Assembly: GCA_020891255.1 (NCBI GenBank)
Contig: BQFW01000002.1
Span: 2,356,001-2,420,000 of the forward strand
DNA from: Entomortierella parvispora E1425
Taxonomy: Eukaryota; Fungi; Mortierellomycota
DNA length: 64,000 nt
Direction of reading: 5' to 3'
This document shows, piece after piece, positions 1-64,000 of this stretch. Every line of letters starts with the position of its first letter. The first letter of the stretch is position 1. The translations under genes were made by a program, and so were the position numbers. The notes under the pieces were generated by a model. It ran no database searches. It was not told the origin of the DNA and was given only the letters and a program-made list of their open reading frames with translations.

Positions 1-76
1 TCAATGTTTTTTCATTTTTGCTTCATTTGTAATCGAAATGCTGAAAAAAAAAAGTGCGCATAGAATATCTGCTCTA

Positions 77-1851
77 TTACGAAACAAAGTGCTGCTGAAT
101 GTCGGAGGTTGGGCGAGGGATGCTCAAAGATGCCTCGTACATGGCGACTAGTGTTTCGTAAAAAGGGAGAAAGAGCATAAGGCGGTGTCAGATATATGAT
201 CTTCAAGGCTGTGGCAGGCTGATTCTTTCCTGGAATGATTTTCTTACCTGACTCGTATCGAATGTTGTTGCGTGTACGCTTGACTGCCAGCTGCTCAGGG
301 GTCATGCTTTCACGAACTGCAGCCAAGGTTGACAAGATCTCCTCTGTGGAGGGTCGCTTTTCGGGATTGCTGTCCCAGCACCTCTCGTAAAGGGCCTTGT
401 ACGCCGCAGGCGTTCCTTCAATGGATACTTCGCGTTTACCATTCATGATGGCGACTGCGAGATGCACGTCCTGAGGTACTTTACCGAATGCAGAGTGACC
501 AGTTGTCAACTCCCACAGGAGCACTCCCAAAGAGTAAATATCGCATTTAGCGTCAAAGTGCCGTGGGTTGCGGAATCGCTCAGGGGCAATATAGGCCATG
601 ACACCGATCAGAGGATCGTCCGTGCTATTATCCGAAGAGTCACCATTGATGTTGGCCTTCTTGGTGCTGGTGCTGCTCTTACTGTTGTTGGAGTTGGCGG
701 CCTCGCTAGACGACTGGTGACTTTCGAGTCCGACGATCTTTTGACTGATAAATTTAGACTGACCTTCGGTGGTTGATGAAGGCTGGATAGAGTACAAGTT
801 CATGTTTCTGGAGACACGCTCTTCCATAACAGTACTGGCACCGAAATCTGTAAGCAGGGCATCGCCTTGGTCATCGATCAAGATGTTGCCTCCATGAAGA
901 TCGCGGTGGTAGATGCCTTCCTGATGCAGACGTGCGATACCTGACGAGATTTGGGTAGCCAGACGGAGCTTGTCAGCCCAGGTCAGGTTTTGGTATTCGA
1001 CCTTGAGATGCCATGTGAGCGAGCCTTTGTCGGCATACTTTGTGACAATGCACATCTTGTCGAGTCCTGGAGGGAAAGTCACTCCATAGAATTGGACAAC
1101 GCTCTCACATCCCTTCATTCTGCTGTAGATCTCCACCTATGAAGATAAGAGGCAAGAGGATGAGTGGTTGTCCCTCATGATAAACTCAAAGTGTAATAGA
1201 AGGATCTCTGCTGCTCTCCAGGTCCATGCAAAAGCGCACTTGAATAGCTGGTCGCACACACACAAAAGACGAAACAGTCGATCGTGGGTGAAAACAAAGG
1301 GGGTAAACACTCGATGGGAAATTCGAAACAAATTAGAGATCCAATCCATTCACAGTTCGAGAACTTGCCTCCTTGGAGATGACATGAATCGAGGCCTCCT
1401 TGATGGCCACCTTGATGCCCTTCCACTCTGCAACATGGATGATGCCCATTCCACCGGCATCCACCCCGATCGAGAGCTTTTTGATCTCCGAGGCCGGGAT
1501 CTCGTTAGCAAGAAGGATCTTGCGCTCATCTTCTGTTAAAGGGTAAGGGAACGTTCTCAAACCTTGTTCGAGCGTGATTGACTTTGGACCCATGATGCTG
1601 TTGCTCAAGGATGCGAACTGGGTGGAGACACGCTGGAAGAGGCTTGGTCCCTTCGCGGTAGTGGATTTCGCGGCGATAGCGTCCTTTGGAGGCAAATAGG
1701 CAGCAGTAGGCGACTCATCTTCGATGCGCTGCCCCTGAGCATCCACGAGGGAGCCACTGGCGGAGGCAGAAGGGGCCGGAACTACGACGTTTGCCATTTT
1801 CTTGGGGATAGTGGTGTCCGTGGCACAGCACTTGGAAAAGGGGTTTCCCAT
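77..1851 (-). CDS. TKL/MLK-like protein kinase, 3 exons (1851-1369, 1136-248, 147-77)
   Basis: GxGxxG-like DAGGMG, VAIK, HRDLHGGNIL, DFG and APE motifs. Exon phases join correctly. N-terminus is MGNPFSKCC. Confidence 0.9.
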
Positions 1852-3535
1852 GGTGAATGGCTATCTACGGCGAGGGATGGGTGTCAAATTGATAATTCGA
1901 GCAACTCCTGACAGGAATGGATAGATGGTCAGGCTGACCTACTGGTGGGTGTTGGAGAGAGAAGAGAGGTTGGGGAGAGGGAATGAGGTAAGTGAATGAG
2001 GGATTGAGATTGATTGAGGTGAGTGCGAATGGAAGAGAATCGGACAATGAAGAAAGAAGAAGAGCAGTGACCGAGAAAAGAAGTTAAAAAGAATGAACAG
2101 AAACACCTTGCGCCGAGGCAACAGGGCCTACTTTTTCCTGGCCTTGAGGGGTGAGGGAGTTGCAGCGAAGTCGTGTTGGGGACAAGCGTGGCAGAGGATG
2201 TTTCGAGGGTTGCTTGGATAAGAGTGCATCCAGTCTGCTCTGTTTGCCTACCTGCCTTTTCGAGGAGGTAGATCCGATCAACGGCGATGGAGGACCAATG
2301 GCATCGACGAAGAGGAAGATCAAGGAAGGGGTGAGAGAGAGTCGGACAGGGCAAGGAAGTCAGCAGCCTACATGTACATGTACAGTTATGACACAGAAAA
2401 CAAGGGGGGAGCAAAGAGTAAAAGAATGAAAAGGGTCCTCAGTCGTGTGAACTTTATCGGTCTCAGATCTGGGCCTTGTTTGCTCCATCGTTTCCATCGT
2501 TTCGTTCTCGATTTGGGAGGGTTCTTCTCGGTGGCGGGTGGCGGGGCTCCTTTTCTCTCATGCTTGCGATTCTTTCCTTCTCACGTCGCCCTCTATATCT
2601 TCTTCCCTCCCTCTCTCCTTGTCTCTTTGTCTACCTCTCTCTATCCTTTCCTTTTGCTGCTGTTCACTCCCACGCTATGCGGAGGATAGGGGGAGCAGTC
2701 TAGCTCCACACAGAGAGTGCTGTTGAACAGACAAACTGAAAAAGGAAAGGAGGTGCATGCAAGGAGACATTATTATTATTGAAGCGTTTCCAAGCATGGC
2801 ACAGTGCTGATTTTTCTGTCACACTGGGGTTCTTTCCTAGACTCAAGGATGTCATAAACAGTGGCAGCAGTATCGGCTTCCCCTTGTCTGTTTTGATCCG
2901 TGGGCCGCCATTTGTGCCCATAGTTTGTGCCTATCAACATATGTATGGTCTAGAGACTGGGTGTGTATCAATCAAACTGGTAATCTCCCTAGATAATTGC
3001 GCCAAAAGGACAGAGGATCTCTCCAAGTAAAACTTGTGCTGTCTGGTTTCGGTCACTCATTAACAGCCATACGGTGAATATACCACCTTTACTACATGCC
3101 TTTCACTAGCATCTCACTGTCTTCAGTGCCTTATTTGGCGCATTCACTTACTTTATGAAAAGGAAAAATACAAAGAACATATCAGAGGTACAATCGGACT
3201 GGGCGACGATGAACGTTTTACAGGTCGAGATGAAAAGCGAAGGACGTGACAGTCAACAATGCCGAGATGAGTTTTTCTTGCTCAGACGCCATGAAGGTTG
3301 GCGGACTCGCAACGAGATTCAGCAAATCAGGCACAGCAGGCAGGCCAAGTTGGCGTCAAAATTGGGCTGGTTGATGGAAATGGATAGCAAAAATGACAGG
3401 GTCGTTGTTATTAATGGGATAAGTAATCTATACTGTAGTTTTTTTCTATCTAATTTACAATACTTGTTCGCTTTTCAGTGCAATGCTGCGTGTGTTATAT
3501 GCTGGATAAACAAGGTGGAGAGGGAAGGCTGATAC

Positions 3536-4209
3536 TTAGATCATGGCCATGCCCAAGGAGATGGCAGCAAGAGCCATGGTCGAAAGAGCAGCCTGGACAG
3601 AGACGGCAGCGCTAGTCGACTTGTCGTCAGTGGGCTTGGCGCCAGCACCGCTGGTGGTGGCAGTAGCGTCAGTTGAGGGCTTGGGAGTGGCAGCAGTGCC
3701 ATTGGGGCGCTTGCCATCGGGCTTGTAGTCACCCGAGATGATACCAGGGCCAGTAGAGTTCTTGGACCACTGGAGGTTGTTGCACATGCCGTAGCTGGCC
3801 ACTGAGAAAAGAGAAATATGAACGACATCAAGAAATATAAAAAAGAATGTAAGAAATTGTGATGATGTCTGTGTTGTCAGATGAAAAGGAAATAAAATAA
3901 TGACTTACTGGGGCCAGAGAAAGTTGCGTTGAAGGCCTCAAATGACAGATCCTTGGTCTCCTTGCTATCCTTAGCGGAGCAAGTGCACGAGGTCTTGAAG
4001 GACATGCAGATCTTGTCGGTCGAGAAGACAGCCTCACAGCTGGCGGCGAAGGTGGCATTGGCTCCGCAGGCGACAGGAACAACATCCTCCTCGCATCCAG
4101 CAGTGACACCCATGCACCAACCGTTGGCGAGCTTGGAGGGATCGACGGGACCAACCTGGGCAGAGGCAACGGCGACCAAGGCAAGGGCAGAAAGGGTGGC
4201 GATCTTCAT
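3536..4209 (-). CDS. Secreted Cys-rich, probably GPI-anchored protein, 2 exons (4209-3909, 3801-3536)
   Basis: Signal peptide MKIATLSALALVAVASA, 8 Cys, Ser/Thr/Ala-rich stalk, hydrophobic C-terminus. GTAAGT...CTCAG intron joins in frame. Confidence 0.8.
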
Positions 4210-5355
4210 GTTTGATGTAGGTGTACGGGAAGGATGGAGGGAGGTAAATGGGTATAAGGTGGAAGAAGTGAGGAAAGGAAGAGAGAAAAGAAGGAGTCTC
4301 TGGTGATTTATACATTTTTTTTTTTTTTTTGGTGGTGAGGCATGGCGGGGATCGACCCGATTCACACGCAGTCTTCGTCTCTTTCTGAGTTTCTTTTTGC
4401 CTGCAGGCGTGAGGCGAATGAGGTAAAAATCTCAGGATCTGATAAGCTGTATTTTCACGACAGATGGCGCTCCTTGAAAAAAGTCTTTTGTGTTCATGTG
4501 GGGATAGCCGGGTCCACAAAAAAAAAAAAGAGAAAAAGAAACACAAGAAACATTCCCCGGTAAACAGTTCAATCGCTCAGTAAAGAGAGGGGAAAGCTTT
4601 GTTCCGTGGCCCTCGTTCTTCTTAGTTTGTATTCGCCCTGAGGTTCCAAGTCAGTCAGTCAGTCAGTCAAAAAGGATCTGATAACGATTTTCTGTGTCTC
4701 TTTTTCCCCCCCTCTTCATTCCACTACCCGAGTACCCCCGTGGGAGCCATTCTCTCAGCGCGGAAGACAGAAGCATTTTCATCTTCATTCTCAGACGAGC
4801 AGCCTTCATTTCACACCCTTGCCCTCGCCCTCACTCCTTTCTTCAGCTGCGCACACCCAAAGAAGTGACACCAATTGAAAACAGCAAGCTACTTCGGTTA
4901 GCTTTCTTGTGTGCGAATCTTCGGTCGTGCCTGAATTTGACTCCATGCTTCTTCTACTTCGCCCAACGGTAGGAAAATTTCCAGGACTCTTTTCATGTTT
5001 TGTTTTCAGCCTCATATTGTTCTCCACATCTAATTAGCCTTGTGCTCACTCAACAAGATGACGAGGTAGGATGATTATGGTTCTTGACTGCTGAGCCTGG
5101 TGCGAAATCTTTGTAAGTTCTGTGGTGAAACTCTTGGAGAGAGGCTGGGCGAAATCTCACCTTTTTGAAAAGGTGCCCAAGAAATTTCGTATTGCACTTT
5201 GGTGGCGTAATTTCATTGCAATGCAGGGGAGCGTATCCACTCCATCCCATCCAGTCCCATCCCATCCCATCCAACCCATTGCAAAATGTGTTTGACCAAC
5301 GTGGTGGTTTTCACGATGGCATTATTCCTTGTCGGAGTAACTACATGACTTAAGC

Positions 5356-6263
5356 TTGCTTTATTGCTACGGCAGCTCTTGTGAAACACCCTACCACTGT
5401 GCCGTTAAGACGACTGACGAGAGGATAAGGAGCTCTGCTTTGGTGACCTACATAGTGTCCGCTCCAATGGTACCACATCCGGCTGTGGTCGAGAATGTCG
5501 CCTGCCCATCCTGTTGCTTCTCTTGTGAGAAGCTGGTAGACTTCAAGGAACACATCAACTCCAACCTCATTCATGACGCGGACCAGCCACTCGACGCCGA
5601 CAACGACTCGGGGCGATCTAAGAAGCGACCCAAATCTGTGTCGATTGTTGGTGAAAGGCAAATATATCCTTCTCGGCTGCCTTTGCCTTTCCACCTTCCG
5701 ACTGTCGTAAGATGCCTGATGATGTCTTCATGAAGCTGCAGGAGATCATGGCTGTCCTGTTTCTCACCAATAAGCATCTTAATCTCGAGCAGAGAGTGCT
5801 TGTTGCTGAAGAGACAGCCGCTCAACAATCGCTCTCAACCTTAAATGGGTGTAAGACGGCCTTCATTTCTTGTGCGAGGCAGCACATACTGCAGTCAACG
5901 ACTGGACTGGCACAGTTATGTGAGATGGTTGAGGGCGATGGGGAAACAGTCGGCGGTTCTTGAGGAGCTTGCACGATAATGTAGCGGCGAGCTAGATATA
6001 ACGCCGACTGACCACACGGATTGGCTCTTTTGTTTGCTGTCAACTGTCTACGACTGTGGATCGGTCCTCTTTATGAATACACTAAAACTATCATTCGTAG
6101 TGCCGGACATGGCTCCATTCAAATCCATCCAAGGAACCCATTCAGGGATACACCTGTAGCCAAAGCTAACCAAATGAATCTTGATGTAATTTCCAAAAGG
6201 GTGCTTCTCTACAGCACCATCAAGACGCCTTTTCAAGAGCAACATATAGATCAACGACGCTAG
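5356..6263 (+). pseudogene. Possible degenerate gene fragment with a C2H2-like motif
   Basis: CPSC-x12-H-x6-H (CPSCCFSCEKLVDFKEHINSNLIH) followed by protein-like text in other frames with stops. No coherent spliced model found. Confidence 0.2.
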
Positions 6264-7989
6264 CATACTGCGGTGGGCCTTCACCCGCCTATTGTTCTTT
6301 GCCTACTTGCAACATGGATTCCCCTCTTCGTCTTTAAGCATGCCGAATGAATCAGGGGTAATTCAGATAGGCGATGAGATTTGTTAAAGGTCGTCTGGTG
6401 TTTCCCCAAACGATTACTTTGCCACTGCGACGACTGTCGGGACAGTGCAAGTGCAAATGCTGTTTCCAAGTGCATCCTTTTCATTTTCCGTGCCTCAAGG
6501 CAGACACACAAATGCAATACGCCTCTTTCATTTAGAATCGCAAACGGCGAGATTTTTTTTTGCCCCTCAGCAGTAAAATTGCGGGAGTAAGGGATGGGAT
6601 TCCGAGCTTCCCTGCAGCTTGACCAAAAGTTGGTGGCAAATATTCCAAAGAGGAGCTTGAAGTGTCGTCCTGAGTTTGGCTGATGCCTACCAGGCTACGT
6701 TGTACGAATAGGAATGGCCCGAGCGTTCAGAGCTACCAAAGGGTTTGATCGCAGATCCCTGCGTCGACTCCATTTGAGGGTTAACACAGGTACCAATAGT
6801 GCAGGCACATTCGTAGCTTCAAGGGGAAGGCAAACCGAGTCAGCACAATCAAAATAGCCAGGCAAGGGAGGGTCATTCGGTCATTGTCTCTGTATGTTTG
6901 GATACCGGGTTGGCATTTTACTGCTTTTTGTTCATGATGTGCTGTCTCGGACATGAAAAAAGAAGGAACGAAAAAAAAGATAGGAGTCTTTGTGTCCAAC
7001 AGCTTTCTCTTCATTGAGGAGGAGAAAAAAGTGCGTCAAGAAAGAAACCCAAAAAAAAAAAAAAAAAAAAAAAAGGCACGACGTGACCTCATGGCCGATG
7101 ACCGCACTGCACTGTTGACGTGGTCGCGCAACACGCAGCCATGGGCCAGCCCCTGTTTGCCTGTTTGTGGTTGAGAGACGGCAGAAAGACGCCAGTCGGT
7201 CAACGAGGAGAAACAGGACGACAGAAAACAGAGGCAGAGAGGGCGGGTTCCCCCTGTGACCTTTCGGATCATGGCTGTGTGTCTGTCTGACCGCCCCTTT
7301 TTTCGCCCTCATCTGTTGCCAGGGTATGGACACAGACATGGCCATGGGCGAATCGGGATGGGGAATCCATCATTCGTTCTTGTCTTTCCATTCGCCTTTC
7401 TGACTGCCTCTGCACGCTTCCCACCCCGTCGACCTGCTCGTTCTCTCCCTCCTCTCTCCTCCTTCCCTGTCCCCCTTCCCTTGCACGATATTGCGCGGAA
7501 CACGAACTAATAGAGTCAAAGGTGCACTGTCCACTCCGCGATAATACAAAAAAGAAAAGTAAAAGACGTGAGCCTTCCTTCGACCTGGACCTCGAGCAAA
7601 GAAAAAAAAAAAAAAGAGTCGTGATCAGCAGAAGACCTTGTTCCACTTGGTTGATTCCATCCATCCCCCCATCCCACTGCCCGTCACTTTGATCACCCCT
7701 GCCTTGCCTGCAGTGTCGCATCACTCGCTCCATCCACTGGAGGTAGGGACCGTCGTCAGCACAAGCTGGAATCAACCTCTGCCTCTTCGTTGTTCCTGCC
7801 CTGACAATCAATCCGTCTGCACCGCCGCGCCATTTCTCTCTTCTTTTAGGACAACAGGACGCATCGCCAGCGCAGCCAGTCGGCTCTTTTGTTACACCCA
7901 TCCTCCACGCCCAGGACACGTTCCGTTACACCCACCAAGGAAGGGCACGCACATTTTGAACTTCTCTACACATCTCCAGAGAATCAGGC

Positions 7990-10900
7990 ATGAGCAAAGG
8001 CGGGAACATCAAGGTCGTGGTCCGCTGTCGACCGCTCAACAGTCGAGGTAATGGTCCTGGACAATGGACATGCTACGCGAAACGCTGTAGTGAATTAGAG
8101 TGGACAAAAGAACTAATGAGACAGCGCCGTTCTTTCTTATTTTTTGCTTCCCGCCACGGATGATTGCATCCACCGACCTTGTTCTTTTGTACCTTTGTCT
8201 ACGGGATGGTCGCGCCATGGGAACTGTAACACAACGACTTCGCTACAAAAAATAACCACAGAGATTGCAAAGGAGTCAGAATGCATCCTTCACATGGACG
8301 GTAACATGACCACGATCCGAAAGCCCGAAGAAAACACCACAAAGTCGTTCTCGTTTGACCACTCGTACTGGTCCTTTGACAAGGCAGATCCCAACTACGC
8401 GGGACAACAACGGCTGTACGACGATCTGGGCGTCGAGCTGCTGAACCATTCTTTCAACGGATACAACACCTGCATTGTCGCCTGTAAGTGATAAAATGCT
8501 CTACTGGTCCATGCAAGAGAAAGAACAAACAGACGGGAGATGGCAGGAGCAGAATATGGCCGATTAGGTTGAGAGGCAAGGGGCGGTTGCTGGTAATTGA
8601 GAGCCATGGTCGGGGGGGGGGTTCTTCTTGTTCATCCAGTCGTTCCAGACAGCAGCATCTGGGCTGGGTGAGCCATGCGCTGGTATCCATTCCAGTGCCC
8701 CGGAGCTTGATTGCGAGCTCAAACGGGAAGGGATGGGAGATATCCTCTCCGCCCTGCGGTCGCGCCTTCCTTCAGAGCCGTTGCTCCCGTTGTGTTTTGG
8801 TTTAACCGCAGCAGAGAAGAGAAAGACGCAATTTAAGTCCAATGACCGGCCACTCGCCGCAAGATACTCATGTACCCCTGCGCTCCTTTCCTTCTTTTTA
8901 GATGGACAGACAGGAAGCGGAAAATCATACTCGATGGTAAAAAAGAGAGCACGAGAAACAAGATCCCCAGGATCTAGGCAGAGATCATCTGTTAATTGTT
9001 ACCAGACTGACCAACCCCTTTGCCCTCTGTTTGCCCTGGTTATTAGATGGGTTATGGAGAGGAGCGGGGTATAATCCCGCTTTCTTGCCATGAACTGTTC
9101 CGCAGGATAGAGGCCAATAAGGACCCATCTCTCAGCTATAGAGTCGAGGTTTCCTACATGGAGATCTACTGTGAACGCGTACGGGACTTGCTGAACCCAA
9201 AAAACAAGGGGCATCTCAAAGTGCGGGAGCATCCCTCCTTAGGACCCTATGTCGAGGATCTTTCCAAACTCATGGTCACCTCTTTTCGTGACATTGAGAA
9301 TCTGATGGACGAGGGAAACAAGGTATGGGACACAAGGACACAGGAACACAAAACCAAACAATGACCGCATTTCATCGTATTCTGTTTACATCCTTTTCTT
9401 CAGCACTCACCAGTCATCACTTTTATTTCTTTGTGTTTCCTACGAGTGCTCCTTTAGGCTCGTACAGTGGCCGCAACAAACATGAACGAAACTTCAAGTC
9501 GGTCCCACGCAGTCTTTACCGTCCTCTTGACGCAAAAGAGACATGACGCAGAGACTAGGTTAGACACGGAGAAAGTCTCTAGAATTTGGTACGTCACAGA
9601 TTCAACACGACGGCAGTGATGTTGTCAAGTGTTGCTCTCTGCTAACCTTGGCTTACTTCATGTTTAGTCTCGTCGATTTGGCAGGAAGCGAGCGAGCTAA
9701 TTCAACAGGAGCGACAGGAGCTCGTCTGAAAGAAGGTGCAAATATTAACAGATCCTTGACGACTCTTGGAAAAGTCATTTCCGCACTGGCAGACGCATCA
9801 AGCGCACCTCCAGCGGTTCCAAAGAGAGGTGCCAAAAAGGTCCCAGAGATATTTGTCCCATACCGAGACTCGGTAAGAATTGTTTCTATGGTAGCTTATC
9901 AGGCTCGACATCTGTTTTTTACTGACGACATTGTCTTTGGGGATACATCAGGTTTTAACATGGCTTCTCAAGGATTGCCTTGGCGGAAATTCAAAGACCA
10001 CAATCATCGCAGCCCTTTCCCCAGCTGATATCAATTACGACGAAACCCTCAGCACACTGAGGTACGCAGATCAGGCCAAGAGAATCAAGAACAAGGCAGT
10101 TGTCAATGAGGACCCCAACGCCAAACTTATTCGCGAGCTCAAGGAAGAGCTTTTGGAGTTGCGTTCAAAACTTGGTGTGTATGATCCCGCACAGGCTGGC
10201 GCTGACCTGCAGTCACCCAACGCCCTCGTTACCATCGTGGATCTTCATGGAAATGCTCGGACGCTCACCAAGGACCAGCTACAGGATGAAGTCCAGGCTT
10301 CAGAAAAGATCATGGCCGAATTAAACGAAACCTGGGAAGAGAAGCTGCGAAAGACTCAGGAAATTCAACAGGAGCGTGAAAAGACCCTGGAGGAACTCGG
10401 CATTTCTGTAGAGAAGGGTCATATCGGAGTTCACACACCAAAAAGGATGCCCCACTTGGTCAACTTGAACGAAGATCCCTTGATGTCAGAATGTCTCGTG
10501 TATCAACTCAAGCCAGGAAAGACCTATGTTGGCAAGCTCGAATCCTCTATACCCGCCGACATACTTTTATCTGGAACCAATATCCACGACGCCCATTGCT
10601 ACTTTGAAAACAACAACTCGTCAGTGACGCTTTATCCAGGAAAGACATCCATGACCATGGTCAACGGTCTACGTATCAGTAAACCTAAAAAGCTTCGATC
10701 TGGATTCCGAGTGATCCTGGGCGACTACCATGTCTTCCGCTTCAATCATCCGGAGGAGGTTCGGCGAGAGAGGGATCTGCAGCAACAACAGCAAGGCACT
10801 CCAGGCTCTAGTATGGTCTCGTCTCCGATCCAACGCGTACAGGCAAGTCTCTCGAATGGGATGGAAGAAGACCGTCCAGACGAAAGACCGGATTCGCCGT

Positions 10901-13900
10901 TGTCGTCAGGTTCCGTCATGTCCGAGTTTGTGGACTGGAATTATGCCCGCAAGGAAGCCGTGATTCACGCCCACATGTTGTCAGAGTCTAATATCAACCA
11001 GCTCAAAGACCAGGATTTGGATGTCCTATTCGACAACATTGCCAAGATCCGTTATATGCGCAAGAGTGTCCGCTCCGAAAGCCGTGCCGGCTCCAATTTC
11101 GATGATGATGTGGAATCACGGTCATCGAGACTGTCCTTCATGGAGCGGTGGCATGGCGAGAACGCGTTGACAGAGGATGGAAGGGAAAGCCCTATTCCAC
11201 CACTCGAGTCGTCAGCCCTGGCTCTGAAGGAGAAACTGCGACTCGCTCAAGAAGAGATGCTACAAATGACCCAACAAAAGCAGGAGTATGAGGCCAAGAT
11301 CCAGAACCTGTCTGCAGCAGAGGCAAAATCCGATGAGCTGTTGGCAGAGAAAGCACGGATGGAGGAGCGTCTTCGACAAGCCAAGGAGGATCTTCAAAAG
11401 AAGCTGGATCAGCAGCGGGAGCAATACGAGGACAAGATGAAGCGAATGTCGTTGACAAGTGTTTCCAGTCACCACCTGGATGAGTCGCAGCTGAAGGGAA
11501 AGCTTTTGCTGCCCCTGTACTCTGACTATGAGCTCAAGGTCCTCCACAAGATCCTGAAGCGCTGGAAGGAGCGCCGCTCTGTACAGATGTCTGAAGTCAT
11601 CCTGACGAACGCAGTACTGCTCAAGGAGGCCAATATCATCAGCCGCGAACTGTCCAAGAATGTGACCTACCAGTTTACGATCATTGAGGCCGGACCTTTG
11701 GCCAATCCTTCATCGTTCTGGGAGAGCGCATCAGCCTTCACTCAGTTTACAAGCGAGGAAGAAACAACACTCTCGTCGTTGAAGCAGTCGTGTATCGGAA
11801 TCAAAGTCATTGACAACAAGCACGGATCTATTTACTTTTGGTCTTTGGAAAAGTTGCAGGCTCGGTTGGTCCGGATGAGAAATTTGTACAACTTTGTGGA
11901 TCGGCCGCAGTACAGGAAGCAATTCAATCTGGAGGACCCTTTCTACGAAACACCATGCCCGCGTTTCACTTTCATTGGAAGTGCTTCTGTGGCACTCAGC
12001 TGTCTGGTCAAGATGCAATTCCTGGAGAGTGTCGTGCCCATTTTGTGCCGGACCACCGGTCAAACGATGGGCCGGTGTCGGATAGGACTCACGCCCCTCA
12101 GTCACAGCGACGCCAGAGCCAGATCTAGCCTGACGCCACTGTCCTCTACGCCCAACTCGCCCACAACACTGGTTCAAAGTCGTGGCCCAAGCCGAGGGCA
12201 CAGTCGCGAGCGATCACGCCTGATTCAGATCAAGGCGGAGGCAGGTGATTCTGTCGTCGGCGTGGGTGACCAACTTCTGTTTGAAATCTCACTTTTGTCC
12301 ATCGAAGGTCTTTCCGAGAAACAATATACCCAGGTCCACGCTCAGTTCCGACTGTCCAACTTTGGAGGTGCCGTGCCAAACTCGACTGGCGACAAGGTGT
12401 ATGCGACCGAGCCCGTCAATAATTTTGAGGAGCAAGGCATCTTTTTCGGATTCACGCAGACACTATCCATTACCTTGACGCAACCGATGTTGGATGTGTT
12501 CAAGACTGGGTCGTTGCGTTTCGAGGTCTTTGGCCAGGCCAAGCCCTCAACGCTGTCCGCCTGGGAGCAATGGGACGCTGATCACGAGATAGCAAGTCAG
12601 CTGGCGGAACTAAAGAAGAACGGGCATCCTACCGGGGCCACCAACGGGGTCAGTGTGAATGGATATAACCAGCGATCTTCGTTGGACAGTCTTGGTGATC
12701 GCAAATCGGAGGACGAACAAGCAAGAGAAGAGCAGCATGACGTGTTGGCATTCATTCAGTTTTGTGAGCTAGCGGCCGATGGAGAGTACATGCCTGTTCA
12801 AGTCCTTTCCAATTCTGTGATGGATCCAGGAGCGTTCCAGCTCCGCCAAGGGTTGCAGAGGCGGATCATGTTGACTTTGTCTCACACATCTGGACGCCAG
12901 TTTCTATGGGACAGGGTCACGGGGATTCAATTGGGCAAGGTTCGTCTCGTGGACAACAAGGGCCGCATCATTGACTCGACTCTGCGAGACGATATAGTCT
13001 TGAACATTGTACCTGGACAAAAAGTTGATTACCCCAAGGATGGTACCAGTGAGCTCACAGTCCAAGCATCCTGGGATAGTACCCTGCACGAATCATTGTT
13101 TTTGAATCGTGTGACAGCTTCGGGCACACGGGTGATGATGACCCTGACTTGGTTTGTCGAAGCAACTGAGAGGTGCAAGGATCCAATGCGCTTCCAAATG
13201 GACGTTTCCGCACTGATTCAAGATCGAGAAGCTAGGGCGCCCTCCAAGTTGACGTCATTCCTGGCGTCGACGAGGCTGTTGTCCAGAGTCAGCGGACTGT
13301 TCTTGTTGACACTAAAGCCAATTGTGACCAAAAAGGCATCAGAGCTCTGGAGGTTGAATACTGCGGGGCAGTACGTCCGAGGAGAGGAGTTCTTGGCAGG
13401 TTGGAAACCCCGAGGAATATCTCTTTTGGACGACTACTCGACCGGAAAGGCTCTTATCCTGAAACAGGAGGCAGTGGAGCGCACGCGGCAGTTCCTCCAG
13501 TTGCATGGACAGGTCCAGGATCAGGGGTTCCATCATTCAGCTTCCACTACGGTCACTTCCATTGGTGGTTCTCTTGCATCCACGGCGACATCGCTGTCGG
13601 ATGGAGGTGAAGAGGGCACTGTAGCCAGCTCTGGCGATGAGACTGGGCGGGAGTTGGTCATGAATGGAAAAGCCCTCTCAGATATCAATGGAGATCTGAC
13701 TCCTCATTCGCAGCAGTTGCTTCAAAAGATGGTGTCGATCTGGACACGGAAAAAGCCTTCGATCGAGGATGTAAGTCTATGAGCGACTATTTGAGACTAT
13801 GATAAGATGAGTACTTGGGGCTACGTATTAACATGCGAGAGAGAAAATTTTCGTTATCAATCTAGTTGCTCGCTAGTACCGAGCAGGCACCAGAGAACAC

Positions 13901-14485
13901 GGAGGAGACTGAGGCAGCCAAGAAGACCCGTCCAGTTCAGAAATTCTCATCTGAAGTCAAGTTTGTCACCAAGAGGTATTGTGCTGCTTAGTGATTATAT
14001 TGCCCTAGAGCCGATGGCCGGATTCTTCTCTAACACTTGCCACTTGCTGTCTGATGACCTCACTCTTTAGTGAAAATGTCTCCAAGAAGGGCTATCTTCA
14101 CTATCCAGAATCCAAGGATGATGTTTGGGTGAAGCGTTGGTTTGTGATCCGACGACCTTATATGTATATTTATGGAAGCAATTCCGAGATGGAGGAGCTG
14201 GCGGTTGTTAATCTGACACATGTCCGAGTGGACTATAAGCGCGATCTGGAAGAGATGCTCGAGGTAAGGAAGGGGCAAAAGAGCGTGAGAATGAAAGCGG
14301 TGACAAGCAACAAATCAGGTTTCTAACAGCAAGTGGCCTCTGCATTGTGTCAATAGCGCGAATTTGTGTTTTCAATCTACACGAACAGCAACGCGTACCT
14401 GATCCAGGCACCGTCTCGCGACGAGATGTGCTCATGGCTCAAGCATTTGGACCAGTTTTTCAACCTGTCAGTTATCCCCAGCTAG
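7990..14485 (+). CDS. KIF1: Kinesin-3 (UNC-104/KIF1-like): motor, FHA, coiled coils, C-terminal PH domain; multi-exon
   Basis: IKVVVRCRP start, GQTGSGKS P-loop, [33 protein letters not shown] lead-in, PH-like KKGYL...WVKRWFV. Canonical introns. Confidence 0.95.
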
Positions 14486-14694
14486 TATCTTCTTATCTCA
14501 TACCCCCCACTTGCATAGCAATGGCCCATAATAAACGACCCAGAGGTACAAGACGAAAAAGAATTGGCGCATTGAGCATCATTCGATGGAGAGAAAGAAC
14601 GAAAGAAGCAGAAAATCGCGCGTCTGAAAGAAAGCACAAACGCACATAAACAAAGAAAAAAAAAAAGAAAAAAAAAAGACGCGCGGGGATAACG

Positions 14695-14701
14695 TGAGTC
14701 A
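14695..14701 (+). promoter_or_regulatory. Gcn4/CpcA (AP-1) site TGAGTCA upstream of ARG7, next to a poly(dA) tract
   Basis: Exact consensus about 240 bp upstream of the ATG of an arginine-biosynthesis gene. Confidence 0.5.
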
Positions 14702-14937
14702 AAGCGCATGCAAGCCTGAAGATCTGTGACTGCCAGTCTTCCAGCAACTTAAAAAGTCTCTTCTGCATTCCTCCCTCCCATTTCCCGTCCCTCTCCATCC
14801 CCATCCATCTCTCCATCTTTTCATTCAATCCCTTTCTTTCTTTCTTCCTCATTGTCTTCCTCTCTGCTCCAGGACAAGCAGATATCAGTTTCATCAAGAC
14901 TAACTCCCGGAATAGCACACACACACACGAGAAAAAA

Positions 14938-16419
14938 ATGTCTTTGCTCTCCGCACTCCGCACCACACGCGTGGTCCGACCTTCAGCCGTGCTCTCGTCC
15001 TCGTCGGCAGCCTCATACTCGACCAAGGCCCCACCTTCATGGTCGTCGCTCCCACTCTCTAAGCAAAAGCTGATCCCAGCTTCAGGGACCTATCCCAAAG
15101 GATTCCTCGTCTCCGGTATCTCTTCCAAAGTCAAAAAGTCTGGCGCCAAAGATCTCGCCCTTATCACTTCTCAACTGGATCTCCCTTGTTCCGCCGCTGC
15201 CGTCTTTACCAAAAATGTCTTTCAGGCCGCACCGGTGGTCGTCTCTCGGGAACGACTGGTCGATAACGGCGGCAAAGGAATTCAGGGCTTGGTGACCAAT
15301 TCTGGCTGTGCAAACGCCGTGACGGGTACTGTGGGACTGGAGAACGCGCGCGAGATGACCAAGGCGTTGGATCGGATGCTGTCAGGAAAGACCACGAGCG
15401 GTGGATCGTCGTTGGTCATGTCAACGGGTGTGATCGGACAACATTTGCAAATGGACAAGATCTTGAAAGGCATCCAGGATTCCAAAGCCCACCTTGGATC
15501 CGATCATCAACATTGGATGGATTGCGCACAGGCTTACATGACCACCGACACCTTCCCAAAATTGCGTTCCAAAGTCTACACCTTGCCTGAATCCAAAGTA
15601 GAGTATCGTATGGCCGGTATCACAAAGGGCGCCGGTATGATTCACCCCGACATGGCCACCTTGTTGGGCACCATTGTGACAGATTTGGGAGTAGAGCCTG
15701 GCTTGTTGCAGTATGCGTTGACCCACGCCGTGGATCGATCTTTCAATGCCATCACGGTCGATGGAGACATGTCGACCAACGATACTGTGGCCTTGTTGGC
15801 GAACGCAGGCGCGACCGGAGGAAAGATTGTAGTCAAAGATTTGACCAGTGCAGATTTTGGAGCGTTCAAGGAGCAGTTGACGGAGTTTGCCCAGGAGCTG
15901 TCTCAGCTCGTTGTCAGGGACGGAGAGGGCGCGACCAAGTTTGTCAAGGTGTCAGTCGAGGTGAGTCTTTTTTACTTTTTTATGATAGGGATTCTTTTTC
16001 ATTTCTTGTTTTCATTATCAAATACTAACCACTACAAATTTAAATAGGGTGCCCCCTCTTTCGAAGCTGCCAAGACTGTGGCCTCGACCATTGCAACCTC
16101 TTCCTTGGTCAAGACGGCACTCTATGGCGAGGATGCCAACTGGGGACGTATTCTTTGCGCCGTGGGCTACTCTGGAGTGAAGGAGATTGATCCCAAGAAG
16201 GTCTCAGTCTCTTTTATTCCCATGGATGGATCTGCTCCCTTGAAGCTGTTGCACCAGGGTGAGCCCGAACAAGTGGATGAGGTCCGTGCCAGCCAGATTT
16301 TGAAGATGGAGGACTTGGAGATTCGTGTCGAGTTGAACTTGGGCAAGGAGGCAACGTCGTACTGGACCTGCGATCTTTCACACGAGTACATTTCTATCAA
16401 CGCTGATTACCGGTCATAA
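14938..16419 (+). CDS. ARG7: Mitochondrial ornithine acetyltransferase ArgJ, 2 exons (intron 15961-16048)
   Basis: Arg/Ser-rich presequence, [30 protein letters not shown] autocleavage site, DGEGATK, NWGRI, INADYRS end. Confidence 0.96.
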
Positions 16420-17470
16420 GTTTTTCAGCTCAAAGTGATGTTTGTATCCAAGAATTTATTGCGACTATCAGGTAGAAATGACCCAGAGAAAATTTATTAA
16501 TATGGAGCTCAGTTGTAATTGACGAGACAGAAAGCAGATTTGACCTGAGAATACTTACATAAGTTGAAAGAGAACTCAATTCTGGGATCGACTCGCGATA
16601 CATGTGGAAGGTTTTGATCCAGACCTATGGTGCTGGTGTTCGTTTGGGGGTGCGACCAAAGAATGGTGCCTGTTCGCAAAACATATACGCAAAAGATGTT
16701 CGCAAGTCTAGAGTGAAGCGGGTGGAGGTGGAAGTTAGCTTTGGATCATCATGTGCCCATCCAAGGATCAGTGTTGATCAAACTCTCAAACGAACAAGCA
16801 AACTGCAAATAGACTCGTGTTCGCAAGGAGAGACCGCATCACGCAGGTCTCTGATGGAGTCTAGATGACGACAGTATGAGAAGTGAACGTTGAGTGACCA
16901 TCTCTACAGCACCAACGCAAAAGACAAGGTCTGAAGGCCGCGTCTGTTCCACAGGGAGGCACTGCCTTTGTCCTTTTGTCCTTAAAAGCTTTACACGAAC
17001 CTGAAGGTTATATAACGAGGCAAGGAACGATCGTTCACCAGACGAAGGAAAGTCAGTATGGATGCTCGAACAACCTCTAGCAAGGCTCCTTGGTACAAAA
17101 CTTCCAAAGAGAGCAGAACATTTACCTCGTCATCGTCCTCTCCTCTCGTCGACCTCCTCGAGCTTCTTGTGTGGCCGTAGGTGTGTGTCTAGGTGTGTGG
17201 TATTCGGTAGTTGGGGGGGATGGAAGTGGGGAGGGGGGAATGGGATGGTGGGTAAGTTGAGAAAGAAAGAAAGGAAAACCGAAGAGGTGCAGGTCTTGGC
17301 GGGCAGTTTTCAAGATCGATCGCGGTGACTGCTCAATGTGTTTCATTTTATCATCATGATATCTGCAAGGTTATTTTTTTTTAGGTGCAAAGCACAATAT
17401 TTTCGAAAATAAAATAAGAGAGAGGAGAAAGAGAAGAATCCAATGGCATGTTATTCTAGTGTGTGTTTTC

Positions 17471-19849
17471 CTATGGACGTTTTTGCTGTTCGTGACCGCA
17501 AGCGACGCATGCCCAGGGACCTCGCTTCCACCCTTCGTACTTATACTTGTAATCCTTGAATTGGTCAACCTTTATCCGGGCCAGGACCTGGGGTGGCGCA
17601 TAGAACCCATAACATAAACCACCCCTTTCACCATCCACCAGTCGGCCATTTTGGACATTGATGATTTGTCGCTGACACATCAGACCTTCTCTCAGAAACC
17701 GGGTCGAATCTTTGTCGTCCTGTTCTTGTTCTTCTTCACCGTCTAGGTCCTCACTGTCGTTTGCAGCGGTATGACCATTCTTGTCCAGCGTGGTTTTCAC
17801 TGACTTTTCGTTCAGCGGAATGACCGTGGTGTTCTTGCCTCTTCCGACTCTATGATCAGCATTGTCTAGTTTTGCTTCCACTCCTTCCTGGTCCTTCTTC
17901 ACATCGCTGTTTTCTTTTATATCCTGCGCCATGCCTCTCTTTTCCTGTGTCTGTTTATCCTTGAGTTTGTCCAGGCGCTCTTTCCATTCAAGTTCCATCT
18001 CACAACGCCGACATCCGCAATCGAAATGAAAATGCTTCTTCAAGTGCTCTCGTCTCTTGTCCAAAGCCAACATCCTCGCCGCCACAGCCGATGCAGACTC
18101 TGCCCCCTCCTTGTCGTCCGCCTGTGGCTTCCAATCCTCCTTGAAGAGTCGATAGCTCGGTCCAAACTCCAAATAGGTAATGTTCAATTCCTCGCCGGGG
18201 GCAATGTCTCTGGCGGTATAGAACAGCATCCGATCCCGGTTCGTCGAGACATGGTAGAGGTTGGGGGCGCAAGAATGGTTGTGAAAGGGGAGGTGACATC
18301 GAATGAAATAGCCTAGACCGTAACCCAGTTTGGGATTGGGGCTGTTCAAGATCCGCTCTTGCCTTTGACGGTCGCGTTCGATGGGGCTGAGGAGAAGGTG
18401 GTCCGGATGCTCTGCATGGTACCGCTCTTTTTCTTGAGCAGTCATGGATCGAACAGTGTCGAAATAGGTCGCGTGCGATTCCTTTCTGCTCGAGTGAGAG
18501 GGATATGGCCTAGAGGCGTGTGGGTACTGGTCATGGTAAGGGCGAGTTGGTTTCCAGTTTGGATAATCATAGATTCCAAACGAGTTGCATTCCTCTTTGC
18601 AAACCAGACCCAAGAGTTCGTCTGGAGAAAGACGTTGGTTGTACCGTCTACGTCCTGATCCATTGGTAATGGACCGGGTGGAGAGCGTTTGTTGTTCTCT
18701 GTCATAGTTCACCAGGTGTTCTTGAAAGGCGTCCAAGATCTGAGCTACATCTGTCATGGGACCCAACAATCGGTCCTGTGGATATTGCTCTCGATTTTCG
18801 ACCAAGTCCAGGACTCGCTCAAACGAGACTGGTTTGCTGCCCAATTCATCGTCCTTGGGGTACCGCTCTGGCTGGTTGTTATTACCGAGGTCATCCTGGG
18901 TATTAGTCTCGTCCAGTTCGTTGTGCCGGTGGATGAGAACGCGGATGAGCATACGACAATAGTCCTGATCGTACGCATCCAACTGCAGGAATCTGGCCAT
19001 CGCCTTTTCGTGGTCTGGACTCAACGTTGGGGTGGACTCTTGAAGGGTCGAGGGATTAAACAGTCGCTTGAGAAATCCGCACTCGAGCTGATGGAGCGAC
19101 TCCCAGTCCTGATCTCTGCAACTTCTTCGATGCGTTGTTGCTGCCTTCTTGCTCTTGTTGTTGTCCCTGTCCCTACGGAGGGTCCTAGATCCACAAGCAG
19201 CTTGGTCGTCCTCCTCCAGATTCATATCACAGATATCAGTGACGCCGGCATCTATATCCTTCCCCTCTTCCTCCGCCTCCTCCTCCTCGCCCTCATCTTG
19301 CATCTCTGGATCACAATACCAGATCTCACCACATCCCGTGCATTCATCCTTGATGACCCTGAACGTTGTTTCTTCCTGATGATCCACCGACCGATGGCCG
19401 TTCAACCAATGTTTCAACTCGAGTTGCTGCGACACTTCTTTCTCTTCCTCCTCATCCCTCCAAGACTTGTTCAACGGCCCCAGACAAAACCCACAACGGT
19501 TCCTTCGATTCTTTGAATCGCAGACGGCAGCATGAGGAGAGGCTTCAAAGAGTAAAGTCCCAGAGGGGATCCAGGCCTTGGCGACCACGATCCGCCCACG
19601 ATCCTCCGTTTGGACCCGCTCGACGAGCTTTGTGGCATCCACAGCGTTCTCGAGGTCGCGGGGGATCCGTCGAAGGACTGGAAGAGGCGCATGGGGGTGG
19701 AGACCAGCAGAGCGCTTTTGAGGGTCGATGCCAGGCGCAGAGACGGGAGATTGTGGTTGCTGCTGTTGCAATGAGAGGTCCAGGGGTGGCTGATGACGCG
19801 TCTTCAACGGGCTCAGGACCACGGAAGGATCTTGACCAGTTTTCATCAT
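17471..19849 (-). CDS. SET-MYND (SMYD/Set6-like) lysine methyltransferase, single exon, 792 aa
   Basis: GRIVVA SET-N, CGFC/CTGC/WYC/HQLEC MYND-like ligands, CNSFG, HNHSCAPN, EELNITY, post-SET FDCGCRRC. Confidence 0.85.
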   Translation of the reverse strand: MMKTGQDPSVVLSPLKTRHQPPLDLSLQQQQPQSPVSAPGIDPQKRSAGLHPHAPLPVLRRIPRDLENAVDATKLVERVQTEDRGRIVVAKAWIPSGTLLFEASPHAAVCDSKNRRNRCGFCLGPLNKSWRDEEEEKEVSQQLELKHWLNGHRSVDHQEETTFRVIKDECTGCGEIWYCDPEMQDEGEEEEAEEEGKDIDAGVTDICDMNLEEDDQAACGSRTLRRDRDNNKSKKAATTHRRSCRDQDWESLHQLECGFLKRLFNPSTLQESTPTLSPDHEKAMARFLQLDAYDQDYCRMLIRVLIHRHNELDETNTQDDLGNNNQPERYPKDDELGSKPVSFERVLDLVENREQYPQDRLLGPMTDVAQILDAFQEHLVNYDREQQTLSTRSITNGSGRRRYNQRLSPDELLGLVCKEECNSFGIYDYPNWKPTRPYHDQYPHASRPYPSHSSRKESHATYFDTVRSMTAQEKERYHAEHPDHLLLSPIERDRQRQERILNSPNPKLGYGLGYFIRCHLPFHNHSCAPNLYHVSTNRDRMLFYTARDIAPGEELNITYLEFGPSYRLFKEDWKPQADDKEGAESASAVAARMLALDKRREHLKKHFHFDCGCRRCEMELEWKERLDKLKDKQTQEKRGMAQDIKENSDVKKDQEGVEAKLDNADHRVGRGKNTTVIPLNEKSVKTTLDKNGHTAANDSEDLDGEEEQEQDDKDSTRFLREGLMCQRQIINVQNGRLVDGERGGLCYGFYAPPQVLARIKVDQFKDYKYKYEGWKRGPWACVACGHEQQKRP

Positions 19850-20286
19850 TTTCTTTCTTTCTTTCTTTCTAGGGGAGAAAGGGATTTTTTTTTAAAGAGG
19901 GAAGGAGAGAAGAGTAAAATAAAAAGCAATGGGGTCTCTACAAGATTATTTTCTTCCAGGTCAGAGGGCGGATCGGGGTGCGTGGGAATTCAGGATAGGT
20001 TCGTCTCCATCTTGGCCGTGTGAACACACAATGGCGCCTGTAATGCGACAGGGAGGAAAACATCCCCTTGAGAGCCACAGCGTTGGGACAGTGGTTGGTG
20101 ATGGTGTGCATGGACCCCTGCAGGAGTGCATAACAGTGCACCAACTCTTCACAAAATCTTCTCATTTCCAGTGGGCACCTTTTTCGATACCATGTCATAT
20201 CAATTCCTTGTCGCTTTGCCAATAATGGTAGCGCGATGACAGCCTTTAGACACGTCAAATCAAAAGTTATTATTTTTTTTCTGCCT

Positions 20287-23200
20287 TTAAAAGTACTGAT
20301 TTCCTTGCTGACCCTGATGTTGTTGGCCCTGACCTCCTTGGCCACCACTGCCCTGGGAGGCCGCCTGTTGCTGATGGAACTGCTGCAGCGCCATTTGGGA
20401 AGACGTCAGGTTTTGAGACTTCATTCTCGCCAATCGCTCCTTCATCAGTGCCACCGTCTGCGCCCGCTCCTTGGCCGCCATGGACTCTTGTAGCGACTGC
20501 AAAGAGGAAGAAGGCGATTGAGGCGCTTGTTGCTGTTGTTGCTGAACCGGACTCGAGAACCCATGGTGGCCGTTCCTGCTATCCCCAAACTGAGATTGAT
20601 AAGGTGAGCCTCCACCGCCACCCATGCTCGATGTCGTCGACGACAGCATGGTCGGTGATCCAGAGGCCAAAGACGACTGTGGTTGGTACAATGATGTGGG
20701 TCTGGATGAGAGTCGGTTATGTTGTGCCAAAATCTTTTGTTGCTGAAGTTGATGCTGCTGATAATCCAAATCTTGTTGCTCACGACCCGTCAAGTTGCCT
20801 TGCATGTCCTGGACAGGAGAAGGCGTCTTGGATTCCTATGGTAGAATAGTGACATGAAGTCGAATGGTGATTAGCACTCCATTCAACACAGCATACTCTA
20901 GTAAACCGCATCGGACCAAAGAGTCTTACATTCTTGTATCCAAACATCTGCTGAAGACGAGCAAGTCGATCCTTGTAGGATTCGGCCCCACCCCCCGAGC
21001 TGGCACCATTTTCTGAACTGGAATCTGTTGACGACATTGTGCTCTCTCGCCTCCGCGCCGCAATCAAAGCAGCTGCCGCTGACAGGTCCATGCCTGAGCT
21101 CTCACGATGACTAGTCGATGACGACAAAGAAAGAGACCCTCCAGCATGGACACTGCTACCTCCAAAATGACTGCTGGAGCTAGTGCTCGACGCACTGGGA
21201 GGTCCTGACGCCGCCGATCCTGGGGTCGTGGCGCCGCCATTGTTGCCGTTGGCCTCTGCCTCCAAATTAGCCAGTCCTCGGCGAATGTAGCTCTGGAAGA
21301 ACGTTCCTGTCTTGGACAGTTGAGCATTGACCTTGGACTCCATGTTGGGATACATCTTTTGGAAAGCATATAAATCCGATATTCCCTTTAGAAGATTATA
21401 AGGACAACATGTAGTCTGTAAGTAATAATGTGGTAAAGAGTATCACTAGAAGTATGTTTCTTTCTTACCTGTTTGGTCTCCTCACGAGTTCCAATCTTTG
21501 TGAAAATCTGAGTGAGGCGACTGTTCATCTCCGTTTCGGATGCACCAGCACCCTCAGAATCCCCTGTTCCGTTGCTTCCAATACCATTCGTCGCTGTCTT
21601 GGAGGCATTGGGCCTGAATGGGCTCTGTGCTCGTGCATGTTGCTGTACTGGACTCTGTCCCAATGGCCGATTAAGAGCGGCGCCAGCGCCCCCAAAATCC
21701 GACTGGAATGACTGTGGTTGTTGAACAGATGCCATACCACCAAATCCTGAAGGCGATCCAAAGCTTGATGGTGGTTGTTGCATCCCCCTTGGTGAGGAGA
21801 TGGATTGCATTGGTGGTTGGAATTGTGGTGACTGTGGTGACTGTAGACCGGAGAGTCCCCCATGCGGCTGCTGATTATGGACACCCAGGTTTTGGTTCGG
21901 TAACATCGACAGCCTGTCCCCTCCACGACCCCCGAGACCGCCAGGGCCAGCACCTCCGCCCATGGACATATTTGGCATGGGCTGTGTAGCAGGGTTCAAG
22001 ACCTGGGCGATCGGTCTCTTCTTTGATCCTGTCATGTGGACCAAATACTGGTGGATGGCCGACTTTGTTGGATCCTGGATCAGGTCAAGATGATTAAACA
22101 CCTCATCTCCCAATCCTGACGACAGCTCCACAAGAACAGTCTTGACTGTCCTCAAAGGCATGTCACCCAAAGGAACGTTCTCTTGTGCACGGCGTTTCCA
22201 TTCTGGAGGCGAGATGGACACCAAAAAGTCGTTCATGTCCGCCAAGAGCTCGTTGGGCTTCAAAGTGCCAGCTGCAACGCATTCTTTGATAGTCTTTGTC
22301 AGCTTCCAGATACACTTCATGATCAAATCTCCAAACTTGGCTTGGTGTGCGGCATCAATTGGATCATTGTTGCCGCCCCGCAACGGCTGCGCGCATCGTA
22401 CCAAGATCAGCAACAAAGCATTGAAAGTTGCATTCCTGTTACTGTTCTCCAACACTTTGACCATCGTCACGTTCAGAGCCTTGGCCAACTGTTGACCGCT
22501 CTCAACTCTGTCCAAGTTTTTGTCCATGAGTCGACTTGCAAGCTCATGAAGTAGGTTGTATAACGTCTCAGACTGGACCCTGCTCGCCAACTGCTTGTTC
22601 GAGAAAAGACTCACAAGCGAGTTAACCAGGTGCTTGCATACCCTGGTCTTGGAGCTGTTGCGTTCGTCCAGGGCAGTGTAAGCTAGTCGAATCTGAAGCG
22701 TGTGCGCCGAGACAAGTTCGTTGATATGTGGGTATATAGGTTCCAAGGGTCCATGCAACGCCTTTTCCAGATTCTTGAGCGCGTCAATGCTCTCCTGAGG
22801 GATGTCGCTGGTGATGCTCGTCACAATAATATCCATTTGTGCTTCGCCTCGTCGGTCACCTCCGGAGACGGACAGCCTCTTGATTTGTGCCGATGGTGGT
22901 ACAACGATACTTGGTGGGGGCTGTGACAGTCCGTTGTTCATCTGCAATCCATTGCCGAATCCTCCAATGCGCGAGCCGTTCATTGGAAGTGACGAGGGTG
23001 CGAGACCCTCTGTGGGCTCGAATGAGCGTTGAAGACTCTTCCCTAATGTTGGAAGTCCTGACTGTGTTGGAGGGGCTTGATAGTCATCGTAATCAACCTG
23101 CATATCATGCAGACGGGATACTCGTGGAGGTCCACCGGGAAGTCCAGAGTCCATCGCAGAGGGGATTGTCTGACCAGGCTTCTTTAATGCCAGTCGTGAA

Positions 23201-26200
23201 CGTGGAGCCATAAGGCCCGAAGATCCAGGAAGCGATGGGAGAGGGGGAATTGGGGACGACTGTTGCTCCCGAGGAGGCCCTGTCATCGCGGGCAGAGCAC
23301 TTGGTGTAGGCTTTGGTGTCGTCTTGGAGGGTTGTGATAGACCTGGGAGAGCAGAGGTGCCCGGTCGAGCGCCAGGTTTAACCCCAGGACGTGGAAGACT
23401 TGGCAAAGTGTTCAATGCCCCTGGAGCGGCCTTAGAGGCCGTTCCAGCAGCCGATGGTGGTCTGGGTGGTGGGGCTGGTTTAGCAGCCTCAAGCATGGGC
23501 ATGATGGCTGCCTTGGCAGCTCCTTTGAGATCTCCGCACTTGGATACAATGGCATCGTATCCTGCACTGGCCATAAGGATGGGCAGGAACGACTGCCCTG
23601 CCTTGCGAACGTCGGGGCTACGATCCTGCAGGCACTGCAAAACTGGTGGAATCAAAGATGACAAATCTGGTAGAGTAACATCGCGCTCCTTGGCACCGTT
23701 ACAGAAGGTTGAGAGCCACACCAGAAGATCCTTGCGAAGAGTGGGCGAGTTGGTGACCAAGGAAACAGCAAGGGAGGACACCATCGAGTCCAAACCAGAT
23801 TGAGTCGCAAAAGCATCAAGTGCGCCAATAGCAGTGGTCCTGACGTTGTCCTTCTGATCCGTCAAACAGCTTGCAACATTAGCACATAAGATCCTAGCAA
23901 ACTTATCAAAGGGTTTGCCCATCGCCACTGCAAGGTTGGTACAGATCTCCATCGTCAAAATCTGAAGGTTCTTGTTACTGTCTCCCAAGCGAAGTTTGAG
24001 AGCACCAGGAAGTCCTCCAAGGTTGGGCTTGATGCGCTTGTTTGCATCCACGATGGCGGCAACCTTTTCCAGACCTTCCTTTCTGACCTTCCAATTGGCA
24101 TCCCCGCATTCCTCCAAAAGAGCCGAGGTAAACTGGTTTCCAATGTCGACTTTAGGGAACAATTCGTCAACGGCCGCACTTCCAGCAGCCTCTTCCACTG
24201 CCCCTTTCGACACTTGAGGAGGCTCCATGTCCGCAACTTTGGCGAATTCAGCGTCGATGGTCGCCAGTAGAGAAGAATTGCAGTCTTCCACAAAAGAACG
24301 GATGCCTAGAGAAAAAAAAAAGATTTACAGTTAGTTTCCAAGAAAATCCAAGCGTAAACATACAATCACCCTCACGCTTTTACACATACCGGGTCCAATG
24401 AATCGTCGCAAAGTTCCCAATACTCCAACCGCATTCGTTCTCACAGCCGCATTAGCGCTGCCCAGTGCAATCTTCAGAAAGTCGATGAGTTCCCGTACTT
24501 GCAAGCCCGCAATTCCAAAATCCTCGAGTTGCTGGTTGATCCAGGTCAATGAGTCCGCCAGCGCTTTTGGTGCCTTGAGCTTTTTGAGAGGGTCGTACGA
24601 CTGACTCAGGACAAACTGCAGCGAGATCGTCTCTGCATAAACCGTCAAGCAATCTCCAGCTGCTTTCTTCAACTTGATGTCTCCCATCTTATCAATCATG
24701 GCTATAGTTCAGAGACAAAATTTTGTCAGATTAGTTTAAGCCTGACGATTGTGCGAACATCTCCGGTCCAGAACTCCATTCCTTACCAGGAATAGTCAAA
24801 GCAGCACATGCTTTTGAGAAGGTAGGCAATTTCTGAGCTTGAAGTTGCAAAATCCCGTACAGCTTGGATGTCACTTGGAAGTTGCTTTCCTTCCAGCCAG
24901 GCTTCTTGGCCAAAACGCGTGTGATGAGCTCCGCTTCAAATCCGTCGCTGGTCTCGACCAACTCGTGCAGTTTTTCCATGGCCTCCAAACGAACCTTCCA
25001 GCTAGAATCGCCAAACTCTGCAATCAACTCTGGCGTCAAAAACTCGGCGGCCTGCTCCTCCGCAGTATCGTTTGAGAACTTGTACCTAAGCGGCTCTTCT
25101 TCCTTTTTAGAGCCACCACTGCTCGCAGCAGGAGCCACCTTCTTTACGGCTGATGCAGGGGCTGCAGAAGCTGGGGCTGCTTTAGCAGCAGGCTTTTTGG
25201 CACCGATCACCGGGGGTTTGGCAACTGGTTTCTTGACTGGAGCAGCAGCTGGTGCCGCGACAGGGGTGGGTTTCTACGAAATGTAGTGAAGGTTAACACC
25301 ATTTCCTATCTCAAGAGACAAGACTGCGAGGGGTCTGAATTTAATGACGTTACCTTGGCAGCAGGTTTAGAAGAGGTCAAGACCTTTGGCGGAGCAGCTT
25401 TGGGAGGGGCAGCAGCAGGCGCAGCCTTGGCTTTCACGACAGCCTTATCGGAATATTCCTTGACTTTACCCATCTTAACGGTGTCCAGTTTTTCAATATA
25501 GGCCAACAACGGCTTCTCTCCACAGCACTTCATTAGTGTTCCCAAGGCTTCTGCAGTTGCCTCACGGACCGCTGCATCACCATCGTCAAAAGCCTTGACA
25601 AGCATCTCACAGCCAGTCTTGATTTCGGGTTTAGATGGTACGATTTTGATCTCCTTGAGCTTCTGAATCTGAAGCTTGATGACCTCTGCTCGGATCTGTG
25701 GATTCTTGTGAGCCACATTAGCAGCCGAATCCTCCAAGAGTTCTGAATATGGTACTGTACTATACATCGCGTTGAGAGCGCCTGCCAATGCCTCCACGAC
25801 GGTGACTTTGCGTTCCTTCAAGCGATCCATGACCAAAGAAGCAACGCTCGATTTGTATTTGTTAAAGCCATCGCGAAGTCCACGCGCCAGTCCTTCCAAG
25901 CAATTGGCTGCCACAATGACAATGTTGATGTTGGTATCCGCCATACGCTATTCAAGACATCAAAGAGTGGATTGGTCAGTGCCTGATGCTCATATTCCAT
26001 CAATGGGTTGTATGTGAGAGCTACATACCTTGCCCAAGGCTCCGACGAGCTCCGAGTAGTGGCTGTCCAAGATTTTTGGTGATTTGCACAAGACAAGAAG
26101 TGCATCTAACGCCTCCTTTCGCTCCTGCCATTTCTTGGAAGCCAAGAACTCGTAGAAATTGCTTTCCATCTTTGCATTCACGTCCACAGGATCAAAGAGG

Positions 26201-27455
26201 TCAAGCTCGTCGACAACAATCATTTCCTCATCTTCATCGTGACCGTCATCACCATCGTCACCGCCCGCTTCTGCCGCCGCGGCAGCAGCAGCCATCTCGG
26301 CTTGCTGTGATCGGAGGTATTTCAGTTGCGTAGGTTTTTCGTCCGGTAGTTTTTCGAATGCCTCTCCAAGTTCCTTGAGCTGGACTGGCTTTAGGTCCTC
26401 CAATGAAGGCATGATGGCCTTTCCGAGCCACCGGTAAAGCTCTATTGTCAATGCATTTGCCTCTGCACGGACATTCTTATCTGAGTGGCCAAAGAGTGGT
26501 GGCAGCTTTTTTACAAGGGGTTTCACATTCAGGTTCCTGACTCCAAATGTCCTAAAAAGCAGGAGAGGGAAACAGTCAACATTGATTTGGTCCACCATGA
26601 GCGCTCCAGTGGATTACGGGCCAAACTGTTTTTGAATGTCATCCTTACCGTACTATTGCGGCAAGAGCGTTGGTTGTGGTTGCGACAAGCTTTGGCAATT
26701 TGGCGTCCAGGCCAGGTAGCACATCCTCCTACAAATTGAAAGAGTCAATGGTGTTGAGTCAAACATTCTACGGAGAACTCTTTCATCCAAAAGGCTGCGA
26801 TCATCAATTTGTTATCGACTTACAATGACCGGGTCTGGCGAGTCGACTTCAACATAGAGTAGAATCAGATCCAGAGCTTTTGCCTTTGTTCCTGTCCTTG
26901 TTGATGACAGACACTTTTCCACGACTGCTGGTACAACTGTACTCTTGGTCCTATTTGATTTTTTTTAATCCAGACGACACGACCAGGTCAGGACGAGCAG
27001 CAGGCGACAGATACAAGACCTAGATTCCAGGTTCAACACAAGCAGGTCGGTATGTTACCTGTTTGGATCCGGTGCATTTTCAACAAATTGGATGAGTGTC
27101 GCCAATCCCGATTCCTGCGCCACTGCATTCGAATCCAATGCAATCTTCTTCAATGAGCCTTCAAAGCGTCGAAAGTCAGAGTCTTCCACGCTTGTCCTGA
27201 AGAGCTTTGCCAGTTCCTCATAAGCAGACACGCGAGCTTTCCAGTTCTGTTGAGCAGAGTGGACGGACAATAACAAAAACAACAATAATAAAAAAACACG
27301 AGGTTAATGGACTCGAACTGGACGCCCTTCTGGCTTATGCCCTTCTCCACCAGCAAAGGCATCAAGGGCAATGGCCGTACCTTGTGCTCCAGTCGCTCCT
27401 GCACTGGAATCTGGTTGAAGTTTTCTTCTGGGGCGTTCCCGCCAAATTCATCCAT
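20287..27455 (-). CDS. STU2: XMAP215/ch-TOG microtubule polymerase, multi-exon
   Basis: Repeated TOG HEAT-A motifs (WKAR, WQERKEAL, WKVRLEAM, WKVRKEGL), KKPGWKESNFQV, C-terminal YIRRGL. Canonical introns. Confidence 0.93.
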
Positions 27456-27960
27456 TGTCGGGTCAGACGCGTGGGGTGTTGGATGTGAAGGGGGTCCCTC
27501 TCAAAACGTGGCCCTGGGCGTGTCAATAATTCGGAGCGAGCACAGCTCTCTGCGCTTTCTTCCAGGAGGTTTACGGGAAAGGAAGAGGGGTTGTGGGGGA
27601 AGACCTTGCTCAGCCTCTTGGTGATGAGCAGCTGGAAACGAGGGTTGCGGCTCTAGCGTCGCGATGCGATGGATGTGTCCAAAGGGTCTGCAGAGATGAG
27701 CAGAATTGCCAAAAGTAAAAAAAAAACCCCCCAGGAACGAAAAAAAGAGACGGCGACGTGTTTTTGAAAGTGGGCGTCTTTGAATCAGGAGAGGCACGGG
27801 GGATAAAGGGAGGAAGTGCGTCTGTCGAGGAGGAGGAGAGATGAATGATGGATGAAGAACAAGGGAGGGAAGGAGTGATGATTGGTGAAGATGAGAACAG
27901 CAGGTAGGGAGACGAAGGACGGAACGCTCTTTTTTTTCGTTTTTCTTTGGCACGCTACGT

Positions 27961-27973
27961 ATCACGTGACTCA
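27961..27973 (+). promoter_or_regulatory. Overlapping E-box (ATCACGTGAC) and AP-1-like (TGACTCA) site
   Basis: Sequence atcacgtgactca about 500 bp upstream of the STU2 ATG. Confidence 0.3.
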
Positions 27974-29216
27974 TTAGGAATGCAATCCCAGGCATAAAGC
28001 CGGGCTCCATATCCGCAGGAATAAAGGGGGATCAGGTACCCATGCCTCGGGTTATAACACCCACATACAGCCCTTCCAAGGGACCGGGACCGGGATCGGG
28101 ACCAGGATCAGCGGCATGACGACGTCAGCCAGCAGCAGCTGCGACATGGCATTGTGGCATTAGAGTCAGACGTGGAGGTATGTCCTATCGGTCTTTTCAC
28201 CTTTTTGTTGGCTTAGCTGCAGCCAAGTAGGCTTAACTACAGCTCGGTAGGCTCTTTATCTGAGTGAATTATTGAATCTTCCCAACTCGTATTGTCTGAC
28301 CTATTTCATCATCCTCTAGATTTTTTGGGTTGCAGTGAACCGTCCTACGCAGACTCGGCATGACTCAGCCATAGCCGATCTTGGTTCAAGAGCCTTACGC
28401 GCACCATTCTCAATGAGAGCTTTGTAACTGTGGACTGTGACCAAGAATTGTACTCACAAAAAAAAAAAAAAGACTGCAACATGAGGGACACGATGTGTAC
28501 AGAAAGAAGGATCCATCCACAGCTTCCTGGTGGCGAATGGTGCCACACTCAAGTCAATCAAGAAAAGATTCATCAGGTCGCGTACAAGCCCGTGCACACT
28601 GCGTTGTGGGAGAGGACGACCAAGGAGGCGTTGTCATGATGAAAATGGCGGTTCACCTCACAAAGGACCGACAGTACGTTGCCAGAACACTCGCATTCCA
28701 GTAGGAAATGTAGAAATAGAAGTGATGGTAAAAAGCACAAAAAAATTGGTGGCAAGGCGCGTGAACTAAAAAACCTACAGAGTGGTGCGCTTCAAGTGAC
28801 GCATCGAAGTGAATTCAACGCGCCTGTGGTGTTGAGCGCCATTGACTTCCCCCCGTCGCTCCTGGATTCATATTGCCCCTGATATTTTCCCCACTAGAGC
28901 AGCCCATCACAGCAGTGATCCGCCCTCGATTCTTTTTCAAAAGCAAGGACTGTGTAATGCACGATTTCTGCCTTGGCGTTGCGCTACGTTGCCCTTGACT
29001 TCCCGCTGTCCTTGATTTATTTTTCCTGTCGTTGCACTTCATCTGCCTTCAGCTGGCCAGTCTGTCTTGGACCTGCATGCCCCTGGACCAATGCTGTGCT
29101 TACTCCACTGTAGTGGTTCATGCACGATTCCATGCACTATCTACTTTAGATTTTTCGTCATCTCACGAATTCTTCTCAGTACCCTGTCGACGATCACACT
29201 ACCCCTCATCGTTCCT

Positions 29217-29225
29217 CTATATAAA
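29217..29225 (+). promoter_or_regulatory. TATA box of peptide gene A
   Basis: CTATATAAA about 200 bp upstream of the ATG. Equivalent TATAAA elements lie upstream of the other three copies (about 30925, 33037, 34840). Confidence 0.6.
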
Positions 29226-29417
29226 GCCCTCATGCCACCATCATCTACTCATACAACAACACGCTCTAACATTCCCCTCTTCACCACTACCCACCTTCCT
29301 TCAATGTAAGAACGCCCGTCTTTTTGGTGCAAGCTCTGAGTGATCAATTTGCGGTAGTGCTGGCCTGGTTGCTTCCCACATCCATCTCATATATGGCATC
29401 CTTTTATCTTTTCATAG

Positions 29418-29663
29418 ATGAGATACACTAGCATTTTGGCTTTCGTTGCATTGGCCTCCGTCGCCATGGCTAAGGTCCGATGCCGCTGCTCCGATGATGG
29501 CAACAGCATCAACAAGGCCGATACCGCGTTTGCTTGTAACCGTGGTTTGGACTATGGCGTCGAATCGGACGGATACTGCTATGTTGTGGTCAAGTCCAAC
29601 GCAGTAGCCGTCCTGAGGTACTGCCCCAACGAAAACACTTCGTCCTGCCAGACCGTTGCTTAA
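29418..29663 (+). CDS. Small secreted 6-Cys peptide A, KP6-beta-like toxin candidate; 5'UTR intron 29306-29417
   Basis: 81 aa with signal peptide MRYTSILAFVALASVAMA and mature C-x-C-x15-C-x13-C-x14-C-x7-C. Four paralogs have intact frames. Confidence 0.88.
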   Translation: MRYTSILAFVALASVAMAKVRCRCSDDGNSINKADTAFACNRGLDYGVESDGYCYVVVKSNAVAVLRYCPNENTSSCQTVA

Positions 29664-31135
29664 AAATGCAAGATGAGCAACTGCCCATTCATTGCGACAA
29701 TGAGAATACGGCATGAACAAAGCAAGGACAAAGAATAGAATGGAAAGGAGACCTGTCAAGGATGGGAGATAGTGGGAAAGTTGCTATCCTAATCATCAAG
29801 ATCGGATTTCGTACTCTGTTCTATCTGAATAAACCTCCATTCTTATTGTTCCCATACACAACGAGACAGTTCTCTTCTTTTTTATTTTTTTATTTTACAA
29901 TGCCTGTTGACATGGACGGCAAAAGATAAAGAAGGAAGGCCCAATAGAACTTTGGAACGATGATAATGCTGGTAGAATGGTGCGACATGAGACACCTGCA
30001 TGACTTGGTCAGATATACCAAGTGGCCAGGAAACTTGGAAATCGTGACAAGTCGCGGAAGGTTGGTGAACAAACAGTGAGTAGCAAGACGCGTGAGAAGT
30101 CGAAACCTATGGCGGCGAACTTATTAGAGATGATTCAACGTGCCCACTCTGTTAAGGACATTGGCATCCGCAGACCTTCCCTGACTCTTTTCTGTGCCCC
30201 TTGATTTTTCGTGGGCCTTGATGTTTTCAGGTCCCAGTTTTTGGCTTGCCATTGATTTGGTTGAATCATTCTTACCACGCCATTATACGCGCCCTTGATT
30301 CTGCTATGCGGGTTCTTTTGGAGTGGGAGAGAGAGGTGGGATTCATGCAGAATCCTTTGAGCTGAATTTTATTTCTTCTGCTTTGGTGCACCGTCCTTGA
30401 TGTTCTCGTCTTACAACCCTTGAGGTCTGTTCAATGACGGCTTCTGTCAATTGCTGTCGCGAGGAGTTTATCTTTGTTTCTTCCAGCTGCCTTGGATATC
30501 TGCATGCCCTCCTAATTTTTTTTGGTATTCTGTTGCTCTTGATTCTAGGCAATTTTTTAGGGGGGGAAACTTTTTTTTCTTCTTTGACGACCCCACGAAT
30601 TTTTTTCTTGTAAGTCGTTGCTTCTTACCTGCCCTGCCAGCTGTGCGCTTCCCTGGATCTGCACACCACAGACTGTTTGTTTCCATAATCTTTTTTTCTT
30701 TTTGCTTCCCGTTGCTATGTTATGAGCAGATCATTCCCATTTCACGAGTCAACAAAGCCCCTGCATATATTTTTTCCTCTTAATGCTACGCCTACTCCAT
30801 GATAGTGGATTCGTTCAAGGTCTCTGCACTACCATTGTTGTCGCCATCTCACGAATTCCTCTCATTTGCTCTCCCTACGTACCATCCATCTATACTTCTA
30901 TCGCTAGCCACCGTTCGAATTTTCCCTATAAAAGAACCCTCGCATCCCCCGCCATCTATCTCACAACACGCTCCCTCAAAAACACCAAGCTTTCCCCTCT
31001 CTTCACTACCACCCACTTTTATTCAATGTAAGAAACCAGAACCATGCTTTCATTTTTTTTTTTTTTTTTTTTTTTTTGGCCCTCTTCACGTTAATCTCAC
31101 GAAATGGCATCGCTCTTGTCTTTTTTTTCATCTAG

Positions 31136-31381
31136 ATGAGATACACTTCCCTTTTGGCTTTCATTGGATTGGCTTCCGTCGCCATGGCCAAGGTCCGTTG
31201 CCAGTGCTCGGATGATGGTAACAGCATCAACAAGGCCAGTACCGCGTCTGCCTGCTCCCGCGGTCTCAACTATAACGTCGAGTCGGATGGATTCTGCTAC
31301 ATTGTCAACGACTCGAACGCTTCGAGAGTCCTCCCCTACTGCCCCAACAGTATTTTTTCGTACTGCCAGGTCGTTGTCTAA
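31136..31381 (+). CDS. Small secreted 6-Cys peptide B; 5'UTR intron 31028-31135
   Basis: 81 aa, same signal peptide type and Cys spacing as A. Confidence 0.88.
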   Translation: MRYTSLLAFIGLASVAMAKVRCQCSDDGNSINKASTASACSRGLNYNVESDGFCYIVNDSNASRVLPYCPNSIFSYCQVVV

Positions 31382-31567
31382 AACAACAACAGCGACAACA
31401 ACCCGTCTTGCGATACTGGCGATGACATCGTAGACGGGTCTGGCCATTCAAATCAGATTTTCTTGTCGTTGTTTTTTAATCCGAATAAACCCTCAGTTTC
31501 TGATGGCTCTTTCATCATGTAAACTACATTTTTATGTTCTACAATGCATTGAAACCAGGGTCTTTTT

Positions 31568-31873
31568 GTGTGGATCTTCTGTGTGGATCCTTTATTGAAA
31601 AGAGCGCGAACAGGATTACTTCTTGTTGTAATGCTTCTTGAACAGGGGGTGGTGCTCCTTCTTGTCCTTGTCCTTGAGATTGACCGACTTGTTGTACTCG
31701 ATGTACGCCATCTGGTCGCCACCGCTCAAACTCTTCAGATCACCTACTGTCCTCTTGACTCCGTGTGATCCTCCCGCAAGACTGGTGCCCACATGGCTCA
31801 ATACTCATCCGCCACCAGCTCCGCTCCGCCGTGCGGTGTTGCCAGTCAAGTCGTCCGCATCGTGTTCAACATC
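31568..31873 (-). pseudogene. Duplicated, truncated 3' end of XPB/SSL2 with a premature stop
   Basis: Near-identical to about 35520-35822. TCA changed to TGA at 31807-31805. No upstream XPB sequence is present. Confidence 0.9.
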
Positions 31874-32154
31874 GCCTTTCAAAGGGACCGGGACCAGGAC
31901 CAGGACCAGAACTAGGATCAAGAACAGCGGCAGGACGACATCTACAGCATCAGCTAAAACATCGGCAACAGCAGCAGCGACATGACGCTGTGGCATGAGA
32001 TTCAGACGTGGAAGGTACGTCCTATCGCCTATTGGTGCTTTTCGCATATTGTTGGCTTAACTACAGCTCAGTATGTTTGAAGCGCTTCCTAAGTGAGTTA
32101 CTGCATCTTCCCAGCTCGTATTGTCTGACCTATTTCATCATGCCACTCTAGTCT

Positions 32155-32186
32155 TTTTCTTTTTTTTTTTTTTTTTTTTTTTTTTT
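32155..32186 (+). repeat. Long poly(T) tract
   Basis: About 30 T almost uninterrupted. The homologous position in unit 1 (about 28321) has only 6 T. Confidence 0.85.
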
Positions 32187-33235
32187 GTGGTTGCAGTGAA
32201 CACTCTTCCTAAACTACACAGACTCAGCATTTCTCAGACATAGCCGATCTTGGTGCAAGAGCCTTACGCGGACCATTATCAGGAGAGAACTTTGTAATTG
32301 TGGACGGAGACCAGGAGCTGTACTCACAAAAAAAAAAAAAAAGATTGACCTGAGGGACGCGATGTTTCAGAATGTAGGATCTAGCGACAGTTTCTAGGTT
32401 TGGCGAATGGTGCCACACTCGATTCGAACACTCACATTGCAGTAGGAAGCGTAGAAATGGTAGTCATGGTAAAAAGACTCATAAAAATTGGTGGCAAGGC
32501 GCGTGAACTGAAAAACCATAGAGCGGGTGCAAGCGCCTGTGGTGTTGGGAGCCATTGACTTCTCTCCCCATCGCTCCTGAATTCCTGTTGCCCCTGATAT
32601 TTTCCTGGCTAGAACTTCCCATCAGCGTTCCACCCTCGATTCTTTTCAGAAACAAGGGCCGTGTAATGCACGATATCTGCCTTGGTATTGGGTTACGTTG
32701 CCCTTGATTCCCGACTGCCCTTGATTTTTGGTTGCCCTTGATTTATTTTTCCTGTCGTTGCATTTCATCTGCTCAGTTGGTCAGTCTGTCCTAGATCTGC
32801 ATGCCCCTGGATTTTTTTCGTTGCCCAGAGTTTCACTTGCCGTTGTTCTGGGTCGATCAATATTCATTCCAGGTACGCCTTTGAAAGAATAATGCTGTGC
32901 TTACTCTATCGTAGTGGATCATACACGATTCTATGTACTATCTACTTTAGATTTTTCGTCATCTCACGAATTCTTCTCAGTCTGTCCACGATTCTATGCT
33001 TCTTTCAATAACCACACTACCCCTCATCGTTCCTCTATATAAAGCCCTCATGCCACCATCATCTACTCATACAACAACACGCTCTAACATTCCCCTCTTC
33101 ACCACTACCCACCTTCCTTCAATGTAAGAACGCCCGTCTTTTTGGTGCAAGCTCTGAGTGATCAATTTGCGGTAGTGCTGGCCTGGTTGCTTCCCACATC
33201 CATCTCATATATGGCATCCTTTTATCTTTTCATAG

Positions 33236-33481
33236 ATGAGATACACTAGCATTTTGGCTTTCGTTGCATTGGCCTCCGTCGCCATGGCTAAGGTCCGATG
33301 CCGCTGCTCCGATGATGGCAACAGCATCAACAAGGCCGATACCGCGTCCGCTTGTACCCGTGGTTTGAACTATGGCGTCGAATCGGACGGATACTGCTAC
33401 GTTGTCATTAACTCGAACGCTTCGAAGGTCCTCCCCTTCTGCCCTAAGCAAGATACTTCGAACTGCCAGATCGTCGTTTAA
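33236..33481 (+). CDS. Small secreted 6-Cys peptide A'; 5'UTR intron 33124-33235
   Basis: 81 aa, identical to A for the first 37 codons and diverged afterwards. Confidence 0.88.
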   Translation: MRYTSILAFVALASVAMAKVRCRCSDDGNSINKADTASACTRGLNYGVESDGYCYVVINSNASKVLPFCPKQDTSNCQIVV

Positions 33482-35075
33482 GAGACTGCAAGATGAGCAA
33501 CCGGCCCTTTCATTATGGCAACAAGAATACGGCATGAACAAAACATGGGCAAAGACCAGAATGGAGAGGAGACGCGTCAAGGATGGGGAATAGTGGGAAA
33601 GTTGATGTCCTAATCATCAAGACCGGATTTCGCACTCTGTTCCATTTGAATAAACCTCCATTCTATTTGTGCCCATACACAACAAGACCGTTCTCTTTTT
33701 TTTATTTTTATTTTACAATACCTGTCGACATGGGCGGCAGAATATGAATGATGAAGACTGAATAGGACTTTGGAGAGATGATAGTGGTGGTGGCAATGGT
33801 GCTGGAATGGCGGGATATGAGAACACTTGCATGACTTGCTCAGATATCCACCCAGATGATTAAGAAACTTAGAGATCGTGACAAGTCGCGGAATGATCGT
33901 GAAAAAAATGTTGGATAGCAAGACGCCTGAGAACTCGAAACCTAAGGCGGTGCATTCTTTAGAGATGAATCAACGTGCCCAATGGTGTTGAGGGCCATTG
34001 GCATCCGCAGATCACCCCTGACTTTTGTTTTCTGTTGCCCTTGATTCTTGAGGCTTCTGTCCTTGATTCTTTGCGGCCCTTGATGTTCTCAGTTACCCAG
34101 CTTTTGACTTGCTACAGATTTTGGTGGAATCATTCTTGCCACACCATTCTACGCCCTTGATTCTTCTATGCATGCTCTTTTGGAGTGGGAAAGAAGGGTG
34201 GGGCTCATGCAGAATTCTTTGAACTGCATTTTTTTTCCTCTTCCTGCCTTGATGTGTCGCCCTTGATGTTTCCATCTTGCCCTTGATGTTGACCTATCCT
34301 TGATTTTTTGAGTGTTACCCTTGAGATCAGTCGAACGACAGTTTCTACCTGTTGCCGTAGCAAGGAGTTTGTCTTCTTCTCCCCTTCTAGTTGCCCTAGA
34401 TATCTGCATGCCCTCCCTAATTTTTTTTCAGTTTTCTGTTGTTGCCCTTGATTCTCGGCTATCCTTGAGGGGGGCAACTATTTTTTTTTTTTTTTTTTTC
34501 TTTTTTCCTGCATGTCATTGCTTCTTACCTGCCCTTACTAGATATGCTCTGCCCTGGATCTGCACGCCGCAGATTGTCTGTTTCCAAGATCTTTTGATCT
34601 TTTTCGTTTTGCTTACCGCTGCTATGTTATGAGCAGATCATTCCCATTACACCAGTCAACAAAGCCCCTGCATATATTTTTTTCCCTTAATGCTACGCTT
34701 ACTCCATGACAGTGGATTCGCTCAAAGTCTCTGCACTACCATTGTTGTCGCCATCTCACGAATTCCTCTCATTTGCTCTCCCTACGTACCGTTCATGTAT
34801 AATTCTATCACTAACCACACCACCTCCTCAAATTTCCTTTATAAAGGAACCCTCACACTCCCCTCCGTCTATCTCACAACACGCTCTCTCAAAAACACCA
34901 AGCTTTCCCCTCTCTTCACTACCACCCACTTTTATTCAATGTAAGAGACCCAGCTCTTTCTACCCTTCCCGTTTGGGAACCATGCTTTCTTTCTTTTTTT
35001 TTTTTTTTTTGGCCCTCTCTTCACGTAAATCTCACAAAATGGCATCGCTCTTGTCTTTTTTTTTTTTTCATCTAG

Positions 35076-35321
35076 ATGAGATACACTTCCCTTTTGGCTT
35101 TCATTGGATTGGCTTCCGTCGCCATGGCCAAGGTCCGTTGCCAGTGCTCGGATGATGGTAACAGCATCAACAAGGCCAGTACCGCGTCTGCCTGCACCCG
35201 CGGTCTCAACTATAACGTCGAGTCGGATGGATTCTGTTACATTGTCGTCAACTCGAACGCGGCGAAGGTCCTCCCCTTGTGCCCCAATCGCATGTTTTCG
35301 TACTGCCAGGTCGTTGTCTAA
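35076..35321 (+). CDS. Small secreted 6-Cys peptide B'; 5'UTR intron 34941-35075
   Basis: 81 aa, identical to B for the first 40 codons, with 8 aa differences afterwards. Confidence 0.88.
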   Translation: MRYTSLLAFIGLASVAMAKVRCQCSDDGNSINKASTASACTRGLNYNVESDGFCYIVVNSNAAKVLPLCPNRMFSYCQVVV

Positions 35322-35563
35322 AATAATAACAGAGACACCAGCCTGTTTTTGCGATGCTGGCAATGGTATCGAGGACGGGTCTGACCATTCAAATCGGATT
35401 TTCTTCTTGTTGTTGCTTTTCGATATGAATAAACCCTCATTTTCCGATGGCTCTTTCATCACGAGATTTTTTTCATTTTTATTTTCTACATACATTGCAA
35501 CAATGGTCTTTTTGTGTGGATCTTGTGTGTGTGGATCTTTTATTGAAAATAGCGCGAACAGGA

Positions 35564-38538
35564 TTACTTCTTGTTGTAATGCTTCTTGAACAAGGGGTGG
35601 TGCTCCTTCTTGTCCTTGTCCTTGAGATTGACCGACTTGTTGTACTCGATGTACGCCATCTGGTCGCCACCACTCAAACTCTTCAGACCACCTACTGTCC
35701 TCTTGACTCCATGTGATCCTCCCGCAAGACTGGTGCCCACATGGCTCAATACTGATCCGCCACCAGCTCCGCTCCGCCGCGTGGTGTTGCCAGTCAAGTC
35801 ATCCGCATCGTGTTCAACATCCTCGTTCAGATCGGCTTCACTCTCCTGAGCCAAGAGCACAGTCTGCAAGAGTGACATTTGCTCCGCAGGTGTAGAGTAC
35901 ACCAAGTCTTGTTCCTGATCCATGCCATCCAAGTTGGTAATGACCTTGAACGCGTAACCCTGATCAATCAAAAATTGCTGTCTCTTGGTCGAATAATACA
36001 TCTCTTGCGTGTCCTTGGAGACCAACGAGTAAAAGAACGCGTTGAATCCTTCGTCGTTTCTGCGCTTTGCTCGTAAAATACGTCCCAACCGTTGAGCTTC
36101 CTGACGGCGCGATCCATAATGGGAAGAGACCTGGATTAGACAGGTTGCCTCTGGGAGATCAATCGACGTATCTCCAACCTTGGACAAAAAGATGGTGTTG
36201 ATTTTGGGATTGTGCTGAAAGTTCTGCAAGATGCGCACACGTTCCTGCTGACTGGTCTCACCATAAATGAAGGGCTTTTCCAGTTTGCGAGCATAGGCCA
36301 CCAAGGCAAACACGTTATCCGAAAACACAATGATCTTGTCGCCTCTCTCTTCATGGTATCGGATCAAATACTGGCAGGCCTGGAACTTGTTTGGGTTCAT
36401 CACATACAGCAGAGTTCGCTTTCGCGAAGACTCGCGCAGATATTCTCGGTAAAAGGCTGGGGTCATTGGGCACCAAACCTCCGCGCACTGCACATTGGCG
36501 ATATGACCACGCGAAGCCAAATCCATCCAATTAGCCTCGTACAGTTTTGGTCCAATCAAAAAGTTGAGATCGTCAATCTTTTCATCCTCTCGAACCAAAG
36601 TGGCAGTCAACCCGAGCTTTGCGTGGGCAGCAATGGTCGTCAAGACCTTTCGGAACATGTTGGCGGGCACCACGTGCACCTCATCCAGCAGCAGGAAACC
36701 CCACTCTCGACTCTTCAAAAAGTTCATCATCTTTTGAGAGTCGTGCGATCTGTTTCGAGTGTTGGCCACCATACTGTAAGTAGAGATCACAATTCCTGCA
36801 GCTCCAAGGAACTTTTCCTTTTGATCCGAAGTGAACATGGCGATTTGATGGGGTTTGATGTTGGACCAGAGCAAGAACTGTTGCTTCCACTGCAAGACGG
36901 ACACTGATGACGTGCAAAGGACAAGAGTGCTCTTCTTCACAGTACAGGCTGCCGTAATACCCACAAGCGTCTTTCCTGCTCCACAAGGCAACACAATGAT
37001 TCCAGATCGAGCACGACCATTTCCAAACATTTTGCTCAACGACTTTTCCTGATACTATTTGAGAGGATGGGTATCTCACAGTCAGGACATTACGTTGATA
37101 GGTTAACTATGCATCATTCATCTTGTAAGAAAAACATACCGGTCGAATGACTGTAATTGGTTTCAAGTCAATCTCCAGATCTGGGTTAAGGGTATCGTTT
37201 CTGAAGTCATATTCTTCCAACATGGGATAGTCCAGCTCGTTACATCTCTTCTTGACAATCTATATTATCGGAAAATAAGTATGTTAGCCAGTGCCCAGAA
37301 ATACTAAGGAATAAAATTGGAGGAAAATAATTACCTCCACCGAAGATGAGCTAATCTCAAAGGCGTGCACATCATCATTCTCAACATCATCATCATCTCG
37401 ATCCAGTCCAACAACGGCGAAAATCTCATCTTCGCCAGTTGCCTGTGAGGCAGCGCCGGTAGCGGCAGACCCTCCGGCTGCTTTGTTGGGATCAGGAACT
37501 TCCTTTTTCACACCTGGGATGACAACGTCCTTGGCGTTTGGTGCTTTCCCTGTAATTAGTCCTGCATTGTTTGGCTCATCATCACCAATCAGTCGGGATT
37601 CCTTAATGACGGGGTCCCGGAGCAAAGTCTGCAGCATCTCCGGATGTGAGGATTCGACAAAGTATCGGTTGTGCTTCAAGACAAGCTTAACTTTTCCGTA
37701 AGACAGAGTACAGTCTCTGATCAATCCCAAGATACTCTCGGGAACTGGTACCTTGGACAGACGGCTTAGCACCTCGATAATATCTTCTGTCTCCAATCCC
37801 ACAGACACAGCAGCGTATAACGAGTATGGAGTCAACTTGTACTCGTGAATATGCGAAGGTCTAATAACACCAGAGAGATCAACTGTTAGCCGATTGGATC
37901 TCAGAGACACAGCATCTGAAAGAAACCAGAATGGGTTATTTACCTGCTCACTGGCTCAGCAATGGTAATCAAGAAATCAATGGCCTTTTCTGCAATAGGC
38001 GAGAATCCTTCCAGGATAATATGACCGTCCTCTGTAATCCACAATGGACGCGATCCATGATCCGTCTTGAGGGGCAACCATGTGTAGTCGTGATCGCCGA
38101 AAATGTATGACACGCTGTCGCGTTGAAAGTTGTGTGACTGATTGACGGCATCCATGGTCGCATGCTTGGGGACTACAGAAAACAAAAGAGTACATGTCAA
38201 TAAAAAAACACTCTTATATGTGAGCGAACACAGGATCTGCTTCAACAAGTCATTACCGACAAGTTTATCGGAAAAGTCCTCCTCGATATCCTGGTCCTCT
38301 TCTGCATCAATGTCATGAATTGGTCCGTCATTCTTCCGACGTCTGCTTTGACTTTCAGCGGGTGAGTCTATGAACACAATTCGCAGCAAAAGGTATCAAT
38401 AACAAATTGCATTCACTGGCCTTCTCAGCACGCATGTTCCCAAGAATAAGAATAAGATGAAACATGGCGTCATGCATGCATGCATGCATGCATGGCAAAT
38501 GGTGGCAAATTACCGTCCAAGCCTCGTTTGACACCCAT
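35564..38538 (-). CDS. SSL2: TFIIH helicase XPB (RAD25/ERCC3), multi-exon
   Basis: [37 protein letters not shown] Walker [15 protein letters not shown]. Confidence 0.97.
38471..38494. repeat. (CATG)6 perfect palindromic microsatellite in XPB intron 1
   Basis: catgcatgcatgcatgcatgcatg seen directly. Confidence 0.9.
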
Positions 38539-38876
38539 GTTGATCACTTGGGAGGATAGAAAAGAAGGACGAAAAGAGACGGGGGCGATAGGAGAGTAGC
38601 AAAGAAACAAAGAAGAAAGCTGCAGGGTTTTCGTCTAGAATAGGGCAGTCAGATAAGTTCTCCTCTAGGTATGTCCGTCTCTTGCAGAGTCGAGAATGAG
38701 CAATGCGTGTCTGAGCTGTGGGACAAGGGAATGCTGAGAGGGAAGTTTGGAGGAAATTTTACGAGGGGATCGAACCTGTTTAAATAGATTTTGAAGGATC
38801 GTGACTGTCTTTCGAGTAAACGACTTCGCATTTCAATGTGGAAAAGAGCATGCTTTACTGAGGGATATTATTGCGC

Positions 38877-41374
38877 TCACTCTGTAGGCGTCATCTCGAT
38901 CCCAGAGCTCTTCCTCCGCCGACTAGACGTCGACGAACCTGGACCACTGGCAGCAGACGATGAAGAAGCCAACGTCGCGCCTCCTTCCGCTGTCTTTGTG
39001 GTAGGGGTGGTCGTCGTCGAAGAGTTGCCTGATCCTGGTCCACCTCCTACACCGGGAGGTACAGGACCAGGCGCAAATGACTGCGAGCTCTTGAAGTTCT
39101 TGATGATAAACTCGACTTCGCTCATCATCGCCTGTGCCATCTGATAGACCTCTGTATCCTCGCCATTATACATCAAGGCGTTCATAAACATGAGGAGAAC
39201 ATCCCGATGAAACTCGTCTGCATTTCCAATGAGCTACAATAGGCAAAATGGGCGTGGATTAGTAAGAAATCAGGAATTTCCGAGAGAGGTAATCCTGGAC
39301 AGTGTGGTTCTTACCCCGTCACGAATTCTCTCCTTGATGCTCTTTAGATCCATGGGGCGCTTGATCATATGGTAGTAACCAGGTGCGTCGTGTTCCTTGA
39401 TCGGCTGCATGAAGACTGCCCCAAACCGATGGTTGGCAATATCGGTCCAGATCATCATTAGGATCTTCTTCCATTTTTTGTCGTCCATTTGGACCATCTG
39501 CACCCGAGTGAGCTGATCCGACATGTTGGTGGTGGCGCTGTCGAGCGCTTCGCTATCCGAGCTGTTATACCCCTCCTCTGCATCTCCCCGGTGACCTCCT
39601 CGGCGCTTCCGCTTAAGTGGGACATTCGTGGTGATCTTTTGAGGCTTCCGTCCTGCACGCTTCTTCAACTTGCTTTCGCCCTCTTCATCCTCCTCGCCTT
39701 CGTCGTCCTCTATATTTTCATCATCCTCTTCCTCTTCCACTGCACTGCTGATCTCGCCCTCATCTTCGCTCTCTTGTTTGGCAACGGCCTTAGCTGCTTC
39801 CACGTCCTTGCTGGCTTCCTCGTTTTCAAGCTCTTCCTGTTTTGGAATATTGGAATTTTCTTCAAATGCCTCCTCAAGCTCGTTCTCCAAGTTGTCTTCC
39901 TTTGACTGGGCTCGTTCCCGCAATGCTGATTGAACGATCTGCTCTTCTTCCTCTTCTGTCTTGGTTTGAATATCGTCCATTGACTCGTCAGCTGCCGTCT
40001 TTTCTGATTTGCTTTCTGAGGCGAGGGCGTTGTTTTGAGTGTCATCTTCCTCGTCCATTGCATCAGGGGGTGACAGGTCGGATTCAGATTCGGTAGATTT
40101 TGTAGTTGATGCAGCAACGTCGCCCTTACTGGCTGATACCTCATTGGACTTTGACGCCGAGCTTTCGTCTGCTTCCTTATTATCTGCGGGAGTAACATCC
40201 TGAGCGTCGGATGATGCAGTCGTCGTCACATCATCCATCTCGACGTCTCCTGCTTCGGGTGCAGTAGAAGACATTGCTGGTGTATTGGATACAGACGTCA
40301 ACTCTGCAGCATCGGCCATCTCCACATCCTCGGGTTCTGTAGCGGCTTTGGATTCCAAAGTTTCAGGGGCAACAATAGCGGGTGTCGAGTCCGTAGTGGC
40401 CTCATCCACTGAAATATCTCTAGAGCGCTCAGTATCCTCCTGTTTGTCTGTAGCGACTGCTGGCGTGGTCGTCTCGCTCACTTCATCAGGGTTTGGGTTG
40501 GATTCAACGGTTGGCTGCGCAGAGCTGACTGAGGATAAGGTGGAGGTTGTTGGCACGGAAGAAAGTTCATCTCCTGTTGCTCCAGAAGGAGTCTCTGCAT
40601 CGGCTGCTGGTGGATTCTTTTTCAACTCCTGTTCCAGCTGACTGTCCCATTTGCCCTGACGGATTTCATCAAGCTCTGCTACCAGCTCTCTGAATCTCTC
40701 TTCATCCTGGCGAATAAGTCCCTTAATTTCCAGTATCCGTTGATGGTAAAGTTGACCTGCAAGTTTTACTACTGACGGGATTTCTAAAGAACGAGAGAGA
40801 ATAGGCGTTTCTTTGTCAGCAAGCAGTTTTCAAAATGATCAGCTGTCAGATAGAGGAAGGGAGGGCTTGTACAAACCTTGCGTGGCAGAAGTTCCTGCTT
40901 CGTTGCCGCGTTGTTGTTTTGACCTACGGCTGTGGAGCAATGGGGAGAGAAACTGTGAGAATTAAATCATTCTACATTGCCAAAACATTCTGCAGACTCA
41001 AAGCGAAATGACTGTTGAGAGGACTTACTTCTCGGCCTCGAGGTTCTCCAAAAGCTGGGTATATTGAATTGCACAGCTCTAAATGACCCATGGGAAGAGT
41101 AAACGAGAGACATGTGAGCACATAGATACACGAATAAATAAAAATGCTAATAAAAAAAAAAAAAAGAAAAAAGAAAAGTAGATTGCATGCATACCTTTTG
41201 AGAGAAAAAGCTGCTAGTCCGATGAATTTGAGGATGTGCTTTGATGGTGCGAGCGATGGCGACCCAATTTGTGTCACCGCATTTATAGATGGCTTGAGCA
41301 AGCACCAGGTTCTCGAGGATGGACCAGGGCTCAGAATCGCTCTTGATTTCGGTTGATGAAAGATCGGTGGCCAT
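38877..41374 (-). CDS. BRD8-like bromodomain protein: N-terminal SANT/Myb-like region, acidic linker, C-terminal bromodomain. A short extra 3' exon near 38667-38682 is possible.
   Basis: WSILENLVLAQAI...WVAIAR N-terminus; FMQPIKEHDAPGYYHMIKRPMDL and FMNALMYN bromodomain motifs. Confidence 0.82.
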
Positions 41375-41843
41375 GACAGGTGGAATTGATGAATGGAGAA
41401 ATGCAGACCCGTCGGGCTGATACGTGGCAGGATGTGGCAATGTGGCGCTGCAAAGGGGAGGGGGGACAAGCAGATGAACAGTGGAGGGAGAGAGCAAACG
41501 AAAGAGGAAAGGCCGACGAACACGCGAACAAGAAAGTATGATGTGGATTGGAGATGGATGCTCTACCGTGGGCCGTGGGCCGTTTCGTTGCGTTTTGGGT
41601 GGGGCCTTTGTTCTGTCGTCTGTCTGTCTTTCTTGTCTGGCAGAGAGAACTGTGTTTACAGCGGCTATCGCGCCGCGACGAGTGACTGCATTTTCGTTGA
41701 GATTGTCTGAGTCACGTGCCAATAATGCTCGCATCGCTCGCTCGGCGCTCCTTGCATGCATGCATTCATTCACACGAGCACGCCCCATCTGGTCGCTTTC
41801 CTTTGTCTCCTTCTCTTTCTCAGCTGGGCGCCCCCATCTCTTC

Positions 41844-44440
41844 ATGAACTCGAACGCGAACCCACTCAGTGCAAAGCTGACAAAGCTTCTGTCATCATCT
41901 CTGGATGACCCCAAGCTCAGGACTTCACTCACGGCCCTTTCCGACTTTTACACCGTCAATGCCGTCAACTCACGACATAACCTAAGGGGCGACATTGAGC
42001 GACGCGGTACCGAAGTCAACTATGAGTTTCTTAGAGAGCTTGAGAAAGTCAACTTGGTAAAAAAAACCCCGTTTCTTTATTGAATGCGTCTGCATTTCTA
42101 TGGACAGCTCCAGCCTATACTTTCCAGACTGACCTCGTGTTCTTTTTATTCCCACTGTCCTCATCAGCAATTTTTAGAGCTGGAGGAGGAGATGAGTTCA
42201 ATGAACTCTCTCTGTCAAGAGATGCAGGACAGGCTGAATTTCGCCAATGACAAGACGATAACTCTTTTGGAGCAGACGGACGCGCTAAGAGAACAAAGGC
42301 ACGTTTCCATTTCGATCAAAAAACATGTCCACCTCATTTGGATTACTCTCTGTGCTTCTTCCCTGGAGAAAGCAGTGTCTAATATCATTGTCCCTCCTCT
42401 TGTTTATAGTAATCTGTGTGCGGTTCGTCAGACTATCTTGGAGGCATTCCTGGATCGATTTACGCTTTCAGAGTCCGAGATCACCATTCTTTGCTCGACA
42501 GCCATGGACGTGACGCCTGCCTTCTTTGACGCTCTCGAACATCTGGAAAAGATTCACGCCGACTGTAATGCGCTGCTGATCACAGAGCATCAGCGTGCTG
42601 GGTAAGTCGACTTTGTGGAAGGACCTTCTTTTTTAACCGCAGTGCAGCATGGCAAGTTCTTTGCAGACTCCTCCGTCAATAGGACTAATGGTTGATTTTT
42701 ATTTTATTCTTAGTCTTGAGATCATGGACTCTATGCGGACCTATCGTAGCATTTCGTACGACAAACTTCACAGATGGATGCAGACAGAGTGCAGGACAAT
42801 GAGTCGACCCGACGGAATGATGGAGGTTCGAGAAGTGACCAAGAAAGCTATTCAGGCTTTGAAGCAAGATGATCAATTCTTCCGGTAAGTGCAGGATCCA
42901 AGATTTCTGCCCCTTCTAAGAATTTAGACTCATAGGATTCTGATCATGCCGGTTTTTCCTCCTTTTGTCTTGGAATCATCTAGAGCTATTCTGGAAGAGC
43001 TCGTCCATGTGCGCAGGAACGCCATCTTTCGAGCTTTCAATGAGGCTTTGACACAAGGAGGACCTGGAGGAACGCCGCGGCCCATCGAAATCCATGCTCA
43101 CGACCCTTTGAGATATATTGGTGACATGTTGGCATGGCTTCATCAGACAGTGGCCAGCGAACGCGAATTTTTGGAGAGCTTATTGAACAGCAGCGAAAGA
43201 AGGAGTAGAGACCGTGGTCAGGCCGAGATCAAACTGCCCAAGGCCAGTCCATTGCGACTGGTGGAGAGTGAACAGTCGGACGCTGATATTATCAATGCAC
43301 TCCTGGATAAAAACTTGGAGGGCACGTCAAGACCACTTAGGGTAAGAAAAACGATAGACTCCACGCCGTGTCATTAATTGAAATGGGTAGCAGGACTAAA
43401 AGACCAAGTCATTGACTCATTACGACCTATAGTCTCGCGTGGAGCAGGTTTTGGTATCGCAGGCCAATGCCATCACTGCCTTCAAGATCTCCAACCTCAT
43501 CAAGTTTTATTCATCCACCATTGAGCGGGCGATTGGACCGGAGGCAGCCTTGTCCAAAACGCTCCATGAGCTTTCGGAAGCCTCTATGCAAGTATTCTTT
43601 GATGCTGTCGGTAAACAGTCGGCGGATCTTCTCCGACGACCCGAGTCACCGGGACCCGACCTCGGCCCTCCTCCCGCCATGAAGGAGACTGTCTCACAAC
43701 TGAAAGAGATCATGAAGTCCTTTGATACCTCGTTTGTTCAAGTCGACGAGGGCAACCAGGACTTTGCCCCCATTTTGAGCGCGGTGATTGACCCCGTCTT
43801 TCAAATGTGCGAGATCGGAGCTACGCAGCGGAACGCCTTTGATAGGGCTATTTATATGATGAATTGTCTGCATTATGTGCAGGTAAGTTTTTACATGGCC
43901 TTGGTACTGAGAGCAATTGGTAAAAAAAATTGGTCTTGTTTTGATCAAGACACCAAAAAAATTGACCTGTCCCTCTGTCGTTATCACTTTTAGTCTGCCC
44001 TTGTATACCCATTCACAAAGCACAAGGTAGAAGTTCTTGAGAAGCAAGTCCAGGAGTATGTGGACACAGTCGTGGACGAGCTGCACATTGTGTTATTGAA
44101 ACAATCGGGTATCTCGACCTTGATCCACGCCATGGAGACCAAGGAGGAACAAACACCACTCTCCAAGGTCCCTCAAATGGACGCGGCGGCTGTTTCCAGC
44201 GTACTCACGCGTCTGGATCGATTCTTGGGCACGGTGGATCTGGACCTGGCCTCTTGGCTCTCCAAGATTGTATCGTCCCGTCTGGCCAAGGAGATCAGTC
44301 GACAGAACGTCAAAATGTTTGTGGATGCCTACCGAAGACTCTGCGTAGCCATCGAGGACCCCAAAAACCAATACGAGAATCCGTCCAGTATCTTGGTCCG
44401 TTCTGCGGACGACGTACAGATGGTGCTGGTGGTGGATTAA
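41844..44440 (+). CDS. COG6: Conserved oligomeric Golgi complex subunit 6, multi-exon
   Basis: [54 protein letters not shown]. Confidence 0.93.
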
Positions 44441-45232
44441 GCATAGACCCTTTTTTTCTTTTTTTTCTTTTTTTTCTTTTTTGTTCAGGTGGAAGCAAAT
44501 CCAAGACAAGAATAATAAAAAAAAATAGCTTTCACCCTCTCAACTTTGACATTCCCTGCAAACAAAGAGTTGCCTTTCCAAATATTAAACCAGTTTCTCA
44601 TTGACCGAATTTTGGTTGAGACTCGACGCGTCAAAAAATGAATACGACGCGCTCCATTTCAGCCGTGTTCCTAGAGAATGAATAATCGACCTTCTCATCA
44701 AAGTGCTATCATCTGGCATTATCGTCGTATGCGTTTTTTTTAGTGGGGTATAAAAGAAATAAGGGTGATCGTGTGGGTAGAAAGAGGTACGGAGACTATG
44801 GACTCTGGGAATGAGGGTAATTTTGTTCTTTTTCGTCTCTGTCTTTTTTTTTTTTTTTTTTTTTTTTTTGGGTTTTTTTCTTTTCCCGTCGGTCTCCACC
44901 CTGAAGACGCCAAGTCCACTCTTCCCCCAAAGACATTACAAAAAGAAAGAATATATATAGAGATGGGGAGTTGGTGAGCGAACTAGTGAGAGAGTGTGTG
45001 AGAGAGAGGCGGGAGTGAGAAAGGTGAAGTGATTGAGTCGGGAGAGGGAGGTCGTTCTTCCTGTTGTAATTGAGGTCTATTGGCCAGCCTGTCGCTCAGT
45101 CCCGATCGATTCGGTCATCAAGGGGGGCAAGCATGGACAAGAACAAGAAGGTGAAAAAAAAGTAAAAAGAAAAATAATAACAAAAAACGTTCCTGGTCCA
45201 GCTGCTGTCGTTTGTTCAGAAGATTATCCCGT

Positions 45233-46464
45233 CTAGACAAGAACCAGCTCTAGGGTCCACGTTCTTCTCGCCCACAGTCGAATAGGCAACTTGTTCTCTC
45301 CCTCATCAAGCTCGACCTCGACACCATCCCACCAGCATTTCCTCTATTGTCAAAAAAAAAGGGAAACGATAAGAAAGATTAGTTCTCAGCTACATACCCC
45401 AGGTACAGACCAATTCTCTCACTCCCACAACCACCATCACCACCAGATAATTGAAAGAATGGACACAAAGACAAAAGCGGAGGCTCTCAATGCGGCAAAG
45501 AGAACCAAGCAGACAAGGAGGAAGCAGAACAAGAGGAGCCACACATAACGCAAAAAAGAATGGCCAGCACAGACAGAGCAAGTTATCAGGCAATTGAACT
45601 CGCAACACTTACAGCCGGTTTTCTCCAGAAGAGCAACAACTTTTGGGCAGTTGCCATTTGGTTGCCACTGCCCGTGGTCTTGAGCATCACCAGGGCAATG
45701 CTGACAATCGACGTCTTCTTGGGTTCGATATCGCGGTATCCCCATTCATCGTCCCTCGAGAAGCCAGAGACACAGAGCATGTCAATGAGATGCTGTTCCG
45801 CGACATTGTTCTCCTTGTTGATGTTTCGCTGAAGCGCTGTAAAGATCTTGCGTTGTTCCAGGAGGTGGGTCCCGCACAGTGTCTTGACATTGACCTTGGA
45901 CTTGTCCGCCAGTACCGGTCCTGTGGCGGGCACGTCCTCCTTGGCGGGGAACCCGGCCTTTGGAGGGGTGATGGCAAAGTAGTCGAGCTCTTCCCGCAGA
46001 ACAATGATGGCCTGTTTGTTCAACAAGGGGTTCTGGGACGAGAGTTGGGCCTGCTGCTGTTGCTGTAATTGCGAGGTCGGGTTGGCGAGTCGCTGTTGCT
46101 CTCCAGCCTCCTGAGCCTCGTGGTAAAAGTCGAGGACATAGTCCATGCAGGCAGGGTCAAAGTCGACAAAGATGATCTGGTCGTCCATGGACATGGACTC
46201 GTCCGAGTTGTTGTCGTCGTCGTCATAACTGTCCGAGTGGCCACGGCCGAGGATGAGACCGTTGGGGAACATGACGATGAGGATACTCTCTGGCAGCGAG
46301 ACCAAAACCTCACGGTCAATCTCAAAGCGGGTACCACGCAGGTCCAGCAAGAGCTTGGACGGGAAGCCGCCCTGGCCGGGAGAAGGAGGCGCGGACGAGT
46401 ATTGAGAAACCTGGGTGATGGGCGACTCTGAAACCTGGGTGATGGGCGAGTTGGACATTGCCAT
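45233..46464 (-). CDS. WHI2: WHI2-like BTB/POZ protein, multi-exon
   Basis: LDLRGTRFEIDREVLVSLPESILIVMFPNG, VDFDPAC, IIVLREELDYF, HLIDMLCVSGF, QKLLLFWRKPA, RRTWTLEL end. Confidence 0.85.
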
Positions 46465-46871
46465 CTTGACGTCTTTGGGTGGGGGAGGAAAGGGAAGAGG
46501 AGGAGAGAGGAGGGAACAGAAGAGGTAGGCGGAATGAAGAAAAGAGCGAGGAAGGATGGGGGGAAGGGAGGGGAAGGGAAGGAGAGAGTGGGGGATGACG
46601 GTGTTCAAGAGCTAGAGCAAGCAGTCGAAATGAAGAAGATGAAGGATGGGAGGGAGTGGATGGGGACGAGGATGATGAGGATGCTCGATGCGGAGAATGG
46701 ATGGATGGAAGGATGGACAGACGGAGGGAAGGAGAGGAGAGGAGAGGAGAGAAGGCAGGCAAAGAGAGAGCAGAAGAGAAGAGAGAAAAAGAGAGAAAGA
46801 GAAAAAAAGGAAAGCCATGTCAATGTCCATGCCAATGCAATGAGACCGTCCAAAAGGGACCGACGACCCTG

Positions 46872-46893
46872 GAGAGAGAGAGAGAGAGAGAGA
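46872..46893 (+). repeat. (GA)n microsatellite in the purine/pyrimidine-rich region upstream of the WHI2-like gene
   Basis: About 10 GA units seen directly. Confidence 0.8.
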
Positions 46894-47361
46894 AACTCAC
46901 GGGAGAGAGGACAGCCAGAGGGCAAGGGTGGTTGCACGCACCCCACATTGCATTGTTGCAATGAATGATACACGACAAGGAACAAGGATGGCGTGCGTTG
47001 TCTGTCTCTCTCTTTCTTTCTTTCTTTCTTTGTCCTGTCTTTGTCTTTGCTCTCTCTGTATTCATGTATTCATGTATTCATTCATTCACTTGGCTATCCC
47101 CCTTTCATTCAGTCCGTCGGTTGGTTGCGTCGCCCCTGAACAATGTCCACAGGGATGACTAGACCAGGGGCAAGGGCGTGGCAGGCGTGGTCAAGAAGAC
47201 CAGCCGGGCGATCATTGGGTGTCGCGCTTGGGCATCTGAAGGACAGCGTCTGTTCTCTTCTTTACTTCTTCAAAAAGTATATTTCTCCACGGTTCTGGAG
47301 GACCAGGACCGTCTCTTTCGTCCTGTCAAGGCATGTCTATCTAGCCTGTCTATCCTGTCTA

Positions 47362-50300
47362 TTATCCGAGGCCGAGGCCGAGTCCAACACCTTGTTTGCT
47401 GCTGCGTCCCTTCTTGTCCTTGCTACCTCGGTTCTGCTGTTGCTGTGTCGAGGGTCGTTGAGAAGACCCTGACAAGGACTCTCCTTCTGCGAACCCTCTG
47501 TTTCCATTCTGTCCTTTGGTCTGCATAGCAGGAGATCTGGGTGATGAATGTCCTGTCTGGCTTTCTTCTACTCCTGCCTCCCCTCCACTTCCTCCGACCC
47601 CAACAAGCAATGTGCCACTTGAACCAGCCCTGGAAGCCTGCTGCAAATGTTGTTGTTGAGCCGCTGCCGCTGCCGCCGCCGTCAAGTTACCATAGCGGCC
47701 CTTCAAGATCCACATCATGTAAGCATCATAGCGTGCCCTTGTTCCAGAGCTTGCCCCCCAGTACGGATTCAGACTCGTCTGTCCCACAGTGTACAATGTC
47801 AACTTTGGCAATTCCACATGGGCGTTGTAGAGTACCATCTCAGACTCGCTCGGCACCTTGATCACAGTCTGGATAGGCGCCAATATAATTGGTGGTTCTG
47901 GGTAAGGTCCAATGTCGATAGAGTCCATGCAGGTGGCATTCAGAGCCTCGTCTTCTCCAGTGTTAGTTCCTAAAGTAGAAGTCCGTCTGTTTGTAGGGCG
48001 ATGGCCATGAATTGACTGCTGATGTTGCTGCTGTTGTGGTCGTTCGGTCGAAGGTTGTCCGATTCGTGAGGCTGCGTAATAAAACTCTTCCTCGTCGTTC
48101 AATTCTACTGTTCCCAAAGTGGCGGTCGAACTGGACGACATCGTAGCCTTGGGCCGCCGCTGGAAGTCATCATTTCTGCCAATGACGCTGAGACTGGGTC
48201 GAATAGCGTCCAGATATTGTTGCTGATAAGATGTCTGTTGCTCCTTCTGTCGAGATTGTGCTTGGATTGCATTCAGACCATTGGCAATAGACCCAGACAC
48301 AGGGGTCGTTGAAGTGGTGTTGGGATTCGTTCCCGTCTGACATTCCTCTGTCTGACTGGCATGAGCATTGATCCCAAAAGAGGCTGCACCTTTCACCGGA
48401 ACAGAGTCGAACCGAATGGACTTGAACTGCTGGGTATATCTGATGGAAAAGAACAAAAGAACAAGTTCAACGTCAGTGCCTCATTCTCATCAAACAATTA
48501 TCCCAGTCAACAACGACCACACTATATCACCATACCTTTTGTACTCTTTGGTCTCTTGCGATGTTACATCCGGCTGTAAAGATTTCTTGACCATGTCTTC
48601 AATGGCGGATCGGCCCTTGGTGCCACCTGTCTCTCCGGAGGCTAGACCGTCCGTAGCCGCCGTTGCTTCAGAGAAACCTTTACCGTTTTCGGTTCCAACG
48701 ACAATGTTAAGTGGAAGCGGTACAAAATTTGGATCATGAATGGCAAACTTTGGCAAGTTGGTCCAGACATTCTTTGTCAGCTCCCACTCCTCCTCTTTGG
48801 ACCTGGGTATATGTGTGGGAAGCCGCACCTTCTCATCTTTTTGGCCATTGCTTGACTTTAACAGAACGGAGGTCTTTTCGTCATACTCAGAGACTGGGAA
48901 AGAGGCAATGGACAGCCGACTGCTCCGAGAATGATGGGCGACTCCGTCCTTGTTCCTGGAATTGCTCTTCACAGAAGATTCGTCTCCTTCGTCCAAACTG
49001 GCCAGAAAGCCCTTCTTACGTCCAGCACTCAAAGGTAGCGTCTTTGATCCATTTGACAACGCTGAGGAAGAGTTGGACGACACTTTTGATCCAACTGTTG
49101 ATGCTGGGCGCCTTCCGCCGTTGTTGCCGTTACCATTATTTCCCACAAGACCTAGCCAGCTCAACATGGAGGGCTTCTCTGATTTCGCGGCGGCCCTTGC
49201 ACTACAGATCATTACAGGCATCGTTAATACCTCATCCCTGAAGGGTCAAATGACCAAAAGCAGCAGTATGCTTACTTGATTTCAGCCTGAGAGGGAAGAC
49301 TATGATTCAGTCGAACCTCAAAGGGGGATTGCTCTGATGAGTTTTTGATTCTAGCCATGCAAAAAAGGAAAAAGGGAAATTAGACTTTAAATTCGTTGGG
49401 AACATTTTAAGTTGCTCCTTTCTTTCAGCTTCCTTACCCTGGTGGCATGTATCGACTGGTCGAGTTCATGTTGTACGCAAACAGCCTCTGGAAGGACGTC
49501 TGGACTTTTGGTCGATAGTATTCGTCCCAATACTCCTCCCAGCCAGTGGAGGCACCCCCTCCATCCTCCTCGTCGTCATCCTTAGAACAACTCGCCATCA
49601 TGTCATACGCGTACTTCTCCCCCCGACTCACATTCCCGCCACTGTTTGCATAGTAGTAATAGGCAGCGGCGCTCTCCGGCCTAGAAATAGCCGAATAAGA
49701 TGAGGCCGACACGCTTGAACGAGATCCCGAGTGCCGGAGATGTGGATGAGAAACATGCGATGGGTAGTAGTGTCTCAACGAAGAGGATATCGACGAGGCT
49801 GAAGAGTGGGGCCTAGGGACAGCTGCTGTTGGGGTTGAAGGCCTTGGAGGCTTGAGAAAGTTGAGCGGCGGAACGATTCGATCTTGAAAATCGACATAGC
49901 TCCCATCCAAAGAAGACACACGTCCAGACGATGGCTCATTGTCACTGACGTCCAATGTTGAGAGGGATCGGACATTAGGATTTGATTGAGACGTCTTAAT
50001 CCCGTCATGCCTCTGACCCTCTGAGCGCTGCCTGTGACCACGCTTAGGAGTGTTTGAAAGCATCAGAGATTGAGCCTTGGGAGTCGTACCAAGATTAGAA
50101 CATTGGACTGAGTCCTGAGTAGCTGTGGATACGGACTGGTCAGAGAGTGTAGACTCTGTCGACTCCATGCTGTCAACTCGCTCAGGTTTGACACGCGACG
50201 GTTCCTGACTCTGTGTCGAATAATCATCATCATCCTCGGAATGCAAGTGTTCGATATGATCCTCCTTTTGCATTGCTTTTGGAGTTCCGGTATCGTCTCT

Positions 50301-53181
50301 GCTGATTTCAGGATGCCTACGCCTCCTCCGTCCATGGCCAAGGGACTTTAGGTTGGGATCCAAACTATCCAGACGCTGGTCCGAATTTTCATCCGCATGA
50401 TGATCACCATTCCTGTCTTGTTCTTGTTCTTCGCCCTCTTCATCATCCTCATAGTACTCTCCTTCCTCGGCCTGTCCGTCGTATTCGTCGTTATCGTAAT
50501 CCTGGTCATCATAAAAAGTCGCAGGCTCGTCGTATCCTGCATCCTCCAATCGAAACCTGCAGGCCAAGTACTCGTTCCGTGCAATTGCTGCCTCCTCTTC
50601 TAGAAAACTCTTTCTAGCCAAGACCTCTTGAGGCAGAAGCGCGTCTGGCGTCCACCATTTGGTGTAGCTCTTCCGGAACTGCTTCATCTCTGGATCGGTG
50701 ATGTTGTGCAGGTGGTAATCTCCTGGAAGCTCCCATAGTGCTGGACCGGATCCTTTTCGAACTCGATAGTTTCCTAGGAATAAGTTCATGGCATCTTGCT
50801 TCTCGGCATCTATTAAAGAATGCAATTATTAGATCCAAGTCTGCAAAGGCATCGTATCTCCCTGTTTCCTCTAGCGTATGAAGAGACGTACCCACGAAAC
50901 TGTTGCTGTAAAACCGACGAATACTTTCAATCATGTCACGACTGTGGCTGGTCCACTGGTTGATCTTCCTATATGTTTCCATTGTATTGACCAGATGTGA
51001 TCCTCCGTACTGCAGTGCTATTGTATCTCCGTGGTCGTGATACATCTCAGTCAACATGTTGGTCACGTCGCAGTCAAAAGGGACTACCGGTTCAGACACC
51101 AGTCCTAACGAATAGAGCTAACACAATATAGCAGATTCGACATCAGCAATGAGTAAGTAACATCGTCTAAGCAAAGCCCCTCGGCATGATGTAGACGGTG
51201 TTTGGGCGCTCGGGTGTTACCTGATGTCCAAGAGCACACTTCGCAATGATGAATTGGGCCGCATTCGTACGATCTAAACAGTCGATACAGTTTGTTCGAA
51301 CCACACCATTCTGCAATCCAGAAATGTAAAGTGTACTCTTTTTGCTGCCTTGGGGTACTGGAGTCGAGTCCGGGTTGTAATTCTTTTGATTGTTGAGATG
51401 GTGTCCACTATGAAAGAAACCTGTTTGCGCAAAAGTTTTCTCGGCTATAATCTCTAGCACCGAAATAACGTTCTCGTTCGGACTATTGCGTGGTATGTAA
51501 GGATCATCGTGTTAGAAACTGCGTAATTGCGGTGCGATTTTTTCTAGTTGAACACGCGAAAATGGTGAAGCTCTTTACCTCTTGGATGCTCGAGACATAT
51601 CCCACTTGATATGCCATATCTTTTTATCCTCTGGAAGGAATTGATTCAGATATTCGATACAATCCGAGAACTCCTTTAGTAACAAGGATTCACGAGGGGT
51701 CTTTTCCTTTGCCTTGATCAAATTGAGGACAATACAAGGGGCGCCATATCGTTTGAACATATCGTCGAAATGAAGTGCCGCTGCAGAGAAATAAGGATCG
51801 ACCACATTAAGCTCGATGGGTGGCTTCGGTGACATGTTGGTTCCATCCTGGGTCCAGAATAATGGGATAGATCCACGATGTTGTACAAAGGATGTGTGAT
51901 TTGGGTTGGCATGTAATGATCCCGCGCCATAAAAAGATGTTGTCGACATTTCGGAAACGATTTGCTCTGTTTCAACATCGTTTGCCACATAACCCTACAA
52001 AAAAATAAAACAAGATAGGTATGAGAACACCGTGGCTTTCGTGCAAAAGGTCATCATCCATCCATGAGTGTATTCAATACCCTATCGTTCACGCCGCGCT
52101 TCAAAAATCGCGCTCCTGCAAAGAACCTTGATCGACGTGCAATCAGGGTCACATATACATTTCGCCCCAGTATTGAAAGTTCTATTGTGAACAAAAAAGA
52201 TGAATGGTCAAGAAAAAAGTTTCTGCAAGGGCCAATAGGTCTCCTTGGATCACAACGAGCTTCGTTTCCAACATACTTGATTGATCTACGAATCCATACA
52301 TGATCGGCAGCGCCCATTGATTTTCAATCCCTGTTTGCGGACCAAATGCATTCTCCAGCAGGTATTGATTCCAGACAAACATGCGATTCCTGCCTTCGAC
52401 CTTGTGATTCCTGGTCATGTTCCATTGCAGTGTTCTCGTCACGTCGTACGAGTAGGAGAAATAAAAGTTTTTCGTCAGATCGACCATCTGGAACATTTGG
52501 AGGTACCGAGCCTCGTCCGAGTTCTTGTCCAGTTTCGAAGTCGGTGTGGTCGAGGAATGGATCGAGATGGTCTGGGTCGAATCGATGTGAAAGATATAAT
52601 GCCCCCCGATCAACGCCACGGGCGACCGTTTTGTGATCAGGGTCATGTAGTAACCCTCTGTGAATCGGACGAGACCAATGATTCCATAGAACTTTGTGAT
52701 CTCGCGCATCCCTCCTGTGGACTTGTTGCCGTTCGCGATCATGTCCAGGAGCTCATCGACTTCTGTCTTTGTATAGACTGCCTCATCTTCGGTGATGCCT
52801 GGTTCGTCCGGGGATGTTGTCCTGTCGATTTTTAGCACACGGAAACGTGTTCCTGCAGGGGCGTTTGTTCCAACGATGAAGAACCGCTGTATTTTTTTTT
52901 TTTTTTTTTGTCAACCGAGAAAAAAAAGTCAGGGGAATAGGGTCAGAGGACCTTGGCTAAAAAAAAAAAAGAGATAAAGAGAGAGAGAGAGGGGGGTCTC
53001 CTTTGAGGAAGATAGAGAATGCTCTTACAGTCTTTGTCTCGTAGAGAACAAATCGGTTCAGGACCACATGTCCAGGACGGGCAGGCGGGGGTGGGAAGGT
53101 GAAGGCTGGAAACTGGGATAGGCCTCGAGGCTGTTCTTGGGGCAATGTCGTGTCAGACGGAGACTCGCCCAGAGGAGGCAT
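47362..53181 (-). CDS. FIG4: SAC-domain PI(3,5)P2 5-phosphatase with a long low-complexity C-terminus, multi-exon; start codon uncertain
   Basis: [59 protein letters not shown] (CX5R), [17 protein letters not shown]. Confidence 0.92.
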
Positions 53182-53302
53182 TGAACGTGGCAAAGTAGAA
53201 CGAACGGAAGGGTCGATGGTGAGGCGAGAACGAGTCGATGCAAGGACCGCAGGTAAAGGCGATGCAGGGTTTTAGCTGGCTTTGAATGGCAACCAAGAGA
53301 GA

Positions 53303-53340
53303 GGGAGGGAGGGAGGGAGGGAGGGAGGGAGGGAGGGGGA
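53303..53340 (+). repeat. (GGGA)n tract with G-quadruplex potential
   Basis: About 9 GGGA units seen directly, 120-160 bp upstream of the FIG4 ATG. Confidence 0.8.
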
Positions 53341-54673
53341 TGCAGTAAGGACGCGGACTGGGACAAAGGCATGGACGAGTGCATGGACAATGGCATGCAG
53401 ACGGACGCGTGAGTGAATGTGCGAAGGAGAGAGTGACTGCTGTTCTGGGGGACAGAGAGAGAGGAGAGATGCTTTCAGTGTCGTTGTGCTTGTGTGCCCT
53501 GTGTGCCTGTGTGCACTTCCCTTTGCCTGTCCCCTGACCTTGCCTTTCTTTACCTCGACCTCACCGCAGATCTTTTTCTCCACTCTGCCATTTTCCCACG
53601 AACCGACATGGATGCCGATCGTGGCTTCTCCTCTCTCTCTCTTGATCGTCATCGTGGACGTCATCGTGGATACATAGACAGAGGAGGGACCATCACGGGA
53701 GAACGGACTGCCGCGCGGCATCCCAACTCTTGGTAACCCTCCTGTAGGCGAACCAGGGTATGGGTCCAAGTTCGAGACGTTTCATGGACGGAATAAAAGC
53801 CGGCAAGATAGATAAAGGTTCCCCTTCTTGGCAGACAACAGGCGCCCTCTGGCAAAGAGCCAAAAGTGAGGCTTTTCTTTTTTTGGCAGTGGTGATCAAG
53901 GTCAAACCTTTGCACAAAAAGTTTATCCAGAGGGGAAACAATATCATCCGCGGCCCTGTGTCGCCAGGGGATGGCGACAATGACGGGGGGTGGTGAACGA
54001 CGACAACTTCAAACTTTTGCCATCCTGCGCACCTGTGAGACGAGGGGAGAAGGATCCTCTTTTGGATTTTTCCCCTCCAATCCCACGCGAGTCGCGATTC
54101 TGGCCGCCTAAACCCGAACAGCGACTTTGGCTGTTGTGCGAAAGGAGAAAGCGACAATCAGGCAGGGTGCGACTCTTTCTTTATTCCGTCTTCGATCAAC
54201 CCTGACCGCATGGACAGCGACCCTGCTTGCCTGCCTCCAGCCCACGACCCCTCCCCTCCTTCCCTGATCGTCGTTGCCTTCGCCCAACTGCTGTCTGTCA
54301 CGGCTTTTCTTTTTTTTTTAATTGGATTTTTTCCCTTTCCTGAGGTTCTCTTCAGTCTGTTCTTTTTTCCCTCCCTTCTTGCGCAACTTCTTGCTCCGTC
54401 TACTTTGCACCTACTACACCCCTGCACTGCTTCCTACTATTCCTCCAGTCTATCGCTGCGATCGCCCTTTCACTTGTCGCACTTTTTAACAAACACACCT
54501 CCCTGTCCAGTGATCAGATCTCTCTTCTCTCGTTGGGCAGCCTTTTGATTCAAAAACGAGCACTTTGAGCTCTCTCTCTTTTCTATTCCTCTCAATTGCT
54601 CCTCTCTTCTCCACTCTTCATCGCTCGTACCTTTCCGTCCACCCTCATCTTTCAACACGCCAGATCCTTCACC

Positions 54674-55768
54674 ATGATCTCTGCACTCAGAAAATACGTA
54701 TCGAGGGATCGTATAAGAGGCTTGCGAGTGTCCATCTATTCTTTTACCTCCTGCAACGCCTTTCTTGTCACGGCCTCTTTTTCCTTTTCTGTCACCTCGT
54801 TCAAGGAATCCGCCAACGCGATCTATCTCATTCCTCAACTCTGCATATTTCTCTGCACCGTTTTCTATTGCTTTTACAAATCAAAATACAGCAATCCAGC
54901 ACGCCCACTAGTGCAGCTCCTCCTCTCCATCCCTCTTGCGGCCGCCTACCTCTTTTTCTCAGTCGCGGTCTTCTTGAAGCTGGCGGCCGGACTCACCAAT
55001 GTCCTTTTCTTGTTCTGGATCGTCGAAGGAGTCAATGTCCTCATTGCAGTCCTGATCCTACTCGAGGCCTGGTTTACTTGGTTGTTACGAAACGTCGACG
55101 AAGCACAGTCAACGGACGATGAGGACGAAGCTCAACAACGTCAGCGTTCCACCTCGGGTCAAGGTAGTACAGATCCAACCGTTCCAGCAGCTGTCCACCT
55201 CTACCAACCCCGACTCTCCCTTCCCCACGTCAACGTTGCCGGATCGGCCCAGACTGCCGACGGTGGCATGAGGCGACACTCGGTCCAAGCATCCTCGACC
55301 GATGGTGTAGTGATCCAAGACGACGATGATCTCTATATGGAGATGGAGGAATTGCCGAAGTACCAGCGAAGACGACCTGCCCAATCTGCAACCATTATTG
55401 ACCTCTCAAACCTGACCAGTGTCGATGCGGCTGTCCTCAACACCGTGATCCGTGACCCGGAGGCACGCTTATCTCTCCATGGTCAGGCGGGCCCAGATGC
55501 GGTGCACGACATTATCATCACTGATCCTCTCGAGGATGACACAACAGCACCCGAGTACTCACCGCCGTTGCCGCCGGCAGCTGCTCCGGGATCCATCCCA
55601 GAGGTTGTCATTGATTTGGCGCCCAATGAGGAAAATCAGGTGTCACGGGATACAACAACAGAGACGACGGCCCAAAGCACGACATCAATGGCTGCTGCCA
55701 CGATACCAGTATCCCAAACAACGACAGAGTCCCCAACTGCTCCTGAACCACCTGTCTATGTTCCTTGA
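54674..55768 (+). CDS. Four-TM MARVEL-like membrane protein 1 with a long tail carrying PY-like motifs
   Basis: Four hydrophobic segments; tail motifs HLYQPRLSL, LPKY, PEYSPP, PPVY; intronless. Confidence 0.8.
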   Translation: MISALRKYVSRDRIRGLRVSIYSFTSCNAFLVTASFSFSVTSFKESANAIYLIPQLCIFLCTVFYCFYKSKYSNPARPLVQLLLSIPLAAAYLFFSVAVFLKLAAGLTNVLFLFWIVEGVNVLIAVLILLEAWFTWLLRNVDEAQSTDDEDEAQQRQRSTSGQGSTDPTVPAAVHLYQPRLSLPHVNVAGSAQTADGGMRRHSVQASSTDGVVIQDDDDLYMEMEELPKYQRRRPAQSATIIDLSNLTSVDAAVLNTVIRDPEARLSLHGQAGPDAVHDIIITDPLEDDTTAPEYSPPLPPAAAPGSIPEVVIDLAPNEENQVSRDTTTETTAQSTTSMAAATIPVSQTTTESPTAPEPPVYVP

Positions 55769-56419
55769 ATCTATGAAGACTGGTCCAAAGACCCCACGCT
55801 TTATCAATAGACGGAATCTTTGTATAATAGTTAATGTTAATAAAACACCACCTGCCAAAAAAAAAAAAAAAAAAAAAAAAAAGCAACGCTGTCTTCTTTT
55901 CTTATGAAGCAGTGGAAGGTCTGGAAAAGAGAAAAGGGTCGCATTGTCCACGCGCGTTTTGTATCATTTCTACGCACAAAGACGCACATGGCCCTGCTGT
56001 TCGAACCTCGGAATCCCAGCAGACGTTTTACTAGGACCCAACTGCCTGCGGCTGCAGGTGGCAGTGAGCCCTGAAAGAAACAAAGTCGACAGGACAGATT
56101 GGCCGTTTTGTGACTCGCCACTGGCCGCTGCTCGATGGAAAACAGAACGTCTTCTTGGTGAGCCCCCATCAAAGGGAGTTCCACGAATGGGCAAACTTGT
56201 TACCAGGGACTTGAAAGTCTAAAAATTGAGGCTGAGACTCGCAGAGACTCGCTGTCGTTTACAGTACTGCACCAAGGTTCATGAGAGCGCCATGGTGCAG
56301 AGGAATACATAAAAGAACCCAGGTTCGACAAAGATAATATTTTCTTCTCTCACAAAAGCCCCGGATTTTCCTTTCTCTTACACTCTCTTACCCACTCCTC
56401 TCATTTCAACTTTTCCTCC

Positions 56420-57292
56420 ATGGCCTCCTTGGAATTAAACACCAAGTCCGAGTCGGGTGTCAGACTTCCTGGATACTCTCAAGCAGATCCCATAACAGAG
56501 CCACAGCCAGCGCGGTTTGCCCGAATAATCCACCCTCACATCCGCCTCTTGGAAATTGGCATAGCCGCGGTCGCCCTGGTGAATGTTTGTGTCTGTGGTG
56601 TAGCAGTTGCACTCTTCAACAAGCAGTCGCTCATATCGGTCCCAGTCGTTCTCGACAACCCATTCTTTGTCATCGGACAATTGATTCTCTCTGCGATCGT
56701 TGTCGTGTGTTGCATAGTGGCCCTGACGTCCAGGGTTCGGGGATCTCCACCGCTCAGACTCTTGGGTTCAATTCTCGTCATTGGCATCAACATCTATTTG
56801 ATTGTCCACGATTTCCAATTCCTGTACAAGAAGAAAACCTATAATGAGCCTGTGGAACCTCTGTATTGTAGTGCTTTCGCGGACGGAGCCCGGTTCTCGG
56901 GCCAGGCAGGCTTTGCGGCCATGAACCTCTGCACGCTGGAAACGGTGATTCAGATCATCGGTCTGGTCTGGAGCTTGGGTCTGTTGGTCGAGTGTGTGGT
57001 CATGTTTGAGCACCACCGACGACGCAGTGCTGCCCCTCAGACACAACTTGACGAAACTATTGCCTCTGACTTGAGGGTAGGGTTCTTTGGGGAGAACGCC
57101 TTACCGACATCAAGATTGGAGCAGTACTATGGCAAGAACTATCCAGCTGTCATGAACGGCAGTGTCAAACTTGAGGTCCCAGCCACGGCACCACAGTTGC
57201 AACAGCAACAACAGCCCCGCGCGCTTTCCTTGAATGATTACATCCGGCACGGAGCAGCACCTTCTGGCACAACTACGACGCTCATGTCCTGA
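56420..57292 (+). CDS. Four-TM MARVEL-like membrane protein 2
   Basis: Four hydrophobic segments, a Cys pair in the TM3-TM4 loop, LLVE in TM4; TATA-like cataaaa at about 56307. Confidence 0.8.
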   Translation: MASLELNTKSESGVRLPGYSQADPITEPQPARFARIIHPHIRLLEIGIAAVALVNVCVCGVAVALFNKQSLISVPVVLDNPFFVIGQLILSAIVVVCCIVALTSRVRGSPPLRLLGSILVIGINIYLIVHDFQFLYKKKTYNEPVEPLYCSAFADGARFSGQAGFAAMNLCTLETVIQIIGLVWSLGLLVECVVMFEHHRRRSAAPQTQLDETIASDLRVGFFGENALPTSRLEQYYGKNYPAVMNGSVKLEVPATAPQLQQQQQPRALSLNDYIRHGAAPSGTTTTLMS

Positions 57293-58043
57293 TCGTCATC
57301 TTCCGCTGTAGTCCGTTTTCCTTCCCCCTTTTCGTTATTAATAAAATAAACACTCTGATACCCTTTCAAATATGAACAGTGCACGTAGACAACCAGCGCT
57401 GAAGTTGCTAACCATGATAGAAGATGAGGCGAGCCCAAACCTTGAGTCGCCAAGAGAGCAACAGCATGTAACATGGGAAAAAAAACTTTGTTTTCGTCGA
57501 CTTTTCTTTGCCGAAAGTGGCCCACCGCATGCTGTATCACCATTGTGGAGAAAGAGTCAAAAGAAAAAAGCGCGCTTTTGGGGCAAAGCATGATGGTCAA
57601 ATATTCTTGTGGAATTGTTCTTTTTTCATGATCACCCCCAGTCCCAAAAACAAAAAAAAGACATTCGAGAAACACGCTGCGGCCATGTAACATGTCCTTC
57701 GCCCCTGCAGCACCGCCACGCTACCATTTCGGCCTTTTCAAGGTCCAGATGGGCCAGCAGGACAACTTGTGAGCCACAGGGCAAGGCAAAAAAAAAAAAA
57801 AAGAACGCGGCGGCGTTGTTGTCGACTCTTTTTCTTCGTGCATCAGGGGGAAGACAAACATAAACCTTTTCCATAAAAAGGCGCCTCCAATCCGAACTTC
57901 GCGCCTTCTTTCAGAGTCCTTTCTGTATTACAACCTTTTCTGCCATCACTTTTGCATCGCTCGTTCTCTACAGTCAGTTTCCCTTAATAGCGACACCATA
58001 CGAATACCCTCCTTTCCCCCCCTCCTATATACCATTATATAAC

Positions 58044-58958
58044 ATGCGCGCTCCAATCTGCTACCCATTGCTCGGTCCACTTCGGATACTCATTTGTTTC
58101 CTCAGTCTCATCAGTCTTATTGCCATCTACATTGGAAAACGACTCTCGACCGCAAATGAAAGCTCGGACGCCGTAGCCCCATCAGGGACCATCCTAGCCA
58201 AGAATTCAGACAAATACTTTCAAGATGACACTCAACTCGGGCTCGACTATGCCATCTTCTTCATGGCCCTTTTCATCTATTTCAGACCTCAGACATCTTA
58301 TTGGTGGGCGGCTGGTCCGTGGCGTAGGATGATTGTGTCTTGGATCATGGCTGGACTCGGTGCCGGTTACGCTATCAATCAGCTCGTCCAGATCTTGACC
58401 ACGGACGACCCTGCCCATTCAGTGGATCAGATTGGTAATTTGCCCAAAGGGTGCAGTGTTCACGTGTACGATTTGACGCGAGGCCGGTGCTATATCCAGA
58501 TGGGCGTCAGCGCCGCCGAGATGTTCTGGGCTTTGTTGGTCGTCTTGGAAGGTGGACTGTGGGCTATGCAAAGAGGGGACAAGGTATGGCATGCTCAAAA
58601 GGCCAACAGTGAGGTTCAGAACGCCGTTCTTTACCAACCAACGAATACTCTTCCCACTGCCGATGCCTCGGACGAGGAAATGGACGGGTCGGTAGAGTTG
58701 GAAGAGATTCGCGTAGAGGGGGGAGGATTGTCCAGCCCAACTTTCCAGGAGGACGAGCCCCTTCCTAAGTATCAAGTCAAGGCCCCGAAAGGTCAGCCTC
58801 GGATCATTGACGCCACCCACCCACCTGAGCGATTGAGAGAAGCCGTGGAAGAGAGACTCCATCAAGACATCCCTTCGGGCTCTTCTTCGTCCACTGCATC
58901 GGCACCACCGGCATCACTTGTGCCATCATCGTCGATGCCTCCTTCTTACAGCGAATAG
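58044..58958 (+). CDS. Four-TM MARVEL-like membrane protein 3 with PY motifs
   Basis: LR in TM1, loop Cys pair, VVLE in TM4; tail VLYQP, LPKY, RIID, PPSY. Confidence 0.82.
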   Translation: MRAPICYPLLGPLRILICFLSLISLIAIYIGKRLSTANESSDAVAPSGTILAKNSDKYFQDDTQLGLDYAIFFMALFIYFRPQTSYWWAAGPWRRMIVSWIMAGLGAGYAINQLVQILTTDDPAHSVDQIGNLPKGCSVHVYDLTRGRCYIQMGVSAAEMFWALLVVLEGGLWAMQRGDKVWHAQKANSEVQNAVLYQPTNTLPTADASDEEMDGSVELEEIRVEGGGLSSPTFQEDEPLPKYQVKAPKGQPRIIDATHPPERLREAVEERLHQDIPSGSSSSTASAPPASLVPSSSMPPSYSE

Positions 58959-59914
58959 CTCGCTGATCCAGAAAATAAATAATGACATTCTTTCCTTCTA
59001 CGTGCCTACGGGTATCGGCTTCTCATCACAGGATGGAGTAACAAATGAGCTAGAGTCATTTAGGATTCAAGGAGGAGAGCACTTGCAAAACTCCATTCTA
59101 CTCCGTTTTCTCTCAGTAGTGGAAGGGCGACATTGTTGTCCTGCTGGATTGACGCGGTGAGCTGTCGTAGGCTGCAGGTTTGATATGGGCGGGACAGTTG
59201 GTAACATCCTAAAAGTTGAAGTGTTTGCAGGCAGTCTTTAGGATCGCCCCTTCCAGGTATTGTATTGACGAACGACGATCGACGATCGCAGTCTTTCCTT
59301 CCCTGGCAACTGAACCAAAAAAAAAAAAAAGAGCTCCAAAAATTATCGTAAGCAAAGCGAGACAAGAAGACACATTCAAAAACCTTACTTTTGCCGGTCG
59401 ACTCTTGTGGGGGGAGTCAGTCAAACTTACAAACAGATTCAGAGGACGGTCAGTCAATCAGGCACACACTTTCCTTTCATCCGGTCGACATTGAAGAAGG
59501 GAGATGACAGCGTCCCAGAAACTCGAGAAACACAGAGGCGAAAGACAGCTTAGTGTAATTAGGCTCATCTGAGACACCCTCCTTGGGTGCAACATCTGAA
59601 TGGGCGGAGTTAGGCTACCGGGCGGTGTCAAGCAGGCGTCATCCTGGGATTCCACTTCCCTGGGTCTGGGTGGCCGCCTGGGACTTTAGTCTGTTTGTCT
59701 GTTTGAACTCGCGCGAACAGAAAAGTTTATAAAAGGAGGCAAGAGCCGATCCGTGGCTTCATTCGTTTTCGATCCGTGGCTTCTTTATTCGTTTTCCCTC
59801 CAACCGTCTTCCTCTCGCGCGCGAACCGATTCACCCCTCGCCAACACAACACTTGACCATCATAAACACAAACAGACGCGCGCACCCCAGTCTTTCCGAG
59901 AACTTGCTGTCAAA

Positions 59915-60517
59915 ATGCTGATGTATACGTTTTTTTCCCTGAAGAACATCCAGTTTGGTTTCCAACGGAACCCGAACAAGCTTGTTCACACCCTGCGTCT
60001 CGCATTGGCCGCCCTTGCCGGACTGAACCTGCTATTACTCTTTGTGGGCCTTGGTCTCAGCTTTCGCTATACCTCTGCCACCATGTTCATCTATACGGTC
60101 CTCTTGGCCTTGGCCTGTTTGAACTCTCTGCTGAGCAGTCTCGTGTGGAATCTTTATATCCGCACCCTCGCAGGACTCATGGTTGCGTTGATGGCCATCT
60201 ATGCTGTTGTACAGGAAGTCCCTAATGTGAACTTTGGAAAGGACCCAGAGACACACCAAGTCTGCCAGCATTTCGGAGGCGAGGGCAAAATTGCGCCTTG
60301 TGTGATGATGACCTTGAACTTGACAACGACTTGTCTCATCATCCCCCTTCTGCTCATTGAACTCGCAGCAACAATCTGGGCTAGAATCCAGGCCAAGGAG
60401 GATCTCAAGATGCAAGCTGAGAGGGCCAAGATGGACGATGCACTTGAGTCTCAAAGAACCAAGGCCTACTTGATGGAGGTCCGGGCACAGGAACAACAAG
60501 GACCTAGTGGATTCTAG
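59915..60517 (+). CDS. Four-TM MARVEL-like membrane protein 4
   Basis: TLRLAL in TM1, DPETHQVC..FGGE...C loop, LLIE, LESQR tail. Clear paralog of 60954-61553. Confidence 0.8.
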   Translation: MLMYTFFSLKNIQFGFQRNPNKLVHTLRLALAALAGLNLLLLFVGLGLSFRYTSATMFIYTVLLALACLNSLLSSLVWNLYIRTLAGLMVALMAIYAVVQEVPNVNFGKDPETHQVCQHFGGEGKIAPCVMMTLNLTTTCLIIPLLLIELAATIWARIQAKEDLKMQAERAKMDDALESQRTKAYLMEVRAQEQQGPSGF

Positions 60518-60953
60518 AGGAAGAGCCAATGGTCTATTTCCTTGTCTATTCTACCCTTCATCTGTGGTTACGATTAGCAAAAAAAAATGAATACGTTTGA
60601 CCCTTCGCTTTGAATAATATCTAATAAAACGTCAACTCTTTTCGCTTTTGCTGTTCTGTGTTCACCTTCATATGTCGTGTTGTCATCGTGCCTGTGAAGA
60701 GGGCCCAGTCAGCGTCGACTGTTCACAAACAAAATCAAAAAAAAATGGCTCCTGCTGAAGTGGAGTCGACGATACGCTCTCATGTTGCCCTCGCCCTGTG
60801 CGGGAAAACCACCCTTTGGTGGACTACAAAAGCAGTTCGACTTTCTTGCACTATTTGACTGTTTCCATTTTTCTTCTATCACCTGTCCTTTGTCCTCCTC
60901 CTCTCTCCCTCTATCCTGTTGTCTCCCTCACTCTCCCTCCCTTCCCAATAAAC

Positions 60954-61553
60954 ATGGAAGGACTAGTACACAGACAAATCCAGCTGGACAAGAATCCGTT
61001 GATAAATCGCCTCCGGTTCGCTATCCTTCTCTGGTGTATGGTCAATGCTATCTTGTTCATCGTCAATCAAGAAGCCATGTTCAATTCCGACCGTCAACAG
61101 GCACCGTCCGCATCCCCCGTGGCATTTACGGCTGCTACCATCATGGCCTGCCTCTTTACTTTTGTGGGCTGGTTTCAATTCAACAGGTGGATTCGGATCT
61201 CCTTTGGACCCCTCCTCGTAGCGCTGGGGATCTACTCTATGGAACAGTTGGTTACCTCGATCCATTTTGAACGAGACCCCATCACAAACAAAGTCTGTGG
61301 AGAATACGGGGGCGAGGTGAAGGCGTGTGTTATCTTCACTGTGGAGTCCATTGTCTTGGCCATTCTGTGGATACTGGTGGCGGTCGAGGTTTGGATCACC
61401 TTCAGGGAACAGACAGCGGCGATCCAGATGGAAAAGACCAAGGCGGAGGAAAACCGAGAGGAGATCGAACTGGAGTCCCAAAGGGTGAAGGACGTTTTGC
61501 AGGGGTATCGGGACCAACAGCAGGGACAAGCGGTGCTTGACGAGACAATATAG
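60954..61553 (+). CDS. Four-TM MARVEL-like membrane protein 5
   Basis: RLRFAI in TM1, DPITNKVC..YGGE..C loop, AVEVW, LESQR tail. Confidence 0.82.
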   Translation: MEGLVHRQIQLDKNPLINRLRFAILLWCMVNAILFIVNQEAMFNSDRQQAPSASPVAFTAATIMACLFTFVGWFQFNRWIRISFGPLLVALGIYSMEQLVTSIHFERDPITNKVCGEYGGEVKACVIFTVESIVLAILWILVAVEVWITFREQTAAIQMEKTKAEENREEIELESQRVKDVLQGYRDQQQGQAVLDETI

Positions 61554-61616
61554 AAATAGCGTTTTTTGCCACCAATCTTTATTGTTCTGTGCCTGGAAAT
61601 GTCAGATCTCAATCCA

Positions 61617-61670
61617 GCGATCGCGCCCATCCAGCGTTGGCGATCGCGCCCATCCAGCGTTGGCGATCGC
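61617..61670 (+). repeat. 23-bp direct tandem repeat (2.3 copies) containing GCGATCGC three times
   Basis: gcgatcgcgcccatccagcgttg twice, followed by gcgatcgc. Confidence 0.9.
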
Positions 61671-62138
61671 AGTCACTGTCGTCATTGCCATCTTTGTCAA
61701 GGAGAGGAGGGCGGATGGGCTGTGCGATCTTTCTGAGTGGATAGAGTCATGGCGGAGTGTGTTGAAAGGGCCTCTCACTTTCACGTCAGAAGAGGGTCTT
61801 TGTTTTGCCGTGGAAAAAAAATGGGTTCCTCCAAATGAGACTGCGGAAAGAATTGCCCCAAACGCGTCGCGCTTTTTCACTTGACTTCATCTCAAGGTCA
61901 ATGGATCTCTCTTTGCCACAAAGAGTAGCGCAGTCTTCGAGAGCCCTGCATCTCAGTTAAGAGGACCCGACTTTCGTTGACGCCAACTGAGGAGCATCCA
62001 TGACTGTCAGCCTCGAAAGGATTGCTATATCTACCTTTTTTTTTTGTTTCTTTTCCTCTCATCTCTTTTTTTCACCATCCATTCTTCCACTGATCCCTTC
62101 CCTTAGTGCCCACCTCAACCTATATTCAACATTATCCA

Positions 62139-62763
62139 ATGTCCTCCAACAACTTTTCTTTCACCGCGCCCGTTAACCCCCCAGGCGCAGAGCCTGTCCT
62201 CACGCGTTCCCAGGTCTGGGCGGGCCTCCAGCGCAAGGTCCGTCATGCGGACGAGTTTGTGCCCATGATCCTCACTTGCGAGGTCGTCTCTGAGGAAGCC
62301 AATGTCGTCACCCGGGTCATCACGATTGAGAACGGCCAGTCTCCGATTCGAGAGGTTTGCACAGAGTATGAGCCCTGTCGCGTTGAGTTTGTCTTGGAAG
62401 ATGGCTCCAAGGTCCACCACCTACTTGGCGTGGGAATGTCACCCGACAACACAGCAATCGACGAGGAACTCTATTTGACCTATGCCTTTGAATGGAAAGT
62501 ACCTCAGGGTGTTACCAAGGGAACCCCTCAGTGGAATGAGATGGTGGCGAAACATACCAAGGTACACAAAGAAAAAAGAGTGGCACAGGCATCCTTTTGC
62601 TCTTCAAGGCTTTGGCGTTTTTTTTTTTTTTGTTCCTGTGCTCAAAGTAAACTAATTTCCTGGGTCTTCTCTACTTTGACTATTCACATCATAGATGTCT
62701 ACTGGATCTCTGCTGAACAGCCTGAAAGTCCTGAGGAACATGGCCAAGGATGGTCGTATTTGA
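62139..62763 (+). CDS. DUF1857/AtaL-like START-Bet v1 superfamily protein, 2 exons (intron 62561-62693)
   Basis: APVNPPGAEPVLTRSQVWAGLQRKVR...EFVP, characteristic of the family as I recall it. The splice joins in frame. Confidence 0.8.
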
Positions 62764-63241
62764 TCAGCCCAAAAAAAAAAAAAACTTGGTGTTACATCCT
62801 GTAATAAACGTCCAACAGGCAAATTCTAGAAAAAGTTGATTCGAGTGATGCAGGCCTGTGCTGTAAGCAGCTCTCTCACCAAGGAGCGGAAGCGACGAAA
62901 CGATCTTGGCTGGGACTGGATGTGTGGAGCGGAGTAGTCCAGTACCAAGGGCGAGTTCGTTTTCAACAAACCGAAACACGGCAAAATCAACCTGCCCTGA
63001 AGACACTTACTTGTTCACATGTTCACCCATAAGATACTTTTGATGCCCCTGAACATGATGCCGTGTGCTCAGATCAAATGTGGCCTCCGTATCCGGTCAG
63101 AGACTCTGCCAAATAAAAACTTTGTCTTTGGTCCAAAAGCCTGAAAGCCAAACCAAAAACCAGCGCCACCACTTCGAGTTGAAGAGAATAAAAATTATAT
63201 TTACTTGTTTCTACATATCAAGTGCTCGTCGACACCATCAT

Positions 63242-63976
63242 TCAAGGATTGGTTGCGGCGGTGTAACCAGGGGCCTCTTGTCGGCCGTACACGTCTACAA
63301 CGGTGCCACCAAGAACATTTTTTGGTGTATACATTGGTAAGAGGTCCCCAGACGTCTCGTCTTGATGTGGTTCGTGCGCGGACAGCGACAGGTCTGGTCG
63401 ATACTCGTGCACTCCCAGGGGAATAGCACCAGGCTCATCCATCTCTAGTCGGGCCAATCGCAGCCTCTCTTTGTTTTCTCTCCTTTCCTTCCTCGCAGCC
63501 AGGAAGGCTGTGTCGTTGCTCAATTTCCAGCACAAATAGTTCTCTCTTGTAATCACGAGGGAGTTCAACACAAGAAAGCTTGCAGTGAGGGTCTGAAGGA
63601 AGCACAAGGCCTGGGAATACTGACGTTCGTCGAGAGCAAGGCAACTCAACTTGCCTTCGGATCGGAGTTTTCCAATTTTGACAAGGAGCCAAATCCCGAT
63701 CACCATGTCGGTGATAGCAAGGGCTAATCCAAAGGTGAGTCGGAAAATATGCCAGAAGCGAGCACGAGTCGATTTTGAAGGGGTATCGGTTGCTCCCATC
63801 GTTGTTGAGAGGTCGGAAGATGGTGATGTTGTGTTCATAGCGTTCCCAAAAAGACCCTGGACAATCCACACCAAGAGCCCAATCAAACAGAGACCAAGGA
63901 CGAGACCATGAAGGACCATTTGTGCAAGGTTCAGGAACTCTTGATTTTGAATTTGACTAGCAGAGATGGCAGCCAT
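63242..63976 (-). CDS. MARVEL-like membrane protein 6 with a Tyr/PY tail, inverted relative to the others
   Basis: Hydrophobic segments, loop Cys pair; tail GVHEYRPDLSL, LPMY, VVDV, APGY. Confidence 0.75.
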   Translation of the reverse strand: MAAISASQIQNQEFLNLAQMVLHGLVLGLCLIGLLVWIVQGLFGNAMNTTSPSSDLSTTMGATDTPSKSTRARFWHIFRLTFGLALAITDMVIGIWLLVKIGKLRSEGKLSCLALDERQYSQALCFLQTLTASFLVLNSLVITRENYLCWKLSNDTAFLAARKERRENKERLRLARLEMDEPGAIPLGVHEYRPDLSLSAHEPHQDETSGDLLPMYTPKNVLGGTVVDVYGRQEAPGYTAATNP

Positions 63977-64000
63977 AGTTGTTATGGACAAACTTCCACA

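Follow-up and report, generated by a model that had tools for sequence, protein, structure and literature searches.

A tandem array of four genes in Entomortierella parvispora likely encodes secreted KP6-fold proteins related to the KP6 beta subunit

Four nuclear paralogues of the early-diverging fungus Entomortierella parvispora E1425 (Mortierellomycota) likely encode secreted KP6-fold proteins that are homologues of KP6 beta, function as toxins or effectors, and owe their array to a two-step origin. KP6 is a virus-encoded killer toxin of corn smut, whose beta subunit is cut by Kex2-type processing from an alpha/beta preprotoxin encoded by a dsRNA virus, while the N-terminal hydrophobic helix of its alpha subunit has been implicated in target recognition. 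In the KP6 fold as defined by de Guillen and coworkers (2025; PMC12382754), two antiparallel helices pack on one face of a sheet of four antiparallel strands, to which they are tied by beta1-H2 and H1-beta3 disulfides. That source reports that UmV-KP6 and Zt-KP6-1 inhibit fungal growth (KP6 beta being the subunit needed for toxicity), that the molecular mechanism of KP6 is still unknown, that Zt-KP6-1, Zt-KP6-4, BAS4 and ECP28 belong to structural groups 2 and 3, for which an antifungal or antimicrobial activity is hypothesised, and that the group 1 proteins SIX5 and AvrLm10A pair with neighbouring effectors (PMC12382754).

The window analysed is a 64,000-nt stretch of contig BQFW01000002.1 (Table 1). 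Genes A, B, A' and B' are four intact ATG open reading frames of 81 aa each, all on the + strand, whose products are 73-90% identical in pairwise comparisons (73-77% between the A and B types), with 58 invariant columns in the alignment, including all six Cys. The mature 63-aa part follows the pattern C4-x-C6-x15-C22-x13-C36-x14-C51-x7-C59. An in-frame TAG lies directly before every ATG (3 nt upstream) and a stop follows the domain, so that no upstream extension of the reading frames is possible: each consists of a signal peptide and one domain, and not of an alpha/beta preprotoxin from which subunits would be released by Kex2-type cleavage. The N-terminus harbors one basic residue and a 13-residue hydrophobic core (mean Kyte-Doolittle 2.4-2.6), and the junction between A-M-A and the following K is invariant across five species; judged from inspection of the sequence, it is a probable signal peptide, and the small proteins are predicted to be secreted. 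Pfam scans of all four proteins returned nothing meaningful. Pairwise dN/dS of the mature part (0.27-0.54) is below 1 in every comparison, which, together with orthologues in four other Mortierellaceae species, argues for real genes rather than chance open reading frames. The locus belongs to a 3.99-Mb chromosomal contig and is flanked by housekeeping genes (XMAP215/TOG, XPB and a bromodomain gene), so the copies are nuclear and chromosomal, and not encoded by a dsRNA satellite or virus. An initial sequence-only reading of this DNA had described four 81-aa genes combining a signal peptide with a 63-aa domain of the above six-Cys spacing, nuclear and non-viral, stand-alone rather than carved from a polyprotein, and borne by an early-diverging fungus, and each of these points holds on the list of open reading frames, the contig and the host taxonomy. 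The mature peptides (~6.8-kDa domain) are near neutral, with a pI of 6.2-8.3, a charge unlike that of many membrane-active peptides.

Table 1. Features of the array and its surroundings (positions in the window)
Feature	Position	Strand	Description	Basis
Gene A	29418..29663	+	81-aa precursor: 18-aa signal-like peptide and 63-aa six-Cys KP6-like domain	ORF list, alignment
Gene B	31136..31381	+	81-aa precursor; copy used for modelling, pLDDT 88.6	
Gene A'	33236..33481	+	Copy of A in tandem unit 2; 5' 112 nt identical to A, 3' third diverged	
Gene B'	35076..35321	+	Copy of B in tandem unit 2; 94% nt identity to B	
Tandem unit 1	28070..31881		A, B and relic of XPB 3' end	Self-BLAST
Tandem unit 2	31874..35829		A' and B'; ends inside last exon of functional XPB	Self-BLAST, MAFFT
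335-bp perfect-identity tract	29195..29529		Identical to 33013-33347; likely gene-conversion tract	
XPB/RAD25 relic	31453..31881	-	Last ~85 codons and 3' flank	Translations, repeat family
XPB/RAD25/ERCC3 helicase, functional gene	35564..37039	-	Last large exon	Pfam ERCC3_RAD25_C, E 5e-131
CCCTTGAT motif span (candidate cis-element)	30198..34452	+	11 of 14 window copies, all on + strand; upstream of B, A' and B'	

The evidence for homology to KP6 beta at the sequence level is weak but specific. When a family HMM built from 9 sequences was compared with 177,635 PDB sequences, KP6 beta was the best match (E 0.021, 18.1 bits), the alignment pairing four Cys as well as the CQC, AC and DGFC motifs. 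In the shuffling test, none of 40,000 shuffles reached the real score of 18.5 bits, the best composition shuffle attaining 16.4 bits (n=20,000) and the best Cys-fixed shuffle 16.6 bits (n=20,000). The expected profile similarity to KP6 was thus recovered, and the KP6 beta landmarks VMCQCVD, T-x-x-ACS and EKDGFC, named in the initial reading, are present in PDB chain 4gvb_B, as verified with HMMER. To obtain this signal, the profile had to consist of mature domains and to include orthologues: a four-sequence profile including the signal peptides found no match in the PDB, and in single-sequence PDB searches KP6 beta was either not significant (E 0.92) or absent from the matches listed. The Mortierellaceae proteins are ~10 residues shorter than KP6 beta, as the alignment needs insertions in the latter. 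No sequence similarity was detected to UmV-KP6 alpha, nor to Zt-KP6-1 and the other nuclear Dikarya proteins of groups 2/3, where structural alignment gives 14% identity.

The predicted fold points in the same direction. The AlphaFold2 model of B (pLDDT 88.6, pTM 0.71) comprises E2-5, H15-26, E36-38, H41-46 and E58-61, and DSSP assignments for two models of two family members agree on E2-5, H15-26, E36-38, H41-46/49 and E58-61, with beta2 represented by a bridge at 30 in one model and not called in the other; the models thus display the KP6-fold order beta1-H1-beta2-beta3-H2-beta4. In an unbiased Foldseek scan of the PDB, ranks 1-3 were occupied for both models by KP6 beta, KP6 alpha and Zt-KP6-1 (for B, 4gvb_B at rank 1 with probability 0.99 and TM 0.69, 1kp6 with TM 0.72 and 6qpk_A with TM 0.55), which bears out the KP6-like fold first proposed from sequence, bearing in mind that KP6 structures were included in AlphaFold2 training and that the input alignment held only 8-9 sequences. 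In the model of B, beta1 holds C4 and C6, H1 holds C22, beta3 holds C36 and beta4 holds C59, with C51 immediately behind H2; these are the places where beta1-H2 and H1-beta3 disulfides would need them. Nothing convincing came from the BFVD viral fold library, which did not return the KP6 preprotoxin either. Shape neighbours in the structure atlas are secreted Ascomycota proteins, and the BAS4 family stands at feature rank 4 (score 0.85), a lead only.

All orthologues found belong to Mortierellaceae, namely to Podila humilis, P. epigama, Actinomortierella ambigua and Linnemannia gamsii, the latter with two copies. Searching 1.84 billion representative proteins exhaustively with the profile added one true member (P0008) and did not have KP6 among its matches; two other matches, a teneurin-like repeat protein and a tandem-repeat junk reading frame, were discarded. 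A profile scan of the E. parvispora genome detected only these four copies (E 2.1e-34 for A), a fifth match (L005, E 7.8) having no corresponding reading frame. A, B, A' and B' form one clade (support 98/98), indicating lineage-specific duplications; L. gamsii duplicated its own copy independently, in opposite orientation, and the remaining species carry single copies at the loci available. Orthologue loci of other genera have different neighbours.

In E. parvispora, the four genes sit in a two-unit tandem duplication of ~3.9 kb, the units sharing 87% identity over 3,606 aligned bases (MAFFT). The XPB/RAD25 relic, interrupted by an in-frame stop at 31805-31807, marks the duplication junction, and the exon of the functional gene is 100% identical to an Entomortierella parvispora protein. 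Gene conversion between the copies is evident: the 335-bp tract covers 223 bp upstream and the first 112 nt of A/A', and dN and dS are both low in the 5' part of the genes, as expected from conversion rather than selection. Positive or diversifying selection found no support, pairwise dN/dS staying below 1 (0.35-0.66) even in the variable C-terminal third.

Could the two gene types then represent the two subunits of a toxin? Each unit keeps one intact A-type and one B-type gene, from which it had been suggested that the pair may mirror KP6; the A and B types would in that case be specialised subunits of an obligate heterodimer functionally equivalent to KP6 alpha/beta. Complex prediction for A:B yielded an ipSAE of 0.67 in three runs, where the highest-scoring of 3 controls gave 0.12. 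Of 78 solved complexes 51 attain the A:B mark, as do 2 of 108 mismatched pairs, but the score may stem from memorisation of 4GVB by the predictor, and close relatives of a partner pass as well. The runs agree on 100% of contacts (partner pLDDT 92), the interface involving residues 2, 4, 7, 9-11, 41, 44-45, 48 and 54-61 of both chains, and of the ten positions with a fixed difference between the A and B types, five (54, 55, 56, 58 and 61) fall within it, A-type residues there being polar and B-type residues hydrophobic or aromatic. However, the predicted dimer is perfectly symmetric, so homodimers fit equally well and are not separable from heterodimers. Zt-KP6-1, for its part, is described as monomeric in solution (PMC12382754). 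Moreover, the retention of A and B in each unit is the automatic outcome of segmental duplication, and the single clade, the independent duplication in L. gamsii and the single copies at the loci available from other species show that the pair is not ancestral. Both types are beta-like and start directly at beta1 (K-V-R-C); neither is a distinct alpha subunit of the kind that pairs with beta as a heterodimer, and the N-terminal hydrophobic helix is absent here since the alignment begins at KP6 alpha residue 13 (PDB 1KP6 / 4GVB chain A). Unlike UmV-KP6 beta (PDB 4GVB chain B), which derives from a dsRNA-virus preprotoxin of a basidiomycete host and works with an alpha subunit, the Mortierellomycota genes are chromosomal, with signal peptides of their own, and the array holds no alpha-type partner. 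The parallel with the KP6 subunits is weakened, and a two-component toxin appears improbable.

A role other than killing is somewhat less improbable, though still unlikely. The proteins might act as effectors or signals toward plants, nematodes or bacteria (the Mycoavidus endobacterium of this strain among them), or as carriers in the manner of group 1 SIX5 and AvrLm10A: BAS4, ECP28 and SIX5/AvrLm10A are KP6-fold effectors without known toxicity (PMC12382754), E. parvispora E1425 carries a Burkholderiaceae-related endobacterium (PMC8759367), and a near-neutral charge would be compatible with such a role. However, the nearest match in both structure and sequence is the toxic beta subunit, the tandem units contain no partner effector gene but only the XPB relic, and the present data show no link between the genes and the endobacterium. 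Mortierellaceae, moreover, are mainly saprotrophs. Least probable of all is convergence, in which an unrelated disulfide-rich protein would have adopted a generic ferredoxin-like beta-alpha-beta-beta-alpha-beta sandwich. The E-value of the sequence match is marginal, but it was obtained independently of the structural ranking, with non-Cys motifs aligned and Cys-fixed shuffles falling short, all three solved KP6-fold structures lead the ranking for two family members, and the protein class (small, secreted, fungal) is the same.

In the favoured reading, that of secreted KP6 beta homologues acting as toxins or effectors, removal of an 18-aa signal peptide after A-M-A would release the 63-aa six-Cys domain, which would fold as a KP6 alpha/beta sandwich distantly homologous to the beta subunit of P6, the toxin of Ustilago maydis virus, and probably dimerise through antiparallel pairing of the edge strand beta4 together with helix 2. 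If KP6 beta, Zt-KP6-1 and the remaining KP6-fold proteins of groups 2/3 are taken as a guide, the proteins would most likely serve in soil competition, as toxins against microbes (fungi above all) or as interaction effectors, in either case outside the cell. An older A/B duplication in this lineage was probably followed by tandem duplication of the ~3.9-kb unit, together with the adjacent 3' end of XPB; gene conversion evens out promoters, signal peptides and N-terminal halves, while a few surface-exposed residues of helix H2, of strand beta4 and of the loop between them keep changing.

Among fungal toxins and effectors, those with the KP6 fold form an important class, and what is new here is the predicted occurrence of this fold in Mortierellomycota, an early-diverging phylum, no paper tying Mortierella or Mucoromycota to KP6 proteins having turned up in the literature searched. 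The novelty is smaller than first implied, because stand-alone nuclear KP6-fold proteins are well documented (1,307 in Dikarya, in an inventory which, in the part available, reports them from Ascomycota and Basidiomycota only; PMC12382754), and the finding is an extension, not a new principle. This compact 63-aa family brings the fold to soil saprotrophs hosting endobacteria, its likeness in sequence to viral KP6 beta offers a handle on the origin of the viral toxin domain, and four natural variants, which vary chiefly at a single surface patch and along the strand predicted to dimerise, lend themselves to structure-function work. A bolder scenario, in which the Mortierellaceae family is the closest surviving cellular lineage to the source of the viral KP6 domain, the beta-type killer domain predates the Mortierellomycota/Dikarya split, and E. 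parvispora re-evolved a two-component A+B toxin through beta4 divergence, is held to be quite improbable, slightly more so than a two-component toxin as such.

The motif CCCTTGAT may represent a cis-element of the array: it occurs 14 times in the window against 3.2 expected, a number reached by 0 of 100 shuffles.

The four open reading frames A, B, A' and B' (A' and B' being the copies of A and B in a second tandem unit) lie exactly where the sequence-only reading of this stretch had placed them, and carry the cysteine pattern that it described. Their proteins are 73-90% identical, with 58 invariant alignment columns that include the six cysteines, spaced C-x-C-x15-C-x13-C-x14-C-x7-C in a 63-aa domain that follows an A-M-A↓K junction. 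An in-frame TAG directly 5' of each of the four ATGs makes longer reading frames impossible. The first 18 residues combine one basic residue with a strongly hydrophobic core, and the A-M-A↓K-V/M-R-C junction is unchanged in all relatives; we infer signal-peptide cleavage at A-M-A↓K in all four precursors (residue numbers below are those of the mature domain). All four starts follow a T-rich stretch that closes with TAG (TTTTCATAG or TCATCTAG, immediately followed by ATG; 29406-29420, 31124-31138, 33224-33238 and 35064-35078) and resembles a splice acceptor, so that a 5'UTR intron may end right at the ATG. Runs of more than 20 T are also found ~60-80 bp 5' of B (31055-31078) and B' (34990-35010), and are absent from the A-type genes.

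Features of the KP6-like array and adjoining sequence (positions within the window)
Feature	Position	Strand	Description
Tandem unit 1	28070-31881		one A-type + one B-type gene (self-comparison)
Tandem unit 2	31874-35829		one A-type + one B-type gene (self-comparison)
Gene A	29418-29663	+	81-aa ORF
Gene B	31136-31381	+	81-aa ORF
Gene A'	33236-33481	+	81-aa ORF
Gene B'	35076-35321	+	81-aa ORF
Perfectly identical 335-bp tract	29195-29529 = 33013-33347		223 bp upstream sequence + first 112 nt of A/A'
XPB/RAD25 relic	31453-31881	-	last ~85 codons, truncated; in-frame stop 31805-31807
XPB ORF	35564-37036	-	C-terminal part of XPB/RAD25/ERCC3 helicase (Pfam E 5e-131)

The assignment of these domains to the KP6 fold, initially made by eye, is well supported by structure prediction. 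An AlphaFold2 model of mature B built from eight sequences (pLDDT 88.6, pTM 0.71) has a beta-alpha-beta-beta-alpha-beta layout, and the proposed Foldseek comparison bears the assignment out: the top PDB match is the KP6 beta chain (4gvb_B; prob 0.99, TM 0.69, 25% identity), and KP6 alpha (TM 0.72) and the nuclear KP6-fold protein Zt-KP6-1 (TM 0.55) are matched as well. In the complex test described below, ESMFold2 reached pLDDT 92 for A and B with no alignment as input. At the sequence level, KP6 beta is the best of 177,635 PDB sequences for a profile of nine mature domains (E 0.021, 18.1 bits), in an alignment pairing v-x-C-Q-C-x-D, A-C in helix 1 and D-G-F-C in strand 3; an eight-sequence profile gives E 0.055, and in single-sequence PDB searches the match to KP6 beta is not significant. 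The aligned 40-residue KP6 beta segment scores 18.5 bits, against maxima of 16.4 for 20,000 free shuffles and 16.6 for 20,000 shuffles with its four cysteines fixed, a test made somewhat optimistic by the choice of the segment after the fact. As the real score lies beyond all shuffles, the likeness exceeds composition and cysteine spacing, and distant homology of the family to KP6 beta is likely.

De Guillen et al. (PMC12382754) define the KP6 fold, solve the structure of Zt-KP6-1, show that this protein inhibits the growth of fungi, and count 1,307 KP6-fold proteins in 1,014 fungal genomes, with a stated range of ascomycetes and basidiomycetes; their structural group 2 unites KP6 beta with BAS4, ECP28 and Zt-KP6-4. 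Given this inventory, stand-alone nuclear KP6-fold genes are already well known. What is new here is the phylum (Mortierellomycota, for which our literature search found no paper making a link with KP6 proteins), how compact the domain is and its residual likeness in sequence to the viral beta subunit, and the value of the finding is mainly this phylogenetic extension and the tie to viral KP6 beta. By analogy, the four proteins are most likely secreted, probably dimeric, antimicrobial or effector proteins; for KP6 itself, that work describes the mechanism as unknown, with pores proposed.

Relatives were found by a word-indexed search in only Podila humilis, P. epigama, Actinomortierella ambigua and Linnemannia gamsii (53-64% identity), and a second L. 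gamsii copy was the sole addition from an HMM search run exhaustively over 1.84 billion representatives; a profile scan of the fungus's own genome found no copies beyond A, B, A' and B'. The two L. gamsii copies (JAWHKS010000086.1, locus L006; 5906-6259 on the minus strand and 9896-10252 on the plus strand) are divergently oriented ~4 kb apart and share identical translated 5' leaders: the same family has duplicated independently in this other genus, in inverted orientation. The loci of the other relatives hold one copy each within the sequence examined, and neighbour genes are not conserved across the relatives' loci. A maximum-likelihood tree groups A, B, A' and B' of E. parvispora in a single clade (98/98) and unites the L. 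gamsii pair in a second (94/93), so that the duplications are lineage-specific. The annotated A. ambigua protein (P0005, 70 aa; JAAAIA010000332.1, L007 1-246) has been shortened N-terminally by the gene model: its open frame, which lies at the contig's extreme end, extends 5' as far as a complete signal peptide (M-K-Y-I-S-I-L...).

E. parvispora E1425 is a soil isolate and host of a Mycoavidus endobacterium (PMC8759367). The XPB ORF next to the array is 100% identical to an E. parvispora protein and shares a 3.99-Mb contig with the peptide genes, which are flanked by exons of a TOG/XMAP215 protein upstream and a bromodomain protein downstream. This places the array in a chromosome, among housekeeping genes, and the earlier view of nuclear, stand-alone genes in an early-diverging fungus holds. 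The two tandem units are 87% identical across 3,606 aligned bases, while the likeness between A and B is limited to ~290 bp at 76-82% identity, making the A/B duplication the older event. Because unit 2 has its right end within the last XPB exon, unit 1 closes with an XPB relic, which marks the breakpoint of the tandem duplication. The relic's 96-99% identity to the functional copy (35400-35829) clearly exceeds the unit average and points to gene conversion by the live XPB gene.

Conversion seems to have affected the peptide genes as well. The perfectly identical tract shared by A and A' is directly followed by the most divergent 100 bp of the pair (68%), and the first 37 mature codons show dN and dS values several-fold below those of the last 26: together, the tract and the low 5' values are the signature of gene conversion reaching from the promoter through the signal peptide into the N-terminal half. 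Across the mature domain, pairwise dN/dS is 0.27-0.54, and in its variable C-terminal third 0.35-0.66; it exceeds 1 in no pairwise comparison of either, and indicates overall purifying selection on the four copies. Each of the eight positions at which B and B' differ is also variable between A and A' (hypergeometric P 1.7e-6; 8e-5 with only 40 free sites), so that a small patch (positions 23, 40-41, 45-46, 50 and 54-55) changes repeatedly; relaxed constraint or recurrent selection could equally be behind this.

Does the A+B pairing mirror the two subunits of KP6, as the sequence-only reading had proposed? According to PMC12382754, KP6 alpha and beta are partners in a stable heterodimer, in which alpha recognizes the target via its N-terminal helix and toxicity needs beta. 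Both the A and B types are beta-like and, unlike KP6 alpha, lack this helix; moreover, A and B separated recently, within this lineage only, and a segmental duplication keeps the two together by default. As worded, the proposal is thus unsupported. Modelling of mature A with mature B, as that reading had suggested, did return a dimer: ipSAE was 0.67 in each of three runs, and the best of three controls scored 0.12. Among solved complexes, 51 of 78 attain this mark, and among mismatched pairs 2 of 108; the score may reflect memory of the KP6 alpha-beta structure (4GVB). Contact agreement between runs was 100% and partner pLDDT 92. The interface involves the same residues on both chains (2, 4, 7, 9-11, 41, 44-45, 48 and 54-61), with the closest contacts between residues 55-60 of each, and the predicted dimer is two-fold symmetric through antiparallel beta4-beta4' pairing. 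The score thus favours a dimer but does not resolve which family member binds, and the symmetric interface does not single out a heterodimer. An A + B heterodimer is nevertheless possible, as the predicted interface holds five of the ten differences fixed between A and B.

Regulation of the array may also be shared: the window contains 14 copies of CCCTTGAT against 3.2 expected, a count reached in 0 of 100 shuffles, and 11 of the 14 lie on the plus strand between 30198 and 34452, clustered 500-1,000 bp 5' of B, A' and B', making it a candidate shared cis-regulatory element.
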